From Perna viridis (taxonomy: Eukaryota): DNA of 64,000 bases. The translations under genes and the position numbers were made by a program. The stretch's first letter is position 1, and the number at the start of each line of letters is the position of its first letter. The notes below the pieces were generated by a model that did no database searches, was not told the DNA's origin, and saw only the letters and a program-made list of their open reading frames with translations. The stretch is from positions 35,870,664 to 35,934,663 of the forward strand of contig CM074520.1 of assembly GCA_037379345.1 (NCBI GenBank), in the 5' to 3' direction. This document shows, in pieces, positions 1 through 64,000 of the stretch.

Positions 1-695
1 CTGCCCGTTTAAGAAAAAACCTCATTGTCTTGAAAGTCATAATATTAGAAGAAGTATCAAGTTTATGTGGAAGTACTACCGATTGTACCTAGACATACAT
101 GGGGGAAATGTCGACATTTTCAACTAAATTATTTTCAGTTATCTCAAATAAAAAAACCTATATTCATTGATTTGAAATAAAATCTATACCGGGTCTTTCT
201 TTTATAAGAATCGGGTCTCCCTTTGTATCTAAACCGAGAACTTTTCCAATGAAAAGTGCTCAAGGTCACTGAAAGATTGATTAATCTAAATCAGGTCCTT
301 GGCTGTTTTGTAAACACCATAAATATGCAGTTATAGTTAATTAACTATTATTTTTTTAAAATGGGAATGACTTTTGCCTAAATAAAATTATTAAAGACAA
401 CGGTTTTATTCAAAAATATGGGTGCTTGTAAGATGAAATGATGGAAAGAATGCTCGGCCCTCTGCTTGATTTCGTTTTTTTTTTTTTTTTTTTTTTTTCA
501 CGATAAACAAGATTTCAATCGATGTACGTTCTGTTGAGATAAAAGGCATTTTCGTTCATATACAAGTATTGTTAATAAATACAATATCGTTGCTTGTTTG
601 TGCGTTTTAAGCAGTTACAAGTATGCAAAAGGCCGTACCAGAAAAAATATAAGACATCTACCTTTCGTCAATGCGCCCTTCCGCCATCTTGCATA

Positions 696-902
696 CTGTG
701 AAAGTACTTTAATTCGTAGATACCAATTTTCGTGGATTAGGGAAGAAACACAAGTTCGTGGGTTCTTTAATTCGTGGTTTTGTGGTTTTCAGTACACACT
801 TCAACGGAAATCTTCTTTTCGTTGGGAACCAAATTTCGTGGTTTGGCTTACCCACGAAAACCACGAAAGTTGGTACCCCACGAACAATTAGTGTTTTCAC
901 AG
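696..902. mobile_element. MITE with CTGTGAAA...TTTCACAG terminal inverted repeats and TA target duplication
   Basis: TA|CTGTGAAA at 694-703 and TTTCACAG|TA ending 904; internal TTCGTGG/CCACGAA repeats. Confidence 0.7.
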
Positions 903-1201
903 TAATCGAAACCAGGTCCGAAAATTTCTAAACCGGGTTCGTTCAGGACAGTGTCCCTATAAATGAGTTTTCAGTATAATACAGTAATAATGATATAATT
1001 ATTTTCATTTTAAGCATACCAAACATGAAAACATACCCAATGACAAAAATATTTATTGCTCTGTTTTGATGTCGCAATAATGATAAAATAGTTAACAGGT
1101 TTTTTTTTTTTTTAAATTTTAAACCTTCGTCTCTTGTACTCGCAAATTGCGTTCAAAAAAAAAGCTTTTAGCGTGTTTTGACTGATCTGATTTATGTATA
1201 G

Positions 1202-1514
1202 AAGAGTAATCAAGGGAACCAAGGTTATAGCGGTAATCAAAAGAACGTAATCCAGGGAAAAAGACCAGACATGGAAAACAGACACACACAACAAAGAACA
1301 TAAAGTAACTAATATCATACATACAAAGTAACAAAAGTAAATGAGCAACTCGGACTCCACTAAAATTGGGAGCATGGACCAGGTGCACCGGTAGGGTAAG
1401 CGTCCTCTGCTTTTCTAGAAACACCCGCCGAGTTGCTCATAAATAGTCAAGTCCGGGGTAGACAAACGAGGAAAGGCAAACTATGACCCGTTGAATGAAC
1501 CAGTTTTCATGGTG
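1202..1514 (-). mobile_element. 3' end / pseudo-LTR of Penelope-like retroelement family A (copy)
   Basis: Reverse complement of the ~300-bp repeat that follows the PLE RT at 47820-48616; ends at the shared CCCTTGATTACTCTT terminus. Confidence 0.85.
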
Positions 1515-1786
1515 CTGATGGATGCACCATAGCGATCCAGACAGTCATCTTAGCACATCAGGTGTCTCACAAGGAGCAGGAGCTATTCACCTTATCGGAA
1601 CAGCTGGCATCTATCCGTTGACCGTCGATGTTCGTCATAATTGTTTTTAAAAGTTTAATCGGAAATTAATCTTTACATATTTTGGGTTTTCCTTTGTGCT
1701 TTAATTTGGGGTACAGCCTAACTGACTTCTAATAAAGTGTAAAGACGAAAATTTGTTTTACTAATGATGTAAAGAACAATTATTAA

Positions 1787-2579
1787 CAGGGGAGTAGCTA
1801 GACCTGTTTTAGTTGTACGCAAAATTACGGCGAGGGGTCTTTGGGGGGGGGGTCGCTCAAGGCCCCCAGTGAGTCCGGCAAGGCAAAACCCTGAGGGAAA
1901 ATCCTGAATTTTAACGATTTTGGAGCCAGTTTTTTCAGAGCCTATACTACGTTCATGGTATGCATATGTGATAATTTTAAAGTGAGCAAACTAATTTAGA
2001 ATCAAAACAAATGCTAAAAATAGATCGTAGAGGTTGAACTATACAGGAAGTAAATTAACACGTCAGAACGAACTTGCAGCTTTAACAGGTTGGTAAACTG
2101 TTTTTTCATGAACGATATTAATATCATGTACCATATCAATCATTGTTATCCTATCAGAACGTTATGTACATTCATATCCTTACGGAGGTTGCAATCATAC
2201 AATGTATTAAGCTATCATCATAATAGTTCAAAGATAATCTACATATAGGGCTGTGTGCGTTGTTGTTTTGAGGGGCGGTACGGTAGGAAAGGCAGTGGCC
2301 ATACAAATATTCATCATGGCTAAAGTTCCATGGGATAGCATTCGTTGTTTCAGGTCAACTTTTAGAAAGCCTCTGATTTGCCGATACCAAAAGAATTTCA
2401 TCTTTCATAGATGCATTATGACTCCATTCCGAACTTTTCAACATAAATCATATAATATAAAACGTTTTTGACTCTGTATAGGCATTTCTAGGTAAAAAGT
2501 TGTGTGTATGTTAGCTTAAAGCAAAACCTCCCGCCGCTTCCTTAGTGGTCATAGCCGTCCAGAAGTTACTGCTCCCCTG
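1787..2579. mobile_element. Non-autonomous DNA transposon with CAGGGGAG TIRs
   Basis: CAGGGGAGTAG at 1787 and CTGCTCCCCTG ending 2579; G-rich subterminal tract; no clear TSD. Confidence 0.45.
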
Positions 2580-3193
2580 AAATAAATGAAGGCATGTGAC
2601 AAAAATGTATTATATGCACAACCAAAATTAGTACATGTAAACTTGTAGTAGTACCTATACAAGTGAAGAAAATATTTTCATGAAACCACATTATCGCTTA
2701 GCTCAAACGTTGTTAGATTACCTCTCTTTCCGAGTTGTTTGGTGGGTGTGTTATCATGCATAATTTCCAACTTTTACAAAATTTATATCTTGAATTCAGT
2801 TACTGATTATTATTTACATTTAAATAGTACTTTATGAGAAAAACTTTTCGCTTTTAAAATCAACATGTATTCCATTCAAATAATATCAGATAAATTGCAA
2901 ATTTCAGAAGGCTGTACATGTTTTTCAGAGAATAACGCCTCTTTTGTAGCATTGGAATTAAATACGTAGAAAGTTTAAGATTCTTATGTAAATTGTACAT
3001 GTACAAAAATAGTTAAAACAAAAGTGTCGAATCCAGCACCGATGAATTACAATTATTAAGAATTATGTATTTACAAGAAATGACACTTCATGAAATGCGG
3101 TAACTGTAATTCTCCGGAAGTGTTTACGTACACTTGTAAATGTAACGAGATTGAGTACTTCCGTTCATGTCCAAATTGATGTAGTTAATACTG

Positions 3194-5197
3194 TAGGCCA
3201 CACTTAAAAACATTTCAGTCTGTACATACCAGACCCTCATTTTCATGAATGGGTAACCGTAGATAGGCTTTTTTTTGGCAAAAAAAGTACGTCATATATG
3301 TGTAACAACTATCCGAATTCCATTACTGTCTCATACATTGTATTTCTTCCTATATGAGAGCTTTATATAGTATAGCATTGAGATGAGTCTTATAAGATGA
3401 TTCTATGTTTTGACTGCTTGGGGAATACTTTGAAGATGTTCTTTAGATAAAACTCACTAAAAGATGGAAGAGGATTAAATAGTATTGTGGAATATGCCTT
3501 ATGTTATTGAAGAACAGAAAAATTAAATATTCTGATCTGACAGCATCTATTGATTTAATTTACTAGGCATTGTATTTAAAAAAAACAACATAAACTCTGA
3601 ACTGTTTAATTTAATTAGATGAAATGAAATGACTAGACATAAAGAGAATGTTTAGAAGACAATTATATTTTTTGACTTCAATTTTCATATGTTTTTAGAT
3701 ATCTTTTTTTTTAATTAGTTTTATTTCTTTTCACTTTTAATTTTCATTGATAATTTTACATAGAAATCGAATTGTAACCTTGATCTAGTTACGATAAGAT
3801 AGTCGTTGTTTGTCTGGTCATCCAGTACATGGAACTAATTAATTATGTTGATAGCGGTCAGCTGTTTAACATATTTATTGATCTGTATCTGACAGACAAT
3901 GAGAAAGTAAAAGTTCAAATTGGTAATTTGGGGAGTTTTCCGTTACATTTAGGTTAATTGGGTTTACTAGTTCAGATTCGGCACATAATTATGGTCAGTT
4001 AGAAATCAGAGTTCGATCGGTAAACATTGTATTCAAATATGTGAATGTATATATTGTGTAAATAAACATAGGATTAGAAAGATCGTTTTTAATCGAAATC
4101 ATGGTCGTAAAAAAAAGTTCGTCGTCTAGCTTCCCAATTACATAATTGAACAAACAATCGTAAAATCGCTTCCACTGCGCAACCACTCTGCTCCAGAGAA
4201 CAATCTTGAAAACTAAATTAACTATCCAGTTCCATATTTCAAAAAAAACATCACAGGAGTTTCTCAGTTTCCCTTATCATCTCTAACACAAAGGAAAGTC
4301 ATTTTTTTATTAGCATCCTTTTTGGTATTGTCTGCTTTTCAACAGTTACACAGTTATTGCAGACTGAAAGTACAACCGTAAACTTCTTCAGTTCCTTGTC
4401 AGGTTGTACATCTGGCCTACAACAAAAACAGCAGATGTCCAGTCTTTCAACACCAGATGAGTAGTAAGGAAATTCAATATATGAGTTCGACAAACAATTT
4501 GAGGCCTTGTAAATATCTTTCCATGTAACAGTCTCCTGAAATAAAAAAAAATATAAAATTCATATCGAAATGAGAAAAAAAATTCAAAAGTGTATAGAAA
4601 AAGATGTCGAAGAAGCAATAATTCAACCTGAATAAAAAAATCAGCCCAAGGCAACAAGGCAACCCAATGGGTCTTCAATGAATGTAAGGACACAGATTGA
4701 GAACATTTCAGCGTCAAAGCAACAAAACAAAAAATATATTCTAATCAATGGGTTTACCTACCAGGAATAGTTCTTCGTGGTTTCAAAATTGCACTATTGC
4801 AGTATTTGACACGGTGGCAAGAACACTTTCTGTCTTCCTAAGGCCGATCTCGCCCGGCTCCGATATCTCATCAAATACATCATGCCATGTTGAAGAAGTT
4901 GGAAAACTGTATAGTCTGTTTTTAATCATATGTTTTATCTTGTTGTTTTCAGACGACGACAGTGAAAATCTGTCCATCTTTATACTCGGAATATTACTTT
5001 AATCGTATGTTACCCCGGCGGCTTGGGTAAGCTCCGAGAGTTTCGGAAATACTGAAAAGAAACAAGCGGAACAATGTCAGTAAAATAAAAACAAATCCGG
5101 AAAAAAACTTTTTTTCGGGTCGGTTGATAAATGGACTCGTGTAGTACAGAAATGAATCCTTAGGAAAAATGGAAACTGTTTATATAATTTAGCCCTA
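3194..5197 (-). mobile_element. Decayed DNA transposon remnant (possibly Zator-like) retaining a C-terminal Zn-finger fragment
   Basis: Minus-strand peptide IEFPYYSSG..DICCFCC..VLSVCNNC (4299-4493) resembles Cys-rich transposase C-termini; imperfect TAGG-starting inverted ends near 3194 and 5197. Confidence 0.35.
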
Positions 5198-5849
5198 CAC
5201 CATTCCCTTCTTTAAAGGTTTTCTTATTAGCAAATAATTCGAATATTGAAATAATTCTTGTAAATTGAGAGAATTTCTAGTTCAAAGAAGCAAATTTCCT
5301 TTTTTTTTCATCTGAACTTTTCACAAATATTGTTTATTTTTTATTGTAAATGGGCATGTCTAAACACAAAAATTACCTTCAATTGTATCTTCTTTGTAAA
5401 AACAACTCATAGAAACATTTTCAATTCCAAGTTTGAAGTCATTTACAGATTGTAAACAACAAATTTACCAAAACACCTAAGCCGAAAATTTGTATTCTTT
5501 AATACGGTTGATGTGATGGTCTGAAGCGGTTGAAAGCATAAAAATATTGTCGAAAATGCGATTAATATTTATATTTTTACGACATGAATAGCAATGCAAA
5601 AGTTATGGTTTTGCTTAAAAACTAGCAAAGAATGCGGCGGGGTAAAGTACTTCGGCGTGATCACAACCCTACCCTTTTAAAATCAGGCCACTGTGGAAAA
5701 AATATTACACAATTAAGCGCATCTAAAAACCATATATAATTCAAGTCTATCCTGCATAACAATGCATGGACATATGTTCAGTACCATAACGACTTGGAAA
5801 AATAATAATATACACCTATAATTCATTCGAAACTATGCATTTTTTTGCC

Positions 5850-6115
5850 GCTGCCCCAAGTCAGGAATTTCTGGTCTCTGAGGGTCTTGTTTCGTTTTCA
5901 CCTTTAGTGTATTTTTATGTTACCTGAGTATTTAGGGGCAACACTTTCGCTGTACTTGTGTATAATGGTGTTTTGGGGCTAGCTGCAGCATGTCCTGGGT
6001 TGTGAGGGTTTCCTTGTCGTTCATTGAAGACCATTGGGTGGCCTTAGGCTGACATTTTGATACAGGTGGGCCAGGGTTGTCTGTTTGACATATTTACCAT
6101 ACTTATTCTCGTTAT
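5850..6115 (+). repeat. Decayed dispersed repeat (PLE-terminus-like, family B)
   Basis: CCCAAGTCAGGAA...GTTGTCTGTTTGACATATT; related to 42110-42425; the segment at 6022-6052 recurs inverted near 4642-4680. Confidence 0.4.
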
Positions 6116-6470
6116 ATTCGTTAAATGATATGGACTAAAATACGTTTCCTCGGCTTTAGAATTTTCCAATATGTTTATCATCGAACAAATTTACGATAAC
6201 ATCAACCGCTTTATACGAGCACACACTTGTAATAAATTCAGCCGCTGTAAAATCAACACCACTTCATTGAAAATAGCCTAATCTCCTCTTAAAAAACAGT
6301 TATTATTTATAAATAGCTGATATACATGTATCAACTATCATACTAGGAACATCGACTCTATGAAATGATTGCCCTAGAATACGTTTATCTCGAATTATAT
6401 TAAAAAAATATCTACGATGACCAAGATTAGTCTAATGTCCGGACAAAAATGAATTACACACGCATCTTCT

Positions 6471-6733
6471 GTTGAACGTGTCATAGTTTTCCTTTCCTCT
6501 TTCGACTACCTCGGACTTGTCTAGGCGGGTGTTTCTAAAAAGCAGAGGACGATTGGTCCATGCTCCCAGTTTTTGTGGAGTTTGAGTTGCTCATTTGGTT
6601 TTGTTGCTTTGTGTATATTATTTTAGTTACTTTGTGTTCTTTGTTGTGTGTGTCTGTTTTCCGTGTCTGGTCTTTGTCCCTGGATTACATTCTTTTGATT
6701 ACCGCTAGAACCTTGGTTCCCTTGATTACTCTT
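6471..6733 (+). mobile_element. Penelope-like family A 3' end (copy with internal deletions)
   Basis: High identity to the other copies; same 3' terminus. Confidence 0.85.
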
Positions 6734-7186
6734 ATCAACTTTTTCAAACTATTGGAAGTTGAACATATGCCTTTTAACTGAGAGATAATACAGCCTAATA
6801 AGTCATACTTATCATGTTTAATCTTATATAACAATATTACTAACTTACCTCAGTTCTACTTTAAATTTGTTTATCAACCGTGTTTACTATAATCACCGCT
6901 TTGGATTAAGGAACGGGTTTAACGGGATGTAAAATGTATATAAGAAAAAATAACAATTTAGTATGATCTGGCGACTTTTATTTATAAGTATTGCCATCTT
7001 TTCCCTAACATTAAGCATTAACGACGGAAATCCCTTTATTTGCGCAGTCTTGGCTTATTTTATTTTTTTTAAATTGAGAACTTTGTTTTTATTTATAACG
7101 GCATCAAATGCTTGTAACAGATTGCTATGTAAGTTCTGTAGAAACGTATTCTTAAAACATTTATTTTTTTCAGCTGCTGGTATAAA

Positions 7187-7971
7187 ATGGCTCAAATACC
7201 TACTCAAAATCACTGTGAGATGTGCATGAATGCATGTGGAAACGATTACTGTCTGGACTGTAACCAGTATTTTTGTCACAACTGCAAAACAAGTCACCTT
7301 AGAATTGCTGTGTGCAAGAACCACCGATTTAAGTCATCTGGTCTCGCCACTTCCGATCCCAATGTGTTCTGCCAAGACCACAACGACTCATTTGTCTTTA
7401 TATGTGATGAATGTCAACTTCCGGTTTGCAGACAATGTACAGTGAAAACACACAGAGGACACTTGATGGCAGATATAGCAGAAACTGTAGCGAGCCGAAA
7501 GTCAGATTTTCTGTCGTCGATAAGATCAACTCTTGAAGGGGATGATGCAAAACATTTAGATGATGTCGCCCGACATATAGATGATCGTATATCGAAACTA
7601 GATGTCCATGAGGCTGAAACCGTTCGTGATATTCGGGAAGATGGAGAAGCAATTAAAAGCACTATAGACAATATTGTTAAGGAGTTAGAAAAAGATCTGA
7701 TTAATCAAACGACTGAACGAAAGAAAGAGCTTAAAAAATCTCTCCAGGAAACACAGAAAACAAAAGATTTAATGACAAATATGCGTTCTAAAGAACAAGA
7801 AATAAGAACTAGTCGAGAAACTATAGCATTACTTGGCGAAATGAAGCAGCTAGAAGGAACCTTCAGCAAACTGAAAATTCCCGACGTACAGGAGCCGTCG
7901 GTCGTCTTTTACCGTGCTGCTCAGAGAAGCAGTGATGCCGTCAGAGATCTAATGGGAAGACTTGTCATCAG
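7187..7971 (+). CDS. Coding exon 1 of RING-less TRIM-like protein: B-box1, B-box2, coiled coil
   Basis: CEMC..YCLDCNQYFCHNCKTSH..CKNH and CQDH..ICDECQLPVCRQCTVKTHRGH, then a heptad-rich helix; acceptor TTTTCAG just before the ATG; donor AG|GTAGGT at 7972, phase 2. Confidence 0.9.
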
Positions 7972-8360
7972 GTAGGTATTAAAAACTTGTACAAGTACAT
8001 GTACCATCCAATAAGAGTGAGTTGGAATTATAGGATAATATGGATTAATTGCATGCATATTTTCGAATATCGTTATAAATAATTCAATTTGTCACGTTTT
8101 AGGTACATGTAGTTGATTATACATTTTGAAGTACAAATGTGTGCCTACAATACTCATAACAGTTCAATTCAATAACAAGTTTTTGGAAAAGTTATTTTTC
8201 TTGATATCACTAATGAAAAGATAAGTTTAACTTGCTTTGTTGCACAAATGTTATGGTAGTAACCGAATATCTGACATCGTGCAGTAGAAAATAACCTTAA
8301 CTTCCAACATATACATGTAAACACGTTTCGTCATTTTTAATAGTCCACCTGGTCACTCAG

Positions 8361-9523
8361 TTTTGCTCACCTGGTCGAAGGTCATGTGAGCTATTGCCAT
8401 CACTTGACGTCCGTCGTCGTTAACAATTATACAAAACTCTTCTCCTCTGACACTACTTGACCAATTAAAACCAAACTTGGAATGAATGTTCTTGGGGTAT
8501 CCTGCATAGAACTGGTATAGATATTTTAGATCCGTCAAAAACATGGCCGTTGTTACTAAAAATAGAACATAGGGTCAGACAGAAGTTTTTCGCATATATC
8601 TACAAAACCGTTATGTTTACCTAAATCCTGACTGCGCAAGAGTTCAGTATGATGAAATCTATCTGGGGTCAAACTTTTGTTGTAATCCGTTAAGCCATGT
8701 TGGAGTTATTGCCCTTTTTCGACGTTTTTTTGCTATTGTTGATGTTCATTCTTTAAAAATCTTCTCCTCTGACACTACTCGACCAACTGGAACCAAACTT
8801 GGTATGAATGTTCTTTCGGGTATCCTGCATAGAACTAATTTGGGGATTTATGATCGATTGAAAAACATGACCGCTGTTACTAAAAATAGAACATAGGAGT
8901 TAGACAGTAGTTTTTGGCATATATCTCCAAAACCGTTAGGTTTAGCCACATTCTGACATGAATAAAAGGGTTCTGCATAATGAGATATATCTGTGGTCAA
9001 ATGTTCATTTTAACCTGGTAAGCCATGTTGGAGTTATTGCCCTTTTTCGACTTTTTGTTTTTGGCTATTTTTAATGTTGTTTCTTTCAAATATCTTCTCC
9101 TCTGACCCTACTCCATCAATTGGAACCAAACGTGGTATAAATGTTCCTTGGGGCATCATGCATAGAACTGACAGTAGTTTTTCGCTTATTATATCTCCAA
9201 AACCTTTAGGTTGAGCCAAATTCTTTATTATTATTAGGCCTACAAAAGTCACAAAGGTATCGGAAGTTGTCAGACAACTGCACTTGAAAGATGGAAAATG
9301 AAAATTATATGGTTTTTGTTTATTTTTACAGCTTTCAGCCAATATCTTGAAAACTATAAAAGATATAAAAAAAACCTTTCAATTGCTGAAATGATCCTCA
9401 TGATAAGTCCTACCAAAGTCTTCCTTGAGTCAAAATTGTTGGACAACTCCTTGTTACATTTATTGCCCTTGAAAGACAAAATTTAACCAGGTATGCGATT
9501 CAGGCTCCTGGGAGCCTCTTGTT
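8361..9523 (+). mobile_element. Non-autonomous Helitron/Helentron-type element (HINE) in the TRIM intron
   Basis: 5' GCTCACCTGG..GTGAGC hairpin followed by CGTCGTCG; internal repeats of TCTTCTCCTCTGAC..AACCAAAC; 3' hairpin AGGCTCCTGGGAGCCT+CTTGTT; related to 40674-41413. Confidence 0.75.
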
Positions 9524-9595
9524 ATTTAATCAAATTGTTGACTGTTATGCATTTCTATTTCAAATCCTTAATAGGTGATACAAAATATAAATATG

Positions 9596-9710
9596 TTATT
9601 ACATGGCATTTCCCATATCGCCTCGATCCTGATCAGTTCTCGACTACGGCGCGGGCTTGAGATGGTAGTCATGGGCTGATACCATGGGCGAAATGGAAAA
9701 TGCTATGCAC
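9596..9710. repeat. Short palindromic MITE-like hairpin
   Basis: GCATTTCCCATATCGCC versus GGCGAAATGGAAAATGC inverted arms. Confidence 0.45.
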
Positions 9711-10504
9711 ACCCAACCTTTAAAATTATAACCTCAAGTTGCCCCATTGACTGCTGTAAAGGCTTTCTTCCATAACTCGTTCTATCTTTGAGACAAAAAA
9801 AAATCCTACCTGATTAATCTAACCGATTCTTTTCGTTATACTTAAAGATGTAGATGTAGTTTGTGACAGTCCGGAACATAGAAGTATAACGTAGAAGAAA
9901 GTTTTTCTTACGCGTTTAAATTTACAGTTTATAAAATATGATAAAACGTGGGAATGACATAGTAGAACGAAGTTATTAATGAAGGCATAAATATACTTAG
10001 TGAAAAAAAAACGGGCAAGTCTATTTATACTAAGGATACATGTAATCAGGAGATATCTCTATTGCATTTGAAGATTTGTAGATGCCTTCCATTGGGATGG
10101 GTTTGACGGTCGCTGATTAAGTTTACTGGCGACTGTTATATCTAGAAAAAAAGTTATTTGCCTATCCGTTCATCCTGGAAACTGTATTTTTAAACATTTC
10201 AAAATAACGCCTGTAGCATTTAGGAACGGAGAATCAGTTTAATCCACAATAGTGATTAATGACGATGTGGTGGTTCTGGTTTCAACAAATAGTTTGTTGT
10301 TTCCTTTTTAGTTTTCTTGGTTTCGTATCCCTTGGCATTTTAGTTTATGATACAAATATCACTATATTTAAAGTAGATTTCGCTTCCATTTACAAATACT
10401 ATTGTTTAATTTTATGAAACAAAATGTGAATTCAGTTCTGAAAAAAATCAGTCAATAATTTCTTATAATTCTATGATATCTATACTGTGTTGTTTTTTTT
10501 TCAG

Positions 10505-11570
10505 TGTTGTGAAGCCGATTATAGTTCAGAAAGAAAAGGTCTTAAGCGGCCAAGTATTTGACAGGATGCTAAGCCATGGTACGCAATTCCGAAACGGGTT
10601 TCAACAACTGACCAATCAACTAAAAATCAAGAAAGTACAAGATGACAACCAAGCACTTATTGCATTCTACAGGATACAAACGGTGAATAAATTCAATACA
10701 AACTGTCCAAAGAAGGTTAACATTTTATTAGAATTCGACGAAGATAGTCCATGGCAGCGTCTAGTAACAGACACCACTGCAGTTTTGGGTCAGGCTGCGC
10801 CCGGTTTAGAATTTTATTTCGTCCGCGAACAAAGCGAAGCAGATATACTTGTTCGCGAAAATACTGCTGCACGAGAAAATACAAGAATTTATTGGGAACA
10901 ATCCGGCGAAACTTATAAAGCTATTATCTCCCTTTGTGCCCGGAACTCCGTTAGAACATCTATGCTTTCCACAATCTGTATGCTTGAACTTTTGTATGCG
11001 CTTGGTTTCCACTACAAAATGATGCAGTTGTTCTGCACTCTTGCATCTTTATCTGATGGCAGTGCAGATCACCAGACTATCCAGAGATTTGATCCATATA
11101 GCTTATTACTTTTTGGAAGTAATGTACTTATTGATGACTCCACATGGGAGCTACACATTAGGGATGTCAAAAGTATTAATCTTAGTGAAATGGACAAAGT
11201 AATGCTCAACTTACTTTTCCCGCCATGCTTGACCAAATCATATAATCCGCAGCTAAGCGACGTGACGTCAATGTTGTACTGTGGACGTAGGGTCATGGAG
11301 GATCACAATAGACCGGAACGATCGCACACCGACGGGAGATGTGGCCCAACCAATGGGGCAAACTGCCCGGCATGCCGTACGCTTATTGAACCAAAAAAGA
11401 ATAAAATAGCTTCTATTCTAGCTGGGGGTAGATTTCAGGGTTGGAGTGGCGATGTTTACTGCTACAAACAAAATAATATTGGTCCCTTTCGTAGCGCTAA
11501 AACACGAATGCGTGTATGTGGCCCAAATTTTGGTGAACCTTGTTCATCTTGCTATGGTTTGATTTTGTAA
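10505..11570 (+). CDS. Coding exon 2 of the TRIM-like protein: degenerate astacin/metzincin-like domain plus duplicated Cys-rich motif (total protein 616 aa)
   Basis: Acceptor T-tract+CAG at 10504, phase 2 compatible with exon 1; LELLYALGFHYK, FDPYSLLLFGS, LSEMDKVMLNLLFPPC; CGPTNGANCPAC and CGPNFGEPCSSC. Confidence 0.85.
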
Positions 11571-11656
11571 TTCACATTTAGAAAAAAAGATATTGTATTG
11601 TGTATTTTAATACGAAGTTATTCAATAATCATGGGTGGGTGCTGTTTAATTGTTGA

Positions 11657-12907
11657 TACGGGGCACCGAATGGGGCTAGATCTTTTTGTGATCAAAATTA
11701 ATTTTGTGAGACAAAAGTCTATTTTGTGTCACAAAATTCAATTTTGTGGAACAAAATTCACTTTTGTGAGACAGATAAGATTCAATTTTGTGTCGCAAAA
11801 TTCAATTCTGTGTCACAAAAGTCAATTCTGTGCCACAAAATTCAATTATGTGAGACAAAATTCAATTTCGTCGTAAAAGTCAATTTTGTATGCAAATTAG
11901 TTTACAGAATCCTTTGGATATGCAAATTAATTCAAAATGTGCAGCATCATGTACACGTGTATTACAAACTTAAAGCAGTGGATATGGTTCGAATGTGTAC
12001 GGTTATAATAAAGCTCATAAGCGAAAGAAATGTCAGATATCGTAATCGTATTACCGACTGTGTCACTTAATCTTGAATCTGAAGATAGATTGTTTGAGCG
12101 TTAATCAAAAGGGAAACGTAAGTTAGACACGTACAATGTACTATATTGGATTTTAATCTCGCCCGACCTGTTCCACTCAACCGAATTTCTTGTGTCATAC
12201 ATCAATAAAATCGGAATGAAATAAGGAATCTATCTATATCTGGCAAAAATTTGGTTGCGATTAACAGGTCGGGCAAAGCATTCTATAGTTGAATTGAAAG
12301 ATGTCAGGTAATGATCATGTGATTCACCAGGAGAAATCCCAATAAATCGAGAGTAGAAAAATCGCGTGTTTTAAAACCTCTTTTATCGAACAAATTTCAT
12401 AGAAAACGTATAATAGCAATTTTAGTCATTTCAAAACAGTTTTACTGTAGAAACAACTTGAAAGATATTTTTTGCAATTTCACCTAAAACGGCCTTATTA
12501 ACCGTCCTGCGTTGCTCGAAGTAATCGGAAACCTGCGGTTACTATATCCAATGAGAATCTTTACAAAATCGTGATGAGAGAATTCATTTGCATATTCAAA
12601 GATTCTGTAAACAAATTTGCGTACAAAATTGACTTTTTCGACAAAATTCAATTTTGTCTCACAAATTTTAATTTTGTGACACAAAGTTGAATTTTGTCTC
12701 ACAAAATTGACTTTTGAGACACAAAACAGTCTCACAAATTTGATTTTTGTGACACCGAATTGAATTTTGTGTCACAGAATTGACTTTTGTGACACAAAAT
12801 TGAAAATCTGTAGTATTTTATAAATTTTGTTAATCTGAATTCACTTTTGTCTGTGCAAATTTTAATTTTGAGTACAAAACCGGAGGAGCCCCATTCGGCG
12901 TCCCGTA
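11657..12907. mobile_element. Foldback-like non-autonomous DNA transposon with subterminal ~21-bp tandem repeats
   Basis: TIRs TACGGGGCACCGAATGGGGCT / AGCCCCATTCGGCGTCCCGTA; inverted arrays of TTCAATTTTGTGTCACAAAA at both ends. Confidence 0.8.
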
Positions 12908-15080
12908 GTTGAAGGGTTCTTGTCTATAAATTGAACTAAATGTCATACCAGATATAGTCCAAATCCATCCACTGTGACATTTATAATAACTTACTGGAAG
13001 AAGGAAGGGTTTTGAAGTATTGTGAGTGTATATCATTATTTATGCTTTCTTGTTCGCCTTACAATGTTTATGTTTTAAATGGCCTTTGTATACTAAATTT
13101 TAAATTTAAATCCCCTAATTATTGTTTCTCGGTATCTATTTTTCACTTCAGTCTTGGTCTCTTTAGATTGAATCATTGCACCAAAAATGGAAATAGTAAT
13201 TATATCAGCCATATCTTACACTTTCAAAGATTACTAGTATTACTTCATAATGGGAATTTTCTATGCAAAGTAATAATTGACTTTTTCTTTTTGAAAAAAT
13301 GGAAAATTGAATTTAAAGCAAAATTAAGAAAATATTAAACAAAACAAAAAAACGAAAATCAACAAGCAACTCGTAGCGACAAAAAATGAAGTGGAAATGT
13401 CTCATAACTCTGTCATAGAATATTTAGGGTCAAAATATTAAGCAAATTATTTTTATTAATTTTTTTCTAATTTCAAGAAAAGTTAAACAATTTTATTAAC
13501 TGTGAAAAATTCTATACTTGATTTTAGTGACTAGATATTTTCTAATATGACTTGGTAATTGCTACAGTACATAAAGACACATATTAATTTATCACTTATC
13601 CTTGAATATTGTACTTTTGGCTACACAATTTGTAAACAGGGATGGATTAATTGCAGGTGTTCAACAAAGACTCAGTTTACCCCAGTACTTATTGGGAAAT
13701 GTCAATTATACACTTTTATCACATTTGTTTGTTTACGAAAAAAATTAATCCCCTATCTAATGTGTGAACCCCTAAGAAGTGTGATTTAGCTATTTTCGGC
13801 TTAACATTAATTGCCCCTAGCAAATGAAAGGTTAAGGTAACGGATGTATTTTGTTATTTTCTTTGTCTCAATTTTGAGAAAATTTAAGGGTGACCACTGA
13901 TTGGTCAAACCTGTAAAATAGTGCAAATCTGTGAATGCCTGTTTGGCGTGGTTAGCGTCCATTCCTGATTTGGACGTCTAAACAACCAGTCATAATAAAG
14001 TATCTCATTCACAGACCTTTGCATATTTTCAGTCTGCCAAAGACCAGGTATCAGAAGCTTAGCTTCCTGCAGACCACGAAAACTGGTCACCTACACACAA
14101 GGCTAGCTCTGTAAATTCTACCATTGTGAGCTACCACCCATCAAAATACAAAAAGTACCCACACAGCAAAAATCCAGTTGGGACAACTCATGTAAAATTA
14201 GTCGAATCAAAATGGCGTTGCAATTTAAATCAACAGCATATGGTGACTAAAAATTCGATTGGTATCCGAAGAGTTGCGTCACCAAAGTCATCTTGTAGAC
14301 TAAGTGTAGCATGTACAAATTCAACAAAGTCCCATAACTCCTGTAAAATTTGTCAGATCGAAATGATGGGACAATATGATTAATTACATATGGTGTCGCA
14401 ATATGATCATTGACTAGTAGAAATGGTGACTGAGAATTCTACACAATTTGGACAAAATCCATCAAGCGGTTTCCGAGTAGGTGCGTCCACAAGTGTGACC
14501 GGATGAACGGACACCGGTATTTCTATGTTTATGGCTGGCAATAAGCAACACTGTTACAAAAACAAAACACAGAGAAATAATTGAAAAGGAGTAGGATATA
14601 TTTTGTCAAGACAGTCTTAATTCTTAATCCAGAGATCAGTGGATGTTGTCATCATATGACAACCGAGAGAGAACACATATCAAACAACACCGAAAAATCA
14701 AAATGCAGTAATAAAACATTGGTCACGAATCATCATTCTTCTTTGACTCAGTGGTACGGTATTTTGATTATGTGTTCTCATTTCCTCTAAAACAATTACA
14801 AAAAAATTGTTAAACGCATTATTTCACATTGTTCTTGTATCAAAATTGTCTGTATAATATATAGAATACAAGATGTTTGTATCACTATAGGTGCACTTAC
14901 AAGTTTTACATGTATGTACTTATAAACATTTAATACACATAACATTCCTAAACTATACGAAAGTAATTATTTTATTGATTGTGTTCTCTAATTGCCAATA
15001 CCGATACCACACTGACGTATTCAGAACCATTTCTTGATCAGTTATGAATATTAAAATAATAACTGCATTATTTTCAAGTT

Positions 15081-15471
15081 GTGTGTTTCTAGAAAAGGTG
15101 CAGAGGCTTCCTCTACCGGTGCCCCTGGTCTATGTTGTCCGGGTTGCTCATTTGCTCTTGTTCATTTGTACATGTTAGTTTGCTTATTTCGTGATCTTTG
15201 TTGTGTGTCTGTCTACCCCGGACTTGCTTTTTATGAGTAACTCGGCGGGTGTTTCTTGAAAGAAGAGGACGCTTACCCTACTGGTGCACCTGGTGCATGC
15301 TCCCAGTTTTTAGTGGAATCCGAGTTGCTCATTTGCTTTTGTTACTTTATATGTATGATTTTAGTTACTTTATGTGATTTGTTGTGTATGTCTGTTTTCC
15401 ATGTCTGGTCTTTGTCCCTGAATTATATTCTTTTGATTACCGCTAAAACTTTGGTTCCCTTAATTATTCTT
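15081..15471 (+). mobile_element. Penelope-like family A 3' end, tandem arrangement (decayed partial copy followed by an intact copy)
   Basis: Two consecutive copies of GTGTTTCT..ACCGGTGC..GTTGCTCATTTG. Confidence 0.8.
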
Positions 15472-15964
15472 TCCAAGTCTTGTCGCTATCCTTTGGTATA
15501 TATATATCTTTTAATTACTGTTCGAATCCTTCATGATTCCCTTGATTTCCCCTTCAACAATATCATAACTAACATCAAAACAATCTGCAAATGTACATTA
15601 TGTACATGTACAGGAATTACATTTCACTCAGTGCAAGATCTAACTTCCATTCGTACATATAGGCACAAACTAACTTCAAAAAGAATTACAATATAGGAAC
15701 AAATCGAGTCTCAATGTCACAACAGTTCCTTTTTAAACACATAAAGGCAGCATAGATTTGGAAGGGAAAACGAAAATGATCTATCGATAAACTTGTCTGA
15801 ACCGAACTACATTCAGACTAAAGAATTTGTTCCGTTTAGAAAGGTGTTTGGTTTGTACAGGTTTAAAATGTATTGAAGTTGATATGAAAGAACTTCACAT
15901 GGAATCTGGTTTGAGTAGGTTTTCGGTTTAGATAGGTTTCACTGTTTTATTGGTGTGAGTAAAG

Positions 15965-16080
15965 TACAGTGCAACATGTCTTAACCAAACACCTTTTTAA
16001 ATGGTTTGGTTAAGACAGGTTAATCCAGTTTGAACACGTTTTTGGATTATTTAGGGTTCGGTTTAGACAGGTTCACTGTA
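15965..16080. mobile_element. Small TACAGTG...CACTGTA MITE (Tc1/mariner-pogo-like); related remnant at ~15789-15945
   Basis: TACAGTGCAACATGTCT / AGACAGGTTCACTGTA inverted ends. Confidence 0.55.
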
Positions 16081-16265
16081 TGAACAATGATTTTAAACAG
16101 ATATTGACTGTCTTACCATATCTTGCAATGATCTTACTTTTAAGATTAAAACTCAGATGATCATAACTTACCGCCTTCAAAATATGTATCTTTAAGAGAC
16201 GAAGTGCAGTAATAAGATTTGCTAATGTCAATTAGACAAAGAAACAGATAATCAATGTTACAACT

Positions 16266-19200
16266 CTCTTTGTTAGACTTGATTATTACTAACGATATTC
16301 ATAGTCTAGTCTACTCCGGAGTTGGCCCACCGCTTATGGCTGAAAACCACTAATTCCACTTCCCATAGGCTTCTATGCTAATTTCACAATATTCAATGGC
16401 TTCTCTGGACTTTACCTTAACTTTAACCTGCAGAGGACTATATATCAGCATGATTCTACATATGTCAGCTCACAATCCTCAGAATGGCATGTGGGGTTAG
16501 CAGACTTCCAGTGCAGTACTGGTCACCGGAAGTGAAGGGTCTATAAATAGCATGGGAAATCTCAGTGTTTTCACAAGATAGGGGTATATTTAAAAATCAT
16601 TATGGAGATTAGGCTTCACATCACAAGAAGCAAAATGCACCTATAAAATGTACAGAAATGTTTTTCCTTTCAGAAACTGTTTAAATTTTTTAAATAAGAT
16701 GAGAACTTTTTTCACAGCACTATGACGAACAGGGGTAATTTCTGCGTAGGACTATTTTTGCGTACGTTCCAAATGCTCATTGGTTGAATTGGTGGTCTGT
16801 AACTTATTGACCAAATTCGATACCATTGTTCTGTAATTGGATTTATAAATTGCCCCAAAATACACTCGAAGTCATTTAAGCGCAAGGTCTGGATGTATGA
16901 CCAAGGAAATTATGAAGATTTCAATAATATTCTACGTCGAGTAGACTGGGACACTTTTTTGAGACGGAAGATATTGATTTTATAACCAATAAAATTACAA
17001 AGAGTATTATAGAAGCAGCCGACGCTGCCATTCCTAACAGAATTATCACGGTTCGCAAGAGTAGTCCGCGTTGGCTTACTAGCGATATACGGAAAAACAT
17101 TCGTAAAAAAAAAACAGAATTCATAGAAAGGCGAAAAAATTTAATCGCGACTCTGTTTGGGCAAAATTTCGAAGGATTCGTAATATTGTGAATAGTATGG
17201 CGCGATCAACAAAAGACAGCCATAATAATGAATTGATTAGTAAACTTGTTAATGAAAACCCGTCTAATACCAATTGGTGGCATACTGTTAACCAAATATC
17301 TGAGATTAAAGGGGTTGAATCTAGTTTTCCACCGCTGATAAAGGGGGTAATGCTATATTTGACGATCTCGACACGGCAAATGAGTTTAATAATTATTTTG
17401 CATCTCAAGTCAGGGTCGATGACTCCAATAAGAATCTTCCAGATTTTCCGGGGAACGCCGGGAGTATGTTTGATAGCATTATACTCAATGAAAATGAAAT
17501 TGAGGATGTGGTGTCAGTTTTAAACTCGTCGAAGGCTTCAGGTCCAGACCTTATCAGTCCAAGATTACTGAAAAAGGGTGCCACTGTTTTAAAGTATCCA
17601 TTATGCAAACTTTTTAATCCATCCCTTCGTATTGGCAACTATCCTTCTAGTTGGAAAAGAGCGAATGTTACTCCCGTCTACAAAAGTAAGGCTCCAAACG
17701 AGGTAGAAAACTATCGCCCTACATCCCTGCTTAGTGCTGTCTCTAAGTGCATGGAGCGATGTGTACATAAACATGTCCATAATTATTTACTTAGTAATAG
17801 TTTATTGACAAAACATCAGTCTGGATTTTCTAAGGGGGACTCGGCAATTAATCAACTTATAGATGTATCAAATAACTTTGGGAAAGCTTTGGATAGTGGA
17901 AAAGAAATTAGGGTAGTATTCTGTGATATCAGTAAGGCATTCGATAGAGTTTGGCACAAGGGTCTTCTCTTTAAACTTATGCATCTGGGAATTTCGGGTA
18001 AACTACTGGATTGGTTCAAAAAGCTATCTTTCAGGGAGAATCCAAAGGGTTGTTTTAAACGGTTCACACTCAGAGTGGCAACCAGTAAAAGCTGGGGTTC
18101 CTCAGGAATCAATACTTGGACCCTTGTTATTTCTTATTTTCATTAATGACATTATTACTGAAATTAATTCTGTCATTAAGCTTTTTGCGGATGATACTAC
18201 CTTATATATGGTGGTTGACAACCCAAATGAATCTGCTACTGTTCTGAACGGGGATATTGAGAAAATAAACAAATGGGCATCTACATGGTTGGTTACATTT
18301 AACCCACATAAAACAGAATCACTTGTTGTATCTAGAAAACTGAATAAACCTGATCATCCTCCACTCGTTATGGCTAATCAACAAATAAAAAATGTTTCTA
18401 GTCACAAACACCTCGGTGTCATTTTCTCCAGTGATGGTCTATGGCACAGTCATATAGATTATGTCTTTGCTAAAGCCTATAAGAGATTGAATATTTTGAA
18501 AAAATTAAAGTTTTTGCTTAATCAGTTTACACTAGAAAAAATTTATATCTCTTTTATACGCCCCATCCTAGAGTATGCGGATGTAATTTGGGATACAAAA
18601 AATTTAGGTCAGATGGATAAAGTTGAAAATATACAACTTGAAGCAGCCAGGATAGTTACAGGTGGGACCAAATTGACCTCACACCAAAATCTGTACACCG
18701 AAACTCACTGGGAAAAACTGACGGACAGACGGAAAAACCACAGACTGTTGTTATTCCATAAGATATTAAATGGGAAAACACCGCAATATCTGACAGATCT
18801 AATACCAGATACTGTTGGAGTTCTACACAACCACAACACGCGTCAGACAAACAATATTCAGGAAGTGAGAACAAGAACAAATTTTATTCAGATTATTTTC
18901 TTCCGTCTACAAAAAAAGACTGGAATACTTTGCCTTCCGAGTTACGAAATACTGAATCTGTTGCCTCCTTTAAACGTCAGTTGTCAAATCAAAATAGAAA
19001 GACCCCATCTTACTATTACTCTGGTTGTAGACTTGGTCAGATCCTACACGTCTCAGAATGCATTGCAGTTCCCTAAATGAGCATCTCTTCCTAAAACATT
19101 TATCTGATTCACCAAGATGTATTTGTGGGCACATAGAAACAGTTGAACATTTCACCTTACACTGTCGAAGATATGCTACTATAAGACAAGATATGTTTAA

Positions 19201-19707
19201 TGCTATGACAGATTGTAATATCAATGTTAGGATTGATACGAGCTTATTTATCTATGGATCTATGCAGCTATCAGATGAACAAAACTCTATGGTTTTTAAG
19301 CTTTTCAAGAAATTCATTCTGGAAAGTAAAAGGTTTAAAACATAACTTAATTGTTATTGATACTCATACATTCGTACATTTATTTACTTATTTGAAAAAA
19401 TTATAATATTTTTTTTCTCTCTTCTCTTGGAAATTTACTGATTATTCCAATATATACATTTCTTTTTGTAATTGTTTTCCTTCACTTTATTTTTTCAACT
19501 GAATTCTTTACAAGTTCTTGAACTGTGCTATATTTTATTCAATGTATTTGTCATTGAGCATGCAAAAAATGTCAATCATATCATGCTGGTTCTTATGGAG
19601 ACAGATTTATAAAAGCATAACTATGCTTGTTTCTGGATCCTATATCTATTATATTTGTATGTATGTTATCACCTTTACGACTATATGAAATAAAATATGT
19701 TTAAACT
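16266..19707 (+). mobile_element. 5'-truncated CR1-clade LINE (APE C-terminus, RT, C-terminal Zn knuckle), frameshifted
   Basis: SLLDLIITN..RYHC endonuclease end; KASGPD, YRPTSLL, FCDISKAFDRVWH, GVPQESILGP, LFADD; CICGHIETVEHFTLHC; AATAAA near the 3' end; 12-bp TSD AATGTTACAACT at 16254-16265 and 19708-19719. Confidence 0.93.
16338..16804. mobile_element. MITE nested in the CR1 LINE endonuclease region
   Basis: Flanked by direct repeat (CT)TAT; imperfect TIRs ACCACTAATTC / GAATTGGTGGT; removing it restores the frame PPL-IDQIRYHC. Confidence 0.7.
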
Positions 19708-20641
19708 AATGTTACAACTAACCACAAACATCTTTATTTAAATAGTGATACTCCTTCAACTAAAGTTGAGTCTTTCAGTGTGGTTATATCAAAGAAAAAA
19801 CGAAGACAATTCTGATTATCACGCCTTAATTTTAAATACAACGTTTATATTTTTAGAGAACAATTTGATCTTTAAAATTTGCAACATGTTACATTAAAAC
19901 TGAATTACGCAATTTGTCGATTGAATGTGTTTCTAAAAGGGGGGTATAATATCATCTAAAGATTACATTGATTGAGACTTGGATCATCACCCGGAACCAG
20001 TCAATACTGACTGTCTGGTTTATTAAGAATACAGTAAAAAGGTTTGAAATGCTAAAAGTCAATATACAGGTACAGTATATAATCGTCATTTAAAATGTTG
20101 AAATTTACCAAAACATATATGATTTTATAAGTCATATTTACAGAATAAAGTAAATAGATATAATAAGCCTATCAATTCTGAATTAGTACACCATTTCTTC
20201 CTACCAGTTGGCGTTCTTCGTATCCATGGAACTTAACAATTGAAATATTACTTGTATGCAAACCAAGTTCTTTTAATCACTATGCATGGCTTAAGCTCGT
20301 AGGTGTGAATGAATAAAGCTAACATTCCCCATAAATAACTAAAGAAATGGCTGAATTCTCGTACTGCAAGTTAACCCTGATGTTATTCTGTAACACTTCC
20401 GAAATATTCTAACAGATACAATAATTTAAATTTTTAATATTTTAATGGGATCGATTTCGTAATGAGGAAGTAACTCGTACTGGTAAGTTAACATTGTTAA
20501 ATACACTACGTTTGTGACGTATTTAACCAAATCATTCATACGAGTATTTAGCTAAACAATACGTATAAAGAGCTATCTGGGTTCCCATTGTACGCTGTGC
20601 AAATATTATGTGTTTGATGTGTAAGTTTTGAACAGTATGTT

Positions 20642-21672
20642 ATGGTGCAGGAGTTTACAACCGAAGTGTCAGCGTTTTACACAAGGAACGTTACATGTAG
20701 TAACAGTATTAACTTGACAAGTACTAATTCGTCAGGAATCACGGATTATGAATCATTAAAGACAGCGACAAAATGGATATGGATTGTAATTTCTCCCATT
20801 ATTTTCGTCTTTGGTATCGTTGGAAATTTTGGAATATTTATAGTCCTTTTTCGGATGGAAAAGTTAAAGCGAATCACTTACAAACTACTGCTAGTTCTAG
20901 CATTTTCTGACTCTGTCGTGCTTGTGACTGGACTGAGTCGAGGATGGATTCAGAATACATTTGATATCGACGTCCGTAAACTTTCCGACGTCGGGTGTAG
21001 AATTAATGTGTTCATAACATATTTTTCTATGCATTTTTCGTCCTGGACTTTAGTGTGTATTTGTTTAGAAAGATTCGTAAAAACAAAATTTCCTTTCCAA
21101 TACAACAGAACAAAATTTTCATTGATTCTCAATACCGTGTATGGTGTTTTCATTTTTCTAAGTTTAGGTATTGACTTACCATTGATTCCAATCAATGGTT
21201 TGGTGATTGAAGGGAACGAGACAATCTGTACTAACACTAAACCAGAATTCTATAGGTACGAAGAAAAAATATTTGTTTTTATTGACTTAGTTTGGCTTTC
21301 ACTGTTACCCTTCTGTCTAATGCTTATAATGAACATCTTTATTGGAGGTGTTCTTCGTAACTCAAGCCTGTTGCGAGAATCATTTATTCATAATGGGGGC
21401 AAAGGCAAGTGCTTGAGAAAAAGCAAAAGTTTAACACGAATGTTCTATGTAACCAGTTTCTACTTTTTAATAACGACGCTTCCGATACAAATACACTTCA
21501 CCGTCGATTCTTTCATACATAAGGATGACTTTACTGTTAGCCTTCTTAAATTGCTGAGAGCCGTGTTATATTTGTTCCAGTTCACAAACTATGCTGCAAA
21601 TTTCTATATCTATGCCAAAGTAAATAAGAAATTTCGAAGAACATTAATTGCGATGTTTAAAAAGCAACGATC
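20642..21672 (+). CDS. Class A (rhodopsin-like) GPCR paralog 1, 7TM exon (FMRFamide/sex-peptide-receptor/GPR139-like group)
   Basis: N-glycosylated N-terminus, GIVGN, LAFSD, CLERF, LLPF, TTLP, NYAANFYIY; the ORF stop overlaps a perfect donor TC|GTAAGT at 21673. Confidence 0.92.
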
Positions 21673-21693
21673 GTAAGTAGTTATATCTTTACT

Positions 21694-21780
21694 CAGTAGC
21701 GGATCCAGGGGAAGTATTGGCAAATTGATAGCCGGGAACTCCCCTGGAATCCTGTTCATATAATCCGGTTCCGCCACTGT
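21694..21780. mobile_element. Tiny CAGT(A/G)GCGGA MITE at the start of the GPCR1 intron
   Basis: CAGTAGCGGATCC / GGTTCCGCCACTG inverted ends. Confidence 0.6.
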
Positions 21781-22319
21781 TACTTATAATGTGCTTGGTG
21801 ACGCAATCTTACATCAAAATATCTTATAAATGTGAAAAAAACAACAACAACAAAAGAAACCGATAGATCAAAGTCAGGCACTCGCATAAAATGTAAATTA
21901 CATCTATTGATATGGCATTCTGTAAACTTTAAGGACTATTACAACGAATAATTTAAGACGGAAAATGAGTAAACTGACTTACTGGATGAAAGTTTGAAGA
22001 AAAGATTTATATTGCCCTTTTCTTTGCAATGTGTAACAAAGATTTACTTTAGGAATTGGTAAGATACATGTGTAAATTAACAGTATTTATTTATTTATTT
22101 ATTTATGTATTTAAAAATTATTTATACATATAAGGAGAATAGATATGGCGAATATTTAAGACTACGACTATTTTTATTGGATAATCAATAATGTCAAAGA
22201 GACAACAATCAAGCCGGGATGAAAAATGTCAGCTCAAGGCCAACCATTATTATGTATTTAAACCTTGAAACTTGATCTCCATGTTTTGTTTTATTATGGC
22301 TAAACTATCTTACAGCTCC

Positions 22320-22880
22320 AGATTATGTCAAGTGTCCTATTTTACTACTTATTGTCAAACCAACTTAAATGTATGCATAAAATCTAGTGTCTTAGATAAT
22401 ATCTACTGAGTAGATTGTGTAAAGTGTCCGAACTGGTCGATCTGAACAGAGCCGTTAATTAGATGTATCAAGTAGTCTGTGTTAAGTGCTCAGCCTCTTC
22501 GGTCTGAAAAAAAAGACCTGTTAAGAAGATTGCATCATGTGTCCAAACTTTCTGGCCTTAACAAAGTCCAAAATGACATACTATTATGAAGATTGTGGTA
22601 AGTGTCCCAACCTTTTGGTCTAAATAGAGTCCTCAACAACAAGTTACACTGACCGATGTCTACATGAACATACAGATAATTTTGTCAAATGTCCTAACTT
22701 TTTTGACCACAACATTAGTCTAATACTATATGTCCAGACTAACTATTGTAGGTCAATGGTGTCAGGTGTCGTAATGCTACATGTTTGATCTGATGTGGGT
22801 CCAAACTAACTATTGTAGGTATATTGCGTCAGGTGTCGTAATGCTACATGTATGGTCTGATTTGGGTCCAAACTAACCAG
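22320..22880. repeat. Degenerate ~60-bp tandem repeat
   Basis: Near-identical units CTAACTATTGTAGGT..GTCAGGTGTCGTAATGCTACATGT at 22739-22880; decayed AAGTGTCC..TGGTC units upstream. Confidence 0.55.
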
Positions 22881-24364
22881 GTCCTACAATGTATCGCTTT
22901 AATCTGTTCAAGATCCGAACTAAAATTACTTGTCAAGGTCGAGTGTACTGGTCATTTGGCATATGCAGTTAAAATGTTTTAGACCAATTTATTATGTTTA
23001 GTGTTCAATAACTTTTGGTTTTCAGACGCATTAATTACAAAGCACAGATTGGTTGTTTTCAGGTCTGTTTAAATTTTTAGTTTTACTTATATAATAATTT
23101 CCAAAAAGAAAAAGAAAATCAAAAGCTATTTTTTTTAGAAAGAAAATGATCGTAATAACCCTTAAAAATATAAACTTAGTCTGTGAAACTGCAAAATAAG
23201 TACATAGTTATTCCGTTTCTATGGAGATCGATGTCATTTTTGTGGTTTTATTTTGTTTGTTTAATATTTTGTTTATATATTCTTTAATTTGTTCGTTTTG
23301 TTTGTTTTTGTATTTATTTTCTTTCAAATTCACGGAATTTGACAAAATGGTTTATTTCATATGTCAGCTTAAAAAAATTAAAGTTAATTCAAAATTTACT
23401 GAGACAGGACCTAGCACAGACTTATTTATGACCAGTGGAATAGTTTCACAGAAAAACAAGACAGTAATTCGATTGTTCTCTAAGATTTATGGGACACCGT
23501 TTCCTGTAAACAAGACCTTCTATTTACATCTTATGCAAGTGTTTCGGGTTCGTCTTACATTTATGGACTGTTTAAACCTTTAAAGCATCTCAAATTCGTT
23601 ATTAGTCATTAATTACACGTGCGAGGCACTGACGCAATCTGATATAGGATCACATTTCATTATTTGAAATGATTTACATCTGTCATTTTAATATGTATTT
23701 CAGGTATCAAACTATAAACTTTATGTAAATTTTCATGGTAATAAGTACATGTAAGAAAATATTTGAGAAGTTGGTTCTTCATTTTATTGTAGTTTTCTAT
23801 ATCAGAGATAACCCTGTATCAGAATTTATCTTTGTCCGTATAATTAGAACTCTTACTAGACTTCCTCGTCTACTAACTCTAAATAAACCCCACATTACAA
23901 ATTAATCATTCATATATCACATAAATTGTGCATTTTATTGAAACCATAAAAGCATACAATTGTAAGAATCTGGCATATGAAGAAAAAGGCGGGAATTCAA
24001 GGCAAAAATAATCTCACTACAAAGTGAATAAAAGAGTTGCGAAAGTGATTGAATTAATTATAAATTTACAGTTTACTTGAATGGCTAAAGACTATGGAAA
24101 TTTTTTTACGCTAATTATTTCACCATAGATTCCTCTATACCTGTGCGGTTCCATAGATTTTGAAAAGGGAGGTTTCTAGAGGATTTTAGGTAAATGGGTG
24201 TCCAGGCTATCTTTCGCTCAATTTTGCTTAATTTTGCACGACATTATCAAACTTTTCAAACAAAACCGAAGAGTGTTCCAACCCCCGGACCCCTCCCAAA
24301 CCGTGATTCACTTATAAAACTAGTCAATTACATCTTTTCCCCAACCTTCCTACCCCTCCACCAC

Positions 24365-24648
24365 CAGGGGCGGATTCAGAATTTCAGATTGGGGGGGGCG
24401 GGGCGCACAGTAAAAATTTCCCGGAGTGGAGCGAGGCGAAAAAATTTTTGAGGTTAAATTTTTGAAATATTCTTCTAAAGTGGGTGCAATGCAGATATCT
24501 TTTCGGCAATGTAGATATCTTTTGTGGTAAAATTAGCAAGAAATTAAAGTTTCAACCTAAAACCGCCTAAATCTACCCCTGACAACCAATGCTATGCAAA
24601 TTTTAGGGGGGCTTACACCCGCCACGCCCCCGCCTGAATCCGCCCCTG
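24365..24648. mobile_element. MITE with CAGGGGCGGATTCAG TIRs and 5-bp TSD
   Basis: CAGGGGCGGATTCAG / CTGAATCCGCCCCTG; ACCAC at 24360-24364 and 24649-24653. Confidence 0.8.
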
Positions 24649-25620
24649 ACCACTGATGTACATCAATAATGAGACATACTAAATACATTTAAAACGGTTG
24701 GCCAAAAAGAGACCAAAAACCCCCTGCATGATTGTTAGGTAACCTGCCTTTAAATAAGGAGAGAAGTATAATCTTTTCAACACTAAATATTTAAAAGCCT
24801 TAATTTAAACTTATCAAAGCGACGCTTGTAAAGCTGTTATCACTGATGCGTTTTATTTATTGATATTCAAGGCAATAAAATATACTGCGTAATGAATAAT
24901 TAGATAAATGCAGATATTGTCGAGTAGATCAAATAGTTCTCGTCACTGCTCGGATTATAGTCAGTAGGCTCTCGACTACCCATCAATACTCAGAATTATA
25001 TATATTTATTACATGCAGAAATTTCATTTCCTTTTTGATGTATAAAATCTACCTGGTATATCAATTAATCTGTAACTAAATCTTATGTTAAAAAAGGGAT
25101 TCAGAAAATATGTTACATAGTAAATATGAAACTTAAAAAAAACATAATACAAAAAAGATTAAATTTCAACCTGATGATGATTAACAATGATGATGTTTGA
25201 CCTATATAATCCATACTTACGTTGAACAGAATTGATTAGATATTATTTAGTTAAATTTGATTAAAAAAGCAAGTCTCACTTGGCTAATGCAATTTCCAAT
25301 CGAGACTCGGTCACACTTCCTCCTTCAACGTTCAACGAAAGATGTTAGAATCCGTTTCTATACTCTTCAATTGGGACTAGGTCAAAAAAATGCTTGCAAG
25401 ACACACTCTAGCTGGAGTAAGTCATATGCAACAGTAGTGGAGGGCATATGGGGTTCGAGGGGTCCACTTTGTTTGGAAAATTTTCCAAACTTCGTTCAAT
25501 GTTTTGACAAAAAAGAGCAAATAATAACATGGATCCCTCTTTACTGGAACTATCCTATTACCCCCTGTTTAATATCTCTGGATACGATACTTTACTGCAA
25601 CTACTAGTGATCTTATTAAT

Positions 25621-25676
25621 ACTGGATTACATTCTTTTGATTACCGCTAGAACCTTGGTTCCCTTGATTACTCTTT
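25621..25676 (+). mobile_element. Penelope-like family A extreme 3' fragment
   Basis: CTGGATTACATTCTTTTGATTACCGCTAGAACCTTGGTTCCCTTGATTACTCTT. Confidence 0.8.
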
Positions 25677-27737
25677 CAAACTACTTGCGGGTTGACCGTC
25701 ATTGTGTTAAGCTGAAATCTTACATTGAACTAATTAATAGATGTGTATCGAGGCACCAATGTAGGTGTGAACCGTTTCTCAGGACGGGACTTGGATTTTA
25801 ATGTGGTCCAGAAAATCATTTTTCGCTGACTTTATTAGCCAGATTGGTTGATTGGTAACTTTTCCCAAGGCCAAAATGCAGTCCTCTTTATCTTTAGTCA
25901 GATGCTGGCCAGATATTTTTTGGACAAAAAGTGGGCCCAGAATGAACTTCATTTAAAAAGAGTTCAGCAAGAAAAATCAAATGCATGCTATATGAGAGTT
26001 TTAGACCACCTAAAGGATAATTAAATACATAGATAACAATATTATACTCTAAAACAAACAAACGAAGAATAAAATAAACAATAATTCGTAATTTATTGAC
26101 ACATCTATCTGTAGTTTTAGTTGTATTGTATATTACATCCCTTGTCGCAAAGAAAAAAATAGGTTAGGAATAAGTTCCTTACAAACGAACTTTTCAATAT
26201 GCATAACGTTTTTTTTTATCGGCTTACATTTGAAAAGTTAGCCGACAGAAACATCCCTGACACAGTCTAAATGCAACCATTAAGGCCAAGTGTGCATAAT
26301 TAAAAAAACAATACTCAGATTCCAAAAGACATAGAGAAAAATACCTAAATGTAAGATTAAAATTAACAATATTTATCCTTTGTTTCGATAGATTAATAGG
26401 AAGTAGTAAGAAAATATCGCAAAAAAATTAGGTCTTGGACCAAATCTTTATTACAGAAGTTTTGACAAAGTCTATAAACCGGAACAAAATGTCGGCATGA
26501 AGAAGAATAATGCTTTTGACAAACAATCGTCATTAGGGAAAGACTAACGTTTGAAGAGGAAACACATGTATACTAAATAAACACATTTTAAATAAATTTA
26601 GTAGATATTAAATGTATAAATATTGCATAAACTGCAACCCACATTTCTGCACTTGTCTTGTTTTGTCTTGGAAAGTTGTGCAATTGTACATTAAAGATTA
26701 TTTATTTTTCCATAGAACTTTAAGTGAGGTACTATACTTTGTGACGGAATCACATAGACGTACATGTAGTCTGTATTCTCCTAATTGTAATGTACATGGA
26801 TGGAAGTTCTTTGATATTCATCATCACCCCATCTTATACTGTCAAGCGAGAAAAATAATATCCCATGAACAGTCCGATAACGGATGTCTAATATTGCAAC
26901 TTGATCGTATATAAGGATGATAAGGATCGCGAACAACAATCGAATTTTGTTACTTCTTTAACAATTTCAGCAAAACTATAACTTATACAGATAAATCAAG
27001 GATCTCTTTCAAAATGATTATTGTTTAGGAAAGGAAATGAAGTATTATATTATTGATTTATATAAACAATTTCTCAGACAAATCATAAGAGAACAGTTCA
27101 CCCTATATGTATGTATCTGTTTAAGTTGTTTAAAAACACATTATTACAATAATAATACAACAAATTGAATACTACAAAATGCAGTAGTCGGCAAAAAAAT
27201 AGACTTTGATACTTTTAATGACAATTTTTTTAACAGAAAATTGAAGTTGTTATAATGTGTGTCTACTAACGTTAAAATAAATAGCTTTTACAATTTTTTT
27301 ATACTCTATGTACTCTGCAAATGGTGATCATTTAAACCGACATCATTGATTGCAGTTTTGCTAAATTTGTAGAAAAGGAAACGAAATTGTTACTCAGGAT
27401 TCTTAACGGCAAAGCTGCAATAATTGACGTCGGTTATCGGTCTGTGACGGGGCATTTCTCTTGCTTGACACTTATACGGGGTTAGACAGTTCACTGTGCC
27501 TAAAAGGTGATGAAACTTTTAAAAAATATCTAGAAACTAAATTAAAACGACTTAATATAAAATTGATATATGGGATTTAAGATGGACCGTTTACATGCTG
27601 ATATTAACAAACAAACAAACAAACAAAGCAAAAGTGAGCACACATCGTGTTTTGTACTTTTTATATACTGTTTTGCTCGTAGCTTATATTTAGTATGTTT
27701 TAGGGGCTTGATTTTCTTTTCAATTTTGCCATTCCAG

Positions 27738-27945
27738 ATATGAACAACAAAGTTCTACATCACTGAGAACAACACGGACAAGCCTAAATGAGAATTCAAA
27801 TGGTTATGGAACTTCTATTCGGAACGGATTAAGTAACTTCAACCACGCCATAGGGATTCAAAGTAGTAACGATACAATATACAGTATAGGCGGAGATGCT
27901 AACACAGAAGCAGTTAACAAGTTTAGCGCTGTTACGCATTTTTAG
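27738..27945 (+). CDS. Predicted terminal exon of GPCR paralog 1 (68-aa Ser/Thr-rich tail ending VTHF; total 412 aa)
   Basis: Pyrimidine tract+CCAG acceptor; phase 2 matches the donor at 21673; open frame YEQQSSTSLRTTRTS...KFSAVTHF*; AATAAA at 28021. Confidence 0.7.
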
Positions 27946-28144
27946 TTAAATTTGAAGTTCTACTATTTGTTATCTTATTTATGATTTCAGACTTGTATGA
28001 AATTTACCATAGGATCCTGTAATAAACTTAAAAGTTTAAGAAGTTGAAGAGAAAATTTAGACGAGATGTTTCAATTTAACTTTCCCCTATATGTTTCTAG
28101 CGTGACGCATGTATTAAGAATGCTAGAGAATATAACGACGAATG

Positions 28145-28475
28145 TACCGCCTTGGTAGCTTTGTTTTAGCGTGCTTGCCTCGACTATGAAAGGTCATGGG
28201 TTCGACTCCTTGCAAAATCATGCCAAAACCTTTTTGAAAATGCCCTCTGTCCAGCAAATAACATTTGTTTGGCTGATCAGAAAAATGTTTCCGTGTTGGT
28301 CGACACGCCATCGTGCGGGACGTTGCTTCTGCATCCCAAACTGTAGCACATTAAACACCAGAATCGGTGTTACGGATGAGTAGTAAGCAGTGTTTGATCA
28401 ACCGTGTTCTTTTCATGAAATGCACGAACTATCTGCTAAAGGACACAACTGTAATCAATCAATCATTCAATCAAT
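28145..28475 (+). mobile_element. tRNA-derived SINE (decayed; Meta/MESC-like central domain)
   Basis: A-box-like TGGTAGC..TAGCG and B box GGTTCGACTCC; (AATC)n tail. Confidence 0.65.
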
Positions 28476-29220
28476 GAATCGGCAATATAGCGTAACAATA
28501 CCTTTCTTACAAGTAAAAGTTGGTTTGTGTGTGAATAAAAATGACTTGCATAAATACGCATTGACATAATCCCCACATGCATTCTCGTTATAGTTATTTA
28601 TAAAATTAATTTAACTTGTTATCAGTTTTTTATGAAATTGAACCATTATGAAATAAAAAAAAATTAATGCTTTTTTTTTCACTTTTATCGGTACTTCAGA
28701 TGCCCCATAAAATGATACGCAGGCCCTATTTTTAGTCTTTGAAAAATTTGGTCATTAAAAACAGGATTTTTCCATATATTGTCTAATTAATTGCGAAATT
28801 GACAGGTAATCAAAGCGAATCCACTAAAAATAATCATTAATGGCAAAAAAGTTTAAAGTTTTGTCAATGAAAACGCATCGTGTGTGATCTGCAAACATAA
28901 CCGGAATAATTGGTCCACATATATTGAAACATGTCTTTTGAGAAGCACAAAGCCTTGCACAGTTAGATAAAATCATAATTATAATGGTTTTGTGTTGTAG
29001 ATTTGATATTTATAATGTTTTTTCCTGAAAAATAAATCATTTCATCGTCATAACATTATTGAATTCCCTGCATTCAAGATCGTGGTTAATAAATATTTTT
29101 TTTAAATTGATTTTGCATGATTTCAATTAGTTGCACCGAGAAAACGTTTGGAAGAGATGAAGTAATTTTTATCACGTAAGTTGTGTTATCAAAGTGAAAA
29201 TGTTCTCACTGCAATGCAGA

Positions 29221-29554
29221 ATGGTTGAGTGTTTGAAACGTAAATATATTTTCTCTCTTGTGCTTATTTTGCATATGAATTTTTCAAATCCGAACGAGTT
29301 AATACGATCAACGGTGGCTGGTCGAAATCCTGATATGAACAACATTTACATAGAAAATGAAGAAATAATTCTCTTGTCAGTCAAAAGTGGAAGTGCTATA
29401 TCGTGCATTGTATCTTGTATAAGGTATTGCTCATGTGGCAGTGTTGCATTTAATGAACAAGACGGCAGGTGTTTCGGTTACTATAAAAACTCAGTTAATA
29501 CTTCCGCCGAGAATGTGACGGATGCTGATTGGAAGTACTTTGATTTGCTGTTTG
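29221..29554 (+). CDS. PAN/apple-kringle protein 1, exon 1 (signal peptide + PAN domain)
   Basis: Hydrophobic N-terminus; SCIVSCIRYCSCGSVAFNEQDGRC; donor G|GTAAGT at 29555, phase 1; start chosen by collinearity with the paralog (27 aa before IRSTVAGRN in both). Confidence 0.82.
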
Positions 29555-29994
29555 GTAAGTCGGAAAATTTAACAATAATATTTCTAGATCACGGTTAAAA
29601 CTCAATAAACTTATCAACACGATAGTGGGCTACAAGTATTACAAACATCATGATTATAACACAGAAAAAAACAACAGACACCATTTTAGAACAAAAATAG
29701 TCAGTCATTGTCATTGTCACTGTAGATATGCACTCCAATACTGTAATAGTATCATCAGTAATTAAAGAGCATTTATCTTTAATTAAATAATCATAAGCAA
29801 TTCTGCTTGGCTTTAGTTTTGAAAAGTAACCACAATGTTCAACTTTTTTCGTCTCTTCGTGTTTCAGTTGTTTATTTGTCGCTATTAGAATAACAGAGTG
29901 TTGTTTCTTATGACAGAACTTTGTCCTCTTATAATAAACAAACCAATTAAAGTTGATCTTCCTACTTACGTTGTCATGGCAATATCTATTTCAG

Positions 29995-30257
29995 AAATGG
30001 AATGCAAGACAACATCAACAGGTACTGAATACAAAGGATCTTTGAATGTTACTATAACAGGAAGGACTTGTCAGAGATGGAATACTAATACGCCCCACTA
30101 CATTTTTGAAGCTAACAGAATGACTGAAGATGACAAAAACTATTGTCGAAATCCTGATAACGAGAACGGTGGACCCTGGTGTCATACTACAGATCCGGGT
30201 ATGAGATGGGAATATTGCAATGTTGCAATGTGTACATGTGTACACTCGAATAAATAA
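29995..30257 (+). CDS. PAN/apple-kringle protein 1, exon 2 (kringle; total 198 aa)
   Basis: Acceptor TTTCAG, phase 1; EYKG..TGRTCQRW..NYCRNPD..GGPWCHTTDP..RWEYC. Confidence 0.88.
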
Positions 30258-31301
30258 ATATTATAATTCATGCATATAATCAAGAACGTGCATGGAATGC
30301 AGATGTATAGAAAACACTATGCATACTGTATTGCTTTATTATCCTGCAATGTAACAATGTGAATGAAATCTTACCAATCATTTGCCACACAGTTAAACAT
30401 TACATGTAGAATCATTGATGTGAAACATTTTATAGATGTATACAAAAGTTTGATAATGACACGGCTTTATCAACGATGACATTCGAAGTAAAAATAACCA
30501 TTGCTTACAATTTCTATCGTGGATAACGATAGTAAAACATTTTCCATGATAAACCCGCATCTCTGGACTCGGGGCACACCATTGTCTGCTTACCTAATAC
30601 GTTATTGTGAATGATCATTCAAAATGTACGCCAATAATGTGTATATTCAATTTTATATCATTAGAAGTATTCGTTATATTATACATTAATGCCTTCACAA
30701 AAAGAAACGTTTGTTGAGACAAAGACCCACAAATGTTTCAACCTGTATTCTCCATTTGCTGATTTCGATACAAATACTAGTATGCCATCGTTTTTACTAA
30801 ACAAACTCTTATTGGATACAAGTGTTTGAAGCCAGATCACCTCAATGTACCTAGAAGCCTCTACTGCATGATTTTCACAAATACGCTGGAATATGCTACA
30901 TGTATATGTTGTTTGTGTTTTTAAGTAACTAGTATATCTATATTACATTCTTGCTAAAGATGACAGAATGGCCTGTTACCGCAGCGATAAGGTCAATTTT
31001 TAATCGTATGTCAAATACTAGGTAAATCTCACAAATTAGTAAACATCGGTCAAATCAGCGGAGTCTTGCGAATACAAATCCTAGTTCTTACTGAAACTGC
31101 ATAAACAAGTGTAAAATAATCTTCTATGGCCTTAAAATGTCGATTTTTCATCTGCAGGTTCTGTAAGACATAATAAATTTACATACATAGTGAGGCAGAT
31201 TTCAAATTCAAATTGAAGGAGATTTTATATATGAAAGATTTAATTTACTAGACCCATTTTATTTATTAGAAAAAGAAATGAAGGCGGCTTTTATATTGTA
31301 C

Positions 31302-31655
31302 ATGATGGTGTTGTCAGGCTATAATACGGAAAACCTGACCGCAAACCATAGTGGTGCACCGTGTTGGGAAAGATGCCACGTTCCTCGCACGTTAAAGAAC
31401 CCTGCTGTGGTATTCGATAGGAGTAGGAACCTTTCCGCTCCGCCACAGGAGGCTAAATTGCCCGACCTTACCCATCCCTCCCCTTTTTCTAGTGGCAATC
31501 AAAATTTGTCGACCCTATTATCCTTGTGTCCCATCTCATTTTTCATTTCATCATCATTTCATGTTCATTTTATCGTCCATTTCATGTTCATCGTCTGAAT
31601 ATAGCTGAAATATTGCTGCTCGGGCGTTAAACCCCAACAATCAGTCAATCAATCA
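31302..31655 (+). mobile_element. 5'-truncated copy of the SINE-like element at 48916-49414
   Basis: High identity to that element; 11-bp TSD TTATATTGTAC at 31291-31301 and 31656-31666; (AATC)n tail. Confidence 0.85.
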
Positions 31656-33029
31656 TTATATTGTACGTGGTTTAAGTGTTGCAAAAAGCATAAACTGATC
31701 ACCCTTTCGGAGCACCTGAGTTCAACCCTGTATTTTTGGAGTACGTACTGTTTGTTCTTTTGTGTTTAAAGATTTGCTCTTCGTCTATTGTTTTTTTCTT
31801 CATTTTTGGAGCACCCGGCATTGTTTTGTGAACGGATTTACCTTCTTTCGTACCGTATTGCGTCTTAATTTTTCAGTTGATTATATACAAAGAACTTTAA
31901 AGCTGCATTAGCTGTCAATTTTGTAAATTTTCGTTTCTTTTAAATTTACCTTAACTTTGAATTATTTCTACTAAATTGTATTTTTCTTGTACAATTTCAT
32001 TTGATACCCACAAATAAAATGCATTAAATACATGAAATAGGTGGCTATATATTTATTGTCTTGCAAGACAAAAAAATCGACCTAGATAAGTTCGTATGCA
32101 CGTGACTTCTGGTGACCTTAATTCGCGCATGTGCTGTAAGGGTCGCTTCTTTGATAACAAATCTTATTGCAAAGTGAAAGTGGTCATTCAACGGCAAGGA
32201 AGACCGACGGGCTTAAGCCGTAAAAGAAAAGAAGTTCGGATATGACGCAAGGATCCTTTTGAAATTTACGTATTGTGATATGATGCGGCTCAAATATGGT
32301 CAGTATTTATTTGAAAACTAACCAAGAAAAAGATGAAATGAAATGAAAACAAGACACGTGCTTACCTGTGTATCCGTTATTGATATTATGATAATTAAGT
32401 TTTAAAGGCAAAAGAGAAAATCGTTTGGAATTTTTATACTTTAGAAAACAGTAACATTAAAGCTTGATTCCTAGTTTACTTGGTTTTACATTAATAAATT
32501 TTTTAGTTCACAACCATACAATAATAGTAATACATACAGACAAATTTCCCCAATAAACAATAATGTTGACTGGGCGATATTATATTATCCCATGCATCAA
32601 TATATGTCTTAAGGTTATTCCGTTCCTTAGGCAAGTTCGGATGTAATCAAAAAGTTACCAATATATGTTTAAATTACTGTTTTGATACGTTCTAATCCAG
32701 TCCAAGTAATCATATGATATTGATACGGTACAGGTAATGATTATATAGTCTAAACGTAGCTAACTACCAGTAAACTTAATAAGTATAGGATAGTCGAGTC
32801 ATGACGATACAGCACAAGTATAAAAACATTATATAGGTTTAAAGGTTTGTACAACGATGGCCATAAAGATGTTATAAGAGAATATGAACCTGCAAAGTTT
32901 CAGTCAAATTATTACCTTCTTCAGCACTAGGCATAAACTGAGTGTAAATAACGTGAACACAACTCACTGCATCATCAAGTGAATATCTTAATTAAAAACC
33001 TGAGAGAAAATATTAAACATTAAACTTAA

Positions 33030-36000
33030 AGTTCACATAAGAAATTGGGAAAAGTAATTGATCTTTTAATTATCCGAATGTTTATTTTAGCAGTGTCTCG
33101 CAAGAGTTAGGCAGTTTATAACGTTCCTTAAGGTCACTTGTGTTTTCTAACAGTATTTTTAATAGTCTTTCGTTTGAGTTTATACTGTCCACAAACATGT
33201 AGGTATACATCAGGTAAGTATGAAGACCAGAAATGTGCAAAACAAAGGTCCAAAATTTGTCCTGAATATCAGCAGCAAGAAAGCATTCCAATGCCAGGTC
33301 TAATAGTCCCAACCTAGGGTACGTTACACCTTGTACAAATTGTCGGTTCGGTTTGGGGAACACATCTTAGTAGTTTAGACAGGAAAAAATATATTTGAAA
33401 GTTAAGCTGTAGACATCAAGTTGCTCCAACCTGAGAAAGTACCAACAGCGTGCACTTGTATAAAGCGACTGAAGTCATTGTCAGAGTTCGTTCGGGCATT
33501 GCGTTAACTTATTGCCATTGTTGAAATAGATGAAGAAACTATACTTTTCCAAGTCAACTGGGATAGACTTTTGTAGTGATATATGCGGTAAAATACTGGC
33601 CTAAGTTGTATTTAACCGTCTATATAGATCCGGGACGAAATGTTGAGTGTCTTTTTTGTCAAACCTAAACGTATAAATGCCGTTAAAAATAAAAGTTTCG
33701 CTGTTGCATCGCTTAATGTTAAGAAGATCAATTTCTTTTTATCGCTTTCAAAAATAATTCATCTGGTCCAACCAACATTTCTACCATATCTGACCTGGTG
33801 AGTGTTCTTAAATTCTGTATTTCCTTTAATAAATAGTGTTGCATTTTCCAAAGTGAAGACATGCCGCTTACAGTCAAATTATTCCATAGCTTGCAACCGT
33901 GCAATGCTAAGGGGTAACACAACCTAAAGTTACTCATACCAAAAAGTATCACAAGCCTTTTCTACTGCTCTAGCGCATTTCATGTTTGATGATATATCTA
34001 TTCCAAGGTAAGTTTTCCAGTTTGTAACTTTGATTTCCTCTGATCCTGATTTCCACACGAAAGAATAATCGGTGATCACAGGTCTACGTATTAGAATGTT
34101 AGTCTTAGCACTGCTGAATTAAAATAGCCATTCGTTGAAATTGTTACAGTAAATGTTAACCAGATTCTGTATAGCCATATGACTAAGAGTCTATAATGCA
34201 ATGTCATCTGCAAACACCCGATTGCCACAATTAATGGCTTTGATCTTTAGACCGTGGCTAGACGCTTTAAGCCGATTCTATAGTTCGTCAAAATATAGTT
34301 TATATAAAAAGGTAGATAACACACCACCTTGTCGTACACCATAATGATGTGATTCCATCCAGTAAAAAGACACTCTGCATATTAGTATAATATTGATTGA
34401 TTATCTGTGGTCCTGTGATTCCAAGAAATATACGTTCCCTTATCAGTCCATCGTGCCATACAGTTTCAAAAGCAAGGACTGCACAAATAACACACTGTTG
34501 AATTTAATGGCACTCATAGCGGATTCTAACATGGTGAAATATGACATAGATTGACAATTTAATGATTTTGTGAACCCTTGTTGTTAATTATTCGGAAACA
34601 TGACTAAATTATTAATCCATTTCTCGATTCTAGAAGAAATAAACTTTTCGAAAAGTTTATACAACGAACACAAGAACCTATCGGTCTGTATGAGTCACAT
34701 CTATAACTTGGCATCACCATTCTTTCAATACGGGTACTATTTGTCCTTTCTTCCACACTGGTGAAATATGCCCGACGGATCGTTCACAATTAAATAAATG
34801 CGTTATGTTTAATGAGAATTGTCTTGCATGCATGTTCAGGATAAGATCTCCTACATCGTCATTTACTTTGCCAAAAAGATCCAGAGGAACGACCCTCATC
34901 GAAATGAGAACTGAGAAGCTATGTGCAATTTCTATTTGGTTTCTGAATGTTAGAATGTCAGTCCGTATTTCTTTCCATCCAGTTTTCTTCTTTTTGTATC
35001 CATTCTATAGGGTCCAAAAGGAACGTAAATCGCACTCTGCGGCTTCATCTTTCTCATGATAATTGTCATTTTGATACTGTTGTTTTGCATCATTTTATTT
35101 CGAAATATACGTTTAGCTAGTTTGTAATTACTATAGGATTCAAAATATGGCCCACGTGGTCTTCCGTCAGTAATCCAAATATTGCGCATTTCGCATACTG
35201 TTTTGTTGGTTGTCTAACTTCAGTAGTCCAGCCAGTAAGGTTTTAATTTGGCATCAAAACGATTAATAGGTATAGTATCGAGCGATTATCTTACTAAAAT
35301 ATTCGTTATAACAGTATTAAAGTGTCCAGTTGAAAGTACAGGGTCGGTACAATCAAGGTTTTCTATCAAAGAACTCATTCCGCTATCAACTAACAGCTGG
35401 TAGATGATCCGATGCTAATTCCGTATTCACAGTACTAAATACTTTACCCGATGAAATACAATCCATAAATGTTGCAGGTACTAATATATAGTCAATGGTT
35501 GTCTGTAGTGAGGCAAATGTGAAAATCCGGTACTAATATTTTTTCTTTGACTGGAATGAGAGAGTTTTTTTCGCAGAAAGCTGTGATATAGCTCGGCATT
35601 TTAACGTACACTCTTGAATATTGTTATCCAGTGGTGAATAGAGTCCAAACACAAATATCGAGAGTTCGTCATTGGGTGAAAATTATTCTACTGACCCGAT
35701 TATTGCCAACAATGTCGATGGTTTCTGTACTAAAATCAAGAGGAACGATTTATGAGAATTGCATGTGTTCCACTGCCTACATAGCGTTAAGTATTTGACA
35801 CTAGCATTGTAAGCAGGATGTATAGATTCCATGAATCTCGAACAAGTTTCCTTATGTTGTAATTCCGACAAAATCGCAATGTCACATTTATAGTTTTTTA
35901 ATAAGTTGTTGATGCAGAATAACGAAGATATTTAGTAGAGTACATATGTAATACCTAATCATGATATTATAAAATTCTACGGCTTTACACTCCCTTCTCA

Positions 36001-36500
36001 AAAAATTAGACGGCATATCTATATTGATCATTGTTATTTTCGTATTGATCACATTTCTCTTTCCACTGGCGATTGATCATCCACTTTCTACACAGAACTT
36101 TAGTCCGCCAAAAAAAATCGGATTTTCGAGTAAGTCATTATAGTTATATAAAAAATGGTCGGTCACCATCATTTTGTAAAGAGACTATGACGTCATAAAC
36201 CTTTTTGACAGTCTACTCGTTAAATTCGGATACTCAAATTGAAGGAATGGTTGTTATATTTTGTCTATTTGAAATAACTTTAATGCTCGTGGTGTGCACT
36301 AAAAAGCAATAAAAAGCAACAACACCAATGCCTAGAACTAAAACTAAGATATTTTCATTTTTATCATAATTAATTGAAATAGAATGTGATTTGATTTTTT
36401 CACCACGACGTTTAACTTGACAATATTCCAACAGACTGTTGTCCAATTAAAAGCTTAGTTGGAAATGTTTTTTGTCGGCCTACAATCGTAATAGTGTTTT
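33030..36500 (-). mobile_element. Decayed near-full-length LINE (RTEX/L2-like): ORF1 end, APE, RT
   Basis: Minus-strand peptides DFFWRTKVLCRKW (~36075-36125), CDIAILSE, TTIDYIL, AFETVWHDGL, GVRQGGVLST, VFADDIAL (~34195-34220), with many stops. Confidence 0.8.
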
Positions 36501-36952
36501 GTTTATTTAGAAAGAAGTAAATATGGTGTTCATTTAAAAAGAGCACCAATCGTTACAATAGAAAAAAAAACAAATAGAAAATCGAAAATATTTGACTTAA
36601 ATTTACCGCGATCGTTGAATAAAAAGAACCTTTTAATGATTGCTAAAATTATTAAATACACTTATCTTAAAAATAGAATATTGAGGTCGACTAACAATAG
36701 AAATGAATAAATCTTCAAAGACAAAGTTCTTTTTATGTTACGTTATAGAAAATGTGAACGTCCTCGTTCGCTGTAATAGGTGAATGTATGTTCTTGAACA
36801 TTACTTTTGAAGTTGAAAATCAACAACAACAAAAAAACAAAAACAAAAAACAACAAAAAACAAAAACAAACAAAAACAAAACAAACAAAAAAACAAATAG
36901 AAAGAGCGAGATGAAAGTTTAAAGTTCTTGATCGTTAAGGTGTATCGATCTG

Positions 36953-37737
36953 CACCATGAAAACTGATTTGTTCAACATGTCATAGTTTCCCTTTCTTCT
37001 TCTGTCTACCCCAGACTTGACTTCAGGTCTCAGTATCGTATTAATTTTCCCATAAACTTCTATAGTTAATTGCATATTTTTAGGATTTTAAAAAAAATAT
37101 GGAAATTGATTCAATAAAACTTTCACTTCTGTAGCATTTCTAAGAACATGTGATAAAATAATTTCCCGCAAAGAAAATAGGGTGAGTCCACGAAGATCGA
37201 ACAGAAAAGTAGTCTTGAACTATAAATAGCCATTTTCCCTAGTTTCACTTTCGTTTTACACTCACCAAACCAACCTTTTCAGTGGAACATTTTTATGATA
37301 TTATGTTAGATTTTCTTTTAAAAACTTCTTCATCTTACAGTGTGATCTTTGCTCTATTTCATAAGTCATTGTTCATATCTTTTGACAAAACATTAGTTTG
37401 TAGAGGGGCAAAAAGAAAATGCACTATATTTTTATAGCTTCCATGTTTTGACGTACACACGCTCAGGGATATGCAATACGATACTGGTACCTTTATATGA
37501 GCAACTCGGCGGGTGTTTCCAGAATAGCAGAGGATGCTTACCCTACTGGTGCACCTGGTCCATGCTTTCAGTTTTTAGTGGAGTCCGAGTTGCTCATTTA
37601 CTTTTGTTATTTTGTATGTATTATTTTAGTTACTTCATGTTCTTTGTTGTGATTGTCTGAATTCCATGTCTGATCTTTGTCCCTTGATTACATTCTTTTG
37701 ATTTCCGTTAGAATCTTGGTTCCCTTCATCACTCCTT
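36953..37737 (+). mobile_element. Penelope-like family A 3' end interrupted by a MITE
   Basis: Repeat sequence breaks at GACTTGACTT (37023) and resumes at TTATATGAGCAACTCGG (37493). Confidence 0.8.
37025..37492. mobile_element. MITE with 18-bp TIRs nested in the PLE copy
   Basis: AGGTCTCAGTATCGTATT / AATACGATACTGGTACCT. Confidence 0.75.
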
Positions 37738-38729
37738 CCGTTTTTGTGTATTTACTGATGCCAACGATTTTGCTTAAATGATCTCTTACTGTGGACGTTT
37801 GATTATTTCTTCATTACGGTCAGTAGATAAATCGTTTTGAAAAGCAGGTTATCGATGATAAAACACGTCTGATCTTTTATGTTTTTAATCATATAGCTTT
37901 ATTCTTCTATAAATCTTAAAAGGAATGGTACAATATTATACTAAATGAGGAATAGATGGTTTCTCAATGTCCTGAACTATCGATACTGCTGATTACATAT
38001 GTAATTTGTTGATAGAAAGATCTAGCCAGAGAGAAAACGGATTATACCTGTCAATTTCAGCAAAAAATCTTCTTTATTATTTGGAGAAAATTACTTAAAA
38101 GAACCTTATAAGATAATCATAGTTATCAGTTTTTTGTTAACTTTAAGGTAACACGGCTTTATAGGAGCAGTACTTGTGTTGACAATATTTTTTTCGAACA
38201 GTCGCCACAGGAAATATTGCGGTTTTTTCAAATGAAGTAAACGAATTAAACATTGTATGCTACATGTACAATAATGTTTAAGGTCTTCATTCTTTGTATT
38301 AAATATTGAGCTTCAATAATGTAGCTCCTTAGACTCGGATAGAAATTATCATTATCGGTGCTGGATTTGGCTTCCTATTACGATAAAATTGAGTTTGAGT
38401 ACTTCTTGTAAACATATTTTATTTTAATCTTGAACTTACAAGTATTTGGTTCTAATGCTGCTGATGATATATAACACACTGAATCCCGTGCTTTTTGTTT
38501 GTGTTAATATTGTATCTAAGTTACACATGTTTTAAATTCGAAATCAATTCAAACCAATTTATGTGCTGAGATTTTGACAACTTGTGTTCTCTTTTCCTGA
38601 TTATAGAAACTACGATAACATCAACTTCAAAACTATTCTTGAACTTTGTTGAGAAATTGTGATAGGTTGAAAATAATAAAAGCAATAAATGCAGAAAAAA
38701 ATTTGTCAATACATATTTTATGAAAATCC

Positions 38730-39150
38730 ATCGTGTGATATGAAAACTCCATACGCAGGTACTGAAGGGATGTTGCCACAGATGAAAGGAAAGTGGACAA
38801 TTCTGAATGAAAAGTCATCACGTTTATCGTAAAGTTTGGTCAGTAGTTTTCCTTTACCATCGATTTCTAAGTGTAAGTCAAAACATGAGGCTGACCTCAC
38901 AGTGTCTGTAGTATCCTACATCTCAATTTTTTTTGGGTAGATCCGATGTATCAAATCCCCGAAAGATAACACGTCATCTATATAGCGGAAACTGAGATTA
39001 AAGAATCACACTAAATGATATTCTTTCTTTTGGATCAGATCAGCCATAAAGTTAGCCTCACGAAAGTGAATGAATAGGTCAGCAAGTAGAGGAACACAAT
39101 TTGTTCGCGTTGGAATGCCGACGGTATGTTGAAAAACGCATCCACCACAC
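38730..39150 (-). pseudogene. Penelope-like (Naiad-type) reverse transcriptase fragment
   Basis: VGIPTRTNCVPLLADLF, FNLSFRYIDDV, LYDKRDDFSFRIVHFPFICGNIPSVPAYGVFIS. Confidence 0.85.
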
Positions 39151-39475
39151 TGGATTTACGACACGGAAAAACTGTCAAGGTACATATTATTACGATAAGA
39201 TACATATTCAACATATAATCACGAATCGGGGAGGGAGATATGAAATGGTCCAAATTGGCAAAATCAGTGATTAACAGGATAACAAAATAAGCCAACATGT
39301 TCGGTTCAGGCTAAGTAAAATGGTGGATTAAATCAAGTTTTAACTAGCCAAACCGACCGCTTCCATAGATGCCTAAGTGCTTCAGGTGTAAGTTTGTGTT
39401 ATGTAGGTAGAGAAGCCATTATTTTGTTGATGATTTGATTTTAATTTTGTACATGTTAGAGGCATTTATACGTTA

Positions 39476-39610
39476 ATTAAAGAATGACTGTTATATTTTT
39501 TCCCGGTCTATGGAAAAACCTCAATTACGTGGTGAAAACTAAAGTGAGCACCACTGGCGTTGAGGTTATTTCAAATAGATCGAAAAATTATAGCAGTCAT
39601 TCGTTATAAT
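39476..39610. repeat. Palindromic MITE-like element
   Basis: GAATGACTGTTATATTTTT..AACCTCAA versus TTGAGGTT..AAAAATTATAGCAGTCATTC. Confidence 0.55.
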
Positions 39611-40267
39611 AAATTAATTTTAGTAACTAAATACAACGAGTAAATCATTAAAAAGGTTGATGACGTCATAATCGCATTCCACAATTTGGTCCATGAGATG
39701 ATGGACAAAATTGTTTATCCAATCAGAAAACGTGTTAATTCTGAAATTAAATTATCAAGTAGGGAATTATCCCTTTGCGCAAGTTCTGAAGGGTATATGT
39801 CAAGTAAAAAGCTTATGGAATTAGATAACAGTACATGCAAAATTACCGGATTTAAAAAAAAAAACATGTACACTTGTAGTGAAAGTCTTTGAGGTAAAAC
39901 AAAGCCTTGAACACTTTGATGAAATCATTATTGTAATAGTTATGAATTGTTTTTTAGATATTAATTGTATTTCTAACTTAGACAGAAAGTAAAGGAATAT
40001 TTGTATTTCTGCTTTGCTTTGTTTGGTAAGAGTTGAAGAAAATTCAATAAGGTATCGCGAAATAAGACTTTTAAATACTGAGCAAATAGGAAAAAAACGT
40101 AGTTGCTATATTAAAAATAAAAGTACACATGTTGTCACGATCTCGGTACATAAAATACTGGAATTGATTGGGCTAGGCTCATTATAGAAGTAATTGGTAG
40201 CTTAAAGGGTTGAGTTAGAAAAATAGAGATTTATATTTACGGACAGTAGATTATCATAGCATACAAA

Positions 40268-40598
40268 ATGATCGTTTGGAAAAATCTAACTACTTTTTTC
40301 TTTTGTTCATATATTATGTCAACGATTTTTCCAAAAATGAATGCAATGATACGATCAACAGTTGCAGGAAGGAACACCCTGTTAGACAATATTTTTGTAC
40401 CGAATAGTGAGGGTATCATCATATCAACGCAAAGTCGAAGCAATATTTTGTGTCTAGCATCTTGTTTAGAATATTGTTCCTGTCGCAGTGTAGTGTATAA
40501 TATACATGACAGAAGCTGTTTTGGTTTGGATAGAACCTTATTCAACACCGCTGATTCTTTCACAGATAATGGTTGGAAGTACACCGAGTTGCGATTTG
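40268..40598 (+). CDS. PAN/apple-kringle protein 2, exon 1 (signal peptide + PAN domain)
   Basis: Paralog of 29221-29554 (IRSTVAGRN; LCLASCLEYCSCRSVVYNIHDRSC); donor G|GTGAGA at 40599, phase 1. Confidence 0.85.
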
Positions 40599-40673
40599 GT
40601 GAGAATACTTTAAACAAATACAAAATATAAATTAACAGGAGCTTTAAAAATATGTTTTAATGTTAACAATTAA

Positions 40674-41413
40674 AACTAGGGGCTCAAGAGAGCCTGAATC
40701 GCTCACCTGGTTAACCATTTGCTTATTTGAAAAACTTTAGGAATGAGGCAAGCTAAGTCAAAATCAACTAAAATTATTCATAGCATTTTCATGACCTGAA
40801 CCAGAATTTTGCTAAAGGCAACAATTTTTGAATTTTTTTCAAAAACCTGTCTTGTGACCCCTAAGTTTCATTTTTAGTATAGGCAGCCATATCTATTCAC
40901 AGATTAAAAAATCACAACAGTCATTTTGAGCACAATACACTAAAGAACTATTATGTTTACTTTCATTCAATGATCTTAAATTGTTTTAGAGAAGAAGATT
41001 TTCAAAGTTGCACATGTGAAAAATGCAAAAATAAACTGTTTCAGGGGTCGTAACTCCTACATCAGTTGACCAATCATTTTGAAAATTTGGGCATAGGTCC
41101 ATCTCATTATGCTGAACAATATTATTCGTGCCAGAAATATGCTAACGGCAACGGTTTTTGAGTTATTTTAAAAAAACTGCAATCTGACCCCTATGTTCTA
41201 TTTTTAGTAACATCAGCCATGTTTTGTCATGGATCAAAAATCCCAACGGCCATTTTGTGTGGGATACCCTAAGAAACAATCATGTCAAGTTTAAAACCTG
41301 TCAGTTTAGTAGTTTTTGAGGAGAAGATTTTTAAATTTGTCCACGACAACGACGACGACGGACGCCAAGTGATGGCATAAGCTCACTTGGCCTTCGGCCA
41401 GGTGAGCTAAAAA
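40674..41413 (-). mobile_element. Non-autonomous Helitron/Helentron-type element (HINE) in the PAN-kringle 2 intron
   Basis: AACTAGGGGCTCAAGAGAGCC hairpin, subterminal GCTCACCTGG / CCAGGTGAGC, (GAC)n tract. Confidence 0.8.
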
Positions 41414-41586
41414 GGAATAAAAGGTTACATAAAAAATATAAGAAACAAAAAAGAAAAAAGAAACTTAAAAGCAATTCAGCAGACAGATGTATCTTACTTT
41501 TTATCCATAAGACTCCGCTCTTCATGAACAGGGCATAAAAATCCTTGTAGTCGTTACACATTACATTAACATTTTCGCTTTTTCAG

Positions 41587-41834
41587 AGCTGCAATGCAAG
41601 ACTACACAAGCAGGGATTGAATATTTAGGAAGAATAAATGTTACTGTATCTGGAAGGACCTGTAAGAGATGGGATTCTCCCTATCCCCATGGTACATTTT
41701 TCATTGAACTTCTTGGAGCTGATGAAAACTACTGTCGAAATCCCGACAGTAGTTCCGGTGGTCCTTGGTGTTATACCATGGACCCGGATGTGAGGTGGGA
41801 ATTCTGCAATATAGAAATGTGCAGATGTAAATAA
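41587..41834 (+). CDS. PAN/apple-kringle protein 2, exon 2 (kringle; total 192 aa); absent from the ORF track
   Basis: Acceptor TTTTCAG, phase 1; LQCKTTQAGIEYLGRINVTVSGRTCKRWDSPYPH..NYCRNPDSSSGGPWCYTMDPDVRWEFCNIEMCRCK*. Confidence 0.88.
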
Positions 41835-42109
41835 CAAATGTGTGATTTCAATTTGTCAAATGCCTCTTATTTTCTGAATGTTTCAGCATATATCAAAACA
41901 ATGGAAAATTGAACTTGGTGTGCCTATCTGTTGTTTTTGGATTTTTAAATTACAGAAAAGGCGAGCACTCTTTTGAGGTTGGTACAACTTGTTGTCTTAT
42001 ATCCTAATTGTTACATATAAGATGTTTGTATTCTGTATTGATCTCAATAGTTAAATCCAAATTCGACAGATTTTTATGCTTCGTTTTATTATTGTTTTCT
42101 TTCCAATCA

Positions 42110-42425
42110 TTGTCCGAGATTAGGGGGCGTACCGCTCACAAACATGTTTAACCCCGCCATATACTTTATGTGCCTGTCCCCATCCAGGAATCTGTAATCC
42201 AATTGTTGCCCTTTTTCATATTCTTTGTTATTCATTCTGCGTTTTAACTATACAGATTTCCGTCTGTTATTAATAGTTTCACTTCTTTTATTTTATTTTT
42301 ACAGCTTGCTTTACGGTTTTTGCCCATCAGTGGAGACCGTAGGGTGACCTGTAGAAGTGTAAATGTTTGCTTCTTGATACTTGGTGGATGACTGTCTCAT
42401 TACCAATCATCTATATTTTGATTTT
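42110..42425 (+). repeat. Decayed dispersed repeat (PLE-terminus-like, family B)
   Basis: TGCCTGTCCCCATCCAGGAATCTGTAAT..TGTCTCATTACCAATCAT; similar to 5850-6115. Confidence 0.4.
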
Positions 42426-45400
42426 TAGTTTAAAAATGTATGTATTTTTATTTAGAGTTAAAAAAGCATTTTTGGTATATTGTTTTAGTTAGCCCAGTTA
42501 ATTGTTTTACCCCAATTAGGGGTATAAAAAGAAAATGGCGTAAAAGGCCACAGCGCCTATAAATAAAAATGAATGTTTGGGTGGACAGGATCTCACGATT
42601 TATTGAACCGCCTATAAATTATATATGGCGAGTACGTGCTCTACTTTAACAGTAACTGAAGCGGATATCCTCCCGGTTTTAAATTAGTAAATCTCAATTT
42701 CGGTACGTCCGAAGATATTCAATGCAGAACTCTATAGTTTTAAACGATAAGAAGTTCAATTTCTAAGGATCCGAATTAGTATCAATTCAATCACCGGTAT
42801 TTCTACAGAGAAGAGCGTCACCAAACTATGTGGTATCGTAGAAGCTTAATCACATGATATAAGCCTGTGCACAATTTTGGTATACATGCCCCGTGATCAT
42901 CTTTCACACCCCCGATCACACATCCATCCATCAGCTGTGACCTTTTTTTTAAACTGTGAGACAATAAAAGTAACAATGGATACATTTGATTGCGTATAAC
43001 GCACAAAAGACAAATACTTCAAAAGACAAAAATGATGTTCTCTTCATCGCTATTACTAAAAGCATGAGGGAAAACCCAAACAATGGAAAACGGTTGGAGA
43101 TATAAAGTTCAATCGCACTAAATAGTACCATTTCTCGTGAACATTAAATCTAATTTAGAAAAAGCTGACAAATTGTAACAGTTCAACGGTGCTTTTTTCC
43201 GATGCTATTAAGTCGTCACTAGAAGCTGATCCTCTTAGTTCTTCTCAATGGAAAACAAATTTCAACATGCACTGCCTCCGCCATCAATACTTATCAGCTT
43301 CTGTAAATATTGCTTGCACAGCGTCAATTTCTTTTGTCATATAACAACAGGACCTGAAATACAAACAAAAGCACTGCAGAAAAGAAAAGAAAAATAGATA
43401 GGTACATGTTTTATACAATATCAGGAGTGAGTGGGGATGGTGGTGGGGTTTTCAAAGATCCTGATTATGGCTGTGTAGATGCATGTAAGTCACGTGACTA
43501 GTGCATATGTACACGGGGATTCCTCGTGCGGTGTATGCATTAAGACTACGCGCAACTTTCATCCGAAATATACATGTAACAAAACAAATTATATAAGATC
43601 TATCTTAATCTACTTTTATTTTACACTAAATTATTCATATTAAAGTGAAAACAATAGAATAGAAATTGACTTATTTCTACTATAAATTTAGCTTTAATTG
43701 ATAAACGGGACGAACCTTGAATCATAATGTTATGTTTTATTTGATAAAATTACAATTTTTGATCCTTTCAAAAAAGAAAACATAACAATTCATACAATTG
43801 TAACAATCAATTTAGGACATGAATTATTGATATTAGTATACATATCATTAATTATTGACAAAGGTGTTCGGGCATTAAGTCATGACTATTGGCTTAAAAT
43901 ATCAACTGTGTTGTAATATAACAAAAAAAATGTTCGTAACATGGTAGAATATATAAATATGAAAAAATGTTTTGTGGTATTTCTTCATTGTAATTACATC
44001 AAAATGGTGCCTCAATAGTACGTCATTCAATAGAAATGCCGACAATTGGATATATATTGTTGTTGTTTCGGACGTATTTACATTCAGGAAACTATTTATA
44101 TTTTCACATACGAGAAACTATGTAATAATGAATGTTTTCACTTAACATAAAGTTGTTTCTTAGGTGTGGACACCATTTCCTTGGAAGAAAATTACCAAAA
44201 TGTACAAAATTGACAGAATATCTGAATTTTAGTTGACTCATTTTGTTCTTTTAATGTTATAATTATCAAAGTCTTTTATGTTTTCTCTATTGTGAAGAAT
44301 TTTAGTCTCCAAATTTAAGATTCATTCTCTCAACACTTTATTATTAATTCTCGGTTGTAATTAAAGCCAATTTGGGCCTTGGTCGCCCCTTCTCCTTTAA
44401 ACAATATAAGCGCCTATGAATTCTCAATTCTCAGATTGAAACTCAATATCACAGGAAAATTGTATAATGAGTAAACGATATGCTACTACAGACACAAACA
44501 CTCGTAGATACTTTAAGCATCATATAACCATCAATGATATGATTACTATACATATCTAGATTTCCCTCACATCAAAAAGACTGGTGTTACATCGGCATAA
44601 ATATAACATATAGAAAAATATCTTCTTTTTAGTAAGATACCCTACGATTCTTACATATTGCGCGGTGTTCGGAATTATCAATGAAAAAACCCTCTTTGTT
44701 TTTAAGTTAATAAGCGTGAACACAAATTGGTATTGTCCGAGGGGCAAGTGAGGACGCAGACTGGTATTGCCCAAAAAGCCCTAAAATTCGTTTTGTCTTA
44801 AATGCGTTTGCATTGGCAGAGACCTATAATTAATTACAGGTCTATAGCATTGGCTAGAAAACAAAATGTGGCATTAAACAGCAATTGATGCCGGGGGGAG
44901 GGGGGGGGGGGGCACTCAAATACTTTTTATAGGGGATACCGCTGTAATTCTGTAACCCGGCCCTATTCAATTATAAAATACCTAGTTTTTGCAACTACAA
45001 TATTCTATAAAGTTTCATAAAATTCCATTTAGTGGTGTAGCAGGAATAAAATTAAAATACGGGAATTCCTCTGTGTAACGAAAGGAAGGAAGGATGGATA
45101 GCTCTATCCCTATAAACCCCCAATAAATAAGGGGTAACATGATTTAGGATTTTTCCTCTGCTATACATAGAGGTAATGGAGGGTACTTGTTTTTTTTTTG
45201 TCCTATTTCTCAAACACTAATTTGTAAGGTTTATTTGTACTTATAATAAGACAAGTTATATACATATGCCTTACAATATTTCTTTCCTTGGGATGTACTT
45301 GCATGAATGTGTTGAACTATGTCATGTTAAAGATTGACCATTTCACTTAATATTTGTTGCTCTAAATATGGACTCTTAGATTTTTTAGTTTACCATTTAA

Positions 45401-45466
45401 CAGAAACTCACAGTGTTGTATATATCAGTTACATCGAATAAAGATATTTCTGTTCTGAAGTTTTTA

Positions 45467-45782
45467 TGCACCATGAAAACTGATTTATTCAACGGGTCAT
45501 AGTTTTCCTTTCCTCGTTTGTCTACCCCGGACTCGACTTTTTATGAGCAACTCTGCAGGTGTTTCTAGAAAAGCAGAGGACGCTTACCCTACCAGTGCAC
45601 TTGGTCCATGCTCCCGGTTTTTCGTGGAGTCCGAGTTGCTCATTTGCTTTTGTTACTTTGTATGTATGATTTTAGTTACTTTATGTTCTTTGTTGTGTAT
45701 GTCTGTTTTCTATGTCTGGTCTTTGTCCATGGATTACATTCTTTTGATTACCGCTATAACCTTGATTCCCTTGACTACTCTT
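45467..45782 (+). mobile_element. Penelope-like family A 3' end (copy)
   Basis: Includes the last RT codons (TMKTDLF) and the structured 3' region. Confidence 0.85.
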
Positions 45783-46082
45783 TTAAGTCCTACAACTCTG
45801 AAAGGAAGCTGCAAAGTTGTTATAGACTACATGAAGTTACATGTATTAAAACTTTTCTTCAATTCTTGGTGTCATTTTCCTGACATTTTGTATCTTTAGG
45901 AGAAAGAACGCAAAAAACTTCACGCAAGCAATAACTTATTGCAAGCAACAATTTCTCACCATGCATTTCGTCATTACTGGCTTCTTCGGAGACTGCAAAA
46001 TAAATAATAAATTAGTGAAAGATGACATATTGCTCTATAACAAATGAACGTGTAACAATAGGTGCCAACACACTGGCTGTCC

Positions 46083-46161
46083 CACTATCAAATATGCAGC
46101 CCCACTAGTATATAACCAAGAATATAGGTTAAATACTAGTGGGGCTGCATATTTGATAGTG
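46083..46161. repeat. Perfect 29-bp inverted repeat (79-nt hairpin)
   Basis: CACTATCAAATATGCAGCCCCACTAGTAT and its exact reverse complement at 46133-46161. Confidence 0.9.
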
Positions 46162-47819
46162 TTAACAAGCCCCTGTGGTGCCAATTGGACTAGTAATAAT
46201 ACTACAAATATTTTGAAAGTAATACATGGTATAAAATTTAAAAATTTGGATTGTATGGTTAAATTTAGTTCAAAATGTACATAAATTTGATTGACAAAAA
46301 AATGAAACTGCCCTGACATACCAAGAAACATACCTCTAAAGGAGTCTATGTCAGAATTAACTTCTACTCAAATGACCTGGTAACATATTGATAACTACAC
46401 TGTACATACAAATGTAATTCCCTGCACAAAACAATAACACGTCTGCCCAGTGTATGGCATACAGTATTAGTTAAATCTTTGTACTATAAAAAATAAATAA
46501 ATGTAAAATCCCAATACCCAGTAGTTTTTAATCAGATCAAGTCACAAACCCCAAAATGGCACCATGTAGTTCAATCTTAAAAATATCAATATACTTGTAC
46601 CTGGTGTTTCGGTAAAATGCTGGTTTCTGGTCCTTTTTTGGTCCATCATTTTTTAAAGGTTCAAAACTAGTCTAACCTTAGCGGTATAAAACATTGTAGA
46701 GCAATATAAGAGATATTTATTTGCTTGAGTTACATGTATATAGTCCTATTTTATGAAATGCTTGCTTTTGGCCCTAACGGTTGAGGTCATATCTCCCAAA
46801 ATCAATACCAATCTTTCTTTCGGATTTGAAAACTTGAAAAAAATTATCACACGAAACTAAGTATCTATGGACATGCATTGATAACAGAGAAAAGTGTCAA
46901 ATCATTATGTAACAGCAAATTTTGTTAAGTCGAATAAAACACATTTAATCAAATTGTATTAAAATTGGTGGAAGAGTTTTCAAGTTGTTGTGTGTCGTGA
47001 GAATAAAGACAGGGTTCTGAAACTTAGATCTTGAAAACCATGCATAATATTTGTATTACATATTGTAGCTACATGTATAGATAGAAAACCCTTTCAATTT
47101 ATATGATAGGGCAATATAGATATTGATATTTAATACAAAAATGTCCAGTGAATTAGGATAGGCTCTGTAAGTTATAAAATATGTTCTGCTGGACAAATAA
47201 AATAGTACCCAGATTTCCAAGATTACCAGTTAAGCAATTAAAGCTGTTTAGATCTCTTTTCGTAGATACATGTACATAAAGAAAAATCATACATGTAATC
47301 TTTAATTGCTGGAATTAATTAAGACTTGCGAATCTTGGTCACTCAGTTGGCTCTAATAAATTGTATATATATGTAGCACCAATATGTGGAGAATTTATGG
47401 CATTTCATGAATGCTTGTTTAAAAAAAATGTCTGCTCGATAGTGCATGTTTAAATAGGATGGAATTAAATTCAAATCCCTGCATTGACTTAACAAACCCC
47501 TTGCCTTGTAGAACCATATACATTGTCCGTCAAATCTTCTTCTTCTTAGGCAATGCCAACAAAATTTCCCGCGCAGTTTTGGGTTAGTCTAACATATAGG
47601 TGACCGATGACTGACAACGGGTAACAATCTTAACTGCATTTGCAGTGTTCGGCGAACACTTTATTGTTAATTCTATCTTTAAATGATTTTGAAAAAAAAT
47701 ATTGATGAAATAAAAAGAAATGATACACACAATTTGATTGTAAGAAATGATAAACACCACAATTAAAACTGTTTTAGACTCATCTTTATGGATGCGGGCA
47801 ACTAAAAGTGTACAATTGG

Positions 47820-48616
47820 AAAATGGGAACAACCGACTTATTTTTTTACTCTTATGAGGCTGACTTTTATAGCTGATTTGATCCGAAAGAAAGAACATCG
47901 TTTAGCTAGATCCTTTAATCTCAGTTTCCGCTATATAGATGACGTATTATCATTTAACAATCCTAGTTTCGGGGATATGATCTACCCAAAGAACAGACGC
48001 TGTGAAGTCAGCCTCATATCTTGACTACACATAGAGAGCGACGGTAAAGGAAAACGACCTAACTTTACAACAAAGGTGATGACTTTTCATTCAGAATTGT
48101 CAACTTTCCTTTCATCTGTGGCAACATCCCTTCAGCACCTGCGTATGGAGTTTTCATGTCACAACTCACATGTTATGCAAACCTTTTGTATCGCGCTATA
48201 CTTCTTACAATTAGGCTTTTAGAACAGGGTTATGTTGCTACAATTGATTGAAGTCACCACTTCAGAAGTTTTACAGAAGTTTTATGGTCATCATCATGAA
48301 CTCGTGGATCGTTACCATGTATCCATCTCCACCATGAAAACTGATTTGTTCAATGTATCACAGTTTTCATTTCCTTTTTCGTCTACCCCAGATTTGACTT
48401 TATGAGCAACTCGGCGGGTGTTTCTAGAAAAGCAGAGGACGCTTACCCTACCGGTGCATCTGGTCAATGCTCCCAGTTTTTAGTGGAGTCCGAGTTGCTA
48501 TTTACATTTGTTACTTTGTATGTATTATTTAAGTTACTTTATGTTCTTTGTTGTGTTTGTCTGCTTTCCATGTCTGGTCTCTGTCCGCTAGAATTTTGGT
48601 TCCCTTGATTACTCTT
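47820..48616 (+). mobile_element. Penelope-like (Naiad-type) retroelement 3' portion: RT C-terminal half plus family A 3' end
   Basis: SFNLSFRYIDDV, SASYLDLHI, DDFSFRIVNFPFICGNIPSAPAYGVF, KFYGHHHELVDRY..TMKTDLF; no GIY-YIG after the RT; runs directly into the repeat. Confidence 0.88.
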
Positions 48617-48915
48617 CCTTATATGCAGGTGTTCGATGGACAATAGTTACATGTATATTTAACGAATCTAGTATCTCTCTTTAAATCGTACATCACACGA
48701 AATGTTAGAAGATATAATACTAATATATATTTATATAAAAAATATATATTAATATAAATTCTAAACTTTCTTGGAAGATATTTACACGGAGTATAAACTT
48801 AAATAAACCCTCCACAGAATTGTTTTAACCGCGTCTAATTGTGATGGACAGGAGTAATAATAAAAAAAAATGTTGACTTACGTGTTGTTAATAGTACACA
48901 GATGTATGATATTGA

Positions 48916-49414
48916 TTTGTTTGTTTGTTGGGGTTTAACGTCCGAGCAGCTATATTTCAGCTATATTCAGACAATGAACATGAAATTGATGATAAAATGA
49001 ACATGAAAAAGGGATGGGACACAATGACAATGGGGTCGACTAAATTTGATTGCCACTGGAAATAGGGAGAGGTGGATAGGGTCGGGCAATTTAGCCTCCT
49101 GTGGCGGAGCCCTATTGTTCCTACTCTGGGAGAATACCACAGTAGGGTTCTTTAACGTGCGAGGAACGTGGCATCTTTCCCAACACGGTGCACCACTATG
49201 GTTTGCGGTCAGGTTTTCCGTATTATAGCCTGACAACCCCAGCATGTAACACGCCAGGGGTACCCCATTCCACCACCTGGGGCGCACATCACAGTTGCTC
49301 TGTGGGCAGAGCGCCCTAGCCCTCGGCTAGGGTTCTGAGCACTATTTAGTCGCCTTTTACGACAAGCTTAGCGCTGCTGCAGGCCTATTCTTTTAACACC
49401 CGAACCTGCACGGG
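48916..49414 (-). mobile_element. Full-length SINE-like retroposon without a tRNA head (LINE-type 5' end, Deu/Nin-like core, (AAAC)n tail)
   Basis: 15-bp TSD GATGTATGATATTGA at 48901-48915 and 49415-49429; GCACGTTAAAGAACCC core; second copy at 31302-31655. Confidence 0.88.
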
Positions 49415-51464
49415 GATGTATGATATTGAAAACCTGTCAACTACTCTTAAAGGTAAATTATTCGCATTGAAATTAATTTTAACAAAGGTAACTTGAAATG
49501 CAATTATAAAAAAAATAAAGAAGTCACCTTGTCATACCACTTTTACTTGCGTAAGCTTTCTTCCGAATATTGCTTTACAACACAGTGTGTGGGTACTGCG
49601 GGGTACATACATTTTATCCATATTTTAAATTGCTTCTGTGATCATTATATAAGGTTTCACTTACTTTTGAAAGTACATAATGATTTTCATGAAAAAGCTG
49701 TCGACTAAGGTATTGAAACAACGAAACTTCACCATTAAAATAACCTCTCTTCCCAACACTGCTTTACGACATAGAGAGAGGGGGTACCGGGGGGTAGTGT
49801 GGTACATTTCATCCATATTTAAAAAAAGGACCGTGAAGAAATTCCTTAGTCGGTCATGATCATTTATACGTAACATTCCCATGTGCATCAGTTGTTTTCA
49901 TTCATTCCGGTAACTTGAATGAACATCAAATTCATATTTAATAAAGATATTAAACGTTATGTTTCAAAAAAGTTACATTATATTCCGTAAAAATAACTTA
50001 TACATATACTCAATAGCACTCGCCACGTGCCACGTGCGCCATCATGTATAAAACCAAACAATAACAATCGTCAATGAATGAAACATATGACTCAAAAATG
50101 TAAAAAAGTACTGTTATTGTCCTATTAGAATATAAATAAATCAATTATTGTTTTACCACGGGCTGACCATTTATGCCGCATTATTTTACCCCAAGCTAAG
50201 GTAAGCAATAAAAATGGAGTTTCCGTGATTTATTTCTTAAAGAAACAGAGTTGCCCATTTTCTGTTCTTTCTTTGTACGTGTTTATTTGTTAATTCATAT
50301 GCTTTATTTCCCTGTCAAGTGTTTATCCCTGGATTGCATTCTTTATAATGCATTAATCCAAAAACTTATACATATACTAAGAACGTTAAGAATTATAAAA
50401 TGTTTGCAATACTTCGACACGGGCAGAAACCTACATGTCAAGAAACGTATAATGCAATTGATTTTTGTAGATGATGAAAAATAAAAACAAGGAAAGACAA
50501 ATTGCGTTTATTTTGGGATTGTCCTTTTTATTTGTGATAAATACGAATATGACTCCCAAATTTGAACTATTAGTATTCAGTTTTAAAAAGTTATTTCAGT
50601 GAAGGCATTGCATAATTGACAGTGTTTTTGTCCTTTTACACTGAAATATTTCTTTTCTTCATGACTGATCCTATTACAACGATATTGCGTCATGTTTGTA
50701 GTTGATTTATATCATATTTGTTATATGTTAGTATACGAAATCACAAAAAAAAGTTTTGTGGAAATCTTAGTTAAAATTACATTTCATTCAATGAAAGCAA
50801 AATCTTAAATAACGCTGATCAATAAATACAGAATAATATACGTGAAAAAAAAACTAATGATTTCATTGTTACTTTCATGATAGTTAGAACAGTCATGATC
50901 TCTGCATGGCTAGTTTTTCAAGTTGATTATAATGTCAGTGCCATCTGCAAGTTAAAGATAATATTTTCCGAAGAATTAAAATAAACGTAATTCAAAGAAT
51001 TGTACATCCATAGAACATAGGTTAACAGTCAATTTTTAAATGGTCGGATGGAAAACTGGTTTGTATTTGCACTTGTGTTTTGATACTAATTTTTCAAGGA
51101 AATAATGCAACGAAACGGTCAACGGTTGCTGACCGAAACCCTCACTTGGACAACATGTTCATATCTATTGTTGTTATTCATTTCAATTCGTTTGTTACTA
51201 TTTCCTTTGTTACGATCCCGGCATTTGTCAAGTTCCGCTAAATATTTTCAGCGAGTTTGTTTACTTTCCGTGACTTTGTTACACTTTCCAGGCAGAATAT
51301 TGTTTTGCATAGGAATTTCCTCTGAGCACGTATTCTTTACCTTTGAATGGTTTTGTATAAGCGTTAGAACGTTTCTTAATTCTTTTATTTTCGTAGATTT
51401 GTTGCAATTAAGCGTCGTTTAGTGCATAACTTCTTTGTTTTCAGGCAGGTTCATCATTCAACAC

Positions 51465-51770
51465 AAATTGCGATCGGTCATCGATCACCGATCAGTTTCC
51501 GATCATTCATTGATCAATCAAACCGATCTATTAAACCGGTGATCGCATCACGTGATCACAGAGCGGTCAATATATTTTACAATGTCCGGTGTTTTCGTTG
51601 TAAATTTTACACATATTTACATAATGCAATACATTTGAACATCAATTTATACTTTTTATTACATTTGTTTTATTTTTAACAAATCATTTTTTACATAACA
51701 AAACTGCGATCAGATCGATCACCGATCATCGGTGATCGATCCGTCAAACCGTTGCGCGGATGGATTCAAG
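51465..51770 (+). repeat. GATC-rich dispersed repeat, copy 1
   Basis: Collinear with 53398-53766. Confidence 0.8.
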
Positions 51771-53397
51771 GACAATACTATGGCAATGCTAGACAAAGAT
51801 ATCCAAAGTACTACCGATTCCAGTATACTGAGTACATCACAACTTAGTACAAATCCTAATACAATAAGTACACTATACCCGAGTACATAGAGTACTGCCT
51901 ATCCTAGTACAACATATCTTAACCCAAGTACACAGAGTACAGCTTACCCGAGTACATAGAGTACTGCCAATCCTCTATGGATCCGAGTGTGAATTGGAAA
52001 AAACTGCCATGTATAGCAATGTGTAGAATTATGTAGATAGTAGTTGAATGAATATGTGTACAGTACTTTCATTCGGAAAACTTCCAAGTAAATTGAATAT
52101 AAGGGACAAGAAAAGGGGATGGGAATGGAGAAGTAAAATCGTGGTTTTAAGTGGGGAAGTAGGAAGATCAGTTTGAAAATTGGTATCAATATGAAAATAT
52201 CAAATCCAATTCAAAACAATAGGTTAAATATTGAAGAATCTAAAACTATATGATTTAAGTTGATAATGTAATGGTATAAAACAGAAAAAAAAGGAACGGA
52301 GATTCTTAGATAATGGTGATTTTCTTATTGGAAATGGGGATGTTTCTATGAGGAACTTGGATTAGAATATAAAGGAATAGGAATTGAGATGTTTTATGGT
52401 GTGCATTGGATGTTTATAACATTCTCGAGCTGTAATATATTTTTAGAGAACTCGATGAAGTGATAGAGAAGCAACGGTCAATACAGTTTACATAGAAACA
52501 AACAACAAGCTGTAAATGTGCCATCAAAACTCAAACAAGAGAAAGGCGCCTTTAGCTGCAGTGTTTATAATTCTGATCATACTTTACAACAAAAATAATA
52601 GACTATATAGAACCCCTTTTGGACTTTTCATTCAGGGTTCGGTTACTGTACTAAAGTAACATATGTTGATAACCTATATTGGTGTATTAAAATCAAGTCT
52701 CAATTTCAATATTACGTGTAATGGTCTTGTCATATGTATTACACATCAGTGCGGCGATGTTTTATAAAATACGTTTTTTTTTAAACTTCAACGTACAAAT
52801 TATTTTACGTTACAAAGTTCAATATCACGACCTTTTTATGTTCCTTTTTTCTTTCGAAAAAAAAAACGTTACATAAAACATTATTTATGTTGCATATTCA
52901 AGTGTTTTAATTCAAGACATAAATACTAAATGTTTTAATATTAGTGCAATTACTATGTTGTCAATTCAGAGTCTATCATAAAAGAACATCAAAATAATGG
53001 TCCTTATAATCAGAAGACGATTAAGAATGATAGAAATACATATGAACTTAGAATCATTTAACTTTGGCCTGATTTGACAAGAAATGAATGAACTATATTT
53101 TAGGCGAACATTAATGTTCTAAATATTCATAAAAATACAAGAAACATCCATACCTTATATTTCTGTTCAACAGATAAGCATAATTTTTGCAGGGTTGATG
53201 TGTAATTTGCATGCGCTAATTTTTTTTATTTGAAAAAAATGTAGCTCACCGAACTTGATTATGAGAAACAAAGTTGATGCTAGAGGTTCGTGTCATTCAT
53301 TTATCTATGCATTCTGTTATCTTTCGTGTTATGTATTTTGTTCCTCATAATTTAAACTAAATTTTTGTACAATTCCTGACCAGATCAATGCGACAAA

Positions 53398-64000: not shown

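Follow-up and report, generated by a model that had tools for sequence, protein, structure and literature searches.

A mussel gene that splices a RING-less B-box/coiled-coil exon to a likely inactive astacin-like domain

Our analysis of a 64,000-nucleotide window (the whole stretch of Perna viridis DNA that was analysed) revealed a spliced, RING-less TRIM-type gene on the forward strand, the second coding exon of which encodes an astacin-like domain whose metal site has been destroyed, likely leaving it catalytically dead. Tentatively, and with a confidence just short of even, we read the product as a cytosolic, dimeric and non-cutting adaptor that would bind partners via the captured module.

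Gene structure and the B-box/coiled-coil exon

The 616-aa frame is intact over two exons (1851 nt, one stop, ATG at 7187), with splice sites at the donor AG|GT (7971/7972) and the acceptor CAG|T (10504/10505). The join 7971^10505, a GT..AG skip of 2533 nt, occurs in contigs of four of four RNA-like runs from four studies and within single contigs of three further such runs, giving 7/7 in total, where "RNA-like" is a guessed type and none of the runs is on record as RNA. A contig of a DNA-sized run (X15, 9499-11723) crosses the acceptor unspliced. The spliced frame and junction proposed by a sequence-only reading of this DNA are thus borne out, and an assembly or annotation artefact was rejected. 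Exon 1 opens with a short untranslated start (7174-7186) behind an acceptor AG at 7172-7173; contigs from the RNA-like runs start at 7171, preceded by 17-30 unplaced letters, and the short upstream exon to which these would belong, at least 17-30 nt long, could not be placed 5' of 7174, so that a coding exon further upstream is formally conceivable. The coding part of exon 1 (7187-7971, 261 codons plus 2 nt) is followed by a phase-2 GT..AG intron of 2533 nt (7972-10504), inside which a high-copy repeat lies at approximately 8380-9530. The coding part of exon 2 (10505-11570) appears, from its sequence, its homologues and a structural model, to be a whole captured astacin-like gene, comprising, in order, N-terminal helices, the dead metzincin domain, two Cys-rich repeats and the stop. 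The 3' untranslated region (11571-11734, with contigs ending at 11634-11734) leads into a 20-nt tandem array.

The TRIM parts named in the earlier reading hold to differing degrees. Specifically, B-box2 (aa 60-93, 7364-7465) matches PF00643 above cutoff (E 3.1e-9); B-box1 (aa 10-47, 7214-7327), which is 70-76% identical to its orthologues, is recognised by its Cys/His pattern and has no separate Pfam stretch; and the coiled coil (approximately aa 98-245, 7478-7921) is predicted from position and helical composition, with a below-cutoff TRIM_CC match on a sister gene (L025). Neither this frame nor any of six full-length relatives contains a RING, and no RING-like motif was found on the plus strand over the 17 kb upstream, which supports the description of the gene as a RING-less fusion. 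Exon 1 shares its phase-2 donor with sister genes in a large B-box/coiled-coil exon family (107 matches among the 146 candidates scored, approximately 20 of them close). A search for the 3' exons of these sisters, 9-29 kb downstream of 20 loci, returned repeats but no long coding exon, and neither mutual comparison of 14 of them nor a look-up of nine in the cluster table revealed a shared coding exon.

A metzincin domain without its metal site

The AlphaFold2 model of exon 2 (pTM 0.79) predicts a metzincin fold for residues 66-241 of P0001 (10701-11228, delimited by structure alignment and profile), with the five-stranded sheet, backing helix, active-site helix and C-terminal helix all present. 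Neither of the two outcomes named as able to refute the sequence-only reading, a fold other than a metzincin or exons not joined by splicing, was thus observed. In VIA-align, this model scored Z 9.4 against MMP-9 (3.4 A, 142 aligned), 8.3 against myroilysin and 7.7 against astacin (6.3 A, 149 aligned), modest values that rank MMPs ahead of astacin. ADAM22, a non-catalytic metzincin, was among the structures in the fold-search list. The best Foldseek E-values went to side domains of GH20 glycosidases, at low TM-scores, with metzincins next (E 0.005-0.03), and the ESM Atlas gave no usable match. Direct sequence searches of exon 2 against Pfam and PDB found no astacin; the relation to PF01400 astacins is indirect, running through homologues, 29 of 37 of which carry PF01400, with relatives scoring above its cutoff, and through their family profile, which matches solved astacins at E 3e-10. 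The suggestion that exon 2 is astacin-like therefore stands for the metzincin domain, to approximately 11228, but it had missed a separate Cys-rich module beyond.

In the remnant zinc motif (10983-11018), LELLYALGFHYK aligns as the counterpart of the relatives' HExxHxxGxxHE, with His1 replaced by Leu, His2 and His3 by Tyr, and the family Glu by Lys, while the Gly is retained. In the remnant Met-turn (11091-11117), likewise placed by sequence and clade alignment, Met has become Leu and the zinc Tyr has become Phe. The loss of all three His, the family Glu and the Met-turn Met, and the codons CTT, TAT, TAC and AAA, were read correctly from the start, and the landmarks do align with relatives. 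Two points refine that picture: the catalytic Glu is kept (GAA, 10986), and, besides the zinc Tyr, approximately 10 residues after His3 are gone. The ExxRxDRD stretch that follows His3, complete in 4/83 active relatives and present as ExxRxD in 59/83, is also absent here. One could still imagine an enzyme with migrated ligands or other chemistry, given that the catalytic Glu persists in 5 of the 11 zinc-less sequences described below and that several of them have a His immediately ahead of the old His3 position; the Glu is, however, Pro or Ala in the other six, and no alternative ligand set is common to the clade, so that we regard continued catalysis as very improbable.

The last 110 residues form two copies of a Cys-rich repeat that has no Pfam family. 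The first (11262-11384; YC...CGP...C..C) is intact and of the HERC2 type, scoring 72 bits against the repeat profile, and the second (11439-11555) is degenerate, keeping its four Cys at 22 bits and modelled at pLDDT <50. The same repeat occurs in the RING proteins P0179, P0221, P0206 and P0203, in one ROC-GTPase protein, and in a 5' exon of Perna viridis HERC2 (G000:C10, near 10.058 Mb), where it scores 32 bits against 7.3 for the best of 2888 background frames. The N-terminal region of HERC2 thus resembles the fusion in holding one copy of the repeat, but that copy carries extra Cys and belongs to a very large ligase.

An old inactivation and a donor family that looks intracellular

Six further full-length fusions of 595-606 aa were recovered (P0004, P0085, P0239, P0240, P0242 and P0053), five of them from Mytilus. 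No relative longer than 620 aa appeared among 1309 candidates, though such proteins exist; a metagenome scan with P0003 gave no match, and one with A1 gave 12 loci with no close orthologue among them. A quick tree was built from 101 rows, with 29 redundant or partial ids and every row not covering the domain left out. In it, the 11 zinc-less rows, representing only three independent lineages, form one clade (SH-aLRT 100, stem 0.74). Throughout this clade (11/11 in each case), His1 is Leu, the Met is Leu and the zinc Tyr is lost, while His2 and His3 each remain His in 3/11, and the loop from His3 to DP measures 26-27 against a median of 36. Of the remaining 90 rows, 88 retain His1, 87 the Glu, 85 the Tyr and 83 the Met. 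Because the His1-to-Leu and Met-to-Leu changes and the loss of the zinc Tyr are shared across one clade, the inactivation is old; recent inactivation was rejected, and the one-base distance of the codons from their functional counterparts does not indicate a recent loss. As judged from these sequences, the fusion arose once, in a mussel ancestor.

The predicted dead domain is still conserved despite its old inactivation. Between the same two Mytilus species, it is 88.3% identical where the domain of the active paralogue is 91.4% identical, and 40 of its 175 core positions are invariant among the seven full-length sequences. These values, together with an open frame and fold kept across all three lineages, count against the metzincin being a mere folded spacer beside a B-box/coiled coil, or a Cys repeat, that alone matters. 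Such a passenger role would fit the observation that the metzincin core diverges between lineages much as the coiled coil does (32-39% and 32-40% identity), the annotated M. edulis isoform P0224 (316 aa), which lacks the exon-2 module, and an apparently decaying duplicate (P0086/P0231) with replaced Cys; on balance, we consider it distinctly unlikely. Between lineages, no part of exon 2 is better conserved than the Cys module (51-66%), a conservation that may only reflect metal binding. Within Mytilus pairs, the module is less conserved than the metzincin (81-87% versus 88-90%), and because its second repeat is also degenerate, there is no clear case for regarding it as the functional end.

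The donor family looks, from sequence features, as though it acts inside the cell. Among 81 active relatives, a strict CaaX ending occurs in 11 (0.2 expected) and a hydrophobic N-terminus, on a crude scale, in two; no active relative has the FxGDI prodomain motif. The family has only two part-filled Cys columns (29/83 and 58/83), and the columns of astacin Cys42 and Cys84 hold other residues in its profile. Most of these sequences are gene calls from raw contigs, from which signal-peptide first exons could be missing, and it is for the annotated Mytilus copies P0076-P0079 that the absence of a signal peptide is secure. The fusion itself begins with B-boxes, and so has neither signal peptide nor FxGDI prodomain. 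A review (PMC9848320) describes astacins (M12A/PF01400) as extracellular enzymes that carry a signal peptide, an FxGDI prodomain and two or three disulfide bonds. The donor family shares their fold, the order of the helices and the placement of HExxHxxGxxH(E) and of the Met-turn, but it lacks the three features just named and often ends in CaaX, and the mussel fusion lacks all metal ligands besides. A secreted donor was accordingly rejected on the FxGDI, Cys-pair, N-terminal and CaaX evidence, and setting the gene against secreted astacins proved misleading, although the cytosolic location proposed with that contrast is supported as likely.

Intact paralogues, which had been suggested as worth seeking, coexist with the fusion: L002 and L003 in the Perna viridis genome, with frames that end without a CaaX box, and P0076-P0079 in Mytilus, all grouped with the dead clade at weak support (87, quick tree). 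The dead domain might therefore bind an active cytosolic paralogue directly and inhibit, activate or relocate it, as cFLIP and iRhoms are pseudoproteases that regulate partners. That the C-terminal helix and the Cys module hardly vary among rows, dead or active, would suit such a role. However, the fusion is only 30% identical to its nearest own paralogue, and the donor family gives no sign of oligomers. A complex model of the dead module with L002 (score 0.00, with alignments not used and the partner poorly folded) speaks neither for nor against this, and a single-sequence fold of active P0076 reached pLDDT 30. Direct regulation of a paralogue seems to us no more probable than a passenger role.

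Possible functions and relation to known systems

In the adaptor reading, a metzincin gene with a likely cytosolic product would have been duplicated, one copy landing behind a phase-2-donor B-box/coiled-coil exon. Before the lineages split, that copy would then have shed approximately 10 lower-subdomain residues together with His1, the zinc Tyr and the Met of the Met-turn. By analogy with other TRIMs, the coiled coil would form an antiparallel dimer and the B-boxes would oligomerise, with the dimer displaying two heads of dead metzincin plus Cys repeats. These heads may bind partners of the kind engaged by active paralogues or by HERC2-type repeats. Because it has no RING, the fusion would hold these partners, or pass them to a RING-bearing TRIM or another ligase. 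The old cleft looks remodelled, and partners are thus likelier to be bound at new surfaces and through the Cys repeat than to be held in the cleft as trapped substrates.

TRIMCyp and the integrated decoys of plant NLRs are cases in which a whole host gene was captured behind an immune-type scaffold exon. The mussel gene differs from them in that it has no RING and its captured enzyme is predicted to be dead, and any pathogen sensing is hypothetical. Under such a scheme, the dead domain would mimic active cytosolic paralogues, a pathogen effector or inhibitor would bind it, and TRIM clustering would trigger a response. Several observations are in line with this: the large exon family with its common phase-2 donor, the diverged fusion copies in Mytilus (the P0004/P0085 pair has B-boxes 97.6% identical and Cys modules 81% identical), the joining of the donor module to a caspase in foraminifera and, elsewhere, to ubiquitin-like domains, and the bivalve expansion of a B-box orthogroup (PMC8382680). 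Yet the fusion is single-copy in the Perna viridis genome, its steady presence in unchallenged-looking runs from seven studies is uninformative on induction, and a decoy should preserve the mimicked surface, whereas many of the changes specific to this clade fall, in the alignment, within the cleft region. We judge an immune decoy rather unlikely.

The adaptor reading draws on TRIM properties described in PMC11992055: dimers form through the coiled coil, C-terminal domains serve in binding, and members that are not ligases take part in regulation. The RING-less ("unclassified") TRIMs similarly combine two B-boxes, a predicted coiled coil and a variable C-terminal module; here, that module is instead a dead metzincin plus Cys-rich repeats, and no description of a dead-metzincin C-terminus on a TRIM was found in the literature searched. 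Inactive zincin-like domains also occur in bacterial iSTAND2 effectors (PMC8195603). These and ADAM22 are alike in having a zincin fold without catalysis, presumably for binding, but they differ in subfamily, compartment and scaffold, and the likeness is one of fold.

At its broadest, and somewhat improbably, animals and protists could possess an undescribed, intracellular and often prenylated astacin-like branch tied to the ubiquitin system by the HERC2-type repeat, one copy of which mussels would have captured and killed to make a TRIM sensor, with the dead copy acting as bait or guard for that pathway. The gene would add a pseudo-protease to the known C-terminal modules of TRIMs, and it is a clear-cut example of a gene that was captured and then likely lost its catalysis. 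It also exposes a Cys-rich repeat common to the donor family, RING proteins and mussel HERC2, and points to an astacin-like family that would break the extracellular rule given for astacins at review level (PMC9848320).

A spliced fusion of two coding exons

The fusion of a B-box exon to a captured astacin-like gene is real. As in the sequence-only reading, its frame is intact (1851 nt, 616 aa): translation starts at the ATG at window position 7187, leaves exon 1 at the donor (7971), resumes at the acceptor (10505) and reaches its only stop at 11570. That the two exons are spliced together was also confirmed, in runs whose RNA nature is presumed, not on record: contigs from 4/4 runs, in 4 studies, carry an exact 2533-nt skip with GT..AG ends, and in 3 further runs both exons lie in a single contig with adjoining record positions. 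A contig from the DNA-sized run X15 passes through the acceptor unspliced. The contigs also carry 17-30 unplaced letters of an additional 5' exon, whose location was not found. The intron holds a high-copy dispersed repeat (8380-9530), very deep in all runs, with a 328-bp tandem (2.3 copies) inside it. Beyond the stop lie two arrays of a 20-nt unit in apparently opposite orientation (11684-11889 and 12623-12804), where A>G differences in four contigs (11695-11700) could be alleles or fold-back editing. Elsewhere are two single-exon rhodopsin-family GPCR frames (20618-21676 and 55810-56871), two PAN + Kringle genes in tandem (29161-30257 and 40250-41834) and, judged by eye from the translation, a frameshifted LINE-like reverse transcriptase remnant (17107-19345).

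Exon 1 encodes one B-box by Pfam, a second by pattern and, after them, a probable coiled coil; it was rightly called RING-less, with no RING-like motif on the + strand across 17 kb upstream of the gene. Exon 2 itself has no Pfam match and no PDB sequence match. PF01400 is present in 29/37 of its homologues, whose profile matches hatching enzymes, meprins and astacin (E 3e-10 to 7e-8), and the AlphaFold2 model of its product (pTM 0.79) resembles metzincins, as had been anticipated (Z: MMP-9 9.4, snapalysin 8.7, myroilysin 8.3, astacin 7.7). Since these scores are modest, with GH20 side domains ranked among them, it takes sequence and fold combined to support the assignment as an astacin-like metzincin. 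Within the exon product the metzincin stops around residue 241; the C-terminal 110 residues comprise two Cys-rich repeats, on which the earlier reading was silent.

Loss of the metal site

Six further full-length fusions (595-606 aa) were found, in M. edulis (XP_071125076.1), M. trossulus (XP_063413705.1), M. californianus and M. galloprovincialis (one protein each) and two Logan proteins; the database label of the orthologues is "uncharacterised". This distribution suggests a mytilid mussel as the source of the window. One annotated orthologue isoform lacks the captured module (P0224, M. edulis XP_071125078.1), and P0086 and P0231 represent an apparently decaying duplicate in one lineage.

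In a quick tree of 101 rows, all covering the metzincin domain, the 11 zinc-less rows of the fusion group, from three lineages, formed one clade (SH-aLRT 100, stem 0.74) nested in a weakly supported group (87) with mussel active paralogues. All 11 have Leu at His1 and at the Met-turn Met, and have lost the zinc Tyr, and their His3-to-DP loop is 26-27 residues long (median in 83 active rows, 36). The sequence-only reading of a destroyed zinc site in this gene holds. His is retained at His2 in 3/11 rows and at His3 in 3/11. The metal site was thus lost once, on the clade stem, and the remaining ligands drifted afterwards. The catalytic Glu survives in 5/11 rows; a residual enzyme is very improbable. 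Among the 90 other rows, His1 is intact in 88, Glu in 87, His2 in 89 and His3 in 86; seven lack the full motif, so single-copy decay is not rare in the donor family of astacin-like proteases.

Scaffold, repeat and possible roles

Exon 1 matched 107 of 146 candidates scored in this genome (G000), and most of 15 close matches inspected end with a phase-2 donor at the equivalent place. Some 20 RING-less B-box/coiled-coil exons (L024-L043) lie on C10 (13.9-14.2 and 37.9-38.6 Mb) and on C5, C9, C11, C12 and C14; one, L025, continues into a short Cys/His-rich tail instead. No 3' exons of these sister genes were found in the 9-29 kb downstream of 20 loci, so a general domain-capture system stays conjectural. 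A B-box orthogroup appears among those expanded in bivalves in PMC8382680.

A repeat profile built solely from non-fused proteases (142 repeats) scored 72 bits on repeat 1 and 22 bits on repeat 2 of the window. It also detected copies in four RING proteins (four or five apiece) and in a ROC-GTPase protein (four), and an exon at G000:C10:10.058 Mb reached 32 bits, where none of 2888 background frames exceeded 7.3. Exons further 3' code for RCC1 repeats, cytochrome b5, Mib-HERC2, UBA-like and CPH domains; their closest solved match is human HERC2. The mussel HERC2 gene thus bears, near its N-terminus (L071:186-431, G000:C10 near 10058200), a repeat common to RING and ROC proteins. The repeat is without a Pfam family; its four invariant Cys suggest zinc binding.

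Identity to between-lineage orthologues is 63-76% in the B-boxes, 51-66% in the Cys module (the last 110 residues), 32-40% in the coiled coil and 32-39% in the metzincin core. The last figure could suit a passenger spacer, but that is unlikely: in the comparison of M. californianus with M. galloprovincialis, identity is 88.3% for the dead metzincin and 91.4% for the active paralogue domain. These values, which are protein identities and not dN/dS, fit purifying selection. Within Mytilus pairs the Cys module (81-87%) has no conservation advantage over the metzincin (88-90%), weakening the idea of the module as sole working end.

According to PMC11992055, TRIM proteins dimerise through the coiled coil, oligomerise through the B-boxes and bind partners with their C-terminal domains, and those without ligase can regulate active ones via the coiled coil. 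By this analogy we tentatively favour a cytosolic, non-cutting adaptor, whose heads would engage partners by way of the Cys repeat and of metzincin surfaces that have been remodelled. A simple substrate trap is disfavoured by conserved residues near the old cleft specific to the dead clade and by a helix predicted after the old His3. An immune decoy, suggested earlier, would likewise use the dead domain as a binding module on a TRIM scaffold, and is rather unlikely beside that remodelled cleft. Regulation of an active paralogue, for which mussel paralogues grouped, weakly, with the clade could be candidates, is improbable too.

An apparently intracellular donor family

By the definition in a 2023 review (PMC9848320), astacins are extracellular; they carry a signal peptide, an FxGDI prodomain, an ExxRxDRD motif and two or three disulfides. 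Neither "B-box" nor "cytosol" occurs in the main text of that review. The donor family, in contrast, rarely or never has these features. A hydrophobic N-terminus occurs in 2/81 active relatives, many rows being gene calls on raw contigs whose first exons may be missing; FxGDI was found in none of those examined, complete ExxRxDRD in 4/83, and just two Cys columns occur, both part-filled. A strict CaaX C-terminus ends 11/81, against 0.2 expected by shuffling, several of the 11 being closely related. Annotated Mytilus members (379-380 aa) show no signal-like stretch at the N-terminus and have CVIL as their last residues, and other members are fused to caspase in foraminifera or to ubiquitin-like domains elsewhere. 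We therefore read the donor family as a putative intracellular metzincin family.

The search for paralogues with an intact HExxH succeeded in Mytilus and in this genome, where L002 (G000:C14:28123376-28124383) and L003 (G000:C14:28172687-28173655) are intact, both with Cys-rich repeats, and L004 and L005 are broken copies. No published B-box-astacin fusion, intracellular CaaX astacin family or Cys repeat of this kind was found in literature searched without most subscription journals. The donor family is a more far-reaching lead than the fusion itself.
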